In this document: piece after piece, positions 1-64,000 of the stretch
Numbering within the stretch: the stretch's first letter is position 1
How the letters are laid out: the number at the start of each line of letters is the position of its first letter
Virus record (IMG/VR): IMGVR_UViG_2872147552_000001
DNA: 64,000 nucleotides
Direction: 5' to 3' (one strand)
Source: a virus
Taxonomy: Duplodnaviria > Heunggongvirae > Uroviricota > Caudoviricetes
The notes under the pieces: model-generated
The model's input: the letters and a program-made list of their open reading frames with translations, nothing else
The model's database searches: none
What the model was told of the DNA's origin: nothing
Program-made: the position numbers and the translations under genes

Positions 1-314
1 CTGGTGAAATAGATGTTTTAATAGGCTCGACTATTCTGGATGTTGGTGTTGATGTGCCAAGCGTTGGTGCGGTCATTCTTGCTGGTGGTGGGAAAGCAGA
101 AGTTGAAATGAGACAGCGTGTCGGTCGTGGCTTACGAGCCAAAAAAAATCAGGCAAACGTGTGTTTTATCACTGATTTCATTGACATTAGCAACAAATAC
201 CTGTTGTCTCACTCTTATGAGCGAAAACACATCATCGACACCACACCTGGCTTTGCAGAAGGTGTATTGCCTATTGATGGAGCATTCGATTTTGGAGTTC
301 TGAAACGAGATTAG
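1..314 (+). CDS. SF2 helicase, C-terminal fragment (5' end outside window)
   Basis: Frame from nt 3 gives ...GSTILDVGVDVPSVGAVILAGG...QRVGRGLR, helicase motifs V/VI; stop at 312-314. Confidence 0.6.
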   Translation, partial: GEIDVLIGSTILDVGVDVPSVGAVILAGGGKAEVEMRQRVGRGLRAKKNQANVCFITDFIDISNKYLLSHSYERKHIIDTTPGFAEGVLPIDGAFDFGVLKRD

Positions 315-316
315 TT

Positions 317-595
317 ATGAGTGAAAAGAAAACAACTTACTGTCAGGTAGCATTGTCTGATAAGGCCAATGACAAACTTGGAAAGTTTCAAGTGAAACTA
401 AAAGAAAAAAATATCAAAATGTCTAAGGCTGAAGTCATAAATACCATTCTGGAACAATTGACAATGGCCGACTTTGACAAGGTTATATCTTCTGTCGGGG
501 CTTCCGCTAAGACTCGTGAGAAAATCATGCGTATCTATGAGAACTCTAATATGACAAAGGAAGATCTCGAAACGCTATTAAGCAGATTAAAATAA
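317..595 (+). CDS. hypothetical protein (92 aa)
   Basis: ORF starts 2 nt after helicase stop; no recognisable motif. Confidence 0.45.
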   Translation: MSEKKTTYCQVALSDKANDKLGKFQVKLKEKNIKMSKAEVINTILEQLTMADFDKVISSVGASAKTREKIMRIYENSNMTKEDLETLLSRLK

Positions 596-621
596 TCACG
601 CTATCAATTAGGGAGACAAAG

Positions 622-1086
622 ATGAAGTCTCCCATACTGTTCACTTTCTGTTCTAAAACTATCATGAAATACTCGCTTCTCCCTCTACTAACGTTACCAG
701 TGTTGATGCTTACCGCGTGCCAATCACGCCCAATATCAATCCATGACGCCAAACCAGCACCGCAGGCCAAAGTGTTCAAGTATCAAAGCGCAGCGCCAGC
801 TACGTTGGTGGTAATGAGAGACACAGGTTTTGTAGGAGCTGGATGTGATGCTTCCATTTTCATCAACGGCGAAACTGTCGCAAAACTGGCTACAGGCGAA
901 AAAGCGACTTTCCATTTAAATGCCGGAGAATTAATTGTGGGTGCATCTCTTGAAGGTGCAGGTTTATGTGCTCTAAACCCCGCTCGTCAAGAGCGAGAAA
1001 CGACTCTGAAGAATGGAGACACAAAAGCATTCAGGGTGTTCACCAGCAATTCTGGTGACATCGACATTCTGCCAACAACTCTGTGA
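622..1086 (+). CDS. putative lipoprotein
   Basis: GGGAGA RBS before ATG; N-terminal hydrophobic stretch ending in lipobox-like LTAC. Confidence 0.5.
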   Translation: MKSPILFTFCSKTIMKYSLLPLLTLPVLMLTACQSRPISIHDAKPAPQAKVFKYQSAAPATLVVMRDTGFVGAGCDASIFINGETVAKLATGEKATFHLNAGELIVGASLEGAGLCALNPARQERETTLKNGDTKAFRVFTSNSGDIDILPTTL

Positions 1087-1090
1087 TGAC

Positions 1091-1615
1091 ATGACAACCA
1101 AAGATATTACCTACGGTATCCAAGCTGAACTCTGGCCGCGAGATTACACTAACGTTGAAAAACTACTGATGTTCTGGCGCAGAGAACAAATTCCTGTAAG
1201 GGTCACTCTCGAAGATGGCCAGGCGTTTTGCATGTACGTTTATGGCCTCATGCCATCTCGTAACAAAGTTGACCTTTGCCCAGCCCCTTTTGACAAAGAA
1301 AATCGTATAAGGCTCCCACTTGAACGCATTAGTACAATTGAATCAGGTGTGGTTGACAGTATCGCTCACGATTTCAAAGGTCGACTAACAGTTCACCCTG
1401 ATTATGTCGATAATCGGCCATCACGCCGCGATTTTTTTGCAATTTGCAACCAAGCCTACAAAGCAAACAAATCTATAAGGGTGTACATGGCGGATGGCCG
1501 TGAAATTGAGGGGGTGTCAGCAGGCGCAGATGCTTGTCAGGTTACACTACGTGTCGAGAACGGTAGAAAAATAGTTGTTTTGTTCGATTGGGTTGAACGA
1601 ATTTTGCCTTTTTGA
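1091..1615 (+). CDS. hypothetical protein
   Basis: ORF track frame; first in-frame ATG after upstream stop at 1084-1086 chosen as start. Confidence 0.45.
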   Translation: MTTKDITYGIQAELWPRDYTNVEKLLMFWRREQIPVRVTLEDGQAFCMYVYGLMPSRNKVDLCPAPFDKENRIRLPLERISTIESGVVDSIAHDFKGRLTVHPDYVDNRPSRRDFFAICNQAYKANKSIRVYMADGREIEGVSAGADACQVTLRVENGRKIVVLFDWVERILPF

Positions 1616-1618
1616 GTT

Positions 1619-1927
1619 ATGAAATCGATATTGTTACCACCATTATTTTTACTTTGCTCAGTTGCGGCAAATGCAATGGACTATAAGCCTGTCATTCAAT
1701 CGCTGATGAATGATGTGTGCTCAACGTCTCAGAATGTATCAGTTTGCATGTATCAATTTTCGGCAGCCGTAAAAGCAGGAAAAGCGATAGGTGAGAATGT
1801 GGAACTGTGTAAGAAAGTGGCAAATGAAGAACGGGCAATGTTGGATTGCGAATCTAGCGAGTCATCGGCACAGTTCGTTGATGCGCTATTTGACACCAAT
1901 CGTAAGGCTGTAGAGTCTGTTCAATAA
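1619..1927 (+). CDS. secreted hypothetical protein
   Basis: N-terminal signal-peptide-like MKSILLPPLFLLCSVAANA; followed by terminator. Confidence 0.5.
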   Translation: MKSILLPPLFLLCSVAANAMDYKPVIQSLMNDVCSTSQNVSVCMYQFSAAVKAGKAIGENVELCKKVANEERAMLDCESSESSAQFVDALFDTNRKAVESVQ

Positions 1928-1942
1928 ATCTATAAGGTTAAT

Positions 1943-1969
1943 AACCGGCTAAGTCCGGTTATTATTTTT
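1943..1969 (+). terminator. rho-independent terminator
   Basis: Hairpin aaccggctaagtccggtt followed by attattttt. Confidence 0.6.
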
Positions 1970-2117
1970 CACATCACTTCTTTATATCTATAAATCAAAT
2001 AACCTAAATATATATAAGGTCTAAAGCCGGAATCGATTATTTATTTAGGGAACACCTTCGACGATCTCGCTTTTATTTCTAGGACTTTCATCCCTGCAAA
2101 AAAATTTAAAAAAACAC

Positions 2118-2145
2118 TTGCAATCTTTTTTCGCATATCGATAAT
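2118..2145 (+). promoter_or_regulatory. sigma70-like promoter
   Basis: TTGCAA - 16 nt - GATAAT about 65 nt upstream of ATG at 2211. Confidence 0.5.
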
Positions 2146-2210
2146 TGAACTCGTCGAAAGCGAAGACGCTAACGACAATAAATTTTAAATTTACATAAGG
2201 AAAAATTATC

Positions 2211-2861
2211 ATGGCTAACATTATCATTTCTAAAAAATCCATCATTGAAGCTGCTTCCATTGTATCCGATGAACTGCGCGAAAAAGCAGATCTGGCAACT
2301 CAAACATATAACGAACATTATAAAAATGGTACGCACACTAAAGCAGACAAAGCAAATATGCAAGCTGCGACCACTAAACTTGCTTACTTCATCAACAACG
2401 TTGTAAACGCTGTAGAAGACGAAAAATTATGCTCTGTTTTCTACTATGCGATCAAAGCAAGCAAACAAGCGCCAGAAGTTTTTTTCCGTGATGCAATGAC
2501 TAACAGTTATTCTCTGGAAAAACTGGTTTATCTGGTCAAATCAATTAAATCTGGTAAATGCGTTTATTCCGTCGCTGATATGTCAGGATCTCGTGTATTT
2601 GCTTTAATCGATATGATTAACGACGAGATCGACACGTTCACCAATGGCGCTGTTTTCGATTTAATGAATGAAGCTAAAAAAGCGTGCGAAATTAAATTGG
2701 ACGCTGGCTATACTCAAGCCAACCAGTTGATCAATCTTTGCGAACGTCTCGGACTTGTTGAAAAAGTCAAAGGAGCTGGGAGCGCGAAAGCTGGTACTCA
2801 GCAATATCGCTTCGTTAAAAATGATTTTTATAACTATCTGGCTGATGCTTTTAAAGCGTAA
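2211..2861 (+). CDS. hypothetical protein (216 aa), AT-rich module
   Basis: ORF with AAGGA RBS; no family recognised. Confidence 0.5.
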   Translation: MANIIISKKSIIEAASIVSDELREKADLATQTYNEHYKNGTHTKADKANMQAATTKLAYFINNVVNAVEDEKLCSVFYYAIKASKQAPEVFFRDAMTNSYSLEKLVYLVKSIKSGKCVYSVADMSGSRVFALIDMINDEIDTFTNGAVFDLMNEAKKACEIKLDAGYTQANQLINLCERLGLVEKVKGAGSAKAGTQQYRFVKNDFYNYLADAFKA

Positions 2862-2872
2862 TTAATGGAATC

Positions 2873-2893
2873 AAGCGCCCACTATGGGCGCTT
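2873..2893 (+). terminator. intergenic hairpin (attenuator or terminator)
   Basis: Perfect stem aagcgccc-actat-gggcgctt between two genes. Confidence 0.4.
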
Positions 2894-2909
2894 TAAAGGA
2901 GCTTTAAAA

Positions 2910-3113
2910 ATGGTCAGCTATGACAAGATCCGCGCGGAATATCGCGCAAAGTATCGCGCTTATAAACTGGAATTAATCGATGATTTGATCGCGCAACGCG
3001 ACCAATTAAATTTTACGTTTTCTGATTTGCTCAACAGCAAGCGAGATTGCAAGCGCAAACGTGAATACTTACGTTTAAGCGCATTAATCGGAAAACTTCA
3101 AAATTCTATTTAA
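2910..3113 (+). CDS. hypothetical protein (67 aa)
   Basis: ATG preceded by aaaggagcttta RBS; ORF track start at 2865 would overlap the hairpin. Confidence 0.4.
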   Translation: MVSYDKIRAEYRAKYRAYKLELIDDLIAQRDQLNFTFSDLLNSKRDCKRKREYLRLSALIGKLQNSI

Positions 3114-3134
3114 TTTTTTTTAAGGAGCTTTATC

Positions 3135-3365
3135 ATGTTTGTTCTTATCGCTGGCGTTAACGTGCGCAATGAATATTTTGTTAATCGCATCGCTGGGATC
3201 GCTGGTTACGCTGGGCGCTCAGTCGAGTTTATCGATGAAACAACGCGTAAAATTGATTTATTGAGCGACCAGGAGCGAAAAAAAGCAGACGTGAACGACG
3301 CTGATATATTTTTAATGTTAAAAGCGTTTGTAGAAATGGGATTTAAAATCAGTTTACACAAATAA
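3135..3365 (+). CDS. hypothetical protein (76 aa)
   Basis: Same aaggagcttta RBS context as the previous gene. Confidence 0.45.
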   Translation: MFVLIAGVNVRNEYFVNRIAGIAGYAGRSVEFIDETTRKIDLLSDQERKKADVNDADIFLMLKAFVEMGFKISLHK

Positions 3366-3370
3366 AATCG

Positions 3371-3395
3371 AGCGCCCATAGTGGGCGCTTTTTTC
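3371..3395 (+). terminator. rho-independent terminator
   Basis: agcgcccatagtgggcgct hairpin followed by TTTTTT. Confidence 0.6.
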
Positions 3396-3415
3396 GTTTC
3401 CAATACTCCCACCAT

Positions 3416-3446
3416 AGCGCGCCATCATTGGCGCGTTTTTTATTGT
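3416..3446 (+). terminator. second tandem terminator
   Basis: agcgcgccatcattggcgcg hairpin followed by TTTTTT. Confidence 0.55.
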
Positions 3447-3854
3447 CTTTAACTCACTCCAACAACATAAAAATAAGCGCCAAAATAACGCCATAGACGC
3501 GCTTTTATATCCTTACCAGTACATACCCATTACTTAGCACATTAACGCGCTTAAAATGCGTTATATTGCGCTATAACGTATGGCTAATCATTGGCTTTTA
3601 TTCTTGCTATGTGATCCGCGTTTATTTGTCGGCGCGGATCGGCATTTTGTGTTGTTCTGTATCCGCTCGCGTATTATGTGCGCGTGATTTTTCACATAAT
3701 CACACCACTTAATCACGTATGTGATTACGCTACGAAAGAAATCTGGATGTCTCAGGCGACGAAAGTCATCATAATTTTCCCCGCTCGCCTGTCCGACAAC
3801 CGCTGGTTGGATTCCACCAGCTTCCCGATGTTTTTTTCTACATAAAGGCGAATG

Positions 3855-3970
3855 CAGCCGTTTCCCGAAAAAATCCTGGCCGTTTCCCGTCGGCTCATGA
3901 ATACGTTCCTCGCCGTTTCTGAAAATTTCCCTGCGGCAGCTGGTGGCTATAGAGAAAGGGCCGTTTCTGG
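3855..3970. repeat. cluster of four GCCGTTTC(C/T) direct repeats
   Basis: cagccgtttcccgaa, ggccgtttcccgt, cgccgtttctgaaaa, ggccgtttctgg within 115 bp. Confidence 0.6.
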
Positions 3971-3982
3971 CCCTCTTCTCAG

Positions 3983-4465
3983 TTACACGCCATCAAGGAT
4001 GTGGATGCGGTTGCTTGCGTATACATTCAGCATAAAGTTAGCGCAAAACAGTTTCCATGTATCAACGCCAGCGGTATACGTAATGTTTTTGCATTTAATC
4101 GCATTGTTGGCGATCCGCATCCCCTGCGATACTGCTTCATCGTCGGAAAATTTGAACGACGATTGAGTTTTAATCCAGACAGAAATCTGCGTAGCGAACT
4201 CAATCAGCTTGGACTGGCAGAATCGCCCGGAGCGCACCGGAAAGACGAACGTTCCGAATCCAGAATTTACCACATACGCTTTCTCAAATACCCGCGAGTA
4301 ACGACGATTGCCAATGATGTCGCGTGCAATAATGCATTTTTCTTGTGCTGACAGTTCTACCGTCTCATTGTCGCGCCATGCACCAAGTACTCGTTTTTCA
4401 ATGTCAGAGAACGTTACAGCGATATTGCCATGTGCGGGTGCGTTTACAGTAGCGATAAAATTCAT
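3983..4465 (-). CDS. hypothetical protein (160 aa)
   Basis: ORF with AAGGA RBS; upstream GATAAT -10 and palindromic leader motif. Confidence 0.5.
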   Translation of the reverse strand: MNFIATVNAPAHGNIAVTFSDIEKRVLGAWRDNETVELSAQEKCIIARDIIGNRRYSRVFEKAYVVNSGFGTFVFPVRSGRFCQSKLIEFATQISVWIKTQSSFKFSDDEAVSQGMRIANNAIKCKNITYTAGVDTWKLFCANFMLNVYASNRIHILDGV

Positions 4466-4486
4466 GATTAATTCCTTATCGTAAAT

Positions 4487-4497
4487 AACAAATTGTT
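4487..4497 (-). promoter_or_regulatory. class A palindromic leader motif (AACAAnTTGTT)
   Basis: aacaaattgtt about 22 nt upstream of the start at 4465. Confidence 0.5.
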
Positions 4498-4640
4498 TTC
4501 TTGTTGGTGTTAATTATCGTTGTACGAATAAGGCGTCAAAGTGGAAAGTTGCGGTAGCCGGACGGGAACAGGTGGGTTTGTCGGTTGCCTGGAGGTAAGA
4601 GGTTGGTGTTTTTAGCCTGCGGGAAACAGGATGGTCATTT

Positions 4641-4664
4641 AAGGCCACCAGCATTGGTGGCCTT
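4641..4664 (-). terminator. conserved GGCCACC hairpin at gene 3' end
   Basis: aaggccaccagcattggtggcctt directly after the stop at 4670; one of five related copies. Confidence 0.45.
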
Positions 4665-4669
4665 AATCT

Positions 4670-4951
4670 TTAGTGGAGCAGACCGATGTCGATGGTATCC
4701 CCTGAATCATCCACACGGATCATCAGCATGGCGAAGGCGTTTAGTGGATAACTGGCGTGCCATTCAGGGAAGCGGTCATCTCGCATGAAGTCGGCAATGT
4801 CGTAAACGCATCCCTCAAAGTGGAAGAATCGCGTGCTTACCTGCTCGTCATATTCCACATGATCCATTTCTTGCTGTTCTGTTTCCGGCAAGTCCAGCCA
4901 TGATTCAAGGAATACATTTTGTGCTTTAGGGGTAATGGTGAAATCAGTCAT
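4670..4951 (-). CDS. hypothetical protein (93 aa, acidic)
   Basis: Start moved to the ATG with GAGGA RBS (MTDFTITPK...); ORF track start lies upstream of the promoter motif. Confidence 0.45.
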   Translation of the reverse strand: MTDFTITPKAQNVFLESWLDLPETEQQEMDHVEYDEQVSTRFFHFEGCVYDIADFMRDDRFPEWHASYPLNAFAMLMIRVDDSGDTIDIGLLH

Positions 4952-4970
4952 GAGCATATCCTCACTGCGT

Positions 4971-4984
4971 AAACATGTTGTTTT
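4971..4984 (-). promoter_or_regulatory. class A palindromic leader motif
   Basis: aaacatgttgtttt about 20 nt upstream of the start. Confidence 0.45.
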
Positions 4985-5111
4985 CTTGTTGGTGTAATTA
5001 TCGCAGTGTAGATAAGGCATAAAAGAAGTTAATACAGGCTGAATACACAAGAAAGGTTCTGGAAGTTGATAGCCAGGTTTCAAACTAACCTTCGGTTATT
5101 AAAAGTCATTT

Positions 5112-5135
5112 AAGACCACCAATGCTGGTGGCCTT
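5112..5135 (-). terminator. conserved GGCCACC-type hairpin
   Basis: aagaccaccaatgctggtggcctt. Confidence 0.4.
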
Positions 5136-5140
5136 AATAA

Positions 5141-5284
5141 TTATCGACCGATTACGCTAAGGATCTTTTCCTCAACTGATTTGTTGTTGCGACTAAACTG
5201 CCTTGCGTATCTGATGACAGAAGAGGCGTTTTGCTTTCTGACCATCTCGGCTCTTTCCTTCAGGCGTTTCTTGAAATCGCCCAT
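5141..5284 (-). CDS. possible small basic protein (47 aa), not in ORF track
   Basis: ATG 2 nt after the stop of the upstream gene; MGDFKKRLKERAEMVRKQNASSVIRYARQFSRNNKSVEEKILSVIGR; ends just before the hairpin. Confidence 0.25.
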   Translation of the reverse strand: MGDFKKRLKERAEMVRKQNASSVIRYARQFSRNNKSVEEKILSVIGR

Positions 5285-5286
5285 AT

Positions 5287-5661
5287 TTACCACCAGGCGC
5301 AGAAGGTCAGTCTGTTATTGTGAAAGTCGTGGTTCTTAATCAGATCTTCCACAATCTCTTTCAACTCCCCCACATCATGCCAGTAACCTTCATCGTACTC
5401 CTGACTGCCGAAGAAAAAACCTTCCCGGGTAGGCAAGTACTCTTCGCAATTACTTTCGTTTATGTGCATCAAATGAGCCTTCAGAAAACAAATGTCATTC
5501 ATCGTTAATTCTAAAAGCTCACAATTTTCGACTTCACCTACGTTGCGCTCCATCCACCCAACGAGCGCATTGAACTTACGGAAGTAAGCAACCTGCTTTC
5601 TGGATGCCTCGTTATTCAGATCGTTTTTAGGCTGTGTCTCGATATAGATATCAAGTCCCAT
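5287..5661 (-). CDS. hypothetical protein
   Basis: Start set at ATG with AAGGAAA RBS (MGLDIYIETQ...). Confidence 0.45.
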   Translation of the reverse strand: MGLDIYIETQPKNDLNNEASRKQVAYFRKFNALVGWMERNVGEVENCELLELTMNDICFLKAHLMHINESNCEEYLPTREGFFFGSQEYDEGYWHDVGELKEIVEDLIKNHDFHNNRLTFCAWW

Positions 5662-5718
5662 GATGGTTTCCTTATTAAGTTGCTTCAGTGAAATCATTTT
5701 CACAAATCAGATAAGGCA

Positions 5719-5732
5719 GAAAACAAATTGTT
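5719..5732 (-). promoter_or_regulatory. class A palindromic leader motif
   Basis: gaaaacaaattgtt upstream of the start. Confidence 0.45.
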
Positions 5733-5778
5733 ATCGGGCATAAGAAAATGGCGCGGTTTACGCGCCATTTAAAGAGGA

Positions 5779-6174
5779 TTAAGCGAATACGCTTTCAGGG
5801 ATTAAGGTGTCGGCAGGAATGCCAGAGGTAATGCGCAGGCCGTACTGACCAATCCAGGCAGTGTTGGTATTCAGGTTGGAGGCGAATACGGTGTCAACCA
5901 TATTCATCATTGGTTCAAACACCTCTTCATCAACCTGGCGGAAGTAGTTCTCGATTTTCAGCAGCAGCGGGTCAGTTGCATCGAAAATAGACTGGTATTG
6001 AATCGCGTACTCGCCGCCGGAGGCATCACCTTTACGCACGATCGTACTGGCCTGGACTTCGGCACCAGTTTCGGTGTTGTACGTAACAACGGTGATTTTT
6101 GCCACATTCTTACCTTCGGCGGTTTCAGAGGCATAGTAAACATCAACTGTCAGTTTTTCGCGTTTAACGGTCAT
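5779..6174 (-). CDS. hypothetical protein
   Basis: Start set at MTVKREK ATG with GGAGAG RBS. Confidence 0.45.
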   Translation of the reverse strand: MTVKREKLTVDVYYASETAEGKNVAKITVVTYNTETGAEVQASTIVRKGDASGGEYAIQYQSIFDATDPLLLKIENYFRQVDEEVFEPMMNMVDTVFASNLNTNTAWIGQYGLRITSGIPADTLIPESVFA

Positions 6175-6216
6175 TTCACTCTCCGTAGTGTATTGGTTAT
6201 TTTTATATTCTATGAT

Positions 6217-6233
6217 CGTAAGTATGTACTTAC
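6217..6233 (-). promoter_or_regulatory. class B palindrome (TAAGTA..TACTTA type)
   Basis: cgtaagtatgtacttac about 45 nt upstream of the start. Confidence 0.4.
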
Positions 6234-6300
6234 AATACAAAAAAGCCCCGTAAGGATGGCGGGGCTGTCGTACTGTCGACTAATTACCACTTGCACATTA

Positions 6301-6612
6301 TCAGGCTATTGCCATCACTGATGCTCTCTGAATTTCTTGCTGGGCCACGCGGTTAACTTCCATCAAAGCCAGTTCGAGCTGATGTTCCGGCCACATTCTT
6401 TGAAATGCCATCCAGCCTTTTCCACGCTGGCGACGAACATTCATTACATAACGAGTAAAGGTGTTTTTATCGAAAGACACCGCTGTTTCACGGAACAGAC
6501 GAATAGAGGTTCCATTGGCAACGATGTCCAGCAAAGTTAATTGAGCAACCAGCGCAGGCTTCTCTTTTCTCTTCTGGTCTTTGTCCAGACCAAGAACCAA
6601 TGATTTTTTCAT
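6301..6612 (-). CDS. hypothetical protein (103 aa)
   Basis: Start at ATG with GGAG RBS (MKKSLVLG...). Confidence 0.45.
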   Translation of the reverse strand: MKKSLVLGLDKDQKRKEKPALVAQLTLLDIVANGTSIRLFRETAVSFDKNTFTRYVMNVRRQRGKGWMAFQRMWPEHQLELALMEVNRVAQQEIQRASVMAIA

Positions 6613-6623
6613 CACAACTCCGT

Positions 6624-6637
6624 AAACAACTTGTTTT
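6624..6637 (-). promoter_or_regulatory. class A palindromic leader motif
   Basis: aaacaacttgtttt 12 nt upstream of the start. Confidence 0.45.
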
Positions 6638-6737
6638 CTCAATGGCGTAAATAATACCAGTAAGAAAACGGCTACAAAGCATAATGATCAGGTGCATGAT
6701 CGATATGCAGGTTCTTCCCTGCGGCTACATATTAAGT

Positions 6738-6756
6738 TAAGCCAGCAATGCTGGCT
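6738..6756 (-). terminator. hairpin (variant of GGCCACC family)
   Basis: aagccagcaatgctggctt downstream of the gene ending at 6767. Confidence 0.35.
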
Positions 6757-6766
6757 TTGGTTGGGG

Positions 6767-7096
6767 TTACTCGAATACTTCAAGAAACTCCTGAACGTCC
6801 CAATGCTGGACGAGGTGAAGATAGACCTTAGAAATCACGTCATTTTCGCTATCGCATGTGAAGTAGTACTTCTGGCTGCGGTTGTATGTGTCCACACAAA
6901 ATTCGCTCATATCCATAAAGTCAGCATCTTCACCCATGTCGCAAATCATCAAAGCAGGTGCGTCATCACGAGTCATCAGCTCAAGCACCCACCGCGAATT
7001 GATCAGAGTGGAAGACCAACCTTCTAACTCATAAAACTGATCAAACTCTTTTTGAGTTAATTTCTTGATTTGGTTGATGTCGATATTTGCAAACAT
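6767..7096 (-). CDS. hypothetical protein (109 aa, acidic)
   Basis: Start at ATG with AAGGA RBS (MFANIDINQ...). Confidence 0.45.
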   Translation of the reverse strand: MFANIDINQIKKLTQKEFDQFYELEGWSSTLINSRWVLELMTRDDAPALMICDMGEDADFMDMSEFCVDTYNRSQKYYFTCDSENDVISKVYLHLVQHWDVQEFLEVFE

Positions 7097-7108
7097 AAAG
7101 CAATCCTT

Positions 7109-7122
7109 AAACAACTTGTTTT
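7109..7122 (-). promoter_or_regulatory. class A palindromic leader motif
   Basis: aaacaacttgtttt followed by GATAAT-like -10. Confidence 0.45.
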
Positions 7123-7457
7123 CTTGATGGTGTTATTATCGCAATAACGCACAGGCGAAAAAGGATTTTATTCCGGTGAATGTGGTTTTGGCAGTGAGTT
7201 TTCAGGTTCAGTACCGAGTACACTTTTTACATTATTCTGATTTAGTGGCCGAAGGTGGCTGGTGGGCAGAATAATCATCTCCCCGAAAACCTACTGAAAT
7301 CGATTGTGACCCGTTGGCTGTCTGGCACAATTACGCTGTAGCTGGGCATTCAGAGGGAGTCCAACGGTAAGTTAGTCCGCCTGCACGTGAGCGCCTCTCT
7401 TCTTCCCGCACATTACAGGTGGGTAGCCGCAACTCTCCCTCACGCTATACCGGTACG

Positions 7458-7595
7458 CCGCCGTTCCTGAACCGGCATCGAGCCTTTTCCCGAAATCCAC
7501 ACAGGCAACTCGACCGTTTCCCTGAAAACCTCCAGCCGTTCCCCGAAGGCAACCCAGCCGTTTCTGTAGCGGGATGCAGCTTTTTCCCTGTATGG
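7458..7595. repeat. second cluster of CCGTTTCC-type direct repeats
   Basis: cgccgttcctgaa, cgaccgtttccctgaaaa, cagccgtttccccgaa, cagccgtttctgta; same family as 3855-3970. Confidence 0.6.
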
Positions 7596-7599
7596 ACCG

Positions 7600-8640
7600 A
7601 AGGCTGACCGTAGGGGTGTTACGGGGGATAAAATCAGGAGTTGAATAAATACGAAAAAGGAGGCGACACCCCTCCTTCCCTCCCCACTTATACATACCTG
7701 GCTTCTTCGCTATACATGTTGTGTTTTATTCGTGTTTTATCTGTCTCAACCTCTCTATGGACGTTAACACTCACTCCTTCCAGAACGTTCTATACGGCGA
7801 CTAATTCTGTTGGTGAATTGGGTGTGTTGTTCTCTCTGTCGGTGTATGTGGTTTCGTTCGTTTTGCGGTGGTTCTTCTATGGGGTGTTCTCGTCGTTTTG
7901 GTGATTGTTCTTCTCCGTGTATGGAGTAATGGCAGGTGGGCGATTCCTTTCGTTGTTGTGTTTGAGTTGTTTGTCTGGAGTGTGAAAGGCTTTTGTAGTT
8001 ATTCGTGTATTGGGTAATGGCGTTTCCCGTGATTGTTCTGTTTCGTGTCTTTTGGGATTGAGAGAAGCCTTGCGGTTACAGGCTTCGTTGGGGGTTCAGT
8101 GATTCTGGTGTTTCTTCGCTGTTTGGGTAATGGCGTGTCGTGGGTATCGCGCGTATGAATGTTTTCGGATTGCCTGTGAAAGTTAGGTTGGTTGTCCGGT
8201 AGCCTGGGGAGAAGAGGTGGGTCTTTTCGGTAGCCTGCCATAAAGAGGTTGGTTGTTTTTGGAAATGGCATATGTGTTATTTAGTTGTTTTGTTATGCCT
8301 GAAAATAAGTTGTTTATATGGTTATGTAACGCAACGGGAACGATTTTGAGCGTGTGTTTTTGTTGGTAGTGTGTTGGGTCGTCTGTGGTGAAAATTGGAC
8401 GCTGTGGCGCTGTCTGCTGCGTAGAATTACGGGTATAAGCAGTGATGTGTGAAAACGTCAATTTTTTAGACCAAATAGGGTGAAAGCGTTGATGTTTCGT
8501 TGATCTGTTATTTAGTTGTTTTCTTGTTTGTATAAACAACTATAACCTATTGATATTTAAGGATGTGATTGCGGGTATGGAAGGGGAGTAGTGGCGATCA
8601 ACGGATTCTTATAGAAAAGAATCAAATTGTGACCGCCATT
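7600..8640. other. ORF-poor, GT-skewed noncoding region with degenerate repeats
   Basis: Plus strand strongly G+T rich; recurring gggtaatggcg and ggtagcctg units; only low-complexity ORFs. Confidence 0.5.
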
Positions 8641-8649
8641 ATCAATGTT

Positions 8650-9384
8650 TTACTTAGTTTTGTTTAGCAGAGAGAGAATTTCATCACTAATTTCACTCGC
8701 CTGTTTGATAGCCAATGCAGTTACCTCTTCTATGGTTGGTGACTGTTGATGCTCATGTTTGGTTTCAGTTATGACAATGTGTTCTTCACCTGAATTTGCG
8801 CATAGTGCCGCATTGACTATAAGGTTTGAGTAAGAATTTAGCAGAGCACTGTTGATAAACGCTTTCACGGTATTACTGTCTGCACCAAATACATCTTTTC
8901 TGACCGCTTCAGCCTCACAGCGAACCCCTGCAGCAACATCGTGAAGAACATGTATGGCCTTGGAGCTTGTTTGTTCACAGTACTCAATCATTATTGTCGA
9001 ATTGTTCTGTTCAACAAATGATCTGATGCCTGACGATTCACCCATAGCATCGAAGGCAGCGTGACCCGCACTAGTAGAGATATCTTCGTAGAGTTCTTCA
9101 TCGCTATCTTTTTCTTCAGGTGTCGAGGTGTCTTCATCGTCGTAATAGATATTGCCTTTAATCAGTGTTTTGGATACTTGATATAAACAATAAGAGACGA
9201 GATTTAAGCATTGGATTTTAGCTGTATTGTCCTTTGTCGCCTCGCTCTTCAGTTCTTTCGCTTCTTCAGTAAGGCTGTTGATAAGACTTTGTATTTTTTC
9301 CAACGCGTTAGGTGCACACTCCGCGTTGTCCATAAAGAATTTATAACCAGTTCCAGGGATTTCTAAACTTTTCAACTTTTTCAT
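8650..9384 (-). CDS. hypothetical protein (244 aa)
   Basis: Long ORF, acidic Ser/Glu-rich middle; no family recognised. Confidence 0.5.
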   Translation of the reverse strand: MKKLKSLEIPGTGYKFFMDNAECAPNALEKIQSLINSLTEEAKELKSEATKDNTAKIQCLNLVSYCLYQVSKTLIKGNIYYDDEDTSTPEEKDSDEELYEDISTSAGHAAFDAMGESSGIRSFVEQNNSTIMIEYCEQTSSKAIHVLHDVAAGVRCEAEAVRKDVFGADSNTVKAFINSALLNSYSNLIVNAALCANSGEEHIVITETKHEHQQSPTIEEVTALAIKQASEISDEILSLLNKTK

Positions 9385-9429
9385 TTCTTTGATAATCCTA
9401 AAAACAAACTACCAATGCTTTAATATCTG

Positions 9430-9729
9430 TTACCAGTTCCAGCACTCAAGCCCTTCAACGACCGGTGCACCACAATCAAAATGTACAGAGTCAAAGCCTA
9501 CATCAAGTACTTTCTGAATGTTAGCAATCGCGCCTTCGGATATACCATATCGACGCAAGTCCTCTTTCCAGACATCATCCTGTAACCCGGCGTGGACAAT
9601 ACAACCGCCGTCAATTTGCGAAACCCAATCCAGCTCATTGCTTGCGATCATGAATCGGCGAGCATCTTCCTCTGATGTATGAGATGAACTGATCAATGCC
9701 ACCTGGTAGGCTTGGGTAATGTTCAACAT
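9430..9729 (-). CDS. hypothetical protein (99 aa)
   Basis: ATG with GGAG RBS; class A motif in leader. Confidence 0.45.
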   Translation of the reverse strand: MLNITQAYQVALISSSHTSEEDARRFMIASNELDWVSQIDGGCIVHAGLQDDVWKEDLRRYGISEGAIANIQKVLDVGFDSVHFDCGAPVVEGLECWNW

Positions 9730-9741
9730 TTCAACCACTCC

Positions 9742-9756
9742 GAAACAATTTGTTTT
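9742..9756 (-). promoter_or_regulatory. class A palindromic leader motif
   Basis: gaaacaatttgtttt. Confidence 0.45.
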
Positions 9757-9790
9757 CTTATGTGGTTTATTATCTCCATCAACAAAAGGC

Positions 9791-9807
9791 AGAAAACAAA
9801 TTGTTTT
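9791..9807 (-). promoter_or_regulatory. class A palindromic motif, second copy
   Basis: agaaaacaaattgtttt 35 nt further upstream. Confidence 0.4.
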
Positions 9808-9844
9808 AGGTACTGTGTAAATCAGAAGGGATTGTGTCTATATG

Positions 9845-9871
9845 AAAATGCCCGGCGTGTTGCCGGGCATT
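9845..9871 (-). terminator. rho-independent terminator of metG
   Basis: Minus-strand hairpin gcccggcaacacgccgggc followed by UUUUCAU, 20 nt after the metG stop. Confidence 0.7.
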
Positions 9872-9890
9872 GCGAAGAGAGGTTGTTTAA

Positions 9891-11924
9891 TTACTTAACC
9901 TGGTGGCCAGGTTTAGCACCAGCATCCGGGCTTAACAGGAAGATATCTTTCCCGCCGGGGCCAGCAGCCATCACCATGCCTTCAGAGATACCGAAGCGCA
10001 TTTTACGTGGTGCCAGGTTAGCCACCATAATGGTGTGACGACCAATCAGTGCCTGTGGATCTGGATAAGCGGAACGGATGCCTGAGAAGACATTACGCTT
10101 TTCACCACCGAGATCCAGCGTCAGGCGAAGCAGTTTGTCAGAACCTTCTACAAACTCTGCGTTTTCAATCAGCGCCACGCGCAGGTCAACTTTGGCGAAG
10201 TCGTCAAAGGTGATAGTTTCCTGAATCGGGTCGTCAGCCAGTGGGCCAGTTACCGGTGCGGCTGTGGCTTTCACTTCTTCTTTGGATGCTTCCACCAGTG
10301 CTTCAACCTGCTTCATATCGATGCGGTTATACAGTGCCTTGAACGGATTTACTTTATGGCCCAGCAGCGGTTGCTGGATACCATCCCAGGTCAGTTCTGT
10401 ATTCAGGAATGCTTCTGCACGTTCAGTCAGTTTCGGCAGTACCGGCTTCAGGTACGTCATCAGCACGCGGAACAGGTTAATGCCCATAGAGCAAATCGCC
10501 TGCAGATCGGCATCGCGACCTTCCTGCTTCGCCACCACCCACGGAGCCTGTTCATCGACATAGCGGTTAGCCAGGTCAGCCAATGCCATGATTTCACGGA
10601 TAGCTTTACCAAATTCGCGGCTTTCCCATGCTTCGCCAATCACTTCAGCGGCATCAGTAAAGGTTTTGTACAGTTGCGGGTCAGCCAGTTCGCTTGCCAG
10701 CACGCCGTCAAAACGCTTGTTTATAAAGCCTGCATTACGGGAGGCCAGGTTAACCACTTTGTTCACGATATCGGCATTCACGCGCTGAACGAAATCCTCC
10801 AGGTTGAGATCGATATCATCAATGCGCGAAGAGAGTTTCGCAGTGTAGTAGTAACGCAGGCTGTCGGCGTCAAAATGATTCAGCCAGGTGCTGGCTTTAA
10901 TAAAGGTGCCGCGAGACTTGGACATCTTCGCGCCGTTCACCGTCACATAGCCGTGAACAAACAGGTTGGTCGGCTTGCGGAAGTTGCTGCCTTCCAGCAT
11001 GGCAGGCCAGAACAGGCTGTGGAAGTAAACAATATCTTTACCGATGAAGTGGTACAGCTCGGCGGTGGAGTCTTTCTTCCAGTATTCATCGAAGCTGGTG
11101 GTATCGCCGCGCTTGTCGCACAGATTCTTGAAGGAACCCATGTAGCCAATCGGCGCGTCCAGCCAGACGTAGAAATATTTGCCCGGCGCGTCCGGAATTT
11201 CAAAACCGAAGTAAGGCGCATCGCGGGAGATATCCCACTGTTGCAGGCCGGATTCAAACCATTCCTGCATTTTGTTCGCCACCTGCTCCTGCAACGCGCC
11301 GCTGCGGGTCCATGCCTGCAACATTTCGCTGAAAGAAGGCAGATCAAAGAAGAAGTGTTCGGAATCACGCATTACCGGGGTAGCGCCAGAAACCACCGAT
11401 TTCGGCTCGATCAATTCAGTCGGGCTATATGTTGCGCCGCAGACTTCACAGTTATCGCCGTATTGATCTGGCGCTTTACATTTCGGGCAGGTGCCTTTTA
11501 CAAAACGATCCGGCAGGAACATGCCTTTTTCCGGGTCGTACAACTGAGAGATAGTGCGGTTTTTAATAAAACCGTTCTCTTTCAGGCGAGTATAGATAAG
11601 CTCAGACAACTGACGGTTCTCTTCGCTGTGCGTCGAGTGATAGTTGTCATAGCTGATGTTAAAGCCTGCGAAATCAGTCTGGTGTTCCTGACTCATTTCG
11701 CCAATCATCTGCTCCGGTGTGATACCAAGCTGCTGCGCTTTCAGCATGATCGGCGTACCGTGGGCATCGTCGGCACAGATGAAATTAACCTCGTGGCCGC
11801 GCATTCGCTGGTAACGAACCCAGACATCAGCCTGGATGTGCTCCAGCATATGGCCGAGGTGGATTGAGCCGTTAGCGTACGGCAGCGCGCACGTCACCAG
11901 AATTTTCTTCGCGACTTGGGTCAT
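9891..11924 (-). CDS. metG: methionyl-tRNA synthetase
   Basis: 677 aa from [26 protein letters not shown] (HIGH motif) with KMSKS and C-terminal tRNA-binding domain; very close to enterobacterial MetG from memory. Confidence 0.9.
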
Positions 11925-12081
11925 AGTAGGCATTACTTCTTTGTAGTGAAAAGGGGCTTGATAGTAACAAAATGGCCTTATGTCTGCCATGTGATAACAG
12001 CATTTCTCATAAATGATTAAATGTCGTAGCTGGAGTACACTACAAGGCGACAATTGCGCAAATTAAAATAAAGGAGACGGG

Positions 12082-13182
12082 ATGAGCGAGTCCAAATCGC
12101 CGGATGCCCTGAGAGCAATGGTAGCCGGTACGCTGGCTAATTTTCAGCACCCAACCCTGAAACACAACCTGACTACGCTTAAAGCGTTACACCATGTTGC
12201 GTTGATGGATGACACACTGCATGTCGAACTAATCATGCCTTTCGTGTGGAATAAGCCTTTTGAAGACCTGAAAGAGCAATGTAGTGGTGATCTGCTCCGT
12301 ATCACTGGCGCAAAGGCTATTGACTGGAAGCTGTCGTACAACATTGCCACGCTTAAGCGCGTCAAAAACCAACCAGGCATTAATGGCGTTAAGAACATTA
12401 TCGCCGTCAGCTCAGGCAAGGGCGGCGTGGGTAAATCCTCCACGGCGGTAAACCTGGCACTGGCGTTGGCTGCTGAAGGTGCGAAAGTTGGTATTTTGGA
12501 TGCCGATATCTATGGTCCATCAATTCCAACCATGCTGGGTGCGGAAAACCAACGTCCAACCTCACCTGACGGTACTCACATGGCACCTATCATGTCTCAT
12601 GGCCTGGCAACCAACTCTATTGGTTATCTGGTCACCGACGACAATGCAATGGTGTGGCGTGGACCGATGGCCAGCAAGGCGCTGATGCAGATGTTGCAGG
12701 AAACTCTATGGCCTGATCTGGACTATCTCGTTCTCGATATGCCGCCGGGCACTGGTGATATTCAGTTGACGCTGGCGCAGAACATTCCTGTAACTGGTGC
12801 GGTTGTGGTAACTACGCCGCAAGACATCGCGCTGATCGATGCGAAGAAAGGCATTGTGATGTTCGAAAAAGTCGAAGTGCCGGTACTGGGTATCGTCGAA
12901 AACATGAGTGTGCATATTTGCAGTAACTGCGGTCATCACGAGCCAATTTTTGGCACCGGTGGCGCACAGAAACTGGCCGAGAAATACAACACGCAGTTGT
13001 TAGGCCAAATGCCACTTCATATCTCTCTTCGTGAAGATCTGGATAACGGAACACCAACCGTTATTAGTCGTCCAGATAGCGAATTTACGGCTATTTATCG
13101 TGACCTCGCAGATCGCGTTGCCGCCCAAATGTATTGGCAAGGTGAAGTAATACCTGGCGAAATCGCATTCCGCGCAGTGTGA
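12082..13182 (+). CDS. apbC: Fe-S cluster carrier ATPase ApbC/Mrp
   Basis: P-loop SSGKGGVGKS, CxxC (CSNCGHH); divergent from metG as in enterobacterial chromosomes. Confidence 0.9.
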   Translation: MSESKSPDALRAMVAGTLANFQHPTLKHNLTTLKALHHVALMDDTLHVELIMPFVWNKPFEDLKEQCSGDLLRITGAKAIDWKLSYNIATLKRVKNQPGINGVKNIIAVSSGKGGVGKSSTAVNLALALAAEGAKVGILDADIYGPSIPTMLGAENQRPTSPDGTHMAPIMSHGLATNSIGYLVTDDNAMVWRGPMASKALMQMLQETLWPDLDYLVLDMPPGTGDIQLTLAQNIPVTGAVVVTTPQDIALIDAKKGIVMFEKVEVPVLGIVENMSVHICSNCGHHEPIFGTGGAQKLAEKYNTQLLGQMPLHISLREDLDNGTPTVISRPDSEFTAIYRDLADRVAAQMYWQGEVIPGEIAFRAV

Positions 13183-13183
13183 T

Positions 13184-13210
13184 AAAAAGGCGGTGCATTG
13201 CACCGCCTAA
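13184..13210. terminator. bidirectional terminator between apbC and umuD'-like gene
   Basis: aaaaaggcggtgcattgcaccgcc hairpin; T-run on minus strand. Confidence 0.6.
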
Positions 13211-13219
13211 TCAGTTCTC

Positions 13220-13609
13220 CTACATCACGGGACAATCATCAAACTCGCCACTTCTTGCGTCGTTGATAATGTGAGTGATCACACCAAACACGGCATTGCT
13301 GCCCGTGCATCCATCGTCATCCTTTGGCAATGCTTCCTTCTTACCGGTTCTTAAATCCTCCAGATGCTGACGTGGGTACTTCCGGTATCTTTTTACGCGA
13401 TATTCCCCATCCAGAGCGCATACAAGCAGAGAACCATCAACCGGGGTAAGCGAGGAATCGACCACCAGCAATGCACCCTGTAATATTCCCTCACGATGAT
13501 GACTATCAGCTGCCCTCATGAAGTAGGTCGCTGAAGGATGTCTAATTATCTGCTGATCAAGAGAAATACGGCTCTCAGCATAATCCGCCGCAGGAGAAGG
13601 GAAGCCCAT
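13220..13609 (-). CDS. umuD: UmuD'-like protein (pre-truncated, HumD-like)
   Basis: 129 aa beginning M-GFPSPAADY, the residue after the UmuD self-cleavage site; retains S24 peptidase fold motifs (HPSATYF, Ser and Lys positions). Confidence 0.7.
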   Translation of the reverse strand: MGFPSPAADYAESRISLDQQIIRHPSATYFMRAADSHHREGILQGALLVVDSSLTPVDGSLLVCALDGEYRVKRYRKYPRQHLEDLRTGKKEALPKDDDGCTGSNAVFGVITHIINDARSGEFDDCPVM

Positions 13610-13625
13610 AGCGTTTTGCCCTCAA

Positions 13626-13645
13626 TACTGTTCATTTATACAGTA
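13626..13645. promoter_or_regulatory. LexA (SOS) box
   Basis: TACTGTtcatttatACAGTA = CTGT-N8-ACAG, 17-36 nt upstream of the umuD'-like start. Confidence 0.7.
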
Positions 13646-13728
13646 TACATGAAAGAAGCTCACTCAGTGCAACTGATCGGTACATAGCACCAGACAAAGG
13701 AACGTTATTTTCTCGAACAAGAAAAGGT

Positions 13729-13743
13729 AGAAAACAAATTGTT
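13729..13743 (-). promoter_or_regulatory. class A palindromic motif
   Basis: gaaaacaaattgttt; part of the 50-bp unit repeated at 18003-18038. Confidence 0.45.
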
Positions 13744-13744
13744 T

Positions 13745-13765
13745 AAGGCCACAACTAGTGGCCTT
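13745..13765 (-). terminator. conserved GGCCAC hairpin
   Basis: aaggccacaactagtggcctt right after the gene ending at 13782. Confidence 0.45.
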
Positions 13766-13781
13766 AATGGAGAAGGGATGC

Positions 13782-14306
13782 TTATTGGCTATGGCTAAAA
13801 ATCAAATGAGACACTTCATTTGGTTGTAGCTCGTCAAGATCCGGGGCCACAAAACCTTTTCCAAAAGACTTCACAAGTGATTCACCAGCCGCATCATTGT
13901 CACCTATTACGCGAAAGTCATACGGCAGCATTGCCAGTTGACGACGTAATCCTGCTGAGAAAGTCGAACCTAACAGCGCCCACGAATTTCCGCCCGCGTT
14001 GTGCACTGCTGCACTTTTAAAAATCGACTCAGTTATCCATATCGGTCCATCTTTTAAAGGAAGATAGGTTCCCCATAGTAGCTGTCTGCCGTTCGCTCGT
14101 GTGAAATACCGGGCCATCTTCGGATTGCTATGCTGCTTAGGAGCGCCTGGTCTGTATGTCTGATACCCGGCCAACATCCCATCAAACCTGTATAGAGGGA
14201 ACGTAACAACTCCTTCGCTTTCATCGATCCACTGTCTATATGGATGCACATCATGGCGGTAGTTACGAGTTAGCAAATGAGCTTCCAGCTTTCCATATTT
14301 GGTCAT
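13782..14306 (-). CDS. hypothetical protein
   Basis: ORF track frame; start at MTKYGK ATG (alternative ATG at 14345 would overlap the upstream gene). Confidence 0.4.
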   Translation of the reverse strand: MTKYGKLEAHLLTRNYRHDVHPYRQWIDESEGVVTFPLYRFDGMLAGYQTYRPGAPKQHSNPKMARYFTRANGRQLLWGTYLPLKDGPIWITESIFKSAAVHNAGGNSWALLGSTFSAGLRRQLAMLPYDFRVIGDNDAAGESLVKSFGKGFVAPDLDELQPNEVSHLIFSHSQ

Positions 14307-14319
14307 AACTTCGCATCCC

Positions 14320-15135
14320 TCATAACACTTCCCATTTATCACCATATTTCTCCATAGCTCTTAGCCAGTAAACATGGCCACTAGGCATAGTGATGTGAGG
14401 CTCGCCAAACTCTTCTCCATGCACATCAAAGATGTCCCCAACAGAGAATTGGGGGATTTCTACGCCGTTTTCACCTATATGCGTAATTCGTATACGTTTC
14501 GGTTGAGATTCTCCCCCTTTGAGCGAGTTGTTCACTGCTCTGGCAATCTTCTCCCGCAATTGCTGCGTTCCGTGGTACTGAACCGCAATATCCCTCAACT
14601 CATTCACCAGTTCTCGAATCTGGTGATCTTTAAGCTCATTATTTGAGTGATGGGTAACAACTCTGGTTAATTCACCCTTGTCTTTTGCTCTTACGTATGC
14701 AGCTCTTGTGCATTCGACCCATGTATTACCGCCTACATTAACTTCGTAGATTAGGCTGGACTTATCTGTCAATTCGGAACAAATACGGGCCGTGGTCTGG
14801 CAACTAGAGCATTCGCAGTTATCGCGGAAACCGTGATCTACCGGTCGAGAAAGAGGTTTAACTTTTTCATCCAACTTCATCACAGCATCGTGATAAGCGT
14901 TCCAGCCGTCATCTTTACCAAGTTGATAAATCTCTGAAGGCTCCATGTAGTCTATATCGCAACCTTCTTCATCCGATCTATCTGGTCGCTTCCCTGGTAA
15001 TCGCTCATAAAAACGATTTCTGTCTCGACGTTCGGCTCTCAGTGCTAACGCAAGAAGTTGCTCAAGCGAGGTATTTGCACCAGCAATAATTTCATTGAGA
15101 ATATCTTCTGTGAGATCTTTCGCTACCGTGCTCAT
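14320..15135 (-). CDS. hypothetical protein (271 aa)
   Basis: Long ORF with Cys cluster CECSSCQ; operon context. Confidence 0.5.
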   Translation of the reverse strand: MSTVAKDLTEDILNEIIAGANTSLEQLLALALRAERRDRNRFYERLPGKRPDRSDEEGCDIDYMEPSEIYQLGKDDGWNAYHDAVMKLDEKVKPLSRPVDHGFRDNCECSSCQTTARICSELTDKSSLIYEVNVGGNTWVECTRAAYVRAKDKGELTRVVTHHSNNELKDHQIRELVNELRDIAVQYHGTQQLREKIARAVNNSLKGGESQPKRIRITHIGENGVEIPQFSVGDIFDVHGEEFGEPHITMPSGHVYWLRAMEKYGDKWEVL

Positions 15136-15515
15136 TTATCTCTCTCAGTATGTTGCGATGGCGTAAATTTGACGACATCAAATATTTTGGATGGCATCAA
15201 CTTTATCCGCGAGCTTAGTTCGGCTCTTCTCTGTAATGCGGTTAATAATGTTTTCGTTCTGACGCCTTCGTGTATCCTCATCCCTGGCACAAGAACTACA
15301 TCGCAGGGGAGATGCTCAGGTGACAAATCATTTTGGGCATCGCTAATCAGTCGTGTAATCTCTCTTTCAAGCCGACCGCCTAGCTCTGTTTTAGTGCAAT
15401 GTTCTGACCAATCACCAGCCTCAAGCAGCGCGAGAATGCTTAAAATATCGTCCAATAGATCAGTGGTATTATCGACTTCCTTCTGAAGCTCACCGGCTAC
15501 TGATTTATGCATCAT
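15132..15515 (-). CDS. hypothetical protein (127 aa)
   Basis: Start/stop overlap with neighbours. Confidence 0.45.
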   Translation of the reverse strand: MMHKSVAGELQKEVDNTTDLLDDILSILALLEAGDWSEHCTKTELGGRLEREITRLISDAQNDLSPEHLPCDVVLVPGMRIHEGVRTKTLLTALQRRAELSSRIKLMPSKIFDVVKFTPSQHTERDK

Positions 15516-16165
15516 TCGTCATCCTCATCCGAGTCATCCTCATCACAGGATGAGAGTAGTGGGTTAGTCATTCGCCCTACTTGAGTGGCGTAGCCACGCC
15601 GACAGAGATTGCGCAGCACACTGTATATTTCGAACATCTCGGTTCGTTCATCGCCAACATCAAGCTCAGATGCTATAGCGTGGCATTCAGTCGCGAGAGC
15701 CGATATTTTCTGAAATAACTCTGCATTATTCACTGTTCGACTCCTGCGGCGTTCTGGTAGTGACATCCAGTGTGTGACATTGCTAATCAGACCATATTCA
15801 TTAGTTTGAGGATGGTTGCCGTTAGCGTCTCCGTATTTAAGACTCTCCATAAAGCCATAATGCCTATCACCATTAACGCTCACAAAGCCGTAATAAGCAG
15901 GTATAACGCCGATCTCACACGTAACCAGTAAAGGAAAACTAGTTCTCCAATTTAGCTCGCCAATTACAGGCATTCGCTCACTACAGCTTATCCAACCATC
16001 CTTAGATGCGGCTGTATTGGCATAGGCCTTACGGTGCTTCTGTAACTCTGCTGCAATCGCTCTCACGACTTCAACTGGTGCCCTTGCAGCAAACTCAATG
16101 TTGGTGATCAGCTCATTAAGATATTTCTCGCTTGGGTAGCATTTCTTATTGTTAACGGTGGTCAT
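15512..16165 (-). CDS. hypothetical protein, DUF551-like phage protein
   Basis: WISCSERMP...THWMSLP pattern; acidic C-terminal tail. Confidence 0.45.
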   Translation of the reverse strand: MTTVNNKKCYPSEKYLNELITNIEFAARAPVEVVRAIAAELQKHRKAYANTAASKDGWISCSERMPVIGELNWRTSFPLLVTCEIGVIPAYYGFVSVNGDRHYGFMESLKYGDANGNHPQTNEYGLISNVTHWMSLPERRRSRTVNNAELFQKISALATECHAIASELDVGDERTEMFEIYSVLRNLCRRGYATQVGRMTNPLLSSCDEDDSDEDDE

Positions 16166-16350
16166 TAGGCAGCTCTCTCAACAACAAGCAATTCGTCGTA
16201 GTCATAATCAGTTTCGGAACCATCCGTACCGAACAGAGTCACTTTGTCATTTTCCATCCAAAAAGATTTAACCGCACATTGTTGACCTTTAGATGTTATG
16301 AGCACATCACCAGGGATTACGTCTTCAGCGCGAACCTCTAGTGTTCTCAT
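16165..16350 (-). CDS. hypothetical protein (61 aa)
   Basis: Tightly packed between neighbours. Confidence 0.35.
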   Translation of the reverse strand: MRTLEVRAEDVIPGDVLITSKGQQCAVKSFWMENDKVTLFGTDGSETDYDYDELLVVERAA

Positions 16351-16769
16351 CGTGCTGCCCCCTCTTTGGTGAAAATGCCTGCTGCAATGCTGTTTATGAT
16401 GCTGTCAGTGCATGGAGTAGAAAGCTGGGCATCTCCAGCAATTTTCATGACCTCAACATCCGCATATCGAATACCGAGGTGTATCAGACCGGCTATACCT
16501 GACTTAAGTCGAACATTTTCCATAAACAGATCCTTTTCCCGCTGTTTAACGGTCTCCAGCTCAACACGCAACTTCTCAATTTCGGCAGCCATGTAGTAAC
16601 CAACCATAGCGAAAGTGGCGAAAGGGTAGTCCGAATCATCAGGAGATACGGAGGCCATTAGCAGACCATCGTGCATGTTCTGGCTTCCATCAGTGATAGA
16701 TACCGCATAAGAATCGCTGGTTTCCCGCTTATACAATACGACGACCGGGTTCTTGATTTTCTCTCTCAT
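16347..16769 (-). CDS. hypothetical protein (140 aa)
   Basis: 4-nt overlap with flanking genes. Confidence 0.45.
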   Translation of the reverse strand: MREKIKNPVVVLYKRETSDSYAVSITDGSQNMHDGLLMASVSPDDSDYPFATFAMVGYYMAAEIEKLRVELETVKQREKDLFMENVRLKSGIAGLIHLGIRYADVEVMKIAGDAQLSTPCTDSIINSIAAGIFTKEGAAR

Positions 16770-17311
16770 TACGATGCCTCTAACTTGTCTAACTCTTTCA
16801 GCCCTTCACGTACCGCGTTCACAATGCGTTCCAGATACTGGTATTTCGGGTTTGGTACCGTTGGCCAGTCGGCATACCACGGATCATCACCAAAGAGATT
16901 CAGTAGTTTGTTACCGACGCCGAAACAGCAGCAGCTTTCTTTTACGTCATCGGCGTTTTCCGCCTCGTCCCACATTTCGCGAGCCAGTACGGCGTCTATT
17001 TCTCTCTCTCTTCGTAACTTTATGATTTCTGACTTCACGAAAAGCAGATTTGCATCGTTGTCATCGTCGACCGTGCTTCGCAGTTGAGGGTCGAAATAGC
17101 CGATTAGATACTCGTTGCTGACCCGCTTAATGAACGTCTGCACATCATCACCGCCCATAGCAAACCAAGCCGCAGTCCACGCTTTTCCGTAGCAGGTGAT
17201 GGTGATTCTTCCCTTACCAGGTTCGTAGTTTTCAATCATCACTCGAACCGGATCGAGGCGTTCCAGATCCGTCAGCACAAAGGAAAGAACATCTATTTTT
17301 TCGATCTTCAT
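16769..17311 (-). CDS. hypothetical protein
   Basis: ATG overlaps the stop of the HD-domain gene (ATGA coupling). Confidence 0.45.
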   Translation of the reverse strand: MKIEKIDVLSFVLTDLERLDPVRVMIENYEPGKGRITITCYGKAWTAAWFAMGGDDVQTFIKRVSNEYLIGYFDPQLRSTVDDDNDANLLFVKSEIIKLRREREIDAVLAREMWDEAENADDVKESCCCFGVGNKLLNLFGDDPWYADWPTVPNPKYQYLERIVNAVREGLKELDKLEAS

Positions 17312-17949
17312 GCAGCCTCCCACGCGCTCCAGATCAGCGATTTGTGTTTTTCATAACGTTTGATGTGTACCGGTTTCAGAAGCGCAATACCTTCAGTGAC
17401 TTTCGCCATTGCGCTTAATAACAACGGGTGTTCTATACCTATCCTCTCCATGTACTCGACAACATCAGCGTTGGCACCAATCTCCTTCCCGTTAAAAAGT
17501 ACGTCCAGCATCAGCTCTTTCTCTGCAAGGTAGATAGCTGAAAACTCAGGATCGCGACTCACGATAGAAGAGGTATTGTCGAGCAGGTCAGCCAGCTTGA
17601 TCATGCGCGTCTGCATGTCGAGATTTTGCTCCAGCTCCCGGACATTGATGATGAAACGCTGTATTCGATTGCCGTCTTCTGGCCTTGCAATGTTGGTCAG
17701 AGCCTGAACCATTTCAGCTACGCGCTCACCGAAGTGATCACGAACCATCTCTATGGTTACATGGGTGTCTTCGACCACATCATGCAGAAGCGCCGCGATT
17801 TGCATCTCCACGGTTCCGTCATGCAATGCAACAATCTCTCGGACAGCAACCGGGTGGTTGATGTAGTCTTCGCCGGTATATTTTCTTTTCTGACCAACGC
17901 CACCATGAGCGCCAGCGGCGAACATATGAGCTTCGGAAATACTAGACAT
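17308..17949 (-). CDS. HD-domain phosphohydrolase, RelA/SpoT-type (p)ppGpp hydrolase-like
   Basis: HPVAVREIVALH ... AALLHDVVEDT (His...HD motif) as in the SpoT/Mesh1 hydrolase domain; no synthetase domain. Confidence 0.55.
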   Translation of the reverse strand: MSSISEAHMFAAGAHGGVGQKRKYTGEDYINHPVAVREIVALHDGTVEMQIAALLHDVVEDTHVTIEMVRDHFGERVAEMVQALTNIARPEDGNRIQRFIINVRELEQNLDMQTRMIKLADLLDNTSSIVSRDPEFSAIYLAEKELMLDVLFNGKEIGANADVVEYMERIGIEHPLLLSAMAKVTEGIALLKPVHIKRYEKHKSLIWSAWEAA

Positions 17950-18002
17950 TCTTAACTCCGTTGTTTTCTAGTTGTGGTTATTTTCACAAATAAGAAAAGG
18001 TA

Positions 18003-18017
18003 GAAAACAATTTATTT
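18003..18017 (-). promoter_or_regulatory. class A palindromic motif
   Basis: gaaaacaatttattt in the leader of the HD-domain gene. Confidence 0.45.
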
Positions 18018-18038
18018 AAGGCCACAACTTATGGCCTT
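18018..18038 (-). terminator. conserved GGCCAC hairpin
   Basis: aaggccacaacttatggcctt after the gene ending at 18069. Confidence 0.45.
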
Positions 18039-18068
18039 TATTTATTCATGCCGAAGGATTTGTAGCGT

Positions 18069-18449
18069 CTAATTGCCGGATAAAATGGGGTGAGGTGCTT
18101 GCCAGTAGGCTCCACCGGTCCATGTGAACCCCATGCGAATAAGAGTGTTTATTGCGGCTTTGGTAGACTCCGATTCGACACTGGCTTTTCGAAACTCTTG
18201 AACCTCTTTCGCCAACTTGTATGTAATTGTGCAGGGGACGATTGCAGCCCAGCCTTTCTCATGACTGTTAATGACCATCTGGATGTGACCATCCAGAATA
18301 GGTTGATTAGGCATGTTATTGAAAATGTCTGCCTGTTTTTGAATGTGAAGAAAAAGCCTTGCCAGCTCCATTTGCTCACTACGAGACAAGGGATTATCAA
18401 GAGGGCTTTTTGCAAAAGCGGCTATACGCTGTGCGTCAATGCCAAACAT
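18069..18449 (-). CDS. hypothetical protein (126 aa)
   Basis: ORF; start overlaps the upstream gene stop. Confidence 0.45.
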   Translation of the reverse strand: MFGIDAQRIAAFAKSPLDNPLSRSEQMELARLFLHIQKQADIFNNMPNQPILDGHIQMVINSHEKGWAAIVPCTITYKLAKEVQEFRKASVESESTKAAINTLIRMGFTWTGGAYWQAPHPILSGN

Positions 18450-19153
18450 CAGCGCACCTCACCATCTTTATGGCTGGAGTTAACTTCCGCCATTAAATGT
18501 CTGACGTAATCGACAAGAGAGCCGCCTGGTGGAATCTGGCATTCCTCAACTAACTGGAAGTAGATATCCGCTGCATTACGTGTATTGCTACCCGCGCATA
18601 TTCTTTCTTCCCGAAGTGCATGAAGCTCGTTGATCAAACGGTCACACTCTCCGTTACGCTGATCCACAACGGCCTCAAGCTCTGCGACGCGTTCACCTGG
18701 CGTCTTACCTTCTTTGCGTTGGATGGTAACGACGAAATCGCCAATTGCAGGGACGTTGTAATCCAGCTCAAGGTAGTTTTTGGCACCGCTGCGGACGAAC
18801 TCACCCGCGAACATGGTGGCGAACATCGCAGAGGCCACTTCGCCGTTGAAAAGTGACTCCAGATCTAACGGAGTCCCGGCATCAAGAGCCTCTTTTGCTG
18901 TATCCATTGCATCCATGAACCGATCAAACTCATTGGCGCGCTTTTCCAGGTTTTTCCATTGCTCGCTCCAACGTTTGGCAACGAAGTCTATGAATGTTTT
19001 CGCGGATTCATCAAAATTCCCCTCAAACTTAACGATGCCTTTATCAATAATGATCTGGCCTACCGCATCCTCTGCATAACCTTTCAATGTAAACTTGAAA
19101 GGAAAATCGGAATGGCCTGTGACGTTAAAATGCTCTAACTGGAGGTTGCTCAT
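18449..19153 (-). CDS. hypothetical protein (234 aa)
   Basis: ORF; class B palindrome upstream. Confidence 0.5.
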   Translation of the reverse strand: MSNLQLEHFNVTGHSDFPFKFTLKGYAEDAVGQIIIDKGIVKFEGNFDESAKTFIDFVAKRWSEQWKNLEKRANEFDRFMDAMDTAKEALDAGTPLDLESLFNGEVASAMFATMFAGEFVRSGAKNYLELDYNVPAIGDFVVTIQRKEGKTPGERVAELEAVVDQRNGECDRLINELHALREERICAGSNTRNAADIYFQLVEECQIPPGGSLVDYVRHLMAEVNSSHKDGEVR

Positions 19154-19192
19154 GTGTTTTCTCTTATCGTTTAGTTACTACATTCTTACATA

Positions 19193-19215
19193 AACTAAGT
19201 AAGTATTTACCTATC
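19193..19215 (-). promoter_or_regulatory. class B palindrome
   Basis: ctaagtaagtatttacctatc. Confidence 0.4.
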
Positions 19216-20899
19216 ATTTAACGCGTTTGAAAACGTATACGCTGACTGTGATCCCTGTGTCTTCAAACTCGTTGGTAAACGACTTCCCTCTGGCATAAAC
19301 GTAATTATCCATCGTCATCCAGTCCAGTATTGGCGCAGTGCCCGGCAATACTGCTACAAGACGCCCGCCGACTTTCAGATGCCCCAGCGCAGCCAGCGTG
19401 TGCTCTCTATGACGACCAAGCGAGTACGGCGGGTTCATAACGATTTTGTCGAACTGATAACCTACGTTGTCCTCAGACCACTTTATGAAGTCGCAGCAAA
19501 TCGTGTTCGTATACCCTTTTCCGCGCAGGATATCAGCGAAGAGAGGTGCGATTTCTATGCAGGTAACATCTTCCAGATCGGCGTTAATATAGGCCAGAAG
19601 ATCCCCACGTCCGGCTTGAGGCTCCAGCAGCTTCTCACCAGGCTTCAATTCAGTGGCTCTGGCAACGTACTCAGCAATCAAGCGTGGGGTAGGGTAGAAC
19701 TGGTGTGATTTTGTATCCGGTATTAAACCGGTAGCCACAATCGTATTTAGCGTATGGACGATGTCATACGGGAACTGCCAGTGCTTTTTCTCCTGCACGC
19801 CGCCAATGAAGCTCAGTGTGCGCTCAAGCTCTTCCACCTGCGACTTCTGGAGAGCTGAATCAGAGAAGTACCATACGCCTTTGTCTTTGCTCAATCGCCC
19901 GTCACGAAGCGCAGTGCGAACCGGCACGGAGATCGTCTTCTGGATTAACCCGAACTGCTTTGGTGCCCGTGTTTTTGGCGCGGTGCGACATGGCGCGGGG
20001 ATTGCAGCAGGCATACTGTAAGCCAGCACCTCATTCAACTTCCAGGCCACGTCAGGATGTATTTCAAAGTGAACGTTGCCGTTCTTGAACATCTTCACGC
20101 GCATCAGATTTCCATCGACGTTCATCCAGTCACCGGTCTGGCAGTCGTTTGCCCGATACGCAGCTGATAGCACCTCAGCAGTGCGGTTGATGGTAATAAA
20201 TTCTTTGTGCGCGAAGAAATGAAGCAAGACACGCAGATCGTCGATGTAGTCCTCTTTGCGATAGTTCACGCTAACGCTGTCCCGCCAGAAATCAGAAATG
20301 CAGTCAGCGATTATCAGCCGCTCGCTGAAACCGTTTGTCTTATTTGTCTTGTGCGCAGGACTCAGCGCCTTAAACAAGCCATACACGCGCTCAGAGAGAT
20401 ATTTGTGCCTGTCATTCAGCAAATTAAGCATCGTGGGTATGACCGTTTCTGCTTTGAACTCCGGTACACCAACGAACTCTTTAACCTTCATCTGGTAGCC
20501 GGTTCTGTCAGTTTTGATGACTTCCTGTTTGCCCTCTATAAACTGCTCGCGCCACTCATCTCGACGGGAAGCTGGCATGATCAGCAAAACGTTAGTCATG
20601 TCCGTGACCTTCCTCCAGTACTCGGCCCAAATATTCTGTTTCACCCATTCCAGATCGACTTTATCCAACCAACCTCGATTTAAACGCGAGCGATCTTCAT
20701 CTGGTCGATGGTTTAGTCTCAGCAGGCGATTAATCATGTTGTGGCGTTCGTCGCCATAAACGAAGTCGTGTACCTGATACATGAAGGCGATCTCTTTCTC
20801 GCACTCGGCCACAATTTCGTGGATGACGTTCATTTCCTGCCGATAGTCGATAGCAGTGTTTGAGTTGGCATCGTCGATGATGGAAAGGGCTGTATTCAT
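19214..20899 (-). CDS. DNA N6-adenine methyltransferase with large N-terminal domain of unknown function
   Basis: C-terminal third has FYPTP, EPQAGRGDLL (SAM-binding) and NPPY catalytic motif; about 380 aa N-terminal with no recognised motif. Confidence 0.65.
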   Translation of the reverse strand: MNTALSIIDDANSNTAIDYRQEMNVIHEIVAECEKEIAFMYQVHDFVYGDERHNMINRLLRLNHRPDEDRSRLNRGWLDKVDLEWVKQNIWAEYWRKVTDMTNVLLIMPASRRDEWREQFIEGKQEVIKTDRTGYQMKVKEFVGVPEFKAETVIPTMLNLLNDRHKYLSERVYGLFKALSPAHKTNKTNGFSERLIIADCISDFWRDSVSVNYRKEDYIDDLRVLLHFFAHKEFITINRTAEVLSAAYRANDCQTGDWMNVDGNLMRVKMFKNGNVHFEIHPDVAWKLNEVLAYSMPAAIPAPCRTAPKTRAPKQFGLIQKTISVPVRTALRDGRLSKDKGVWYFSDSALQKSQVEELERTLSFIGGVQEKKHWQFPYDIVHTLNTIVATGLIPDTKSHQFYPTPRLIAEYVARATELKPGEKLLEPQAGRGDLLAYINADLEDVTCIEIAPLFADILRGKGYTNTICCDFIKWSEDNVGYQFDKIVMNPPYSLGRHREHTLAALGHLKVGGRLVAVLPGTAPILDWMTMDNYVYARGKSFTNEFEDTGITVSVYVFKRVK

Positions 20900-21002
20900 A
20901 ATTGCACCATTAAGAAGTGATTTGTTTAATGGTGCAATTATTTCAAAAATGAAAAGGTACTAAATAGAAATAAACAGGCAATCCTTCAAATAAAGGCATT
21001 GG

Positions 21003-21614
21003 CTAATCATACTTGGAGGTATTTATCACCAGAATTTTGTTTGTATAAATCTTCTTAATATCCCATGTGACATTACCGGAATACCATTGACCGTTATATA
21101 CTTGGTTTCCAGTTGCACCTGTCATTGTTACATAGACAGGTCTGTCGTAATCGGTTCGTCTATAGTTATATACTCCAACCATAGCAGGCATTACCGCACA
21201 TGGATACCCCATATCTATTGTAAATTGAGGGTCAGAAATAGTGATAAGTTTCGCATCAAGGGGCATCATCTCACCGTGATACACCATTGCGCCTGCGCTG
21301 TTATACATGGCAATGCCATAGCCAGAATGTGGTAACACCATATCAGAAAAAGCATAAACTGTTATTGTTCCGGGGCTACCATTTACCTGATGCAATCTGA
21401 GAGCATTGTATCCGTTACTATGCTCATGAATAAACATCATGTTCGCCTTATTACTGCTTTTTATGAAGAAAAAGCATGATTTGTTTGATGGGATTGATGT
21501 TTGAAAAACAGAACCTTTAGATGTAGACATTGTCCCTTTATTAATCAGATTTTGCGGAGTAAATTCTGGACTCATCCACAAACTTCCATCTGATTGAGTA
21601 ATTGACATCCCGAA
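21003..21614 (-). CDS. hypothetical protein, AT-rich island
   Basis: Tyr/Gly/Asn-rich; hydrophobic N-terminus; low GC. Confidence 0.35.
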   Translation of the reverse strand, partial: FGMSITQSDGSLWMSPEFTPQNLINKGTMSTSKGSVFQTSIPSNKSCFFFIKSSNKANMMFIHEHSNGYNALRLHQVNGSPGTITVYAFSDMVLPHSGYGIAMYNSAGAMVYHGEMMPLDAKLITISDPQFTIDMGYPCAVMPAMVGVYNYRRTDYDRPVYVTMTGATGNQVYNGQWYSGNVTWDIKKIYTNKILVINTSKYD

Positions 21615-21619
21615 CATAA

Positions 21620-21901
21620 TTATCCCCAGTATGTGTATATGTAAGAACCAAGCCCCGTATATAAATTTGACCAACTAACCGTATTTCCATTAATAGTAAC
21701 TGTTGGAACAGGTAAATTAATGTAGTTGTCGTTGTTAAGAGGCATCAATGACCACACGGCATGTAGCGATTTACCCGGTGGCGGATTGGAGTACGTCTTA
21801 GAGCCTGATGACGCAGTAAATCGATCAAGAAAAAAAATAGGAGTAAGGAAGCCAGTAACGTTAATTCCTTTATTGTTGTAAATCCCTGTACCGTATGCCA
21901 T
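21620..21901 (-). CDS. hypothetical protein, AT-rich island (possibly upstream part of a frameshifted gene)
   Basis: Good RBS; overlaps the next ORF in a different frame. Confidence 0.35.
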   Translation of the reverse strand: MAYGTGIYNNKGINVTGFLTPIFFLDRFTASSGSKTYSNPPPGKSLHAVWSLMPLNNDNYINLPVPTVTINGNTVSWSNLYTGLGSYIYTYWG

Positions 21902-21956
21902 TTTTCATCCTTGTTTTTTATCAACACAATATGGCCGATCATGCGGCCATATCAGA

Positions 21957-22526
21957 TCAATTAGAGCTTTGAAAGGCTTTGTGTGGCTGTGTTGCGAGGT
22001 TATGTCGATGGCTTAACTCACGCATCATGTCTTCAAGCCGACTCTTTGTGTCGTCGAGTTGGTCGGCCATTGCTCCCAAAAGCTGACGAACGGCCATCGG
22101 ATCATCGCTGTTTAGTGATGGCATTTTATAACCCGCCTGAGAAGACATAAGATTGAACGCAGACATCAACATCGTTAGAGAGGATTTAAGCCCAGCAATT
22201 TCACGATCTTTGCTGGCAATAATCGCCTCACTCTTGTTAGTGTCATCAGTTCGTTGAGTCTCGCTCACCATATCCAAAGTCGCCTGCAACTTATCAGCGC
22301 GCTCTTTTTCAGCAAGATAATGAACACCGAAATGATGTGCTAAAGCTACAACCTGAGTTGGCTCTTCAAAGGTGGACTCAAAATTAAGTGCTGTAACCAC
22401 TCTCTCAAATATGGAAACGTCTTCTATTCCTCGAAGAATGGCTAACATTTTGACCAGTTCATTAGCATCCATTTCTTCGAATAAGGCGTTTTGTTCATCA
22501 GCTATCGCTTTGCATTTCTTGCACAT
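21957..22526 (-). CDS. hypothetical protein (189 aa)
   Basis: ORF; class A motif in leader. Confidence 0.5.
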   Translation of the reverse strand: MCKKCKAIADEQNALFEEMDANELVKMLAILRGIEDVSIFERVVTALNFESTFEEPTQVVALAHHFGVHYLAEKERADKLQATLDMVSETQRTDDTNKSEAIIASKDREIAGLKSSLTMLMSAFNLMSSQAGYKMPSLNSDDPMAVRQLLGAMADQLDDTKSRLEDMMRELSHRHNLATQPHKAFQSSN

Positions 22527-22544
22527 GTGTTTTTCCTAATGCTT

Positions 22545-22558
22545 AAACAAGTTGTTTT
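22545..22558 (-). promoter_or_regulatory. class A palindromic leader motif
   Basis: aaacaagttgtttt about 20 nt upstream of the ATG. Confidence 0.45.
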
Positions 22559-22640
22559 CTTATTGGCTTTATTGTGATGTGGCATAAAAGGGGAGCAAGC
22601 TAAACGTAAAGGTGCAAACTCTCTATTTCGGTCAACGAAA

Positions 22641-22664
22641 CACAAGGGCCATTTGGCCCTTGTC
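22641..22664 (-). terminator. terminator hairpin
   Basis: cacaagggccatttggcccttgtg right after the small ORF stop. Confidence 0.5.
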
Positions 22665-22665
22665 A

Positions 22666-22824
22666 TTAACACGTTGCTTTACGGACTAGCGGATAAGCGA
22701 AGTAGATCGCCAGACCAATGAGGACGCCATCAGAAATGACAGACATCATCTTTCCCGTAAAATCCACCAACACCGCCATCACCAGAAGAGCAATGACGGT
22801 CACAAGCCGGAATCTCTCAAGCAT
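22666..22824 (-). CDS. small two-TM membrane protein (52 aa), not in ORF track
   Basis: ATG overlaps the TAA of the TerB-like gene (TAATG); MLERFRLVTVIALLVMAVLVDFTGKMMSVISDGVLIGLAIYFAYPLVRKATC. Confidence 0.4.
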   Translation of the reverse strand: MLERFRLVTVIALLVMAVLVDFTGKMMSVISDGVLIGLAIYFAYPLVRKATC

Positions 22825-23249
22825 TAGAGATAAGCATCCAGTGACAACTGAAGCGCCTGTGCGATCTTTTTCAGTGCCAGCTCTTCTTGTTCGCCAATAC
22901 CGTCTTGGTCGGCAATATCAAGGCACAGACACAGTACATCTACTGCATCATTAGTCCCGGCCACATCAGCCAGCTCACGTAAAGCCTGGGCATTAGCGCG
23001 GCGCGGTGAGGCTTCGTATTGAGCACGGATATTGGCGCTCATTTGGGCAATCTCACCAGCAAACGGAGAAAACGCAGGCAGAGCTGCAATTGTTTTCTCA
23101 AGAATGGAAATTTCCTTTGCGTCGCATGTGCCATCGGCATAGGAGATCATGTACGCGCCCCACACGGTGGCTTCAACCGCATCACGGTTCTCCATTTTTT
23201 TGACTTCAATAACAGCTTTACGAGTTTTCTTTTTGAATAAACCTAACAT
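22824..23249 (-). CDS. TerB-like (tellurite-resistance TerB domain) protein
   Basis: Two helical repeats with D-G/D-x-D-x-x-E pattern (DGTCDAKEISILEK, DQDGIGEQEELALKK); AAGGAAA RBS. Confidence 0.5.
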   Translation of the reverse strand: MLGLFKKKTRKAVIEVKKMENRDAVEATVWGAYMISYADGTCDAKEISILEKTIAALPAFSPFAGEIAQMSANIRAQYEASPRRANAQALRELADVAGTNDAVDVLCLCLDIADQDGIGEQEELALKKIAQALQLSLDAYL

Positions 23250-23272
23250 GTGTTTTCCTTTTATTATTTGTC

Positions 23273-23287
23273 AAAACAAGTTGTTTT
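23273..23287 (-). promoter_or_regulatory. class A palindromic leader motif
   Basis: aaaacaagttgtttt. Confidence 0.45.
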
Positions 23288-23341
23288 CTAGTTTCATAAA
23301 TGCTTGCGCAAAGATGGTCAATGCATATGCACTAACAACCG

Positions 23342-23530
23342 TCAGAAATAACCAAGTACCGAACCAACTGGAAAAACAAAAATCCCAACTACACGAGCCA
23401 AGGTCATGCCAGCCTGAAACTGGAGATCACCAGAGCAAACAAGTTTTATAATGTTCGATACCCAACCGGCGGCCATGAGGGCCAGAATTGCCAGCCAAAT
23501 TTTTCCAAAGTGATTTGAAAACCAGTTCAT
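23342..23530 (-). CDS. small membrane protein (62 aa)
   Basis: Two hydrophobic helices; ATGA start/stop overlap with the upstream ORF. Confidence 0.4.
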   Translation of the reverse strand: MNWFSNHFGKIWLAILALMAAGWVSNIIKLVCSGDLQFQAGMTLARVVGIFVFPVGSVLGYF

Positions 23531-23778
23531 ACAACCGCCTTAGTCACAACATGATCCTGAGTAACTGGATGAACTTGAGGTATCGCATCCACCGTCATCC
23601 CATCCAGAGTGACAGGACGCTCTACTGGAGTGGTGGTAATTGTCGTCGACGGAGGTGTGGTGATGGATGAACCCGGCATCAAAAGGCTCTGGCCGGCTGG
23701 AACGGCTATCGTCGCCAGTGAAACTATAATGAGAACGTAGGCCATTGGTTTCAGCCTCTTTCTTTGAAAATTTTCCAT
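23527..23778 (-). CDS. small secreted or membrane-anchored Thr/Pro-rich protein
   Basis: Hydrophobic MAYVLIIVSLATIAVPA then TTPPSTTITTTP; coupled to downstream gene. Confidence 0.35.
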   Translation of the reverse strand: MENFQRKRLKPMAYVLIIVSLATIAVPAGQSLLMPGSSITTPPSTTITTTPVERPVTLDGMTVDAIPQVHPVTQDHVVTKAVV

Positions 23779-24034
23779 TCGAACTGTCCTTGTTGTTTTT
23801 CTCCTTCACTAAAGGCCGTGCATTTTTCGCTTGGTGTGAAGAACCAGAGGTAACAATCGCCCCCACGTTCGCAACAACTGACGCTTGCTTATCTAAACGT
23901 TCATTCAGCAACCGAACGGTAGTCTCCAGTTCATCAAGACGTGACAGAACACGACCGCTAAATAATTCGGCCAAAATTTGACGTAGTGAACGAGGACGTT
24001 TAGTTGCAGAAGTGAAATAGGTTTGACGTGCCAT
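23540..24034 (-). CDS. hypothetical protein (N-terminal part plausible, C-terminal part overlaps 23527-23778 in another frame)
   Basis: N-terminal about 85 aa look protein-like; C-terminal part low-complexity Ser-rich. Confidence 0.3.
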   Translation of the reverse strand: MARQTYFTSATKRPRSLRQILAELFSGRVLSRLDELETTVRLLNERLDKQASVVANVGAIVTSGSSHQAKNARPLVKEKNNKDSSNGKFSKKEAETNGLRSHYSFTGDDSRSSRPEPFDAGFIHHHTSVDDNYHHSSRASCHSGWDDGGCDTSSSSSYSGSCCD

Positions 24035-24163
24035 GTGGACTCCATCCAGTGTCAGAAAGAGTTGCGGCTGGCGATTGCCAGCCGCCTTTCTCGTTCCATC
24101 CTGGAACTGTGTCTTACCGACACATTGTCATCCTGACGCTGATAAGATACATGATTTAAAATG

Positions 24164-24183
24164 ATAGGTAAACACTTACTTAC
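24164..24183 (-). promoter_or_regulatory. class B palindrome
   Basis: ataggtaaacacttacttac. Confidence 0.35.
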
Positions 24184-24773
24184 TGCTTGTTGTAAACAAA
24201 ACCAATATCTTTCTTGTGAGGCATATCTGCTGCGGAAAAAGCTGCGATCTTCGCGAGTCGATCACATATTTCATTTTCACGATGCCCGGCGTGACCTTTA
24301 ACCCACTTCCAGCGAACATTATGTCGACTTGCAGCCTCATCCAGACGCTTCCACAGATCAACATTCTTTACCGGTTTTTTGTCAGAAGTCACCCATCCAT
24401 TGCGTTTCCACCATTTCATCCACTGTGTCATGCCGTTTTTCAGATACTGGCTATCAGAGTACAAAATAACGTTGCATGGATATTTCAAACGCTCCAGCCC
24501 GATAAGTGCGCCCATCATCTCCATGCGGTTATTGGTGGTGCTATGAAAACCATCTGAGAACTCGCGTTCCTCACCACGATACTGGAGAACGATACCGTAA
24601 CCACCCGGGCCACCCGGATTTTTAAGGCAAGAGCCATCACTAAAGATTTTCACGGTTTTGAGCTGGGGATTGAACTCTACGACAGGCGTTGTGGGATTGG
24701 TGCGGGGAGAATTTTTGTTTTTGGCTTTTTTGCGAGTTTTTGCTTGCGATCGGGCTGGTGTCTTCGTCGTCAT
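24180..24773 (-). CDS. rnhA: ribonuclease HI
   Basis: IFSDGSC...[27 protein letters not shown] motifs; basic N-terminal extension; AGGAG RBS. Confidence 0.8.
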
Positions 24774-24849
24774 ATAAACTCCTGAATCAAGCGCCGCGCC
24801 GATTTTTTCCTCGCGCGTGCGCACACGCGTGCGTGTTAATAATTATTAA

Positions 24850-25350
24850 AATAAACAAATTACTTCCCAGAACAGGTTTTTATAAACCTGAACTGAACGA
24901 ACGAAGTGAGTGAAGTTCACCTCGAACGAAGTGAGAGGTTGTCTTTTCAGGTAATACTCTCCCAGGGAGGTGAGTATAAAAATCCCTCACCAACCTGGTC
25001 GTTTCATAACCTGAAAAGTTATGGCCTAAGTCTACTGCCAGCTTAGACTTGGGAAGTTATGGATGACAGCACCCCAGAACCGAGATCTTCCCACACTTTA
25101 TGAAGGGGAGTACTGGATTCAACCTCTCGAAACACCCCAGACTCGACAATCATAAAGTGACCCTTGTCTCCGCTCACTTTGGTTCCCCCTTCCCCGACAC
25201 CTAAACGGCACCGGTTCTACGCTGGTAGTGAGCTTTTTTTAAACCTGACGCCAGTGACGCTTACCCCCACCCATCAGGTCGAGTCTCCAGTCTACGACTG
25301 GAAACTAGCAGATCTTAGCACTTACAATTCACTTTATGAATAGTTTGTAC
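24850..25350. other. about 500-bp noncoding region with dense dyad symmetry (candidate structured RNA or origin)
   Basis: No ORF on either strand; multiple stems such as aagtctactgccagcttagactt and repeated gaacgaagtgag. Confidence 0.35.
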
Positions 25351-25357
25351 TTATCTA

Positions 25358-25588
25358 TCATTTCGATTGATTATTTTCTCGACCATGTAGTTGAACATTC
25401 AAGGCAAACACCTCATTGATCAACTCACCTAAAAGCTGTTCAACAAGTTCGCGATGCTCGCCAAGATGCAAGCACTTAATTGCCCATTCGTACAAGTTGA
25501 AAGCCTGCTCGCGATCTTTCATCATTTCACGGGCCTGGGCCAGAAAATCGCTCTCTACGAGCGCAACGACATTAGTCGGGTATGACAT
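25358..25588 (-). CDS. hypothetical protein
   Basis: ATG start (MSYPTNV...). Confidence 0.4.
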   Translation of the reverse strand: MSYPTNVVALVESDFLAQAREMMKDREQAFNLYEWAIKCLHLGEHRELVEQLLGELINEVFALNVQLHGRENNQSK

Positions 25589-25693
25589 GTTGGTTTCCTT
25601 AAAGTGGTTCATAAAATCGATTTTAAAGCGTCTGGGAAGGGGTTCTAGTGGATTCTGTAGTGGTGTTCAGGTCTGGGAGTCTCTGATATAAAA

Positions 25694-25753
25694 CAGCCTG
25701 CTTCCGTATATTAATAATTAATATGTAGTTATTTATATATACAGAAGCAGGCT
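25694..25753 (-). terminator. long-stem hairpin terminator
   Basis: cagcctgcttc ... gaagcaggct with AT-rich loop downstream of the methyltransferase gene. Confidence 0.5.
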
Positions 25754-25774
25754 AATTACAGACGCCAGAACAAA

Positions 25775-26368
25775 CTAAGCAGCCTTCTTTGATGGTCTTT
25801 TTTTCCTGATCACATTCGCAGGATCATACCCTCCCAGACTTTTCATGACATCCAAAGGGATCTTGCTTATAGAGTGCCCAGCGTCCTGACAGAATCCTCG
25901 AAAAACAACGAGCATACTGCCACCGGGGTTGATGTTTACTTCTACCTGACCCAGATTGACGTCAGGCTCGACAAACGCTACGCGGCCACCAGACAGAATA
26001 ATCGTCTCATTCGCACACTCTGTTGCACGCTCATACCACTTTGTATCGAGGGATTGAGGAATTAGCATCACTGTTGTAACTCCGCGAGCCTGCTCACGTA
26101 TAGCCGCATCAATCCAGGGGGAGATTTTGGAGTAGGGTGGATTGAGGAAGGCAATTGTACCTGGCTGCCCCCATTCAGATTTCAAAGCATCACGCTCAAC
26201 GCCTATGAAATTAGGCAGCTTCGCATTATCCTTGTTGCAGGCAACGTCAACATCAAATGTCACTCCAAGATAACGTTGAATGGCAGAAAACAGCCAGTCA
26301 GGTGTTCTCCAGAGGTCACGAAGAGAGTTGTCGCGCTTTCGCTGTTTGATTTTTTCGGCTGCAATCAT
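25775..26368 (-). CDS. DNA N6-adenine methyltransferase (phage Dam-like family)
   Basis: WRTPDWLF and NPPYS motifs. Confidence 0.7.
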   Translation of the reverse strand: MIAAEKIKQRKRDNSLRDLWRTPDWLFSAIQRYLGVTFDVDVACNKDNAKLPNFIGVERDALKSEWGQPGTIAFLNPPYSKISPWIDAAIREQARGVTTVMLIPQSLDTKWYERATECANETIILSGGRVAFVEPDVNLGQVEVNINPGGSMLVVFRGFCQDAGHSISKIPLDVMKSLGGYDPANVIRKKRPSKKAA

Positions 26369-26377
26369 CTTCTTTCT

Positions 26378-26400
26378 CGATAGGTAAGTGATTACCTATT
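26378..26400 (-). promoter_or_regulatory. class B palindrome
   Basis: cgATAGGTAAGTgATTACCTATt, near-perfect dyad 10 nt upstream of the methyltransferase start. Confidence 0.5.
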
Positions 26401-26551
26401 TTTGCATTTGATTTTATGTCTGGCAATCAAATAAAACGCGACAGAAATGCAAACGAGAAGCTCTCTGGCGCGTTTTTGTGGTGCTGGATATGTGATTGGC
26501 TTACCCAGCACTATAAAGCTCTCTATGGGCTTTATTTTCAGTAGGGGGACG

Positions 26552-27361
26552 TCATCCAATAGTGTACTCCGCGACAAACTTCTTAACGATCGGTGATTCT
26601 TCGTTCAATGTTAGATTTCCACCGTCTCTAACAGCAATTCCTGTAGCTGGAAATACAGCCATCATTTGCCCAGCCTGAGTTGACGCAGTGTTAAGCGGAT
26701 ACGGTTTTTCTGGATTGCTCATTAAAGCAATCTTAATACTATTACTTGTAGCCTTCTTTTCTGTGAGAAGGTGTCTCATGGAAATTACCGTGTAAACACT
26801 AATATCTGGACCTCCGCTAAACCAATTAAGAAGGTTTAATATCTTATCCTTTGCTTTGACAGGCGCGTTTTCGTAAGCGTCTAAGAAAATATCTTTTTCT
26901 AAGCCTGCTTTATTGAAAAACAAATCATCTTTATCACTTAAAGTAAAACGAGGACCTCTTGCAGTACGAGCTTTTTTATTTGTATTGCTATCATTTGACT
27001 GTTGAACTTTTAATTCATCATTAACCTCAACACACTCTTCAACCTCAATAAACCCCAATTGTTCTGGCTCGTTTTCGGCAGATTCAACACTTTCAGCCTT
27101 AATTACGTTTATAGGCTCATGAGCTAACTCCAACTCATTTAAAGCGGAGCTGAAATCACCTGCTTTTCCTTCATTGAACAGTTCTTCGGCAACATCATCA
27201 GAACTCATGGCTACGCCAGCATCGAGGCCGAGAAGCAGATCGTCAATATCATCAGTATTTTCAACCTGTGCAGCTTTTTTTACTGGTTCATCAAGTGATT
27301 GCAACATGGCTGTCAGCTCATCCAGATCATCATTTGTCATTACATTTTCAACCGAACTCAT
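26552..27361 (-). CDS. acidic hypothetical protein (269 aa)
   Basis: Highly acidic N-terminal half. Confidence 0.5.
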   Translation of the reverse strand: MSSVENVMTNDDLDELTAMLQSLDEPVKKAAQVENTDDIDDLLLGLDAGVAMSSDDVAEELFNEGKAGDFSSALNELELAHEPINVIKAESVESAENEPEQLGFIEVEECVEVNDELKVQQSNDSNTNKKARTARGPRFTLSDKDDLFFNKAGLEKDIFLDAYENAPVKAKDKILNLLNWFSGGPDISVYTVISMRHLLTEKKATSNSIKIALMSNPEKPYPLNTASTQAGQMMAVFPATGIAVRDGGNLTLNEESPIVKKFVAEYTIG

Positions 27362-27482
27362 GTAAGTCTCCTTCTGTTTGGTTACATTTGCGTTTCGATG
27401 GCTACATTTTGACTAAACCTATCAGGCGGAAAAGTATTAAATACAGGCAGGAAATGATTGAAAGGCGACTGTTCTTTAAAAG

Positions 27483-27515
27483 AAAGCCTACTTTAAACTT
27501 TTTAAAGTAGGCTTT
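27483..27515 (-). terminator. rho-independent terminator
   Basis: aaagcctactttaaactttttaaagtaggcttt with T-runs on both sides. Confidence 0.55.
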
Positions 27516-27519
27516 TGTT

Positions 27520-28077
27520 TTACACAATTTCAGAGGGTAATTTAAAAAATCCGTACTTATTACGTGCCTTAAAGAAGCATTGCATCATTAAGTTTGTGTC
27601 ATATAAGGCACTATGTGCTTTGGCATGATCGTATATAAAGCCAAGAGAGAAGGCCAACTCTTCAAGGCGGGGACGTTTACCGTCTTCTGTGGCCCACAAT
27701 CCCGATAACATAGTATCTATAACAGGAACTTCTGGCAGTCTTACTCCATACCCTGAAAACTCGTGTCGAATAAATGGTATATCAAATGCTTCGCCGTTAT
27801 GAGCAACCCACACACTACATGCCCCCATATAAGCGCCAATTTCGCTGGCATGATTTGACAACAAAGGTTCAGCTGCGAGCTGTTCCAATGAAATGCCATG
27901 AACGGCTTGAGCTTTCGGATCTATGTTTCTGCGAGGGTTAAAACGCATCTCCAGACTATCAATATGTCTCTGTGTCTCCAGTTCATAGCGGGTAATTGCG
28001 ATTTCAATAATTTTATGACCAGCAAGGAAATCCAGTCCCGTAGACTCGATATCGATGCCTGCAACAATCGTTGTCAT
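27520..28077 (-). CDS. DnaQ-like 3'-5' exonuclease (DEDDh)
   Basis: Exo I GIDIESTG, Exo II HNGEAFD, Exo III YDHAKAHSALYD. Confidence 0.75.
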   Translation of the reverse strand: MTTIVAGIDIESTGLDFLAGHKIIEIAITRYELETQRHIDSLEMRFNPRRNIDPKAQAVHGISLEQLAAEPLLSNHASEIGAYMGACSVWVAHNGEAFDIPFIRHEFSGYGVRLPEVPVIDTMLSGLWATEDGKRPRLEELAFSLGFIYDHAKAHSALYDTNLMMQCFFKARNKYGFFKLPSEIV

Positions 28078-28086
28078 CAGAACTCC

Positions 28087-28506
28087 TTACAACTTCTTAG
28101 CGCCCTTAAGTAGTGCGCTACGTACAAATTGAGCCGCTTTTTTCAAAGTTTCTTCACTGGTTTCACAGACAATCGGATCTTTCCACTTACCTGACACAGT
28201 GTTGAGAATATTGATTTGGTTGCTATCCAGACAAACAGAGATATAAAGCACCGTGCCACCAGCCAGCATCAAATGCATAGGAAACAGAGGCTTTTTACTG
28301 CCTTCACTGAACTGAGACATGGCGATGTTAATGGCTTCACCCACTTGTGTACCAACAAGCCCCTGCGCAGTTTCGAATATGGCACGAATAGCCAGACGAG
28401 CCTCTCGATCGCTCATAAGCGACCGGGAATGTTCGTCCGCTACACGAATCAAAGCCTCTGTTGTTTTCCGATCCAGTTCATCTTCAAGCAACATTTCACT
28501 AAACAT
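28087..28506 (-). CDS. hypothetical protein (139 aa)
   Basis: ORF in operon. Confidence 0.45.
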   Translation of the reverse strand: MFSEMLLEDELDRKTTEALIRVADEHSRSLMSDREARLAIRAIFETAQGLVGTQVGEAINIAMSQFSEGSKKPLFPMHLMLAGGTVLYISVCLDSNQINILNTVSGKWKDPIVCETSEETLKKAAQFVRSALLKGAKKL

Positions 28507-28567
28507 TTTTTATCCTTAACCCATTTTGAGAGTTTTATTGTCGCAATGTCGAAGAGGCGAACAATTT

Positions 28568-29212
28568 CTAATGAACGGTCACTCGGCCACAGAACCGGTT
28601 TTCTATCTTTTCTACAGCGTTATCTAGCATTCTCATCACTGATCTGGCTCTTGCTTCAACCGTGCGATATCGGTTGGAAACGACGAAGGTTTGCAGATCC
28701 CCCCTTTGCGGATGCAGGTGAATTTTTGTCAGTTCCCCGCACATCAACGCATCAATACGAGCGACATACAGACGGTCTAATGATGCTCGTTGTGATCGCA
28801 AGTAATCTCGCTCTGAGAGAGCGACTCCCGGGCGTAGGCCAGCAATGGCGTTAAAGTTTGAAATAGCAGTTTTGTGGCAAAACTTTTCGATATCGAGGGC
28901 TAACTCAATACACCGATCTTCATTTGTATGGCCGACCAAATCCAACGTGTAGGCCATAACATCAGCAGGTGTGCGATCGATAACAAAGCCTTCAACACCA
29001 CGTGTAAGTAGCTCTATATGCTTTGCTATTTCCATTTGAATCTGAAGCCGCTCATATAGAGGCATAGACTCACCTACTCGAACACCGAGGCGGCTCATCA
29101 AACTTCCGACACCAGCATCCACGTAAGGGATTCCGTAATGTTTGTCGATATATTTAGCCAGGGTTGTTTTCCCACTGCCCTGAGCACCAGTGATCCCAAT
29201 CCGGTAATCCAT
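28568..29212 (-). CDS. P-loop NTPase, putative (deoxy)nucleotide kinase
   Basis: Walker A GITGAQGSGKTT at N-terminus; sits with folA and thyA. Confidence 0.45.
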   Translation of the reverse strand: MDYRIGITGAQGSGKTTLAKYIDKHYGIPYVDAGVGSLMSRLGVRVGESMPLYERLQIQMEIAKHIELLTRGVEGFVIDRTPADVMAYTLDLVGHTNEDRCIELALDIEKFCHKTAISNFNAIAGLRPGVALSERDYLRSQRASLDRLYVARIDALMCGELTKIHLHPQRGDLQTFVVSNRYRTVEARARSVMRMLDNAVEKIENRFCGRVTVH

Positions 29213-29688
29213 TACGACCTTCTGTATACGATCTGCGAAAAGCCAGGCTCTTCCTCGCTGGCTCGTTGGGTAAAAACTGTTTCAACAGGCACAAAGCCTA
29301 AATTACGCATCATGCTTGCCGGGAAGAATGCATCGGCGTTTGGCACATCAACGCCGATGTGGGAGAGCCAAATCTCTTCAACATGCGGCATGAATAGCGA
29401 GTAAATTTGTTCCCCGCCAATCACCCACACAGGCTCTGGTAATCGCAACACATCATCCACACCAGCAGGGTAGAATCCATTTGGTACAAAGCCATGAGAG
29501 CGCGTCAAAACGAGGTTATGACGCTCTGGAAGAGGGCGTTTGAGACTTTCCATCGTTTTACGCCCCATAACGACAGTGGCGTTTTTGGTGAGTCTCTTAA
29601 ATAGCTTCAGATCGGTAGAACAACGCCAGGGGAGTTCATTCGCTATGCCGATCTCATAGTTACGGCCAACAGCAGCGATCATCTTCAT
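29212..29688 (-). CDS. folA: dihydrofolate reductase
   Basis: MIAAVGRN..IG..LPW, VVMGRKT, VIGG motifs; 158 aa. Confidence 0.8.
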   Translation of the reverse strand: MKMIAAVGRNYEIGIANELPWRCSTDLKLFKRLTKNATVVMGRKTMESLKRPLPERHNLVLTRSHGFVPNGFYPAGVDDVLRLPEPVWVIGGEQIYSLFMPHVEEIWLSHIGVDVPNADAFFPASMMRNLGFVPVETVFTQRASEEEPGFSQIVYRRS

Positions 29689-30098
29689 TTGCTCACCTCA
29701 TAGATGACCGGTCGATGGTGAGAGTCGGCTAAAGCGGCACGGAGTCGAGGATCGTGCACCAGCGCAGCGATAAGCAGATCGCCTTTATGCTCCGCTAATG
29801 TGCGCTTAATATGCTTCTCATAACTGGTGCCATTCGGTACGAGATGAAGCCAGTCATAATCAACGCCAAAATCTTTCAGCCATCGTTTAGTTGGCGCTTC
29901 AAGAGTTTCAGAGCGGCTACTGATAAGCACCACTTCAGCCCCTGAGCGAGCAAAACCACGCAACATACGGCTGGTGGGGAAAATGAGTTCATCACCGGCA
30001 ATGAGCTGGCCTGCATCCGCGTCAGATACTGATTTACGATGGCTGGCATTTGCCAGCACACCTTCAATTTCGCATAAGACATACATACCTCTTGCCAT
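29685..30098 (-). CDS. hypothetical protein, possible HAD-like hydrolase
   Basis: ATG 1 nt after thyA stop; weak HAD-like pattern. Confidence 0.35.
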   Translation of the reverse strand: MARGMYVLCEIEGVLANASHRKSVSDADAGQLIAGDELIFPTSRMLRGFARSGAEVVLISSRSETLEAPTKRWLKDFGVDYDWLHLVPNGTSYEKHIKRTLAEHKGDLLIAALVHDPRLRAALADSHHRPVIYEVSK

Positions 30099-30099
30099 A

Positions 30100-31203
30100 T
30101 CACACCGCCACTGGAACCTTGATCCACGGAAGAGTGCTGTAGCCGCACACCTGCACACCTTCCCATTTGAAGTCGTCCAGTTCGGCCCATTCATGCGGGA
30201 AGATGACAACCGGGTCGGACTCTTTGGGCGGCTCGCGCTTCATCAGTTCCTCAACGCCTTCCATGTGGTTGTTGTACAAATGCACGTCAAAGCCAAAATG
30301 CACGAATGCGCCAGCCATGTGGCCGGTGATCTTCGCGAGGAAGTGGGTGAGAATGCCGTAACCGGCGATGTTGAACGGCATACCAACAAAGGTATCGACA
30401 CTGCGTTGAACCAGGCATGAGTTCAGAATGCGTTTCGGGATGCCCAGCTCGTCCAGCATGTTCTCAGTAATGCCGCCATCTCTTTCCAGAAGACACAGCA
30501 TCTGGGTGTAAATGGACTCGTGGCCGTGGCGGTTGTGCTGTATACCAATGTCAGTTGCCATCGTTAAACGGGTTTCAAAATCCAGCTCACGACTCCACAA
30601 AGAGAAGACAAAGTGGCAAGGTGGCAGTTTCATATCCTCAAGCTCGCCTACGTTCCATGCGTTAAGCATGATGCGACGATCGGTAGGGTTCGTGCGCAGT
30701 GTATCGACAATACGCTGTAGCTGATCGATTTCACGGGACAGCACTACGCGATCTTCACTGATACCCAGGTATCCCTCGACTCTGTACCCGCGTTCACGGA
30801 AAGTAGCGATCTTGCTCAGATATTCACTATGGCTCACGATGCGGGTATCTTCCCATCGACGCCACTGCTTACCGTAAACCGGCCCCAAATCGCCATTCTC
30901 ATCGGCCCATGCATCCCAAATCTTAACGCCGTTATCCTTGAGAAATTGGATGTTGCCCGTGCCTTTCAGATACCACTCAAGTTCGACAAGCAGTGGCTTA
31001 AGATTTACCGCCTTTCCAGAAATAAGCGGCACAGTCCCACCAGTAAGCATGTAATAAGAGGGAACGTAGCAGGTGCTTAAAGTACCAGTGCCTGTGCGAT
31101 CATCAGCCTGCACGCCGCTTTTAAGCACCGTCTCAATAACTTTTGCATACGATGCGTTTGTTACCTGACCGTTCGTATGCTCTCGATTCAAAAGGAGTGA
31201 CAC
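30100..31203 (-). CDS. thyA: thymidylate synthase with about 50-aa internal insertion
   Basis: DRTGTGT, LPPCH, PFNIAGY, HLY, IKVPVAV motifs; GTG start with GAGG RBS; extra segment between PPCH and the SCxxxxRS region. Confidence 0.85.
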   Translation of the reverse strand: MSLLLNREHTNGQVTNASYAKVIETVLKSGVQADDRTGTGTLSTCYVPSYYMLTGGTVPLISGKAVNLKPLLVELEWYLKGTGNIQFLKDNGVKIWDAWADENGDLGPVYGKQWRRWEDTRIVSHSEYLSKIATFRERGYRVEGYLGISEDRVVLSREIDQLQRIVDTLRTNPTDRRIMLNAWNVGELEDMKLPPCHFVFSLWSRELDFETRLTMATDIGIQHNRHGHESIYTQMLCLLERDGGITENMLDELGIPKRILNSCLVQRSVDTFVGMPFNIAGYGILTHFLAKITGHMAGAFVHFGFDVHLYNNHMEGVEELMKREPPKESDPVVIFPHEWAELDDFKWEGVQVCGYSTLPWIKVPVAV

Positions 31204-31217
31204 AAAAACCTCACAAA

Positions 31218-31235
31218 GATAAGTAATTACTTATT
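31218..31235 (-). promoter_or_regulatory. class B palindrome
   Basis: gATAAGTAATTACTTATt, perfect dyad about 15 nt upstream of the thyA start. Confidence 0.5.
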
Positions 31236-31373
31236 CATCATGTGAGTTTACATTCATTGAGAGAACAAGACCAGACAGATAAAAAAATGGTGGCCATAGG
31301 CCACCAAAACGAATAGTCATTCCAGAGTTTTATTACGCATGTTAAATATACATAGATAGATAACTACCTACAA

Positions 31374-32243
31374 TTATTTTTTGATCATTCCGTACATTGC
31401 TGAGGCTTTAGCTTGCTCAACAAAGGAGGATAAATCGACATCACTATAGGTTGGAGACTTCAGAATCTTTCCATCGGAAATTCGAAAACCGATCATCTTA
31501 TCGGTGCCATCAGCATGGCGGAATCCCAGATCTGAAGAGTCGTATTTGCAGTTGGCCACAGCCTGGCGACGTTCCTCAACATCAGCAGGCCATAATTTTG
31601 TCATGTTAGACCGATGAATTTCGCCAACCAGCTCGACGACATTGATACCGAGGAAATCAGCCAGTCGATAAGTCATCATGCACGCCACATAGATTTTGTT
31701 CATTACACGGCGCAGTTCCTGAATCAGCTCAGAATCCTTAACAGCCTTCTTCTCAAGTTTATCTGCCAGCTCTTCGAGCATACATGACGCCTCACGAGCT
31801 TCCTGAAATGGCATTGCCATATCATCGAAAACAGTGTTACCAGGCACAAAAATTGTCTGCATAAAGCGATCAATGCTCTGTTCCTGCGTGTAATAGGTCA
31901 TGCCGGTAGAAATACCACCTTTGATGGCGACCATCGTACCAACACCAACGTATAAAAAGTCGGCCATTGCATCCAGCAGTTGCTCAATATCCCCATTCAT
32001 TGCAGCTGGAATACCTTCCACTACAGCTTCTTCATGAATCAGGCTTGCACGGAGACGAAGCAGCTCTGGTGTCGGCATAACGCGTCTCGGATGCTGGAAG
32101 AGTTCATGAAACTGATCGACCATCTTGTAAATACTTTCAGTGGCTACACCATGGCCTTCATGCAACTCATATGGTTCTGGCTTAAATCCAATGAGTCGAT
32201 CGGTGGCAAGTTTCAGGTGGTCAGTCAGTTTGGTAAAGTTCAT
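31374..32243 (-). CDS. hypothetical protein, possible all-alpha NTP pyrophosphohydrolase (MazG/dimeric dUTPase-like)
   Basis: HEEAVVEGIPAAMNGD acidic EExxE-like patch; weak assignment. Confidence 0.3.
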   Translation of the reverse strand: MNFTKLTDHLKLATDRLIGFKPEPYELHEGHGVATESIYKMVDQFHELFQHPRRVMPTPELLRLRASLIHEEAVVEGIPAAMNGDIEQLLDAMADFLYVGVGTMVAIKGGISTGMTYYTQEQSIDRFMQTIFVPGNTVFDDMAMPFQEAREASCMLEELADKLEKKAVKDSELIQELRRVMNKIYVACMMTYRLADFLGINVVELVGEIHRSNMTKLWPADVEERRQAVANCKYDSSDLGFRHADGTDKMIGFRISDGKILKSPTYSDVDLSSFVEQAKASAMYGMIKK

Positions 32244-32320
32244 GCTAGTTTTGTTCCTTCTTAATTCTTGTGATCCATTGTGGCCCAGCGTTGCCAGGCC
32301 ACATAATGCTTTGTATCGGT

Positions 32321-33463
32321 TTACAGGTCTGCAAACTGGCTTAGAGAAGCCTTATCCACGGTAGAATCGATCTGACCTACCAGATATGTGCTTTGCTCTG
32401 CCTCTTGTGGTGCAATTTGCAGTGTGTCGGTTAACAACCACTTGTTCATCCAGACCAGCGGATCGGTGGTAACCTCTGGAAATAAAGCCTTCAGGCCAAG
32501 ACGATTCATAGCCAGATTGGTGCGGTATTTTACATAGGTTTTGAGAATATCCGCGTTTAAACCAATCATCGAACCGTCTTTGAAGAGATAGTCTGCCCAG
32601 TTCATTTCTTGTTCGGCGACTGATTTCATGGTGTCGTAAATGACGTTTTCTTCATCAGCAGCAATCTCTTTCCACAATAAACCTTCGCGACCGGTACGCA
32701 TGAAGCGGATCATGCGTTCAGTTCCTTCGCAATGCAGAGCTTCATCACGGGCAATAAAGCGCATAATTTTGGTGTTACCCTCAAGCAACTTCCGTTCGCC
32801 AAAGGCAAACGTACATGCAAAACTTACATAGAAACGGATCGCCTCAAGCGCATTAATGGACACCAACGTGCGGAAAAGCTGACGGTGCAAAGGGTATGGC
32901 TCCCAGCCATATTCATTTACGTACAGACGTTCAAACTCTTTCTCACCTAACGACTGGCGCTCGCAGGTCATCCCATAAAGCCTGTCATATTCAGCAGAGA
33001 TACTGATCGCTCGGTTGATGATTTCTTCATCCGTAACAATACCGTCAAAAACAATACTCGGATCGTCCACCATGCCACGAATAATGTGGGTGTAGCTGCG
33101 GCTATGGATAGTCTCAGAGAAAGACCACGTTTCAACCCACGTTTCCAGTTCAGGAATAGAGATAAGCGGCAGCAGAGTTGCGTTTGGGCTACGTCCCTGA
33201 ACTGAATCGAGCAACGTTTGATAACGGAGATTACTCAGGAAAATGTGGCGTTCGTGGTCCCGCAGCTTCGTATTGAAGTCGATGCGATCGCTCGAAATAT
33301 CAACTTCTTCCGGCCGCCAGAAGAAAGACAATTGACGTTCAATCAACTTTTCAAAATCACGGTATTTTTGTTGATCGTAACGTGCCACGTTGACAGATTG
33401 TCCGAGGAACATAGGCTCTTTGGTTGCATCATTAGCACCCAAACGGAACGTTGAATATGACAT
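32321..33463 (-). CDS. nrdB: ribonucleotide reductase class Ia beta subunit
   Basis: About 75% identical by eye to E. coli NrdB, including iron ligand motifs. Confidence 0.9.
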
Positions 33464-33488
33464 GTGTTTTTCCTTTTTTGATGTGTTT

Positions 33489-33500
33489 AAACAAGTTGTT
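33489..33500 (-). promoter_or_regulatory. class A palindromic leader motif
   Basis: aaacaagttgtt about 25 nt upstream of the nrdB ATG. Confidence 0.4.
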
Positions 33501-33563
33501 ATCTTATGTGTTTAAACAAGGCTTACAAATCAAAGATAAGGTGGGGATATACCCCACCATATG

Positions 33564-35879
33564 TCAGATTTTGCAGGCTCCGTCGCACTCATCTTCTGGC
33601 TCGACGGCTACAGCTTGCGTCAGTGGATTCTGCGCTTCGTCGTCATCACGCTTTCCTGCCCCATCTCTGGTGTTGTGGTAGTAAAGCGTTTTAACTCCCA
33701 TCTTGTAGGCGAGAAGCAAATCTGACAGTAGCGTCATCATTGGGACTTTATCGCCTTCAAAGCGAGAAGGGTCATAGTTGGTATTGGCTGAAATAGCCTG
33801 GTCAAAGAACTTCTGGATGATCGCCACCTTTGTCAGATAGCCGCGGTTGTCCGGCATATCCCACAGGTATTCATACTGTTCCTTCAGTTTTTCAAACTCA
33901 GGCACGACCATCTTAACGATGCCGTCCTTAGAAGATTTCACCGACACCGGTCCACGAGGCGGTTCGATGCCGTTGGTGGAATTAGTGATCTGGCTGGAAG
34001 TCTCGCATGGCATTTGTGCCGTCAGTGTGGAGTTGCGAAGGCCGTATTTTGCAATACGTTCACGCAGTTCTTCCCACGGCATCTTTAACTCAAAGTTGGT
34101 TTCGCCGCTTTCGTCTAATGAAGAACGGTAATGGTCGATCGGCAACTGACCAATTGCGTACTTGGTCTGCTCAAACCAGTCACACTCACCTTTTGCTTCA
34201 GCAAGTCGGCAGCTGGCATCAAGAAGGTAATACTGGATAGCTTCGAACGTTTCATGCACCAGTTTATTGCCAGCGGTATCAGAATAACGAACGCCATTCT
34301 TTGCCAGGTAATAAGCAAAGTTGGTTACACCAATTCCCAAGCTACGACGAGCTTTGGCAGGCACTTCGGCTGCCTCCATCGGATAGTCTTGATAATCCAG
34401 TAACGAATCCAGTGCAGCAACGGCATAGAACGCCACCTCTTTAAGAGACTCCAGTGAACGGATGGCTCCGAGGTTAAAAGCGGATAAAGTGCATAGCGCG
34501 ATCTCACCGTTCGGGTCGTCGGTAAATGCCAGTGGACGAGTGGGTAGAGTGATCTCCATGCACAGGTTTGACTGGCGGACAGGTGCAAGAGCAGGAATGA
34601 AAGCGCCATGCTCATTAATATGATCGACGTTCGCAATATAAATTCGGCCCGTGGACGCTCGTTCCTGCATCAGAGATGAGAACAGCTCAATGGCAGGTAC
34701 TGACTTCTTGCGAATTGAATCATCGGCTTCGTATTTATGGTACAGCTTTTCAAACAGATCCTGGTCTGTGAAGAAGGCTTCGTACATATCAGGCACATCA
34801 TGCGGGCTGAACAGAGTGATGTTCTCGCTTCTGACGAGTCGACGGTACATTAGACGGTTACTCATGACGCCGTAATCAAGATGGCGAACGCGGTTTTCAT
34901 CAATACCACGGTTATTTTTCACCACCAGCAGACTTTCAACTTCAAGATGCCAGATCGGGTAAAACGCTGTTGCTGCGCCACCACGAACACCACCTTGCGA
35001 ACAAGATTTAACAGCCGTCTGGAAATGCTTCAGGAATGGAATAACTCCGGTATGGGTGGCTTCACCATTGCGGATCTCGCTGCCCAGCGCACGGATACGG
35101 CCAAAACCAATACCAATTCCAGCACGACGTGAAACGTAGTCGATAATTGCGGCTGAAGCTGCACTAATCCCTTTCAGACTATCGCCAGACTCAATCAGCA
35201 CACAACTGGAGAACTGACGGGTTGGAGTACGGACGCCAGCCATGATTGGTGTGGGCAGAGACAGTTTGAACGTACTTGTAACGTCATAGAAACCTTTGAC
35301 CATCTCCATACGTGTTTTGCCCGCGCAGTCGTCTTCCCAATTCTGGAACAGACACATGCCCACCAGCATATAGATATGTTGCGGGCCTTCGTGAATCTCA
35401 CCAGTAACACGGTTTTGAACGAGGTATTTGCTTTGCAACTGCACCGTAGCTGCATAGCCAAAAAGATCGTCACGTTTAGGCTTAATGTAATTGCCGAGTT
35501 CTTCGATCTCTTCAAATGAATAATGTGTCAGCAAATCCTTGTCATAAACGCCCTTGTTAACGTTCTTGACAATGTGTTGGTAGAAGTTCGGATAGTCGTA
35601 ACGACCGAAGGCATCTTTGCGGATTTTAAAAATGTTCAGGCGGGCAGCCACCTGCGAGTAATTTGGTGCATCTGGTGAGATCAAATCAGCGGCAGATTTA
35701 ACCAAAGCCTCATGCAACTGGCTGGTGGTAATCCCATCAAAAATGCTGGCCGCAGCTCCCATTGCTACAGCGGATGCGCTTACGCCACGAATGCCTTCTA
35801 CGCCATACATTACGACGCGGTTGTATTTTTCTTCGGATAACGGCTCTGTTTGGCCGTTACGTTTTACGATGCTTATCAT
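33564..35879 (-). CDS. nrdA: ribonucleotide reductase class Ia alpha subunit
   Basis: ATP-cone N-terminus, catalytic NLC.E and C-terminal CxxC tail; closely resembles E. coli NrdA. Confidence 0.9.
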   Translation of the reverse strand: MISIVKRNGQTEPLSEEKYNRVVMYGVEGIRGVSASAVAMGAAASIFDGITTSQLHEALVKSAADLISPDAPNYSQVAARLNIFKIRKDAFGRYDYPNFYQHIVKNVNKGVYDKDLLTHYSFEEIEELGNYIKPKRDDLFGYAATVQLQSKYLVQNRVTGEIHEGPQHIYMLVGMCLFQNWEDDCAGKTRMEMVKGFYDVTSTFKLSLPTPIMAGVRTPTRQFSSCVLIESGDSLKGISAASAAIIDYVSRRAGIGIGFGRIRALGSEIRNGEATHTGVIPFLKHFQTAVKSCSQGGVRGGAATAFYPIWHLEVESLLVVKNNRGIDENRVRHLDYGVMSNRLMYRRLVRSENITLFSPHDVPDMYEAFFTDQDLFEKLYHKYEADDSIRKKSVPAIELFSSLMQERASTGRIYIANVDHINEHGAFIPALAPVRQSNLCMEITLPTRPLAFTDDPNGEIALCTLSAFNLGAIRSLESLKEVAFYAVAALDSLLDYQDYPMEAAEVPAKARRSLGIGVTNFAYYLAKNGVRYSDTAGNKLVHETFEAIQYYLLDASCRLAEAKGECDWFEQTKYAIGQLPIDHYRSSLDESGETNFELKMPWEELRERIAKYGLRNSTLTAQMPCETSSQITNSTNGIEPPRGPVSVKSSKDGIVKMVVPEFEKLKEQYEYLWDMPDNRGYLTKVAIIQKFFDQAISANTNYDPSRFEGDKVPMMTLLSDLLLAYKMGVKTLYYHNTRDGAGKRDDDEAQNPLTQAVAVEPEDECDGACKI

Positions 35880-35925
35880 GTATCACCAAATAAAGAGGGC
35901 CACTATATTTAGTGGCCCATGTTAA

Positions 35926-35946
35926 TAGATAAGCACTTACCTATCA
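35926..35946 (-). promoter_or_regulatory. class B palindrome
   Basis: atagataagcacttacctatc; hairpin gggccactatatttagtggccc at 35898-35919 lies between it and the ATG. Confidence 0.45.
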
Positions 35947-35952
35947 ATGAGA

Positions 35953-36522
35953 TCAAATGAGAGACTTGAGAACATCGCGCACCTGGCGAAACTGATCTGT
36001 TTGCATACCGGTATGGATGGCAGCCACCGCATCAGCCAAATGTTCGTTTTTGTTCACGAGAACATCCTGTCCAGATTGCTTACGACGCAGCCACGGTGCT
36101 TTAGGGTGTTTTTTCGTAGCCCACTGGATAATCTCTTCTTTCGATGTAGTAAGTTTATTGCCGACAAAATGTTTAATTTCGTTTGGAGTAACCTGGATCA
36201 ATGGCTTATCTACGCACGCAAGTACACCGATGCAAATACCGTAAGACGTCTGCGAACGAGAGTTTTGGCTCCCAACCGGTAGCTCACAAAAAACCATATT
36301 TGCCTTATCAATGATTGGCTTCGCAACACGCCATATTTCACTGGCACGGCGCAGATCGTCACTGTTCACACGAACGGTCTTTTTGTTACTCCCCGCTTTA
36401 GTCTCAACAAGAGTAAGGCCGTGAATCTCAAGTTCGTCCGTTTCAAGGTCTAAAGTGCCCACAGCAAGCCCAAAGTTGCTCATAGAGGGATCAACACCAA
36501 CTACGCTGATTTTTTTACTCAT
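35953..36522 (-). CDS. RuvC-like Holliday junction resolvase
   Basis: VVGVDPSMSNFGLAV, CELPVG and EHLADAVAAIH acidic-residue pattern. Confidence 0.55.
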   Translation of the reverse strand: MSKKISVVGVDPSMSNFGLAVGTLDLETDELEIHGLTLVETKAGSNKKTVRVNSDDLRRASEIWRVAKPIIDKANMVFCELPVGSQNSRSQTSYGICIGVLACVDKPLIQVTPNEIKHFVGNKLTTSKEEIIQWATKKHPKAPWLRRKQSGQDVLVNKNEHLADAVAAIHTGMQTDQFRQVRDVLKSLI

Positions 36523-36531
36523 ATAGTCTCC

Positions 36532-37275
36532 TTACCATGTTCCCCATATAGGGTTTTCCAATAATCTCGCCTCCAACGAATTGGCTACTATTGCCGTTTG
36601 CAACGTTGGTTGGGGATAGTTTGCAAAGTCTGAATACTCATTTTCCTGCGTGACACGTTTATCTGCGGCATGTTTAACACCACTTGCTATGAAATGACGC
36701 ATGATGCCCAATAGCCTCCGACTGTCTGCACTATCGTTTGCTAAAACATGAGGGAGCTGAAGTTCGATTTCTACCATTTCTCCATACTTACCAACAAACT
36801 GTAGTTTGTCCGCACTGTACTTTTTATCCCTCCTTTGGATAAGGAAACCAGTAAAAGCATCACCTGGCGATGCCAAACTATCCACCCGCTTATTGGCAAG
36901 TCGAATAAGGTTCGTGAAAGCCATACAGTGATGCGCACCCATTCCCCCAAAGAACCCTTCGCTATTAATGTTAAGATCTTCAGTTTCATGGGATGCAATA
37001 AACCCAGGCCCGACGTTGGGAAGATATCCCCCCTCAACAAAAGGATTAATCAGGATCGGCGCAATACATCCAGGTGGTAGTGATTTCAAACTTTGCATCA
37101 ATGGCGTCTCGGATATTAGACCAAGCAACGCGGCGAATTGTACTCCGTCAATATTGTTGCTGCCCCACAGAATACGTGGAGCCGCACCATTGGAGGTATG
37201 CCCATTGATCAGTTTTATCGACTGCATCACTGCAAATACCTGCAAAAACTGTGAGCGGCTTAATTTAAACGACAT
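36532..37275 (-). CDS. hypothetical protein (247 aa)
   Basis: ORF between resolvase and SbcC-like gene. Confidence 0.45.
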   Translation of the reverse strand: MSFKLSRSQFLQVFAVMQSIKLINGHTSNGAAPRILWGSNNIDGVQFAALLGLISETPLMQSLKSLPPGCIAPILINPFVEGGYLPNVGPGFIASHETEDLNINSEGFFGGMGAHHCMAFTNLIRLANKRVDSLASPGDAFTGFLIQRRDKKYSADKLQFVGKYGEMVEIELQLPHVLANDSADSRRLLGIMRHFIASGVKHAADKRVTQENEYSDFANYPQPTLQTAIVANSLEARLLENPIWGTW

Positions 37276-39181
37276 AGCTGCGCCCCTCTTTAACTTCCAG
37301 CGTAATAGTTTCCCGGAACCACGACTTCATCTCTTTATGGGAGATAATCAGCACAGTACCTCGCTCGCGAGCTTTGGACTCCAGAATACCCATGAGGCGT
37401 TCAAGACCGGCTGTATCGAGTGCATCGTCAATTTCGTCGCCGATAAACAAATCGATGTTTTTACTCGCCCGGTTACTAACCAGATCCTGCAATGCCAAAG
37501 AACACGCAATGCGAACCTTCCGCTTCTCACCACCAGAGAGGGTTTGGAACGACTTACTTGAACCTTTCTTCTGCACACTAATGTTGAATTTGTCGCGATA
37601 CTCACCTTTTTTAGTGACATCCATCGTCGACCACTCAGCAGTAATATTCCCGTCAGACAACGTATTGAGATACTCGGCAGTGCGTGTATTCAGGAAAGGC
37701 GTAACAGACGTCAAAATATGAGAACGCACCCCGGCAGGAGAGTAGACCTGACGAGCTTTTTCCAATAGCAACGTTTGTTCCTGAATAGCCTTCAACTCAT
37801 CTTTTAAGGACTTGAAGGTAGACTTACTGGATACCAGGTTATCTTCGTGTCTGGCGATAAGAGCAATAAACGGATTAATCTCTTTTGATATACGATCGAC
37901 CTCAGTACGAGCACGAGTCACAAGAGACTCAATAGCAACAACCTCCTTCTCACGATGACGCAAAGATGAGAGTTGTTTCGTAAGCTCTTCAATCCGGGCA
38001 ATGATAGCCGTTACATCAGGTGTCGTTTTAACAAGGGCAGACTCAATGCTTAACGCTTTCTCAAGATTCGTTTTGTGTTTAGCCATTGCCTCTGCAAGTG
38101 TCTTCGCCTGACCAATTTCCTGACGTGCTTGTTCAATGAAACTCTCCTTCACCGTTGATAGATCTTCTTCGCAGTAGGCTTTGCCACAAGTAGGGCATGG
38201 TGATCCCACTTTAGTACCAACCTCTTCTGCTTTGGTCTTAAAATTACGCGCGCGGTTCATTGCATCAGCCTGACTATTTTCTGTAGCTTTGATGCTTGCC
38301 CGAATATCAGTTATCGCACCACGAACTTTGAGCAACTTGGCGTCATGTTCTTCTTTTGAGGCTAACTTTTTGCGCTCACTTTCGATTGCCTTCTCGGTAT
38401 CACGTATCTGTTCGGGAAGAGTGCGGATCTCAAGTTCAACTTCCGTTAACTCAACTTCGGCACTGGCCAGCCCAGCCAGGGCATCGTCATAACGTTTAGA
38501 ACGCTCTTGCTCCCATGATTCAGAGGAGGCTTTCGCTGACTCAATTTCTGACTGTGTTGCCTCAATGGTCGAGATTGTCGACTCCAATTTGGTTTTAACC
38601 ACATCCATACGTGCGGCAGCTGCATTAGCTCGCTCACGAGCAATAGCGTAGGCGCGTGTCAGTCTGTCAACGCCAGCGGCTTCTTCTACGATGGTTTTGA
38701 GGTTTTTGTCGGACATTCCAGGTAAATCTGGCATAGCTTCTTGGCTCGCATAGATGGAAGCCATGAAAACCTCTTTAGATGCACCGATCAGACGCTCGAC
38801 GAACTCCTGCGTCAGCGCATCTTTGCCTTTCGTCATATCGCCATCTTCACCACGAACGATAAGACGATTTTTGAACTCTTTGTGTTTACGGTGACGAATG
38901 ATTGCGTATCTCTTGCCTTCATCCTCGATGGTTACTGCAACACGACAGTTCTTTTCATGGTCGGTAGACAACACATCGTCACCCTTCACACCATGAGCTG
39001 TTTCGCCATAAAGACACCACATCAGACTATTCATTAGAGTTGACTTTCCAGAGCCATTACTTGATGCGGAACTATCATCACTATTAACACCCTGAATAAG
39101 CACTAAACCACGCTGATCTAACTCGACCTCCGCGCTGGCGATAGCCATAAAATTCTCAACCTGGAGCTTTAAAAACTTCAT
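37265..39181 (-). CDS. sbcC: SbcC/Rad50-like ATPase
   Basis: Walker A GSGKST, central CPTCGK zinc hook, C-terminal signature LSGGEKRK and D-loop. Confidence 0.8.
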   Translation of the reverse strand: MKFLKLQVENFMAIASAEVELDQRGLVLIQGVNSDDSSASSNGSGKSTLMNSLMWCLYGETAHGVKGDDVLSTDHEKNCRVAVTIEDEGKRYAIIRHRKHKEFKNRLIVRGEDGDMTKGKDALTQEFVERLIGASKEVFMASIYASQEAMPDLPGMSDKNLKTIVEEAAGVDRLTRAYAIARERANAAAARMDVVKTKLESTISTIEATQSEIESAKASSESWEQERSKRYDDALAGLASAEVELTEVELEIRTLPEQIRDTEKAIESERKKLASKEEHDAKLLKVRGAITDIRASIKATENSQADAMNRARNFKTKAEEVGTKVGSPCPTCGKAYCEEDLSTVKESFIEQARQEIGQAKTLAEAMAKHKTNLEKALSIESALVKTTPDVTAIIARIEELTKQLSSLRHREKEVVAIESLVTRARTEVDRISKEINPFIALIARHEDNLVSSKSTFKSLKDELKAIQEQTLLLEKARQVYSPAGVRSHILTSVTPFLNTRTAEYLNTLSDGNITAEWSTMDVTKKGEYRDKFNISVQKKGSSKSFQTLSGGEKRKVRIACSLALQDLVSNRASKNIDLFIGDEIDDALDTAGLERLMGILESKARERGTVLIISHKEMKSWFRETITLEVKEGRSYVV

Positions 39182-39410
39182 ATAACACCTCTGATACCGC
39201 GTGTTAGCTTTTGGCCTTCTTTCAATCTGAACTCCGTATGCGCCGGGAAGGATCTGCGCCTCAATACGCCTTTTCTTGTTAACCTTCCAAGATAAAACGC
39301 TACGGGATTTCCTTGTGGCGGGTAGGGCTTGTGAAACATCACCGTCTGGCCTCGTTCAAGTCTTTTCATCGTGATGGCAAAGTCTCGAAAGCTCCCATAA
39401 CGACTTTGCT

Positions 39411-40496
39411 TCACACAGCCTCCGAACTCTCCGCTTCGGTGAGGATTTCCTGACACAAAATATCCAATTTGCTCAGATCAAATCCGCCGTCAGTATCGTG
39501 GACAATCTTGCAATAAGCAGATACCGACTCTCCCAGGCTATCGATTTTGCTGGTTTCAGTTGTGCTGGCTGTACCTTCCATCATTGATGACTTACGGATG
39601 AAGTTGCACACGACACCTTTTGCACCCATTGTTTTGAGGATGTTCTGGTACTTAATGCCTTCTTCATCGTTCTCAATTACGGCGCGGAAACGCACGTAGT
39701 TGCCGCGAATTTGGTCATCAGCAACATCATCTTCCAGGTTAATGAATTTAGGCGCACTGGTTTCGTAGTGACTGAAACTGCCGTCCGGGTTTACGATCAT
39801 GTAGCCAGCCAGAGATCCAACATCTCCCCAATTTTGATGAGTCAGTGCACCGACACTGATAACTCCAGGAATGACCTCTTTGTGGTTGTGGTAATGCCCA
39901 CTAAGCACGAGACGAAAGCCGATATCCTTTAACTCCTGCGCATCGATACCGACGTCAGGCATTGTTGGAATGGCTTTGTTAATGGATGTATGGATAACAA
40001 CGTCATGATTATCACCTTCTACGCTCTTACGTAATGCTTTCAGATCGCTGATAAGCTCCGCATGATTGTTACGCCAGCTAATCAGGTGGACAGTCACATC
40101 ACCAATTTTTATTGAGTGTGGGCGCTTGCCACATACGATTACCACGCCGATAGAACTCAGCGATGCTGCTGCGTTGGCGCTATATACTGAATCGTTGGTT
40201 TCAAGATCGTGATTACCGGCCAGCATTACTACTGTCAGATCAAGCTCGTTGATAATCCACTTGTACGTTTCAGTTACGTAATGCAAAACAGAAGGGGACA
40301 CAGTTCCTCGGACGTGAAATGTATCACCGGCAACCAACATGTACTTACAACCGGCCTTCTTCATGGCGATGGCTGCTTCTTTCGTTGCTTCCAACTGTAT
40401 TTCAAGTCTGGAGTTAAGCCCCTCAGCGTTCGTCGTGGAGAACGCATCCCATTTGTGGTAGTGGCAGTCAGAAATGACGCCGTATGGCAAAGTCAT
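39411..40496 (-). CDS. sbcD: SbcD/Mre11-like nuclease
   Basis: Phosphoesterase motifs DCHYH, GDTFH, GNHD, GHYH. Confidence 0.8.
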   Translation of the reverse strand: MTLPYGVISDCHYHKWDAFSTTNAEGLNSRLEIQLEATKEAAIAMKKAGCKYMLVAGDTFHVRGTVSPSVLHYVTETYKWIINELDLTVVMLAGNHDLETNDSVYSANAAASLSSIGVVIVCGKRPHSIKIGDVTVHLISWRNNHAELISDLKALRKSVEGDNHDVVIHTSINKAIPTMPDVGIDAQELKDIGFRLVLSGHYHNHKEVIPGVISVGALTHQNWGDVGSLAGYMIVNPDGSFSHYETSAPKFINLEDDVADDQIRGNYVRFRAVIENDEEGIKYQNILKTMGAKGVVCNFIRKSSMMEGTASTTETSKIDSLGESVSAYCKIVHDTDGGFDLSKLDILCQEILTEAESSEAV

Positions 40497-40607
40497 GTGT
40501 TTTTCCTTTGTGGTTATTTTGATACAAATTCTAAGAGCAATGAGGAGGTAAACAACTATGCATAACGGTATGTTAGGAATGAAACTAGCGCCTTAATATA
40601 CAAAATT

Positions 40608-40631
40608 TATAAGTAAGTATATACCTATTTA
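40608..40631 (-). promoter_or_regulatory. class B palindrome
   Basis: tataagtaagtatatacctattta. Confidence 0.4.
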
Positions 40632-40750
40632 TCGTGGCGCAACTTTGCTTGTCTGTATGACTAAAAATAAGACAGGATCACTGTAGAACGCTATGAGAGC
40701 TATTTTGAGGGGGCGTAGATTCTATCTACGCCAATATACGATCTGGAGGG

Positions 40751-41395
40751 TTACAGCGCGTCAGTTGGCTTTTTACGCGCTGCATTTATGCTTATGACGC
40801 CAGCTTTAGGACGTGGATCGACAAGGTTCAGTTCTTCTTCGCTATGGTATTCAAGGTCGAACTCACGTTTTACATGTCTGATGTAGATTGCAGTGAGCAG
40901 GCTATCTTTGGTCAGGAAGTGTCCGTAGGATTTGCGGATCACTTCTTCAACCTTCTCGATTTTCTCACCACCCATGCAGAGGTGATTAAACCGGCTGTGT
41001 TTCCGCAACATCTCGTCAACTGGGCCTGAGTAAACCTTGTCTACTTTCCCAAAACGAATGATTTTTCCTGTATCTGCGGATACAAGGCAAATCAGTTTGT
41101 CTGGTGATAAACGATCTCGCCACGTTACTCCTGAACGGAGTGTGTTGAAGTAGGGCGCATCCAATCCGATGATCGGTTTACGAAATGCGAGCAATGGAAC
41201 GTACCTGATACAACTATTCAAATGAAAGTTCACACCAGCCTTATCAAGTTTAATTCTGGTTTCGTAGATCGGGCACTTCGCCGCTATACCGCAGATATCA
41301 CAAAGTAACTTCTGCTTATTCAGGTTGGAATTTGATTCGATAGTGTAGGAGCCGTCCTCAAGACGACGAACCCAGCGCGTGCGTTTTAGATCCAT
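40751..41395 (-). CDS. hypothetical protein (214 aa)
   Basis: Basic protein with CxxC; sits beside the origin. Confidence 0.45.
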   Translation of the reverse strand: MDLKRTRWVRRLEDGSYTIESNSNLNKQKLLCDICGIAAKCPIYETRIKLDKAGVNFHLNSCIRYVPLLAFRKPIIGLDAPYFNTLRSGVTWRDRLSPDKLICLVSADTGKIIRFGKVDKVYSGPVDEMLRKHSRFNHLCMGGEKIEKVEEVIRKSYGHFLTKDSLLTAIYIRHVKREFDLEYHSEEELNLVDPRPKAGVISINAARKKPTDAL

Positions 41396-41482
41396 AATCG
41401 TTTTTTCAGTAGTTATTGGCCGATGCTACGATAACTCATTAGGCATACCTTAATCTGCATTTGCCTGTTTTACTTATCCCAG

Positions 41483-41700
41483 TTATCCACTGGATAGATC
41501 CAAATAAGAGATCCCAAGTAAGATCAAATAGAAGATCCAAAGAGATCCCAGATCGCCTCTAGCCGTTGCGGTTACTGGTCTGAAAGGGTGTTGCCATCCA
41601 CTATGGAGAGCAAAGAAACCTCTGTAGAGAGCTGAATAACCGCTATGAAGAGTAAAACAACCACTCTGGAGAGCTGTATATATCCACTGTAGAGAGTAGA
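41483..41700. promoter_or_regulatory. origin-like unit 1: DnaA box, GATC cluster, iteron array
   Basis: TTATCCAC at 41483; six GATC in 41497-41554; five approx 21-bp-spaced iterons CCACTnTrGAGAG 41596-41700. Confidence 0.6.
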
Positions 41701-41808
41701 GCACATTGTCTTTTATGGATAACTTAATGACTTAATTCTTCATTAACATACTGATATACATAGATATATTTTAAACTCTACTCTTAGTCATGATTCTTAT
41801 GTCCTTAA

Positions 41809-42098
41809 ATATCCACAGAAGAGTAGAGTTACCTGTTCTTGAAATCCTCTGATTTTTATCCACAGGCCCGATCCAGTAATTCAGATCACAAAGAGAACCA
41901 AAGAGACCCATAAAGACCCAATAAGATCCCCGCCCACCTCAAACCGTTGTGCCATCTGCCTTCAGACATGATCGATATCCACTATAGAGAGCGAATAATC
42001 CACTATAGGGAGCAAAGCAACCACTATAGAGAGGAGAAAAACCACTATAGACGGTAGGATAACCGCTGTGATGAGTGCTACTATCCACTGTAATCAGC
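41809..42098. promoter_or_regulatory. origin-like unit 2 (incC-like): DnaA boxes, GATC sites, iterons before repA
   Basis: ATATCCACA 41809, TTATCCACA 41856; GATC sites; six iterons 41976-42098. Confidence 0.65.
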
Positions 42099-42138
42099 AA
42101 AGGCCACCAAAGCCGTCGAATAACAAGAGACATTTGGA

Positions 42139-43194
42139 ATGAGCGAAAACGGCAATAAAAACATAGCGATCGTTGAAGCATTTTCAGAAACAGATAAAAA
42201 GACAGGCGAAGTTGTTACGTTGGTTCCTAACACTAATAACACTGTTCAGCCTGTTGCTTTGATGCGTCTGGGCCTCTTCGTTCCGACGCTGAAATCGACA
42301 TCCAGAGGAAGAAAGGGGCAAATGGTCTCTATGGATGCCTCTGCTGAACTCAAACAGCTGTCTCTGGCAAAAGCCGAAGGGTACGAAGACATAAGGATCT
42401 CTGGCCTTCGGCTTGATATGGATAACGACTTTAAAACGTGGGTGGGAATAATCCACGCGTTTGCCAAACACAAGGTCGTTGGCGATACTGTCACGTTGCC
42501 GTTCGTTGAGTTTGTAAGGCTGTGTGGCATTCCGACCGCCAGGTCATCAGCGAAGTTACGCAAACGCCTGGACAGTTCGCTAAGCCGTATTGCCACAAAT
42601 ACCATCTCGTTCCGTAGTAAAGGCTCTGATGAGTTTTACGTAACGCATCTTGTGCAAACGGCAAAATATAGTGTCAAGCACGATACGGTCGAACTGAAAG
42701 CAGATCCCAAGATTTTCGAACTCTACCAGTTCGACAAAAAGGTTCTTCTGCAACTCCGGGCTATAAACGAACTCTCAAGAAAAGAATCCGCTCAGGCGCT
42801 TTATACTTTTATTGAAAGTTTGCCGCCTGATCCGGCACCAATATCACTAGCCCGTTTACGCGCCAGACTTAATCTGACAAGTCGCACTATTACTCAGAAT
42901 GCGACGGTAAGAAAGGCTATGGAACAGCTGCGAGAGATAGGATATCTCGATTACACGGAAGTTAAGCGCGGAAACTCGGTCTACTTCGTCATCCACTATA
43001 GGCGGCCAAAGTTACGCCAGGCACAAATATCAACAAAAATCGATAATGATGAGACGGAATATAGCCTCCCAGATGAGAATCAAGATGACATTATCGACGT
43101 TGTGCCTGACGAAAAAGAAGGCAAAATGGTCATGTTGAGTAAAGAAGAACTGGCGCTTCTCGAAGAGTTGCGCAAGGCAAAGACTCGCAAATAG
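42139..43194 (+). CDS. repA: replication initiator RepA (P1/RepFIB iteron-binding type)
   Basis: [77 protein letters not shown] recalled as hallmark of P1/RepFIB RepA; iterons on both sides. Confidence 0.85.
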
Positions 43195-43196
43195 CC

Positions 43197-43675
43197 CAAC
43201 CACTGTAGTTAGTAGTAAGGCTCACTATCCACTGTAGTGAGCCTTACTTATATCTGTAATTCGCTATCCACTATAGTGAGTATCGTTATCTGTTGATAAC
43301 CACTGTAGGCAGTAGAATGCAAATACTGAATTAAATGTTAGTGATCACTAACACTGATGAAACAAGGGCTGCGAGGTTAGTGGTCACTGGGTATCTTGGA
43401 AAATTTACTGTCTATAGTGGTTGTTGTCGCCCTCATCTTTGAGCGTATCCACTGTGGCGAGTGGATATCCACTGAAAACAGCAAAGGCTTACTCACCATA
43501 GTGTATACCCGCTGGACATCTCACTCCAATACTCACCATAGTGGTTGTTTGATGCGAATGAAAGGCTGTCTACTCGCTACAGTGGTTAGCAGATATGTAG
43601 GAAGAGAGGACTGCAGACCACAGTGGATAATGAGCTGATACGAATGCGGTGAGCTGGCTACTCACCGCAGTGGTT
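43197..43675. repeat. incA-like iteron array downstream of repA
   Basis: At least ten CCACTGTAG / CTATAGTGG type iterons in both orientations. Confidence 0.65.
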
Positions 43676-43682
43676 GGTGCTA

Positions 43683-43895
43683 TTAGTGTATTTTCTTCAA
43701 CAGACCCCAAAGTGTTCCGGCTTTTGTAGTCAGTTTTCCTGTTTCTGGATCGTACATACGCCATTCACGCCGCTGGTGGACGATATACCCATCTTCACGT
43801 TCCAGACGCTCAAGAATGCCAGGCTGCTTGAAACCCTTAGCGCGCCAGTATCCGCTTGTTTTCTCGATTTCCAGACCTGCCAGTGTTAATGCCAT
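43683..43895 (-). CDS. hypothetical protein (70 aa)
   Basis: ORF coupled to upstream gene. Confidence 0.4.
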   Translation of the reverse strand: MALTLAGLEIEKTSGYWRAKGFKQPGILERLEREDGYIVHQRREWRMYDPETGKLTTKAGTLWGLLKKIH

Positions 43896-44230
43896 TATCC
43901 AACCTCCTTGCAGTCATCGAAAAGGTAGCTTTGCTGAGAAGCGTGAACGCCATAGAAGCCCTTGTATTTGTTGTATACGAAGTGGTCTTCTCCGACGCCG
44001 GTTAATTTGCCATTACGATTTGTGAGATATGGGGATGACAATACTCGATCGTCACGCACAACATAGAACTGGTCGCCGCTGTCTACGACCATCGCTCCAT
44101 ATGGTGCTTTTATGACGTCGGTAAGAGCACCATTCTTAACGTCGGCTACAGACATTTCACACTGATAAACAGTGGTGTCGGCCACAACGATCGAAGAAAG
44201 GAACAACAGCGCGAATGGGATGGCCTTCAT
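43895..44230 (-). CDS. secreted hypothetical protein (111 aa)
   Basis: Signal peptide MKAIPFALLFLSSIVVA; ATGA overlap with small membrane ORF. Confidence 0.45.
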   Translation of the reverse strand: MKAIPFALLFLSSIVVADTTVYQCEMSVADVKNGALTDVIKAPYGAMVVDSGDQFYVVRDDRVLSSPYLTNRNGKLTGVGEDHFVYNKYKGFYGVHASQQSYLFDDCKEVG

Positions 44231-44406
44231 GCTGCCACCTCTTTGATTACATCAAATGCTGAATTAAATACGAGCACGATAGCCAAAGCGTTTATGACTA
44301 CGTCGTGCACCGGGGAAAAGACTTTACGAATGACACCAGTGAAAATGCAGTCGATGACAAAAGCTATTGAAACGATGAGTAACAAGTATTCAATAAAAAT
44401 CTTCAT
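44227..44406 (-). CDS. small two-TM membrane protein (59 aa), not in ORF track
   Basis: MKIFIEYLLLIVSIAFVIDCIFTGVIRKVFSPVHDVVINALAIVLVFNSAFDVIKEVAA; stop overlaps next ATG. Confidence 0.35.
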   Translation of the reverse strand: MKIFIEYLLLIVSIAFVIDCIFTGVIRKVFSPVHDVVINALAIVLVFNSAFDVIKEVAA

Positions 44407-44429
44407 GATAGGTAGATACTAACTTATAT
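44407..44429 (-). promoter_or_regulatory. class B palindrome
   Basis: gataggtagatactaacttatat immediately upstream of the small membrane ORF. Confidence 0.4.
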
Positions 44430-44445
44430 AAATTTTACTGTAAAC

Positions 44446-44721
44446 TCACTCAAAAGTGCTGATGCTTAAAATACGCTCAAGATGTTCGGCATCTTCATCA
44501 CTGATTTGTTGAGTCTCTTCTACGTACCAACAGTTGCCGTTATGCCAACAAACACCATCATCATCAACCATCACTGAATCAGCGTCATGACCTGTATATT
44601 CAACGAGAATACGCTGGATCAGCGCGTCAGTTTCTTCGTCGTTAAGGCCATCGGCTTTGACCATAAAAAGCGGAAACACGTCATAGACAGTGCTGGTAAC
44701 GATTCGAACTAAAACTCTCAT
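44446..44721 (-). CDS. hypothetical protein (91 aa)
   Basis: ORF. Confidence 0.45.
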   Translation of the reverse strand: MRVLVRIVTSTVYDVFPLFMVKADGLNDEETDALIQRILVEYTGHDADSVMVDDDGVCWHNGNCWYVEETQQISDEDAEHLERILSISTFE

Positions 44722-44776
44722 GTGTTTTTCCTTTTGTGGTTAGTGTTTACTTATTTTGTTAGTTATGAATAGGCGA

Positions 44777-45202
44777 TCAATCTTCTTGTTTAGGGAAAAA
44801 CTGTTCAATAACTCTGTCAACGGCTGTGTCTATATGGAGTAGATGCCACACAACCATATCTTTGCTTCCCATGCCTTGTGTGAATATCACGTCATACTTA
44901 CGCCATGCGCAGTGGAACCAATATGCTGAGTCATCAATTGGTAAATCCTCTCCCGCCTCTTTGAAGTATTTCAGCAGCATTGCCTGCTCTGCCGTTGGCG
45001 TTGGACCTATTTCCTGAGCGTACATACGGATGAATCGCTGCCAGTCTGTCTCGTCGGGGGTTGGATCTGGTGGGGTCATTTCTGCGATAGCGTTTCGTAG
45101 CTGATGCGCCCAATCAGGTTCAGGAAAGCCTTTTGCTACTTCATCATCAATAACATCCAGAGCCACGTTTGCGGCATCGTAGAGTTTCTTAATAACTGTC
45201 AT
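44777..45202 (-). CDS. hypothetical protein (141 aa)
   Basis: ORF with class A motif in leader. Confidence 0.5.
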   Translation of the reverse strand: MTVIKKLYDAANVALDVIDDEVAKGFPEPDWAHQLRNAIAEMTPPDPTPDETDWQRFIRMYAQEIGPTPTAEQAMLLKYFKEAGEDLPIDDSAYWFHCAWRKYDVIFTQGMGSKDMVVWHLLHIDTAVDRVIEQFFPKQED

Positions 45203-45218
45203 GTTTTCTTATCCTTTT

Positions 45219-45232
45219 AAACAAATTGTTTT
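45219..45232 (-). promoter_or_regulatory. class A palindromic leader motif
   Basis: aaacaaattgtttt. Confidence 0.45.
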
Positions 45233-45293
45233 CTTAATAAGATAATTGCGATAAAAAAGGCGTCCAACTGGACGCCTGAACTTTTTAGGGGAG

Positions 45294-46124
45294 TTATTTC
45301 ACTGTAATGAAAGGAGTGTTAGCCCCTTGAGTCATGTACTGCGGTAACTGGCCATTCCATTTATTGATGGCTTCCAGTTCCATAACGTTCGGGTTTTGAC
45401 GCAGAGCTTCACCGCGCAGACGAATGGCGTCTGCTTCTGCTTGCGCACGAGCACGGATAGCATCAGCTTCACCATTAGCCTGTTCACGTAGCATATTCGC
45501 CTCAGCTTTACGTTGTTCAACTTCCTGCTGACGTTGCAGAGTACGCTGGTTAGCCGTTACTTTGGCGTTGATAGATTCTATGACGGTTTTTGGGTAATCA
45601 GGCTTTCCAACCCATGACAGGCTCAGTACCTCAATACCAACCGGAGACATCTCTTTCTGAATATCTTTCAGTGCGTTGTCCAGCAATTGCGCCTTACCAC
45701 CGTCGATAAATGAGTCAGTGGTCATACGGCTGGCCAAACGGTTTAGAGAGTCGGCAATTTTCTGACGCAGATCTGATTCGGTGATATCGTCTACGCCTTT
45801 GCGATAGGTCTGGAACACCGTCGTTACCTTGTCACGATTAACCAGATACGCAACGCCAATTTTGTGACCAATAGCAGTACCGTCACTCATCTGGAATGTG
45901 AATGGCTCGTCGTAGGTCTTCATTTGTTTGAAGGTCGGGAATACGTAAAGTTCGGTGTTAAGACCTGTCCATTGGCGACCAACGCCAACCACTTCACCAA
46001 TCCCTTTGTCTTCACCTAATTTGTTTACTTTGATGCCAACGTATCCAGGCTCCACGCGATCGCAGCCAGTAAGACCCATTGTGCAAATAGCCGCCAGAGC
46101 AACTGCAAGTAAACCTTTCTTCAT
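45294..46124 (-). CDS. SPFH/band-7 domain lipoprotein
   Basis: Lipobox LTGC after signal peptide; long coiled-coil Ala/Glu/Arg-rich segment typical of prohibitin/HflC-like proteins. Confidence 0.6.
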   Translation of the reverse strand: MKKGLLAVALAAICTMGLTGCDRVEPGYVGIKVNKLGEDKGIGEVVGVGRQWTGLNTELYVFPTFKQMKTYDEPFTFQMSDGTAIGHKIGVAYLVNRDKVTTVFQTYRKGVDDITESDLRQKIADSLNRLASRMTTDSFIDGGKAQLLDNALKDIQKEMSPVGIEVLSLSWVGKPDYPKTVIESINAKVTANQRTLQRQQEVEQRKAEANMLREQANGEADAIRARAQAEADAIRLRGEALRQNPNVMELEAINKWNGQLPQYMTQGANTPFITVK

Positions 46125-46127
46125 TAC

Positions 46128-46328
46128 TTATTTCCCCTTTGCTTTGATTAATGAGTTGATAAACTTACGACCAGCAATAAGACCGATTACAGGAGCACCA
46201 AAACCAACGATAACTCCAAACATGACGGCTAAATCACTCTTGGTAGAAATCAGCGACGGAACCAGTAAACCGTAGATGAGAGCCACTGAAAGGCCTGTGG
46301 CTACTGCCAATAGATAGATTTTGATCAT
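46128..46328 (-). CDS. small membrane protein (66 aa), possible partner of SPFH protein
   Basis: Two hydrophobic helices; ends 4 nt before the SPFH start. Confidence 0.45.
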   Translation of the reverse strand: MIKIYLLAVATGLSVALIYGLLVPSLISTKSDLAVMFGVIVGFGAPVIGLIAGRKFINSLIKAKGK

Positions 46329-46359
46329 GTGTTTTCCTATGTGGTTGTTATGCGAAAAT

Positions 46360-46378
46360 AATAAGTAAGTGCTTATAT
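46360..46378 (-). promoter_or_regulatory. class B palindrome
   Basis: aataagtaagtgcttatat. Confidence 0.4.
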
Positions 46379-46420
46379 ATTTTCAAGAGATAAAAAAGGC
46401 GTCCTGTGGACGCCTTGTGT

Positions 46421-48760
46421 TTACTCTTCTACTGACTCGGTGGGGTTGTCTTTTGCTCTTCGGTCGTCGATTGCCTGCAAAGCCGCAATGATTTCAGCCA
46501 GTGGCTTCTCCCGATACATCTCGACGATCTGCGATTTGGTGTATTTCTTGTCACCAATTTCAACTCGCCCGCTGGCGTTCTTTGGCAGGTATCCTTCTTC
46601 CAGCATGTACTCGACGAGCGATTCGATAACGTCGAGGCCACGAGTAGGATCGAAGTAGAATTTCCAGGTGCATTTGCCATACGGTGGTGCAACTTTGTTT
46701 TTGATGCATTCTGCGCCTACGTCCTGGCCGATCTTCTCTTTACCATCCTTCATCACCGATGCACCAAGACGGATACGTACAGAAGCGTAGAACTTCGGTG
46801 AATCTCCACCTGGCGACGTAGTAGGGTCGCCAAACATTACACCGATTTTTGTGCGAACCTGATTCAAGAAGATGATGCAGGCGTTGTATTTGCGTGCCCA
46901 CAAAGCCAGAGTAGGGAAGTTCGCACTCGTCGCACGAGCCAGTGCCGTATTGTCGTTCATGTTTAGCTGATCTTTGTCTTTGGCAGTGCCTTCAGCCATC
47001 TTTTCGAACTTCTCGGCTTTGGAGTTCGGAACCATAGACGCAAGAGAGTCAGCCACGATACAGATTGGTGCTGATTCGGGGATAAGCTCTTCATCACGAA
47101 CCAATTTAAGTATTGTGCCGATCAACTCTACAGAGTCTTCGAAGGTATCTGGCTGCTTGTATACCCACTGACCGTCATCCTCATCTGCGTTCAGGCCATT
47201 GGCGACAGCCAGGCCAACGTCAAAACTGTTTTCATGATCGAGGAATACCGCCAGACCATCCTGTTTTTGTGCTGACACCATCGCAGCCGTCGCGAGGAAT
47301 GTGTTGTGGCTGATAATCCCGTTAGACCAGAAAGAGTGTGTTTCCGGCATCGCTACGTCGAACGTTGGTGCTTCACCTTCCTCAATAGCCACGACTTCGT
47401 CGTAGAACAAGTTAGAGCCAATTACCGCTGCCAGTTGTGCAAACAGATGCTCGTTAAAACGATTCTTTCTGCCAATGAAGGAGACATAGATTTCTCGCAG
47501 TTTGTCTATTCCGACACGATCGCCGCGGCCAATAACGTGGTCTACCAGAGCGTAGTCTTCACGGGTGGTCTTGGTGAGCGACTCGTAGAGTGATTTCACT
47601 AAGCCGCTGATGTGCGGAACATAGCCTGAGTAAGTGCGGTCAAAACCAATGTCCCGTTTGGTTGCCACTGATAAACGTGCCGGAGATTCGAAACCAATCG
47701 TTGACAGAAAAAGGTCGTAATTAGAGCCACTGAATGACAGCCGGTAATATGTATTTTCATAACCCGCGACGTGTTTTTCAGAGATAGTTGACGTAATCCC
47801 CAGATTCAGGAGCATGAGGCGAATTTGCTGTAGCAGCAGCCCACTCGCGCTCACAACCTCAATGCAGCGACCATCATTGACGTGGCATTCCAGCTCAAAG
47901 TAGCCGCGAAGGAATGCAATTTGAGCCTCGCTATTGGCGCGACGCACACTCAACGGAACCTGCTTGCCAGCAGCTTTCTCATACTCCAGACCATATTCTT
48001 TAAAAAGCAGCGAACGCACCTCTTTGCTAAACAGCACATGGTCTTCCGAGCCGTTATGTTTTCTCGTAACTGGCATCTTGTCTGATACCAGCGAAATGAG
48101 GCGGTAGTACTCATCCTTGATGAATGGATCTGTGTTAGAAAAATGCACAGAATTTTCAGAGGCCACGTATCCGTCAGCAATTAAATAGCCCATCAGTTTT
48201 GCGATATTGGCATCCAGGTGCTGATCGCCGAATTGATGTGTGCCAACCATTGAAGGAATCGTGTCGCCTACACTGATTTTTTCAGCATACCGCCAGACGA
48301 TATTGCCTAAGTCGTCAACCACACGGATTGGGTGACGGAACGTAGCCTCGATGTAACCCCCTGATGCCAGCTTAATGCGCTTGAATTTGCGACGGTTGTT
48401 CCATGTCAGGTGTGAGGTCTTCTCTATCACGCCATTTTCATTGATGAGTCCAACGTTATGCTCTACATCGCGAGTAGTGCATGTCGCTTTGTACCCTTCA
48501 ATCTCAAACAACTCTTTCACTGTTACCATTCCACGCTCCGTCAGCAGCATGGTGTCTGCGGTAACACATTTCCCCGCACTTGGTGGCCCGAATACTTCTA
48601 CGATACGACCACATGGGAAACCGCCATCGTAACGACCGGAAATAGCTTTGTTTAACGGAGGAAAGCCTGTGTCAATCCAATGAGTTACTTTCTGAATTTC
48701 GTCGTTGCTACCGATTTTCTTTTTCAGAGCAAGTGCCAGTGCGGATTTTCCTTTTGCCAT
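46421..48760 (-). CDS. RecA-family recombinase interrupted by an intein
   Basis: Exteins GRIVEVFGPPSAGK|TF, QPDT.E, IIFLNQVRTKIGVMFGDP, KFYASVRIRL match RecA motifs; 422-aa insert after the Walker A lysine. Confidence 0.7.
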   Translation of the reverse strand: MAKGKSALALALKKKIGSNDEIQKVTHWIDTGFPPLNKAISGRYDGGFPCGRIVEVFGPPSAGKCVTADTMLLTERGMVTVKELFEIEGYKATCTTRDVEHNVGLINENGVIEKTSHLTWNNRRKFKRIKLASGGYIEATFRHPIRVVDDLGNIVWRYAEKISVGDTIPSMVGTHQFGDQHLDANIAKLMGYLIADGYVASENSVHFSNTDPFIKDEYYRLISLVSDKMPVTRKHNGSEDHVLFSKEVRSLLFKEYGLEYEKAAGKQVPLSVRRANSEAQIAFLRGYFELECHVNDGRCIEVVSASGLLLQQIRLMLLNLGITSTISEKHVAGYENTYYRLSFSGSNYDLFLSTIGFESPARLSVATKRDIGFDRTYSGYVPHISGLVKSLYESLTKTTREDYALVDHVIGRGDRVGIDKLREIYVSFIGRKNRFNEHLFAQLAAVIGSNLFYDEVVAIEEGEAPTFDVAMPETHSFWSNGIISHNTFLATAAMVSAQKQDGLAVFLDHENSFDVGLAVANGLNADEDDGQWVYKQPDTFEDSVELIGTILKLVRDEELIPESAPICIVADSLASMVPNSKAEKFEKMAEGTAKDKDQLNMNDNTALARATSANFPTLALWARKYNACIIFLNQVRTKIGVMFGDPTTSPGGDSPKFYASVRIRLGASVMKDGKEKIGQDVGAECIKNKVAPPYGKCTWKFYFDPTRGLDVIESLVEYMLEEGYLPKNASGRVEIGDKKYTKSQIVEMYREKPLAEIIAALQAIDDRRAKDNPTESVEE
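47303..48568 (-). mobile_element. intein with LAGLIDADG homing-endonuclease domain
   Basis: Insert begins Cys (CVTADTMLL) and ends HN before Thr; LMGYLIADGYV and LRGYFELECHVND motifs. Confidence 0.6.
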
Positions 48761-48762
48761 GA

Positions 48763-49035
48763 TCAGGCTCCTTTTGTTTCGTTGATTCGTTTTAAAGCGG
48801 CGGATTCATCGAATACAATCGCATCGTGGTTAAGGAGTCTGGATACACGAGCGAGGATTTTTACGACCTGCTCGCTGACTAATCCAAACTCGCGATCTGT
48901 CGCTTTCATTCCGGCAGCGCCTAGAATTGACGGCAGTGCGATGACAGCGTACTCACCGTGATAAAAGACAATCTCTTTTGCCAGTTGGGCAGGGGTGGTT
49001 GTAGCGCCATTGATAATCGATTTAAGCATTAGCAA
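48763..49035 (-). CDS. hypothetical protein (90 aa)
   Basis: Starts 3 nt after the recombinase stop. Confidence 0.45.
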   Translation of the reverse strand: MLMLKSIINGATTTPAQLAKEIVFYHGEYAVIALPSILGAAGMKATDREFGLVSEQVVKILARVSRLLNHDAIVFDESAALKRINETKGA

Positions 49036-49973
49036 TACCTTTCGAATGGAAGAACAAACACTTCAAGGTCTTCAAGGAACGAACGGAAATTCAGCTCGTA
49101 GCACAGTTGCTCGAATGCTTTCACGTCACGATTGCCTTTGATTGTTTCGATTTCGGTAGGCGGAAACTTCGTCTCAATCAGGTTCATTAGCGTGATGTTT
49201 CTCTTGAACGCTTCGAGCATTCGACAGCCTGTTTTCTCGTTGAAGGCATTCTTCGCTAGTTTGTTGAAGGCGGTCTTATGACGCCCTTTATTAACCACGA
49301 TTGAGCCGTCGTTGATGCCGCGTACCATCGTTGCGACACTTCCCCATTCATGCAGCAGCTCTTTCGCACCGCCAGCACCAATGCCACCAACACCGCTAAT
49401 GTTGTCCGAGTTATCGCCTTGTAATGCTTTTGCTTCCAAAAATGCGCGAGGCGTGGCGAATCCTGTCAGCTCCGCAAATTGCTCAAAATTAACCTGCTTG
49501 TTTTTGGCGTCTTCACGCAGGCTTACCCAGCTTACGTTTTCGCGAACTAACTGAAGCCAGTCGCTATCGCCTGTTAACAGATAGATGTGTTCAACGGTTG
49601 GCTGCGGTGCCATGCGGGATACCAGCAGCCCGGCCAGATCATCCGCTTCTGCATCTTTTGCAATGATTTGGTTAACACCAAGCGCGGTCATCATTTTGAG
49701 GATGTATGGCTTCTGGATAGCAAAGCCTTCCTTCATCTTTTTCATATCAGGATCGTCGTCGCGATTTGCTTTGTAGTCCGGGTAAAAGTCGCGACGCTTG
49801 TCACTAAATCCATCCCAAAGAATCATAGGTCGGGCATGGAGGATGGAGGCATAACGACGGACGTTCTTAACAAAGCCGAAAGCAGCCTGTACTTCCATTT
49901 CGCCGTTGTGCAATTTGTCAGATTGTTGGTGGTAATAACCCAGGCTATTGCCATCTACGAAGAGATAATTCAC
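49029..49973 (-). CDS. 5'-3' exonuclease / flap endonuclease
   Basis: YLFVDGNSLGYY N-terminus and AKDAEADDLAGLL, LLTGDSDWLQL acidic clusters; start moved to GTG with GGAAGGA RBS because a terminator sits inside the ORF-track N-terminus. Confidence 0.7.
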   Translation of the reverse strand: MNYLFVDGNSLGYYHQQSDKLHNGEMEVQAAFGFVKNVRRYASILHARPMILWDGFSDKRRDFYPDYKANRDDDPDMKKMKEGFAIQKPYILKMMTALGVNQIIAKDAEADDLAGLLVSRMAPQPTVEHIYLLTGDSDWLQLVRENVSWVSLREDAKNKQVNFEQFAELTGFATPRAFLEAKALQGDNSDNISGVGGIGAGGAKELLHEWGSVATMVRGINDGSIVVNKGRHKTAFNKLAKNAFNEKTGCRMLEAFKRNITLMNLIETKFPPTEIETIKGNRDVKAFEQLCYELNFRSFLEDLEVFVLPFERYC

Positions 49974-49993
49974 CGGTACATTCCTTCCAAAAA

Positions 49994-50017
49994 GTAAGGC
50001 GTCCGTAGACGCCTTAC
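49994..50017 (-). terminator. rho-independent terminator of SSB-like gene
   Basis: Minus-strand hairpin gtaaggcgtctacggacgccttac followed by TTTTT. Confidence 0.6.
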
Positions 50018-50033
50018 TGGTCACGTAATGGGA

Positions 50034-51062
50034 TTACAGAGAGTCCAGCTCTCTCAGTAGGTCATCCAGACCTTCATCTTCCGTCGCAGATGCGGTTGCT
50101 ACAGATGTCGCTGCGACTGCTTCAGACTCTTTGACTGATACAGCAACGGCAGCGGAACTTGCCTCTGGTTTAAATTCAGTTTCAACGGCACGGAGGATTT
50201 CTTCATCAACCAGACTGGTTGGTTCAGAAGCCGGTGTGTGCGCGGTTGCTACAGCCGTCGCTCCTTCTGTATGACCAGTGACAGAGCCAAATCCAGGTAG
50301 TGCCGCAGCCGATGTTTTCGCGGTTGAGGAAATTGCTGGTGCAGATGCTGCGGCAGTTGGTGCAGCGATGCCAATCAGACGACCCATAGTGCGAACTGTC
50401 GACAGAAGACGAGTTTCATCAGCCTGATTTGCGTATGCGATCAGATCATGCTGGGTGTTCCAGAATTTATCTTCGATATCGCCTTTGTAGACTTTACGCT
50501 TAGGCGAGACGTCATATTTGGTATCGCGACCAGAGCCAGTACGTTTAATCAGGAATGCGTAGCCTTCCTCTTTGCTCAGTGGATTGCCGATATCATCAGC
50601 GATGTCTTCGGTGATTGCTTTGCAGATATCATCGAATACAGTAGACGGCAGCTCGATTAACTGGCATTTCTCAGCATCTGCGAAATCCTCACGAGCAGAA
50701 AGAATGCCGTTGACCAGGTAGCGAGGAGTGGCACGCATTTGACCGATGCGTTCTTCCATTGCTTTGTTACCCTTGTGACGAGCGCGACCTTCCATCACCA
50801 TTTCGCATAGCTGACAAGCGCGACCGTGAGTATGTTGCTCACAAATATAAGCGTTGGTTGCTTCTTTACCTTCCTCGTTCTGATACTTAACGTAGTGCAT
50901 ACCGAAAGTCTGGAAGAACTTACCGTTTGGGTCGTCTTTATTCGGGAAGATGCGGATATAGTTGACGCCGTCTTTTAAGCGAGTCAGATCAACGTTGTTG
51001 CCACGTTTGGCGGCAATGTCTTCACGAGTTTTGTTAAGCAAATCAAGTAATGTCTTAGACAT
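50034..51062 (-). CDS. single-stranded DNA-binding protein, gp32-like
   Basis: Cys/His cluster CEQHTHGRACQLC and acidic C-terminal tail EDEGLDDLLRELDSL. Confidence 0.5.
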   Translation of the reverse strand: MSKTLLDLLNKTREDIAAKRGNNVDLTRLKDGVNYIRIFPNKDDPNGKFFQTFGMHYVKYQNEEGKEATNAYICEQHTHGRACQLCEMVMEGRARHKGNKAMEERIGQMRATPRYLVNGILSAREDFADAEKCQLIELPSTVFDDICKAITEDIADDIGNPLSKEEGYAFLIKRTGSGRDTKYDVSPKRKVYKGDIEDKFWNTQHDLIAYANQADETRLLSTVRTMGRLIGIAAPTAAASAPAISSTAKTSAAALPGFGSVTGHTEGATAVATAHTPASEPTSLVDEEILRAVETEFKPEASSAAVAVSVKESEAVAATSVATASATEDEGLDDLLRELDSL

Positions 51063-51145
51063 GTGTTTCTCCTTGTTGTGATTTGGCCGATGGCGCTATG
51101 CGCGTTGGGCTTTCGTTCATTCGTGGCTCTTTCGAGCTGTTAAAT

Positions 51146-51174
51146 GATAGATCAGTACTTACTTATTATCTATC
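51146..51174 (-). promoter_or_regulatory. class B palindrome
   Basis: gatagatcagtacttacttattatctatc. Confidence 0.4.
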
Positions 51175-51179
51175 AAAAA

Positions 51180-51611
51180 TCAACGGGGAGTAATAAAGCG
51201 TTCAGAGCCTAATCGCTCTAATTCAACGATGGCCATCTTTGACGCCTGAACGATCATGTCTCGGCGATGCGAAAAGGCGGCGACAGCATGTTTGTATATG
51301 TCTGCGATGTGCCGTGCTTCATCCAACTTCTGCCGTTTAGACAGATACTGTGGGTTTGTTTTAACCTTAGCGTCCAGTACAGACTCGTTGAACTTAATGC
51401 CGTTCATACTCAAGTTCTTACGCTCTGTGTCGTATAGCTTTGCTTCAACAGCTTCAAGGTTAAGTTTTGCCTCTGCGACATCTCGATCTGCCTGCGCTAG
51501 TTTTGACCCATACTCCATTAAAAGCCGTGGCTGTTTACGCCATACTTCCTCAAGGTTGTCGCGGTCGAACTCCAGATCGGCCATGATTTTAGAAAAAATA
51601 TCAGTGTTCAC
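51180..51611 (-). CDS. hypothetical protein, possibly UvsY-like recombination mediator
   Basis: Size and helical pattern loosely resemble T4 UvsY; sits with SSB and RecA-like genes. Confidence 0.35.
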   Translation of the reverse strand: MNTDIFSKIMADLEFDRDNLEEVWRKQPRLLMEYGSKLAQADRDVAEAKLNLEAVEAKLYDTERKNLSMNGIKFNESVLDAKVKTNPQYLSKRQKLDEARHIADIYKHAVAAFSHRRDMIVQASKMAIVELERLGSERFITPR

Positions 51612-51819
51612 TCTAATAGGTTCCTACTTATAAAATCTGTATCAATTATATCAAACAGAGAACGGGTTTATGGCGTCATGTCAACTTTGTTCAGGGGAAA
51701 ATATTGAGATCACCGAAGATAATTAGTTGTCTTATTTTGGTAAGCTGTGCTGACCATCTTTAGGTCACATACATGAGATGGATGGGGGTGTGGCATGAAC
51801 GGATGAAATTCAGTCGCCG

Positions 51820-51848
51820 TTGACAGATGTCAACACTGTGAATAGAAT
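51820..51848 (+). promoter_or_regulatory. near-consensus sigma70 promoter
   Basis: TTGACA - 17 nt - TAGAAT, about 18 nt before the ATG at 51866. Confidence 0.6.
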
Positions 51849-51865
51849 ACTATTATCGGAGGCGA

Positions 51866-52090
51866 ATGAAGCAACATCCGAATAAGCATATTCAAGCAGC
51901 CATTGACTATGCATTAAGTAAAGGCTGGATCTGGGTAGCAGCTGGTGGTGCTGCACATTGTTTTTGCAGACTGCGATGCGGTAATCCAGAAGGTGAACAC
52001 AAAACTCACCAAATGAGCGTATGGTCGACTCCGGGTAATCCCGAAAACCATGCCAAACAGATCAAACGAATGGTTGATCGTTGTAAATGA
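51866..52090 (+). CDS. hypothetical small protein (74 aa)
   Basis: GGAGG RBS; followed by hairpin ggcggctattgccgcc + TTTT at 52098-52118. Confidence 0.45.
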   Translation: MKQHPNKHIQAAIDYALSKGWIWVAAGGAAHCFCRLRCGNPEGEHKTHQMSVWSTPGNPENHAKQIKRMVDRCK

Positions 52091-52150
52091 TTTCAAGGCG
52101 GCTATTGCCGCCTTTTGCAGAAACTGTCCAACTATCTTCAAAGGAATACT

Positions 52151-52714
52151 ATGGCGCTTTATAACTTCACTCTGACGCTCTCAGGCGTATCGTATGAGAC
52201 GGAAGGACTGGAAGACGCGCTGTACCAAAACGGCTGTGACGATGCGCTAATTTGCGCATATGGAAACTCCGTCTATGTAGAATTTGACCGCGAAGCACAA
52301 TCACTTGATGCAGCTATCGCATCTGCGGTCGACAATATTGAATCAGCCGGTATCGGTGCAATTGTTGAATCCGTCGACTCGGCTCTTGTGGGCTTAAGCG
52401 ATATCGCGGAACTGACAGACCTGTCTCGCCAGGCTGTGGCGTTGCTCAAAGACGGTAAGCGCGGAAGCGGCGACTTCCCTTGCCCTGTACAACGCATAAA
52501 AGGCCAGTCGCCTCTGTGGGATTGGGCTGATGTGGCTGAATGGCTCATGGATAACGGACGACTTAAAGAGGGCGATCAGATTGTCCAAAATGCCCGAACT
52601 TTGAGTAAATGGAATCTGGCGCTTCGAAACAGCGTCTCGAAAGATTTCAACGAAATAGAGCAAATTGCTGAGAAACTGATTAAACGCCGCAAGGATATTG
52701 CGAAATGCGCATAA
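52151..52714 (+). CDS. hypothetical protein (187 aa)
   Basis: AAGGAA RBS; ends at a bidirectional terminator. Confidence 0.45.
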   Translation: MALYNFTLTLSGVSYETEGLEDALYQNGCDDALICAYGNSVYVEFDREAQSLDAAIASAVDNIESAGIGAIVESVDSALVGLSDIAELTDLSRQAVALLKDGKRGSGDFPCPVQRIKGQSPLWDWADVAEWLMDNGRLKEGDQIVQNARTLSKWNLALRNSVSKDFNEIEQIAEKLIKRRKDIAKCA

Positions 52715-52717
52715 TGA

Positions 52718-52745
52718 AACCCGCCAGTTGGCGGGTTTTCTTTAT
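52718..52745. terminator. bidirectional terminator
   Basis: aaacccgccagttggcgggttttctttatt. Confidence 0.6.
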
Positions 52746-55700
52746 TACTTATTTATCGTCTCCGCGATATCAGCCAGAATGGCCTCCAGTCGCTCTCCTT
52801 CTTCCGGTCGGAAGTACAGGATATTCGGGTTAAATCCGTAGAAGACGGTTGCATCAAGCTCCGGGAAGTACTCCTTACGACCAATCAGATCTGATGGTTT
52901 ACTCTTATTGTTAAATAGTGCGGTTGAACGACTACCACACGTCAAAATGTAGGTTGGTCGTACAAGATTAATTTCTTCCCGCATAAAGTCTGTGAACTGG
53001 CCTATCTCGTCTTTGGTATAGTCTTTCTCTTTGTCCTTAACCTTCTTACAAACACCCGTGACATAAAGATCGCCCATGCGCAGATCTCCAACTGTCAGTA
53101 GTTTTGCCTTAAAGTCGTCGTATCCGTTCTCCATGAAGTAGCCGGTACGAGCGTCATTGCCGTTCGCATTGTCCAGAATGATCATGATTTTGGGTTTAAT
53201 ACCAATAGTCGGGCGTATCAACTCCTCACCCAAGCCCATTTCAGCCGCCATACGTGTCATGAGTACGTTGATTTCGGCAGAACGCTTAGGATTCATTTCG
53301 AACGGACGTGATGCTTTAACAGCGTCAATGATGAGATTGCCCATCAGCTCAGCCTGGTCGCGCAGTCGTTCAGGATCAGTTGCTGGCAGACTGCCTGGCT
53401 CAATTGACGCAAAAGCCCCTACTTTATGAAGCGACTCGCGTACACGACTGTTACATGCACGCTTCTCGACCGCTTCATCGAATTGTGCCACTGACTCGAA
53501 TTTGCCACCAACTTTCTCACGCGCACGCATAATTGCCTGACAACCATTTTCAGAACAGCCTTTCACAGCAGAGAATGGCGCATACAGTGCCTGACTGCCG
53601 TCTTCGAGTGTGCGGATCTCAATTCGGTTAGATGACACATTAACGTCTGGTGGCAATACGCGAATGCCATAGGTCAGCGCATCCTTCACCAGCCCCTGAT
53701 GCTTATCCTCGCCCAGAATGGTGAGCGCAGCTGCGAAGAACTCAGCAGGGTAGTGCGTCTTTAGCCACATAGACTGATAACTGATTAAAGAATAAGCAAC
53801 GGAGTGTGATTTGTTGAAGGCATATCCACCGAACTTCTCAAAGGCGTCCCATATTTCTTGGGCTTTTTCCTTACTGAGACCTTCTTGTTCAGAGACGATC
53901 TCCACGTAGTCTATGCCGTCACTAATAGCCTCGCTGTAGCTTCTACGCTTACCGTCTGAGCAATCCAGTTTTGCGTGTTTGTGAACCTCTACAGTACCTC
54001 CATTTTTGAGTGACAGTGTCACCCAGCCTGCTTGTGCTCGTTCTACAAAATCGCTGCCGATCGCTTTCATCTTATCCATGTTCTTTTTACCGATAGCGGA
54101 ACGCAGAGCGTCTGCTTCGGCCATAGAGAACCCGGCAAGTACTCGGGAACTTTGCATGATTTGTTCCTGATAGAGCAAAACACCATTAGTCTCCCGGGTG
54201 ACTTCCTCAAGACGCGGATGAATTGAATGTGGAGCCATAAAGCCTTTGGCTACAGAAACATAGTCATCCAACATGCCTGACTGAATTGGCCCCGGCCGGA
54301 AGAGTGCAGTCGTAGCAACAACCGTTTTAAAGCTCATTGGCTCAATTCCACCACCTAAATCTTTAAGCAGCTTGCGCATTGGGCCTGATTCAAGCTGGAA
54401 AACACCTTGAGTGTACCCAGCAGCAAAACCATCCAGCACCTTGCGATCTTCAAGAGAAATGGCATCAAGATTGATATCTTCACCTGTGTTCTCTTTTATG
54501 TAGCGTTTTGCACTATCGAGCAAATCGAGAGTTGCCAGACCAAGTACGTCCAGCTTAATTAGGCCCATAGCCTCGCAGTAACGCTTGTCAAATGCGATAC
54601 AACGCGCGTCACCACGGCGTTCAACCGGTGTACGTTCTGTCAGAGGAACACCTGCTACGATCATCCCTGCCGCATGTCTACCAAAGCCACGCATAAGGCT
54701 TTGTAACTTGCAGGCTGCATTGAATGCATCAGGATATTTTGTTGCGTATTTGTCGAGACTTGCCAGTTGTTCGCGCAGCTCTTCCAATGGAAGGCTATCA
54801 TCCTCGACGTTCTTCAGTTCTTTTGATACCGCCATATCTGCGGACTCCACACCATAAATACGAGCGGTGTCACGTAGTGCAGATGCCGCGCCCAGATAGG
54901 TGAAGTTCGGAATGCCTGCAACGTAATCTTCGCCGTAGCGTTCATTCAGATACTCGATCACCTCATGGCGACGTGCCTGGCTGAAGTCCAAGTCCGCATC
55001 CGGCAAGTCGAGACGCTCAGGGTTGATGAAACGCTCAAACAGAAGACCGTGACGGATTGGGTCGACGTTGGTTATGCCTATGCACCACGCCACCAGAGAA
55101 CCGGCAGAGGAACCACGACCAGGCCCAACGGGAATGCCAGTTTCACGACTATGATTCATCAGATCGCGTACCATCAGGAAGTAACCACAAAATCCCAGGC
55201 GAGTCAGCGTGTCCATTTCGTACTTTAGCCGCTCAACATAAACCCTGTTCTCAGAAGCAGGTGGTGTGTAGCCAAACTCTTTTGTGGTAAGACGTTTACG
55301 CAGCCCTGCAACAGCCAGCTTCATAAGCGTTGCAGGCTCGTCGTCTGCCATCTTTGGCAGTGCTGGCGGCAATTCATGCCAGCGCCATGTGCAGGCATCG
55401 ATAATGGTATCCTGCGTTGTTGAGGCCATTGCAGCTGTTACCGGCACATCCATGCGAACGGAGAAGGCTTTAAGCGCCTCAAGGAGATGGCGGCGACCAT
55501 TGACGGCGTTATCTCGCTGGTGGGGGATACGCAGACGATGCGGCTGGTCGATTTTGATGTTGTTCGTAACCATGTGCGCAATGTCTTTAATGTCTGCATC
55601 GTCGATCGATTCGTAATAAGCGGGATAGAACGCCACTGGCTCTATTTTCAATGCGCTGGCGACTTTCATCGCCCGGACGTTAATCTGGTCGTAGAATGGG

Positions 55701-56251
55701 GTAGGATGCGGATAAACCACACTATAGAAGTTGTCTTTTCCACCCGCTGTAATCAGTGTGCTTATGATTTTTGCAAAATCGTTGCGTTGGAACACGCTAC
55801 CGATGTCGGAAGTAAGCAGGATGATGTTGCCTTTGGCATATGTAGAAACCAACTGTTCGAGCGAGAGACGCGGTACAAAGTAGAACTGTTCTCGTGTGTT
55901 GGCCGCCGTCATTAGTTCGCAGATGTCGCGATATCCTTGCTCATTTTTAATTAGAGCGGTAAACGAGTAGTTACGTCCCCGCTCTAATGATTCCATACAT
56001 CTCATAGATTCTTTAGCAAGTTTAGCCCGGTGCTCGTATGTGGGATCATCAACAATGTTTAGTTTCACACCACAAATAACCGCCATGTCGTCACCAGCGG
56101 CACGTTGTAGTGGAATAACGCTCGCAATATTCATGCTATCTGCTGAAATTACAGCGGTGTAGCCAGCTTCTCTGGCAATCTTCACCGCGTTTTCTGCTTT
56201 TAGAGCCGACTCCCCAAGTGAGAAGTCAGTTCGAACCATCAGTGCCTTCAT
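52745..56251 (-). CDS. dnaE: DNA polymerase III alpha-type (DnaE family, PHP + polymerase core)
   Basis: 1168 aa; GYAFNKSHSVAYSLISYQSMWLKTHYP and other DnaE core motifs. Confidence 0.8.
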   Translation of the reverse strand: MKALMVRTDFSLGESALKAENAVKIAREAGYTAVISADSMNIASVIPLQRAAGDDMAVICGVKLNIVDDPTYEHRAKLAKESMRCMESLERGRNYSFTALIKNEQGYRDICELMTAANTREQFYFVPRLSLEQLVSTYAKGNIILLTSDIGSVFQRNDFAKIISTLITAGGKDNFYSVVYPHPTPFYDQINVRAMKVASALKIEPVAFYPAYYESIDDADIKDIAHMVTNNIKIDQPHRLRIPHQRDNAVNGRRHLLEALKAFSVRMDVPVTAAMASTTQDTIIDACTWRWHELPPALPKMADDEPATLMKLAVAGLRKRLTTKEFGYTPPASENRVYVERLKYEMDTLTRLGFCGYFLMVRDLMNHSRETGIPVGPGRGSSAGSLVAWCIGITNVDPIRHGLLFERFINPERLDLPDADLDFSQARRHEVIEYLNERYGEDYVAGIPNFTYLGAASALRDTARIYGVESADMAVSKELKNVEDDSLPLEELREQLASLDKYATKYPDAFNAACKLQSLMRGFGRHAAGMIVAGVPLTERTPVERRGDARCIAFDKRYCEAMGLIKLDVLGLATLDLLDSAKRYIKENTGEDINLDAISLEDRKVLDGFAAGYTQGVFQLESGPMRKLLKDLGGGIEPMSFKTVVATTALFRPGPIQSGMLDDYVSVAKGFMAPHSIHPRLEEVTRETNGVLLYQEQIMQSSRVLAGFSMAEADALRSAIGKKNMDKMKAIGSDFVERAQAGWVTLSLKNGGTVEVHKHAKLDCSDGKRRSYSEAISDGIDYVEIVSEQEGLSKEKAQEIWDAFEKFGGYAFNKSHSVAYSLISYQSMWLKTHYPAEFFAAALTILGEDKHQGLVKDALTYGIRVLPPDVNVSSNRIEIRTLEDGSQALYAPFSAVKGCSENGCQAIMRAREKVGGKFESVAQFDEAVEKRACNSRVRESLHKVGAFASIEPGSLPATDPERLRDQAELMGNLIIDAVKASRPFEMNPKRSAEINVLMTRMAAEMGLGEELIRPTIGIKPKIMIILDNANGNDARTGYFMENGYDDFKAKLLTVGDLRMGDLYVTGVCKKVKDKEKDYTKDEIGQFTDFMREEINLVRPTYILTCGSRSTALFNNKSKPSDLIGRKEYFPELDATVFYGFNPNILYFRPEEGERLEAILADIAETINK

Positions 56252-64000: not shown

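Follow-up and report, generated by a model that had tools for sequence, protein, structure and literature searches.

A canonical class-1 intein with a LAGLIDADG homing endonuclease very probably occupies the RecA-c2 site (K72/T73; here and below, a slash marks an insertion point) of a RecA-family recombinase encoded by an SSU5-like phage-plasmid, with splicing and homing as its predicted activities. The gene is encoded on the minus strand of the 64,000-nt stretch of DNA analysed here (the window). The analysis established the anatomy of the element, its exact boundaries and its fold, together with population signatures of recent horizontal spread.

The recombinase gene and its intein

The open reading frame that contains the intein (Table 1) translates into a 779-aa precursor of 86.6 kDa. 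A Shine-Dalgarno sequence, AAGGAG, precedes its ATG (48760) by 7 nt. A homologue search with the intein only gave partial proteins; an exact-sequence look-up gave the 779-aa cluster representative WP_134809646.1, which is the exact precursor protein and belongs to a cluster of 1496 members. The insertion point lies between the Lys and Thr of Walker A (GPPSAGK/C...SHN/TF), with Cys at aa 65, His-Asn at aa 485-486 and Thr at aa 487. The earlier note on this DNA had described a 422-aa insert at 47303-48568 that splits Walker A, starts with Cys and ends with His-Asn before Thr. This description was exact to the base, the minus strand being left unstated, and the split indeed falls between the invariant Lys and Thr.

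Table 1. Coordinates in the window of the recombinase gene, its intein and related features
Feature	Position	Strand	Basis
Complete precursor gene, RecA-family recombinase with intein inside	46421..48760	-	ORF and domain matches
N-extein (aa 1-64), up to and including the first half of Walker A	48569..48760	-	alignment with E. coli RecA as far as K72
GPPSAGK, first half of Walker A, aa 58-64	48589..48569	-	translation
Intein, 422 aa, 47.6 kDa, precursor residues 65-486	47303..48568	-	HINT splicing domain split by LAGLIDADG domain
Intein block A (CVTADTMLLTERG), Cys1 as predicted first nucleophile	48530..48568	-	alignment, translation
Intein block B (GGYIEATFRHPIRV), T76-x-x-H79	48320..48361	-	T76 and H79 invariant in 9-sequence alignment A1
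LAGLIDADG motif 1 (LMGYLIADGYV), intein aa 125-135; D132 at catalytic position 8, then Gly	48164..48196	-	alignment
LAGLIDADG motif 2 (FLRGYFELECHV), intein aa 219-230; E227 at catalytic position	47879..47914	-	residue-level alignments
Intein blocks F and G (PTFDVAMPETHSFWSNG IISHN), with D404, H411, penultimate H421 and terminal N422	47303..47368	-	alignment, intein_Cterm match
C-extein, aa 487-779 and stop codon, beginning with Thr+1	46421..47302	-	alignment to E. coli RecA
Walker B (ICIVADS) in C-extein	47065..47027	-	sequence
L2 region in C-extein	46870..46805	-	sequence
Apparent co-conversion tract: intein with 103 nt upstream and 42 nt downstream extein	47261..48671	-	comparison with intein-free allele L005
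Intein-free junction in CP053388.1, GGTCCTCCAAGTGCAGGGAAA/ACGTTCCTTGCAACAGCA			insertion site at slash

As for the exteins, the precursor matches Pfam RecA with E = 2.7e-36, the match being split by the insert. Removal of nt 193-1458 leaves a gene of 1074 nt. The natural intein-free allele in CP053388.1 is just as long, and the two are 97.5% identical. In the comparison with intein-free homologues that the earlier note had proposed, the alignment at the predicted boundaries was exact. The predicted spliced product aligns with E. coli RecA without gaps across GPESSGK/T (K72/T73), in line with the RecA-like character ascribed earlier to the flanks. The extein has a conserved Walker A, Walker B and L2 loop. 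The extein matches PHROG 97 ('UvsX-like') with E = 1e-83 and solved RecA proteins with E of about 1e-34, against 1e-5 for T4 UvsX. The score for TIGR02012, the housekeeping RecA equivalog, is 132.9 bits and thus below the cut-off of 325.3, as measured on the intein-containing precursor. These matches mark the extein as a phage-type RecA-family paralogue, the precursor falling short of the TIGR02012 equivalog.

The product name given by PGAP in most RefSeq records, 'LAGLIDADG family homing endonuclease', would suit a free-standing endonuclease gene or a fusion protein with no intein. Such a reading is next to impossible and was already refuted by the anatomy: a single continuous frame has RecA sequence on both sides, HINT blocks A, B, F and G lie on either side of the endonuclease domain, the modelled fold is the one known from bifunctional inteins, and the boundaries match the intein-free alleles to the codon. 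Moreover, some records of the 779-aa precursor carry the name 'intein-containing recombinase RecA'.

The insert bears the complete set of splicing residues, i.e. Cys1, T76xxH79, D404, H411, H421, N422 and Thr+1, and C1, T76 and H79 are invariant across the 9-sequence intein alignment A1. It also scores above the cut-offs of Pfam Intein_splicing (43.9 bits in the precursor, cut-off 35.8), NCBIfam intein_Nterm (35.5 bits, cut-off 24.5, covering aa 65-147) and NCBIfam intein_Cterm (17.8 bits, cut-off 15.6). An AF2 model of the intein (pLDDT 88, pTM 0.88) found its best PDB match by Foldseek in TliVMA (7qss, E = 1e-25, TM 0.73); the matches over both intein domains were TliVMA, PI-PfuI, PI-PkoII and PI-SceI, while the splicing domain alone matched the mini-inteins 4oz6 and 1am2. 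From its blocks and modelled fold, the insert is classified as a class-1 intein of the HINT superfamily, with splicing itself predicted. Thr+1 of the C-extein would then act as splicing nucleophile and also be the Walker A Thr.

The intein could alternatively be a non-splicing relic that inactivates the recombinase gene and makes it, in effect, a plasmid-borne pseudogene. In the literature searched, no report showed that this intein splices or cuts DNA, and one distant relative (L088) has an in-frame stop within block F. We regard a relic as very improbable, for residues for all four splicing steps are present, the 2340-nt ORF is uninterrupted in every copy examined, the intein shows purifying selection (see below), and about a third of the homologous plasmids have kept it at full length.

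The endonuclease domain matches Pfam LAGLIDADG_3 (E = 1.1e-17, aa 279-356 of the precursor) and resembles I-DmoI and I-Tsp061I in fold (Foldseek, AF2 model). Two LAGLIDADG-like motifs had been noticed earlier, and they correspond to LMGYLIADGYV and FLRGYFELECHV. In TliVMA and PI-PkoII, the residue that aligns with D132 of LMGYLIADG, and likewise with E227 of LRGYFELEC, is the catalytic Asp, and the KxVP motif of block D is conserved. Position 9 of motif 2, directly after E227, is Cys where the canonical residue is Gly, and at position 8 of the second motif two relatives, P0004 and P0007, carry Gly in place of an acidic residue; E227 is thus assigned by alignment as the putative second catalytic residue. 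Taken together, the alignments and the model point to a predicted double-motif, intein-borne LAGLIDADG homing endonuclease, acidic at the catalytic position of both motifs. With blocks A, B, F and G and both motifs intact and a fold matching TliVMA, PI-PfuI, PI-PkoII and PI-SceI, the earlier assignment as a LAGLIDADG intein holds.

We infer how this intein would splice, that it would cut DNA, and where it would cut. Translation would yield the 86.6-kDa precursor, which should be inactive as an ATPase because its P-loop is interrupted. Cys1 would begin an N-S acyl shift, Thr+1 would attack to give a branched intermediate, and Asn422 would cyclise with the assistance of His421. Ligation of the exteins would then produce a 357-aa recombinase (39.0 kDa) with an intact GPPSAGKT P-loop and free the 47.6-kDa intein. 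When two related phage-plasmids share a cell, the endonuclease domain of the freed intein may cut intein-free alleles of the same gene, and repair off the intein-bearing copy would install the intein with short flanking tracts (homing).

Host replicon and distribution

The recA region is 98-98.6% identical to that of the phages Cyrano and PhiR41_1, and the extein is about 86% identical to that of SSU5. The gene order UvsY-like / gp32-like SSB / exonuclease / RecA is also the same, and phage Cyrano carries terminase, capsid and tail genes alongside RepA and ParA. In PLSDB, the records that match are plasmids of circular form, about 100-115 kb in size. By synteny and identity, the replicon is assigned to the SSU5-like phage-plasmids, in agreement with the phage-plasmid origin first attributed to the recombinase.

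PLSDB has about 740 homologues, and the intein is present in 247 of its plasmids, with full length in 239 of them. Among 5426 complete E. coli genomes, the gene was found at 121 places, all of them (121/121) on plasmids and none on the chromosome. Two partial intein matches in plasmids (H69 and H107) were considered as mini-intein derivatives and rejected; they are IS-truncated remnants. Intein relatives that are 27-45% identical sit at the same K/T site in other RecAs, and in the distant same-site relatives P0011, P0016 and P0017 the endonuclease domain is lost.

A scan of large window genes, including those for the RNR large subunit, MetG and ThyA, revealed no further inteins or endonuclease domains. 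For DnaE of the window, length was compared instead, and it equals that of the intein-free DnaE homologue in Cyrano.

Population signatures of intein spread

All 18 intein copies examined are exactly 1266 nt long and contain no stop codon. Their pairwise identity is at least 96.5%, whereas the host genes in the same pairs go down to 83.3%. Likewise, dS is 0.064 in the intein versus about 1.14 in the extein of the same pairs, i.e. some 18-fold lower in the intein. The dN/dS of the intein ranges from 0.07 to 0.19, an estimate that only 10-30 substitutions per pair stand behind, and on these ratios the intein is under purifying selection. Intein-bearing and intein-free alleles occur together in 4 host-gene clusters (divergence of at most 3%), which are spread across two deep lineages.

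When the window allele was compared with its nearest intein-free allele (L005), all 18 nucleotide differences fell within -103 to +42 nt of the insertion site, and they delimit the apparent co-conversion tract of Table 1. G-7, G-4 and A+3 are present in 18/18 intein-bearing alleles versus 7%, 38% and 5%, respectively, of 61 intein-free alleles, and the ±9-nt junction haplotype of the intein-bearing alleles is found in none of those 61. These patterns indicate that the intein has spread recently and horizontally, probably by homing, and it seems to be spreading still. The dS contrast, the presence/absence polymorphism and the flanking tracts around the insertion site give indirect support to the predicted site-specific cutting of intein-free alleles. 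Base composition was dropped as a sign of a foreign intein, the GC content being 0.484 in the intein versus 0.493 in the exteins.

The low intein divergence and the localised tract could in principle also stem from homologous recombination of the ordinary kind between phage-plasmids in one cell, without a cut by the endonuclease. The intein would in that case splice but carry a dead endonuclease, and would pass on only by vertical inheritance or by such recombination between related phage-plasmids. Three observations speak for this: the second LAGLIDADG motif ends with Cys instead of Gly; the loss of the domain in P0011, P0016 and P0017, although these are more distant, means that decay does happen in this intein family; and SSU5-like elements are mosaic and recombine anyway. 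We nevertheless consider a dead endonuclease unlikely. The domain is intact, with dN/dS below 0.2, in 18/18 copies, and is retained in the 239 plasmids with a full-length intein; the dS of the intein lies about 18-fold below that of the surrounding gene; and the insertion site is exactly where the exchange tract has its centre, a centring that, repeated in several lineages, is not expected from general recombination.

The homing intein may be a natural 'gene drive' working now among clinically common enterobacterial phage-plasmids, a reading that is better supported than its co-option, on top of selfish spread, as a post-translational switch. In the latter case, splicing would depend on a condition such as ssDNA, redox state, DNA damage or lytic induction, and the activity of the recombinase would be gated by it, so that the phage-plasmid recombinase would be active only once the element leaves the plasmid state. 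A precedent exists in the RadA intein, inserted at the same site, a role as stress 'panic buttons' has been put forward for P-loop inteins (PMC4760082), and a precursor with a split P-loop could not bind ATP normally. Yet the sequence data hold nothing in favour of a switch, the presence/absence polymorphism within nearly identical host lineages argues that the intein is dispensable, and the authors of PMC4513877 report that the E. coli RecA precursor could not feasibly take up the extein-intein geometry modelled for Pho RadA. We regard a switch as unlikely. If the homing intein is indeed a gene drive, its co-conversion tracts would record past co-residence of different phage-plasmids.

Significance and comparison with known inteins

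In RefSeq, the 779-aa precursor is named mostly 'LAGLIDADG family homing endonuclease'. This label hides a recombinase of a widespread enterobacterial phage-plasmid family, and it also obscures that the 'first E. coli intein' resides in a gene of phage-plasmids rather than in the chromosomal recA. Work on intein homing and P-loop splicing has so far dealt mostly with archaeal or mycobacterial inteins. Intein-bearing and intein-free alleles in near-identical backgrounds, with clear co-conversion tracts, make this intein a convenient mesophilic E. coli system for both processes. Its practical value is modest, and it brings nothing new in principle.

The novelty implied in the earlier note did not stand. 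Table 1 of Topilina, Novikova, Stanger, Banavali and Belfort (2015, NAR 43:6631; PMC4513877) lists a RecA insertion point c2 (65-486) in E. coli, Enterobacter and Salmonella, and the P-loop K/T position is described as a 'classic' intein insertion (PMC5050341). Within what that table gives, the c2 intein and the one in the window share host genera, protein family, P-loop insertion point and the residue range 65-486, and, as c2 is defined, the window intein (aa 65-486) separates the Walker A Lys from the Thr in a RecA of bacterial type. The two are almost certainly the same intein, as compared by residue range, site and host rather than by UniProt sequences (e.g. M8ZI95). They differ in that the available text of PMC4513877 speaks of 'E. 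coli RecA' with no plasmid or phage origin, whereas the gene is found here on SSU5-like phage-plasmids. Judged by that table, the window intein is not new but a textbook kind of element, catalogued in 2015. A search for literature specific to an intein in SSU5 or phage-plasmids, or to an SSU5 homing endonuclease, found nothing of that kind; what came up for inteins in phage-plasmids were unrelated citations on toxin-intein antimicrobials.

The RadA intein of Pyrococcus horikoshii (c1; PDB 4E2T/2LQM) has the identical insertion point, where the P-loop of a RecA-superfamily recombinase ends, and it too has a Thr+1 nucleophile. Unlike the window intein, it is a mini-intein of about 170 aa with no endonuclease, its host is an archaeal hyperthermophile, and experiments have demonstrated that it splices conditionally. 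Its sequence similarity to the window intein is marginal (E = 0.1), and it was judged to be an independent invasion. The M. tuberculosis PI-MtuI (site a) and the M. leprae RecA intein (site b) are likewise LAGLIDADG inteins in bacterial RecA, but they are chromosomal and actinobacterial and are inserted at residues 252 and 206, respectively, versus 65 in the window. NCBIfam NF007072, 'intein-containing recombinase RecA', matches the extein parts with a score of 97.9, which is so far below the cut-off of 1024 that the window protein is not of that family.

The two-domain HINT and LAGLIDADG architecture is common to TliVMA (7QSS), PI-PkoII (2CW7), PI-PfuI (1DQ3) and the yeast PI-SceI (1VDE). The window intein matches the archaeal inteins with TM values of 0.60-0.73 and, in the sequence of the endonuclease domain, with E around 1e-7. 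However, these four inteins are only 10-22% identical to it, come from other organisms and reside in V-ATPase A, DNA polymerase or ribonucleotide reductase. The terminase intein family phrog_17415 (PHROG) has weak similarity to the window intein (E = 1e-8), and the TerL1-a P-loop inteins of mycobacteriophages (Kelley et al. 2016, PMC5050341) differ from it in having a terminase as host protein and in belonging to actinobacteriophages.

The recA-like gene and its insert

The recA-like gene is read as a single open frame that runs through the insert (Table). In its translation, GPPSAGK (aa 58-64) is followed by Cys65, and the 422-aa insert ends with His485-Asn486 before Thr487. This is the layout that the earlier note had read from the sequence, and its coordinates agree to the base. 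When nt 193-1458 were removed in silico (junction ...GGGAAA/AC...), 1074 nt were left, the same length as the natural intein-free allele of Escherichia phage CMS-2020a (CP053388.1), to which the remaining gene is 97.5% identical; the proposed comparison with intein-free homologues thus bore the reading out.

The predicted spliced product (357 aa) aligned without gaps to E. coli RecA across GPESSGK/TT, and the insertion site therefore lies between K72 and T73 of that protein, splitting the Walker A motif as had been claimed. Conservation of Walker B and the L2 loop (FLNQVRTKIGVMFGDPTTSPGG) in this alignment, together with a Pfam RecA match of the precursor in two stretches (E = 2.7e-36), also upholds the description of the exteins as RecA-like. 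PHROG 97 'UvsX-like' was matched with E = 1e-83, while TIGR02012 scored 132.9 against a cut-off of 325.3 with the intein-containing precursor as query. Judged by its sequence, the extein is a member of the RecA family and not the housekeeping orthologue.

Table. Features of the window and of compared loci
Feature	Coordinates	Strand	Details
RecA-family precursor ORF	46421..48760	-	779 aa, one uninterrupted frame spanning the insert
Intein	48568..47303	-	422 aa
Ribosome-binding site	7 nt upstream of ATG	-	AAGGAG
Small ORF	48763-49035	-	90 aa, between exonuclease gene and recA; stop at 48763-48765
metG, methionyl-tRNA synthetase	9891-12053	-	720 aa, full length
ApbC/Mrp Fe-S carrier	12082-13182	+	
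ORF antisense to metG	10356-11867	+	503 aa
Thymidylate synthase homologue	30100-31203	-	367 aa
tRNA cluster	62943-63596	-	Ser-TGA, Thr-TGT, Tyr-GTA, Asn-GTT
L088, relative at the K/T site	6001-8388 (ENA ERZ27257820 contig k141_7541)		44%-identical intein
L089, 3'-truncated intein piece	86333-86715 (NZ_CP162200.1)		with downstream recA
L090, 3'-truncated intein piece	23737-24320 (NZ_CP075717.1)		with downstream recA

The insert carries the signatures of both splicing and endonuclease domains. Pfam Intein_splicing matched aa 73-486 (43.9 bits, cut-off 35.8), LAGLIDADG_3 matched aa 279-356 (E = 1.1e-17), and both NCBIfam intein splicing-region models, N-terminal and C-terminal, exceeded their cut-offs; the next-strongest NCBIfam matches were models of intein-containing archaeal RFC, IF-2, GyrA, DnaB and V-ATPase. 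In an alignment of nine homologous sequences, blocks A (Cys1), B (T76-x-x-H79, invariant), F (PTFDVAMPETHSF, with D404 and H411) and G (SHN, then Thr+1) are all present, as is block D (KQVP). The two LAGLIDADG-like motifs noticed earlier were recovered as LMGYLIADG and LRGYFELEC, whose D132 and E227 align by phmmer with the catalytic acidic residues of the solved TliVMA and PI-PkoII inteins. The AlphaFold2 model of the insert (mean pLDDT 88, pTM 0.88) has endonuclease-containing inteins as its top PDB matches, namely TliVMA (7qss, E = 1e-25, TM 0.73), PI-PfuI, PI-PkoII, the PhoVMA intein and PI-SceI. Its splicing domain alone was matched by mini-inteins and its endonuclease domain alone by I-DmoI. 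An intein with a homing endonuclease is thus very probably the explanation of the insert.

Probable mobility of the intein among alleles

Alleles from IMG/VR (61 usable intein-free and 17 intein-bearing) were compared with the window allele. All 18 inteins are exactly 1266 nt long and free of stop codons. They are at least 96.5% identical in pairs whose host genes are as low as 83.3%, and between the window and allele L074 dS is 0.064 in the intein versus 1.14 in the extein. Intein dN/dS is 0.07-0.19. When host genes were clustered on their distal parts at 3% divergence, four clusters each mixed intein-bearing and intein-free alleles; these belong to two lineages separated by about 15%, with only 2.9% difference between their inteins.

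The nearest intein-free allele, L005, has 18 differences from the window allele, all at -103 to +42 nt of the insertion site, and is identical outside this tract. The 42-nt tract downstream of the window's insertion site has a haplotype that belongs to the other of the two deep lineages. All intein-bearing alleles have G-7, G-4 and A+3, bases at synonymous third positions that only 7%, 38% and 5% of intein-free alleles share, and their ±9-nt junction haplotype was found in no intein-free allele. Such footprints are expected where an endonuclease initiates gene conversion and the co-conversion tracts are short, and are not by themselves proof of cleavage. They suggest that the intein is mobile now or was so recently.

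Phage-plasmid home and distribution

The window gene is 98-98.6% identical to those of Escherichia phages PhiR41_1 and Cyrano, and the type phage-plasmid SSU5 has an intein-free homologue of 1077 nt. Cyrano encodes terminase, capsid and tail proteins together with RepA and ParA; the earlier phage-plasmid call is therefore correct. The gene closes a module ordered UvsY-like mediator, gp32-like SSB, 5'-3' exonuclease, small ORF and RecA. The small ORF ends with a stop codon 2 nt before the recA ATG (48760); a Pfam scan of this ORF gave no match, and its counterparts are hypothetical SSU5_059 in SSU5 and unannotated in Cyrano.

The whole gene has matches in 737 PLSDB plasmids, of which 247 carry the intein (239 full length, identity 90-99.6%). 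Intein and whole-gene matches number 123 and 229 in Escherichia, 71 and 269 in Klebsiella, 41 and 91 in Enterobacter, 6 and 23 in Citrobacter, 2 and 9 in Cronobacter, and 1 and 42 in Salmonella; Yersinia has 63 whole-gene matches yet is absent from the genera with the intein. Of 5426 complete E. coli genomes, 120 have the intein, in 121 places that are all on plasmids, with no chromosomal copy. The identical precursor, WP_134809646.1 from Shigella sonnei, belongs to a cluster with 1496 members at 90% identity. In database records H11-H66 and H83-H105, the name given by RefSeq/PGAP to the whole precursor is mostly 'LAGLIDADG family homing endonuclease' and in one case 'hint domain-containing protein'; 'intein-containing recombinase RecA' is limited to some Enterobacter plasmids. 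This inconsistent annotation, wrong in most records, conceals the recombinase.

L089 and L090 adjoin IS3/IS30/IS110 elements in unrelated large plasmids, one of them IncF. They were considered as mini-intein derivatives and rejected, being truncated 3' parts beside IS elements, that is, captured phage-plasmid fragments.

Elsewhere in the window, the adjacent metG and ApbC/Mrp genes form a chromosomal-type housekeeping pair on a phage-plasmid; at least 56 plasmids of PLSDB, one of them from E. coli O104:H4, have this arrangement too. The ORF antisense to metG has no Pfam match and is probably a spurious shadow ORF. The thymidylate synthase homologue exceeds solved bacterial ThyA by about 100 aa; insertions at about aa 119-156 and 204-261 break up its Pfam and PDB matches, and no signature of an intein or endonuclease is present in either. 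The annotation of Cyrano, a close relative, has only Asn, Thr and Ser tRNAs against the four in the window's cluster.

Relation to known inteins

Inteins 27-45% identical occupy the same K/T site of other RecA proteins, including those on a phage-like 102-kb contig and a 550-kb contig, the latter copy without recognisable LAGLIDADG motifs. The L088 intein lies in a syntenic DnaE/gp32/exonuclease/RecA module. In it an in-frame TGA replaces the block F Trp of all relatives (HSF-stop-SNGFISHN/T), and the gene is therefore called as two ORFs; the TGA may reflect decay of this copy by nonsense mutation, or else an error of sequencing or a recoded TGA. In one RuvB, a mini-intein occupies the equivalent site. 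Thus, as far as sequence comparison indicates, the site known as c2 hosts a broader allelic intein family whose members have reached different points in the homing cycle.

The K/T position is the 'classic' P-loop insertion site (PMC5050341). The literature searched contained no report of splicing or endonuclease activity of this RecA intein, or of its phage-plasmid location. Topilina et al. 2015 defined five insertion points in RadA/RecA inteins (PMC4513877); the part of that survey covered here has no mention of a plasmid or prophage origin for the c2 intein. Added here are its correct home, SSU5-like phage-plasmids and never the chromosome, sequence-level evidence of ongoing homing, and the observation that the precursor is misnamed in most database records. 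The intein-in-recombinase interpretation was right, but the element was already catalogued: Table 1 of the survey lists 'c2 (65-486)' in eight E. coli strains, two Enterobacter and one Salmonella, the very residue range of the window intein, which belongs to a thoroughly known class and occupies the best-known hotspot of insertion.

Follow-up and report, generated by a model that had tools for sequence, protein, structure and literature searches.

A putative toxin-antitoxin-like operon encoding a HicA-like fold protein on an SSU5/Cyrano-type phage-plasmid

The gene pair and its setting

The window, that is, the whole stretch of 64,000 nucleotides that was analysed here, is viral DNA (IMGVR_UViG_2872147552_000001). 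At the locus of interest it represents an SSU5/Cyrano-type phage-plasmid: bases 50000-54000 share 99.4% identity with Escherichia phage Cyrano, which is pLF82 of the AIEC strain LF82. Two plus-strand genes, coding for 74 and 187 aa, lie here amid minus-strand genes, and both the ORFs and their flanks match what the first-pass annotation of the sequence had described. Gene A (51866-52090) encodes the smaller protein, a putative toxin with a predicted HicA-like fold. Gene B (52151-52714) starts with an ATG preceded by AAGGA, and its product is a putative antitoxin and autorepressor. A longer version of gene B, a 199-aa ORF with a TTG start, was rejected as an upstream extension without support from homologues. 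The neighbors on the minus strand are a uvsY-like gene (51180-51611) and dnaE (52745-56251), the latter being a single ORF of 1168 aa in the window. In Cyrano, the A-B pair is the sole opposite-strand unit inside a long co-directional block of replication and recombination genes. The occurrence of this gene pair is far beyond chance, since both A and B have hundreds of homologues and the promoter/operator region is conserved across unrelated elements.

The extent of the accessory cassette (51653-52740, plus strand) was derived from an alignment with Escherichia phage PhiR41_1, in which backbone similarity stops near 51652 and restarts at the dnaE stop region. In the cassette-free records of PhiR41_1 and CMS-2020a, the uvsY-like gene directly adjoins dnaE. 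The base composition of the cassette bears no mark of foreign origin, no integrase or attachment site was found beside it within the window, and an Rfam scan of 51400-52900 returned zero families at threshold.

The same cassette, at 100% identity, is present on 106-114 kb plasmids of E. coli. In a set of 5,426 complete genomes of this species, the flanking ssb/uvsY backbone was detected in 243, and 110 of these (~45%) carry the cassette, with all E. coli copies residing on plasmids. A further search of PLSDB yielded 312 plasmids with the cassette, including those of the Y. pestis pMT1 type. The comparison of related elements that had been proposed in the first-pass annotation thus shows that the presence of the cassette varies between otherwise collinear phage-plasmids (110/243 of the E. 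coli SSU5-like ones), and the gap between uvsY and dnaE is a variable cargo hotspot. The A-B pair is also encountered in other settings, namely in a P4-like island with a RelE/HTH pair as neighbor, in a P2-like prophage with Phd/YoeB alongside, in an integrase islet and, in many chromosomes, as a lone two-gene islet between housekeeping genes.

Several relatives display other content at or near this site. SSU5 contains an extra gene (SSU5_053) in the uvsY-dnaE gap, and Enterobacter phage-plasmids contain a plus-strand gene of 214 aa together with a DUF7740 gene there. Cyrano has an 817-bp insertion between B and dnaE that is missing from the window (site 52715-52745) and that contains an unannotated ORF for a CspA-like cold-shock protein (…MTGLVKWFNSDKGFGFISP…; L001 5948-6259). 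In three Enterobacter hormaechei phage-plasmids (L004-L006), a gene for a NUMOD4/HNH homing endonuclease splits dnaE, and an intein bearing a LAGLIDADG domain is present in recA.

Promoter, operator-like palindrome and hairpins

Gene A is preceded by a sigma-70 promoter on the plus strand (51820-51848), composed of the -35 hexamer TTGACA (51820-51825), a spacer of 17 nt and the -10 hexamer TAGAAT (51843-51848). Its near-consensus character, already pointed out in the first-pass annotation, is reflected in a match of 11/12. An operator-like palindrome, GTTGACA-GA-TGTCAAC (51819-51834), overlaps the -35 hexamer and forms a perfect 7-nt inverted repeat. In its usual form it reads GTTGAC-N4-GTCAAC. 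The palindrome over the -35 is retained even where the flanks cannot be aligned, and the constant distance between it and the -10 is kept in other elements. The general pattern GTnnAC-N4-GTnnAC was found 5' of gene A in 45 of the 52 loci whose B protein bears an HTH, and in none of the 22 loci with an HTH-less partner. This covariation of palindrome and HTH provides strong indirect evidence, from sequence comparison, for an autoregulation of the promoter by the HTH of B.

The predicted transcript start lies near 51855, which would give gene A a leader of only ~11 nt. Its SD sequence GGAGG (51858-51862) is merely 3 nt away from the ATG. This arrangement is kept in several relatives. The short leader and the close GGAGG may damp the translation of gene A. 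They recall the hicAB operon of E. coli, where the short-leader P2 transcript serves for the translation of hicB and not of hicA.

Other upstream elements occur in some of the loci. Seven loci (L004, L007, L015, L017, L019, L021 and L022) share the element GCTGGCCGTAGACAGC at ~54 nt 5' of the operator. It includes an operator-like GTAGAC half-site and could serve as an auxiliary operator. This second operator is confined to a subset of the mobile copies and is absent from the window, where the equivalent place (51751-51767) is taken by a weak TGACC-N7-GGTCA inverted repeat. Another upstream palindrome, AGTTGTCA-N2-TGACAACT, was seen in the cyanobacterial loci L068, L069 and L073 and in L086 from Marinospirillum.

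Between the two genes, a GC-rich hairpin with an 8-bp stem, a TATT loop and a short T run is located on the plus strand (52095-52116) and represents a putative partial terminator. The stem-loop AAGGCGGC-TATT-GCCGCCTT (52095-52114) has a folding energy of -16.7 kcal/mol (z = -3.4). The T run comprises 4 nt, 2 of which are within the stem, and the hairpin was not called in a terminator scan. Gene A had initially been credited with a hairpin-TTTT terminator of its own. The hairpin is real, but its function as a separate terminator did not hold up. Genes A and B are better read as one operon with the hairpin as an internal attenuator, because the T run is short, the terminator scan did not call the hairpin and no promoter-like site for gene B was found. 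A hairpin of different sequence occupies the equivalent position in SSU5, in Y. pestis pMT1 and in many Enterobacterales loci. Some of these copies after gene A are devoid of a T run, and the hairpin is missing in loci where A and B abut or overlap.

A second hairpin (52716-52739) lies between the convergent genes B and dnaE, 1 nt past the stop codon of B and 5 nt past that of dnaE on the other strand. It has a 10-bp stem (GAAACCCGCC/GGCGGGTTTT) and a folding energy of -17.3 kcal/mol (z = -3.9). The first-pass annotation had described it as a bidirectional terminator shared with dnaE; it was called as terminator on the plus strand only, and the U tract on the minus strand is weak. In the Cyrano lysogen (LF82), the near-identical counterparts of genes A and B are expressed 30x and 14x, respectively, over the prophage background (PMC9928086), which is consistent with an active promoter followed by partial termination.

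The two proteins and their pairing across genomes

Protein A belongs to a family with 740 representatives at 50% identity (E ≤ 1e-3). According to the structural model, it is a single-domain protein with a HicA-like (dsRBD-like) a-b-b-b-a fold, and its length falls within the range of 50-100 aa. Pfam and NCBIfam contain no match to the protein: PF07927 (HicA_toxin) and the NCBIfam HicA model are absent even at E ≤ 1-10. A transitive link to HicA was sought by comparing 98 diverse relatives of protein A with Pfam, and zero PF07927 matches were obtained. Sequence and profile searches of the PDB with protein A returned no HicA, and what the Pfam, NCBIfam and PDB searches with A and B did return was noise only (RuBisCO_small, CagE, lectins). 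In PHROG, protein A is a member of family 5923, where its function is listed as unknown. The hhalign comparison of protein A with an E. coli-type HicA profile, a weak test as this profile is narrow (≥66% identity), resulted in a 25-column, non-collinear match with a probability of 72%. A collinear alignment with the same narrow profile pairs H31 with H23 of HicA and is insignificant (E = 0.41), and the forced global and alternative alignments are insignificant as well. At the level of sequence, homology of protein A to HicA is therefore not demonstrable.

The family nevertheless contains a set of near-invariant residues. Among the 98 diverse members, His4 is conserved in 97, Trp21 in 96, His31 in 92, Cys38 in 96 and Cys73 in 96. 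Position 48 is Cys or His in 94 members, Thr55 and Pro56 are found in 94 and 97 members, respectively, and position 75 is His in 48. H31 is located immediately before strand b2, with G27/G28 upstream of it. In HicA toxins, the essential His is positioned at the start of b2 and has a Gly before it (Ec His23, Bps Gly22/His24, Yp His28; PMC11594946). The Cys/His set of protein A (C38, C/H48 and C73) looks like a structural metal site, a feature that is absent from HicA.

Two further readings of protein A were encountered. An HNH-like protein was considered and rejected, as there is no conserved Asn and no HNH structures were among the matches. Weak matches to the RuBisCO small subunit (PF00101) were obtained for 13 of the 98 family members, with a best E value of 0.0023. 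A Shewanella member of the family in NCBI (P0039) is named 'ribulose bisphosphate carboxylase small subunit', which is almost certainly a mis-annotation.

Protein B is predicted to consist of three parts, all encoded on the plus strand: a ferredoxin-like N-domain with b-a-b-b-a-b topology (residues 1-76, nt 52151-52378), an AlpA-like HTH domain (residues ~80-135, nt 52388-52555) and two long C-terminal helices (residues 143-186, nt 52577-52708). The overall pLDDT of the model is 83.5, with values of merely 60-65 in the HTH region. The HTH is AlpA-like, with extra helices after it, and is not of the Xre-type HTH or RHH kind. PHROG places protein B in family 2620 with the label 'excisionase and transcriptional regulator', and RefSeq names it an HTH regulator. 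A stand-alone 79-aa ORF that matches the HTH part of B only was seen in Mannheimia indoligenes (L046 8499-8738), as a second copy ~1.8 kb downstream of an A-B pair.

The model of protein B lacks the partial RNase H fold of HicB (b-b-b-a-b-a), which indicates that B is not HicB. The first-pass annotation had named HicAB among the families to be checked, and with this different N-domain fold the assignment falls, although the Cyrano genome is annotated in that sense (CYRAN_51 as HicA and CYRAN_50 as putative HicB). The case for a classical HicAB family member, with a HicA toxin and a HicB antitoxin, can further draw on the HicA fold of protein A and on a gene order and palindromic operator as in hicAB. 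However, two tests of membership gave a negative outcome, A being without a family HMM match and B having a non-HicB fold, and we consider such an assignment quite unlikely. Without the HicB fold in B, the mode of neutralization is not transferable from the solved HicAB complexes.

The pairing of A and B was examined in 74 loci, found by means of a closer protein A alignment in a set with one genome per GTDB species. They stem from Gammaproteobacteria, Planctomycetota, Verrucomicrobiota, Cyanobacteria, Bacteroidota, Nitrospinota and Acidobacteria. In 71 of them, the HMM of the B N-domain matches the same-strand ORF directly downstream of A. In two further loci, inspection revealed a divergent downstream ORF of 81-102 aa with the same secondary-structure pattern as the B N-domain. 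Gene A is thus followed by a gene with the N-domain in 73/74 loci, and in the one remaining locus A and B are both degraded. The architecture of the partner differs between groups. In distant phyla (~20 loci) it consists of the N-domain alone (84-118 aa), Pasteurellaceae combine the N-domain with the HTH, and Enterobacterales add the C-terminal helices to both. A natural fusion of A and B exists in a Xenococcaceae cyanobacterium MAG as one ORF of 265 aa (L073 5995-6792). As the N-domain stands alone in distant phyla and the HTH is optional, these comparisons suggest that it is the N-domain that is conserved as partner of A, the DNA-binding domain being an add-on.

The two genes do not decay alike. 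Gene A is broken by nonsense mutation, frameshift or deletion next to an intact B in 9 loci, and zero loci with an intact A and a broken B were found among those examined. Given that the length of B is 2.5 times that of A, the chance of such a one-sided outcome is (0.285)^9 or ~1e-5, which is a rough estimate of our own. The loci were ascertained through A-like sequence, and this bias runs against seeing A-only decay. The one-sided pattern is unlikely under neutral decay and would be expected if A were harmful without B. On the E. coli plasmid pTB212 (L013 3331-4000), a B-like gene with 69% identity is present at the same site and the terminal hairpin is kept. The promoter, gene A and the ~20 first codons of B have been lost, and the locus looks like a decayed cassette.

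The decay pattern also bears on the polarity of the pair. In most type II systems the antitoxin is the first and higher-expressed gene, and the mRNA of A exceeds that of B in Cyrano; the N-domain of B might hence be the toxic part, with the small protein A as its antitoxin. Against this, the 9 loci with a disrupted A and an intact B, and pTB212 with a B gene and no A, would be lethal were B toxic. The DNA-binding domain of B is moreover typical of antitoxins, and the fold of A is one known from a toxin. A reversed polarity is accordingly a highly improbable explanation.

The labels given to protein B by PHROG and RefSeq, its AlpA-like HTH and the persistence of B-only remnants could also point to a non-toxic regulatory pair, with B as a transcription factor of the AlpA/excisionase type that would control functions of the phage-plasmid, and with A in the role of a small cofactor or an anti-repressor. 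This is difficult to reconcile with the ~20 loci of distant phyla, where A is accompanied by the N-domain alone and no DNA-binding domain is present, and with the decay of A next to an intact B, the reverse of which was never seen. In addition, the recognizable operator sits in the cassette's own promoter. The cassette also moves as a unit among unrelated elements and chromosomal sites, so that there is no fixed regulatory target. A purely regulatory role is consequently deemed unlikely.

Proposed function and comparison with known systems

The evidence is best accounted for by a self-contained, horizontally mobile and autoregulated type II toxin-antitoxin-like operon that combines a HicA-fold toxin with a new antitoxin, a reading to which we assign a probability of about 0.65. 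The original description as a toxin-antitoxin-like or regulatory cassette gains from the HicA-like fold, the co-occurrence of HTH and operator, the obligate pairing, the A-only decay and the variable presence. Matches to ordinary phage structural or replication accessory families, which would have spoken for a different role, did not appear in the Pfam, NCBIfam and PHROG searches.

In the proposed mechanism, the cassette would be carried by the phage-plasmid as an accessory gene set ('moron'). The product of gene A would be a growth-arresting and probably RNA-cleaving toxin, acting via His31, a near-invariant residue where b2 begins, and stabilized by the Cys/His cluster (C38, C/H48, C73). The ferredoxin-like N-domain of B would serve as the conserved module that binds and neutralizes A. 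The AlpA-like HTH of B, probably as a dimer, would bind GTTGAC-N4-GTCAAC over the -35, thereby repressing the GTTGACAGATGTCAAC promoter and with it the operon. The GC-rich intercistronic hairpin would pass only part of the transcripts on to B. Such partial termination would set the A-over-B mRNA ratio, similar to what is known from hicA(T)B on IncI2 plasmids. The advantage to the element would most likely lie in the stabilization or competition of the low-copy plasmid prophage and/or in an abortive-infection defense against other phages, and both roles are plausible.

Defense may even be the function under selection. PADLOC lists a computational phage defense candidate, PDC-M06, for which neither a fold nor a mechanism or phenotype has been described (Payne et al., bioRxiv 10.1101/2024.01.29.577857). 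Protein A matches the PADLOC model PDLC04383 (PDC-M06A) with an E value of 1.2e-19 and protein B matches PDLC04388 (PDC-M06B) with 1.5e-32. The definition of PDC-M06 goes back to 497 cassettes located within BREX, DISARM or type I RM loci. If it is defense that is selected, abortive infection would follow upon a disturbed A:B balance, which is compatible with a toxin-antitoxin mechanism. The presence of the pair in P2-like and P4-like accessory regions, its expression from the lysogen and the proposed involvement of HicA domains in defense, shown in one unrelated fusion protein, all fit. On the other hand, the PDC systems are computational candidates that the authors themselves list as untested, and only a few of 135 flanking ORFs match PADLOC models, most neighbors being housekeeping and not defense genes. 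The single experimentally validated HicA-domain defense system that was found, moreover, is a 472-aa fusion unrelated to the A-B pair; this DefensePredictor 'HicA' system was considered as a relative of the pair and rejected for that reason. Altogether, defense as the selected function is a possible but tentative explanation.

A more specific proposal, equally tentative, is that the pair represents a new toxin-antitoxin or defense family and not a divergent HicAB. Its effector would be a metal-stapled HicA-fold protein with an invariant residue set of its own (H4, K7, H31 and H62), the staple consisting of C38, C/H48, C73 and often H75. The effector would be kept in check by a ferredoxin-like domain not previously described in an antitoxin role, and the family would span at least 8 bacterial phyla and serve in lysogen protection or in competition between phage-plasmids. 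What is known of the pair at present consists of PDC-M06 in PADLOC and a loose HicAB annotation, which are computational catalogue entries only.

SSU5-type phage-plasmids are frequently found in Enterobacteriaceae of clinical and farm origin, and pMT1 of Y. pestis contains the A-B pair as well. The stabilizers or anti-competitor weapons of these elements are poorly known. The labels currently in use, 'hypothetical protein + HTH regulator' (RefSeq), 'HicA/HicB' (Cyrano) and 'PDC-M06' (PADLOC), refer to one large family. Once unified, it would be characterized by a predicted HicA-fold effector, a different putative neutralizing domain, a defined putative operator and a putative internal attenuator. 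If the proposed reading is true, a new antitoxin fold is added to the HicA world, and the excess-toxin wiring by internal termination that is known from IncI2 plasmids arose independently in a second family. A role in lysogen protection, if true, would validate PDC-M06.

Among the known systems, PDC-M06 is similar in that both genes match its models, with gene order and co-orientation preserved. The cassette differs in its location on a phage-plasmid and not within a BREX, DISARM or RM locus. The main text of the papers found by literature search does not mention PDC-M06. The wing and helix signature FPxP...W..W..V..WL of AlpA/excisionase-type HTH regulators (Phage_AlpA/HTH_17; PDB 8c3t) recurs in the middle domain of protein B. 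In contrast to these regulators, the HTH of B is one of three domains, is optional and is fused to a putative partner-binding domain.

The resemblance to HicAB of E. coli K-12 (PDB 6HPB; Gerdes class 3) concerns the organization of the operon. A small a-b-b-b-a protein of 50-100 aa is encoded first, and a palindromic operator (a putative one in the cassette) is situated within the operon's own promoter. In hicAB, too, the small gene comes first and the DNA-binding partner second (PMC10865869), class 3 having hicA followed by a hicB with C-terminal HTH. The small partners without DNA-binding domain and the fused variant are paralleled by Gerdes classes 1 and 11. The proteins themselves differ. 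Protein A is without a sequence-profile link to PF07927 and contains a conserved N-terminal HPNK motif as well as the C38-C/H48-C73(-H75) cluster. The N-domain of its partner is predicted to be ferredoxin-like, whereas HicB has a partial RNase H fold in its place, and for the DNA-binding domain B has an AlpA-like one instead of the Xre-type HTH or RHH of HicB.

A close parallel to the proposed wiring is offered by hicA(T)B of IncI2 mcr-1 plasmids, in which a hairpin with a 3-U tract precedes the RBS of hicB (Lin et al., NAR 2025, PMC11878559). Owing to this hairpin, the abundance of hicA mRNA is raised ~10-fold and the plasmid becomes a stronger competitor (PMC11878559). The proteins are unrelated by sequence to those of the cassette, where termination is putative. 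Apart from these differences, a GC-rich hairpin whose U tract is very short separates the toxin gene from the antitoxin gene in both operons (putative ones in the cassette) and lies just before the RBS of the latter, and both operons are borne on a low-copy plasmid. In both, the mRNA of the toxin exceeds that of the antitoxin (10:1 in hicA(T)B and ~2:1, or 30 versus 14, for A and B in Cyrano), and both have a sister subtype, hicA(O)B in the case of the IncI2 plasmids, in which the genes abut or overlap and the hairpin is missing.
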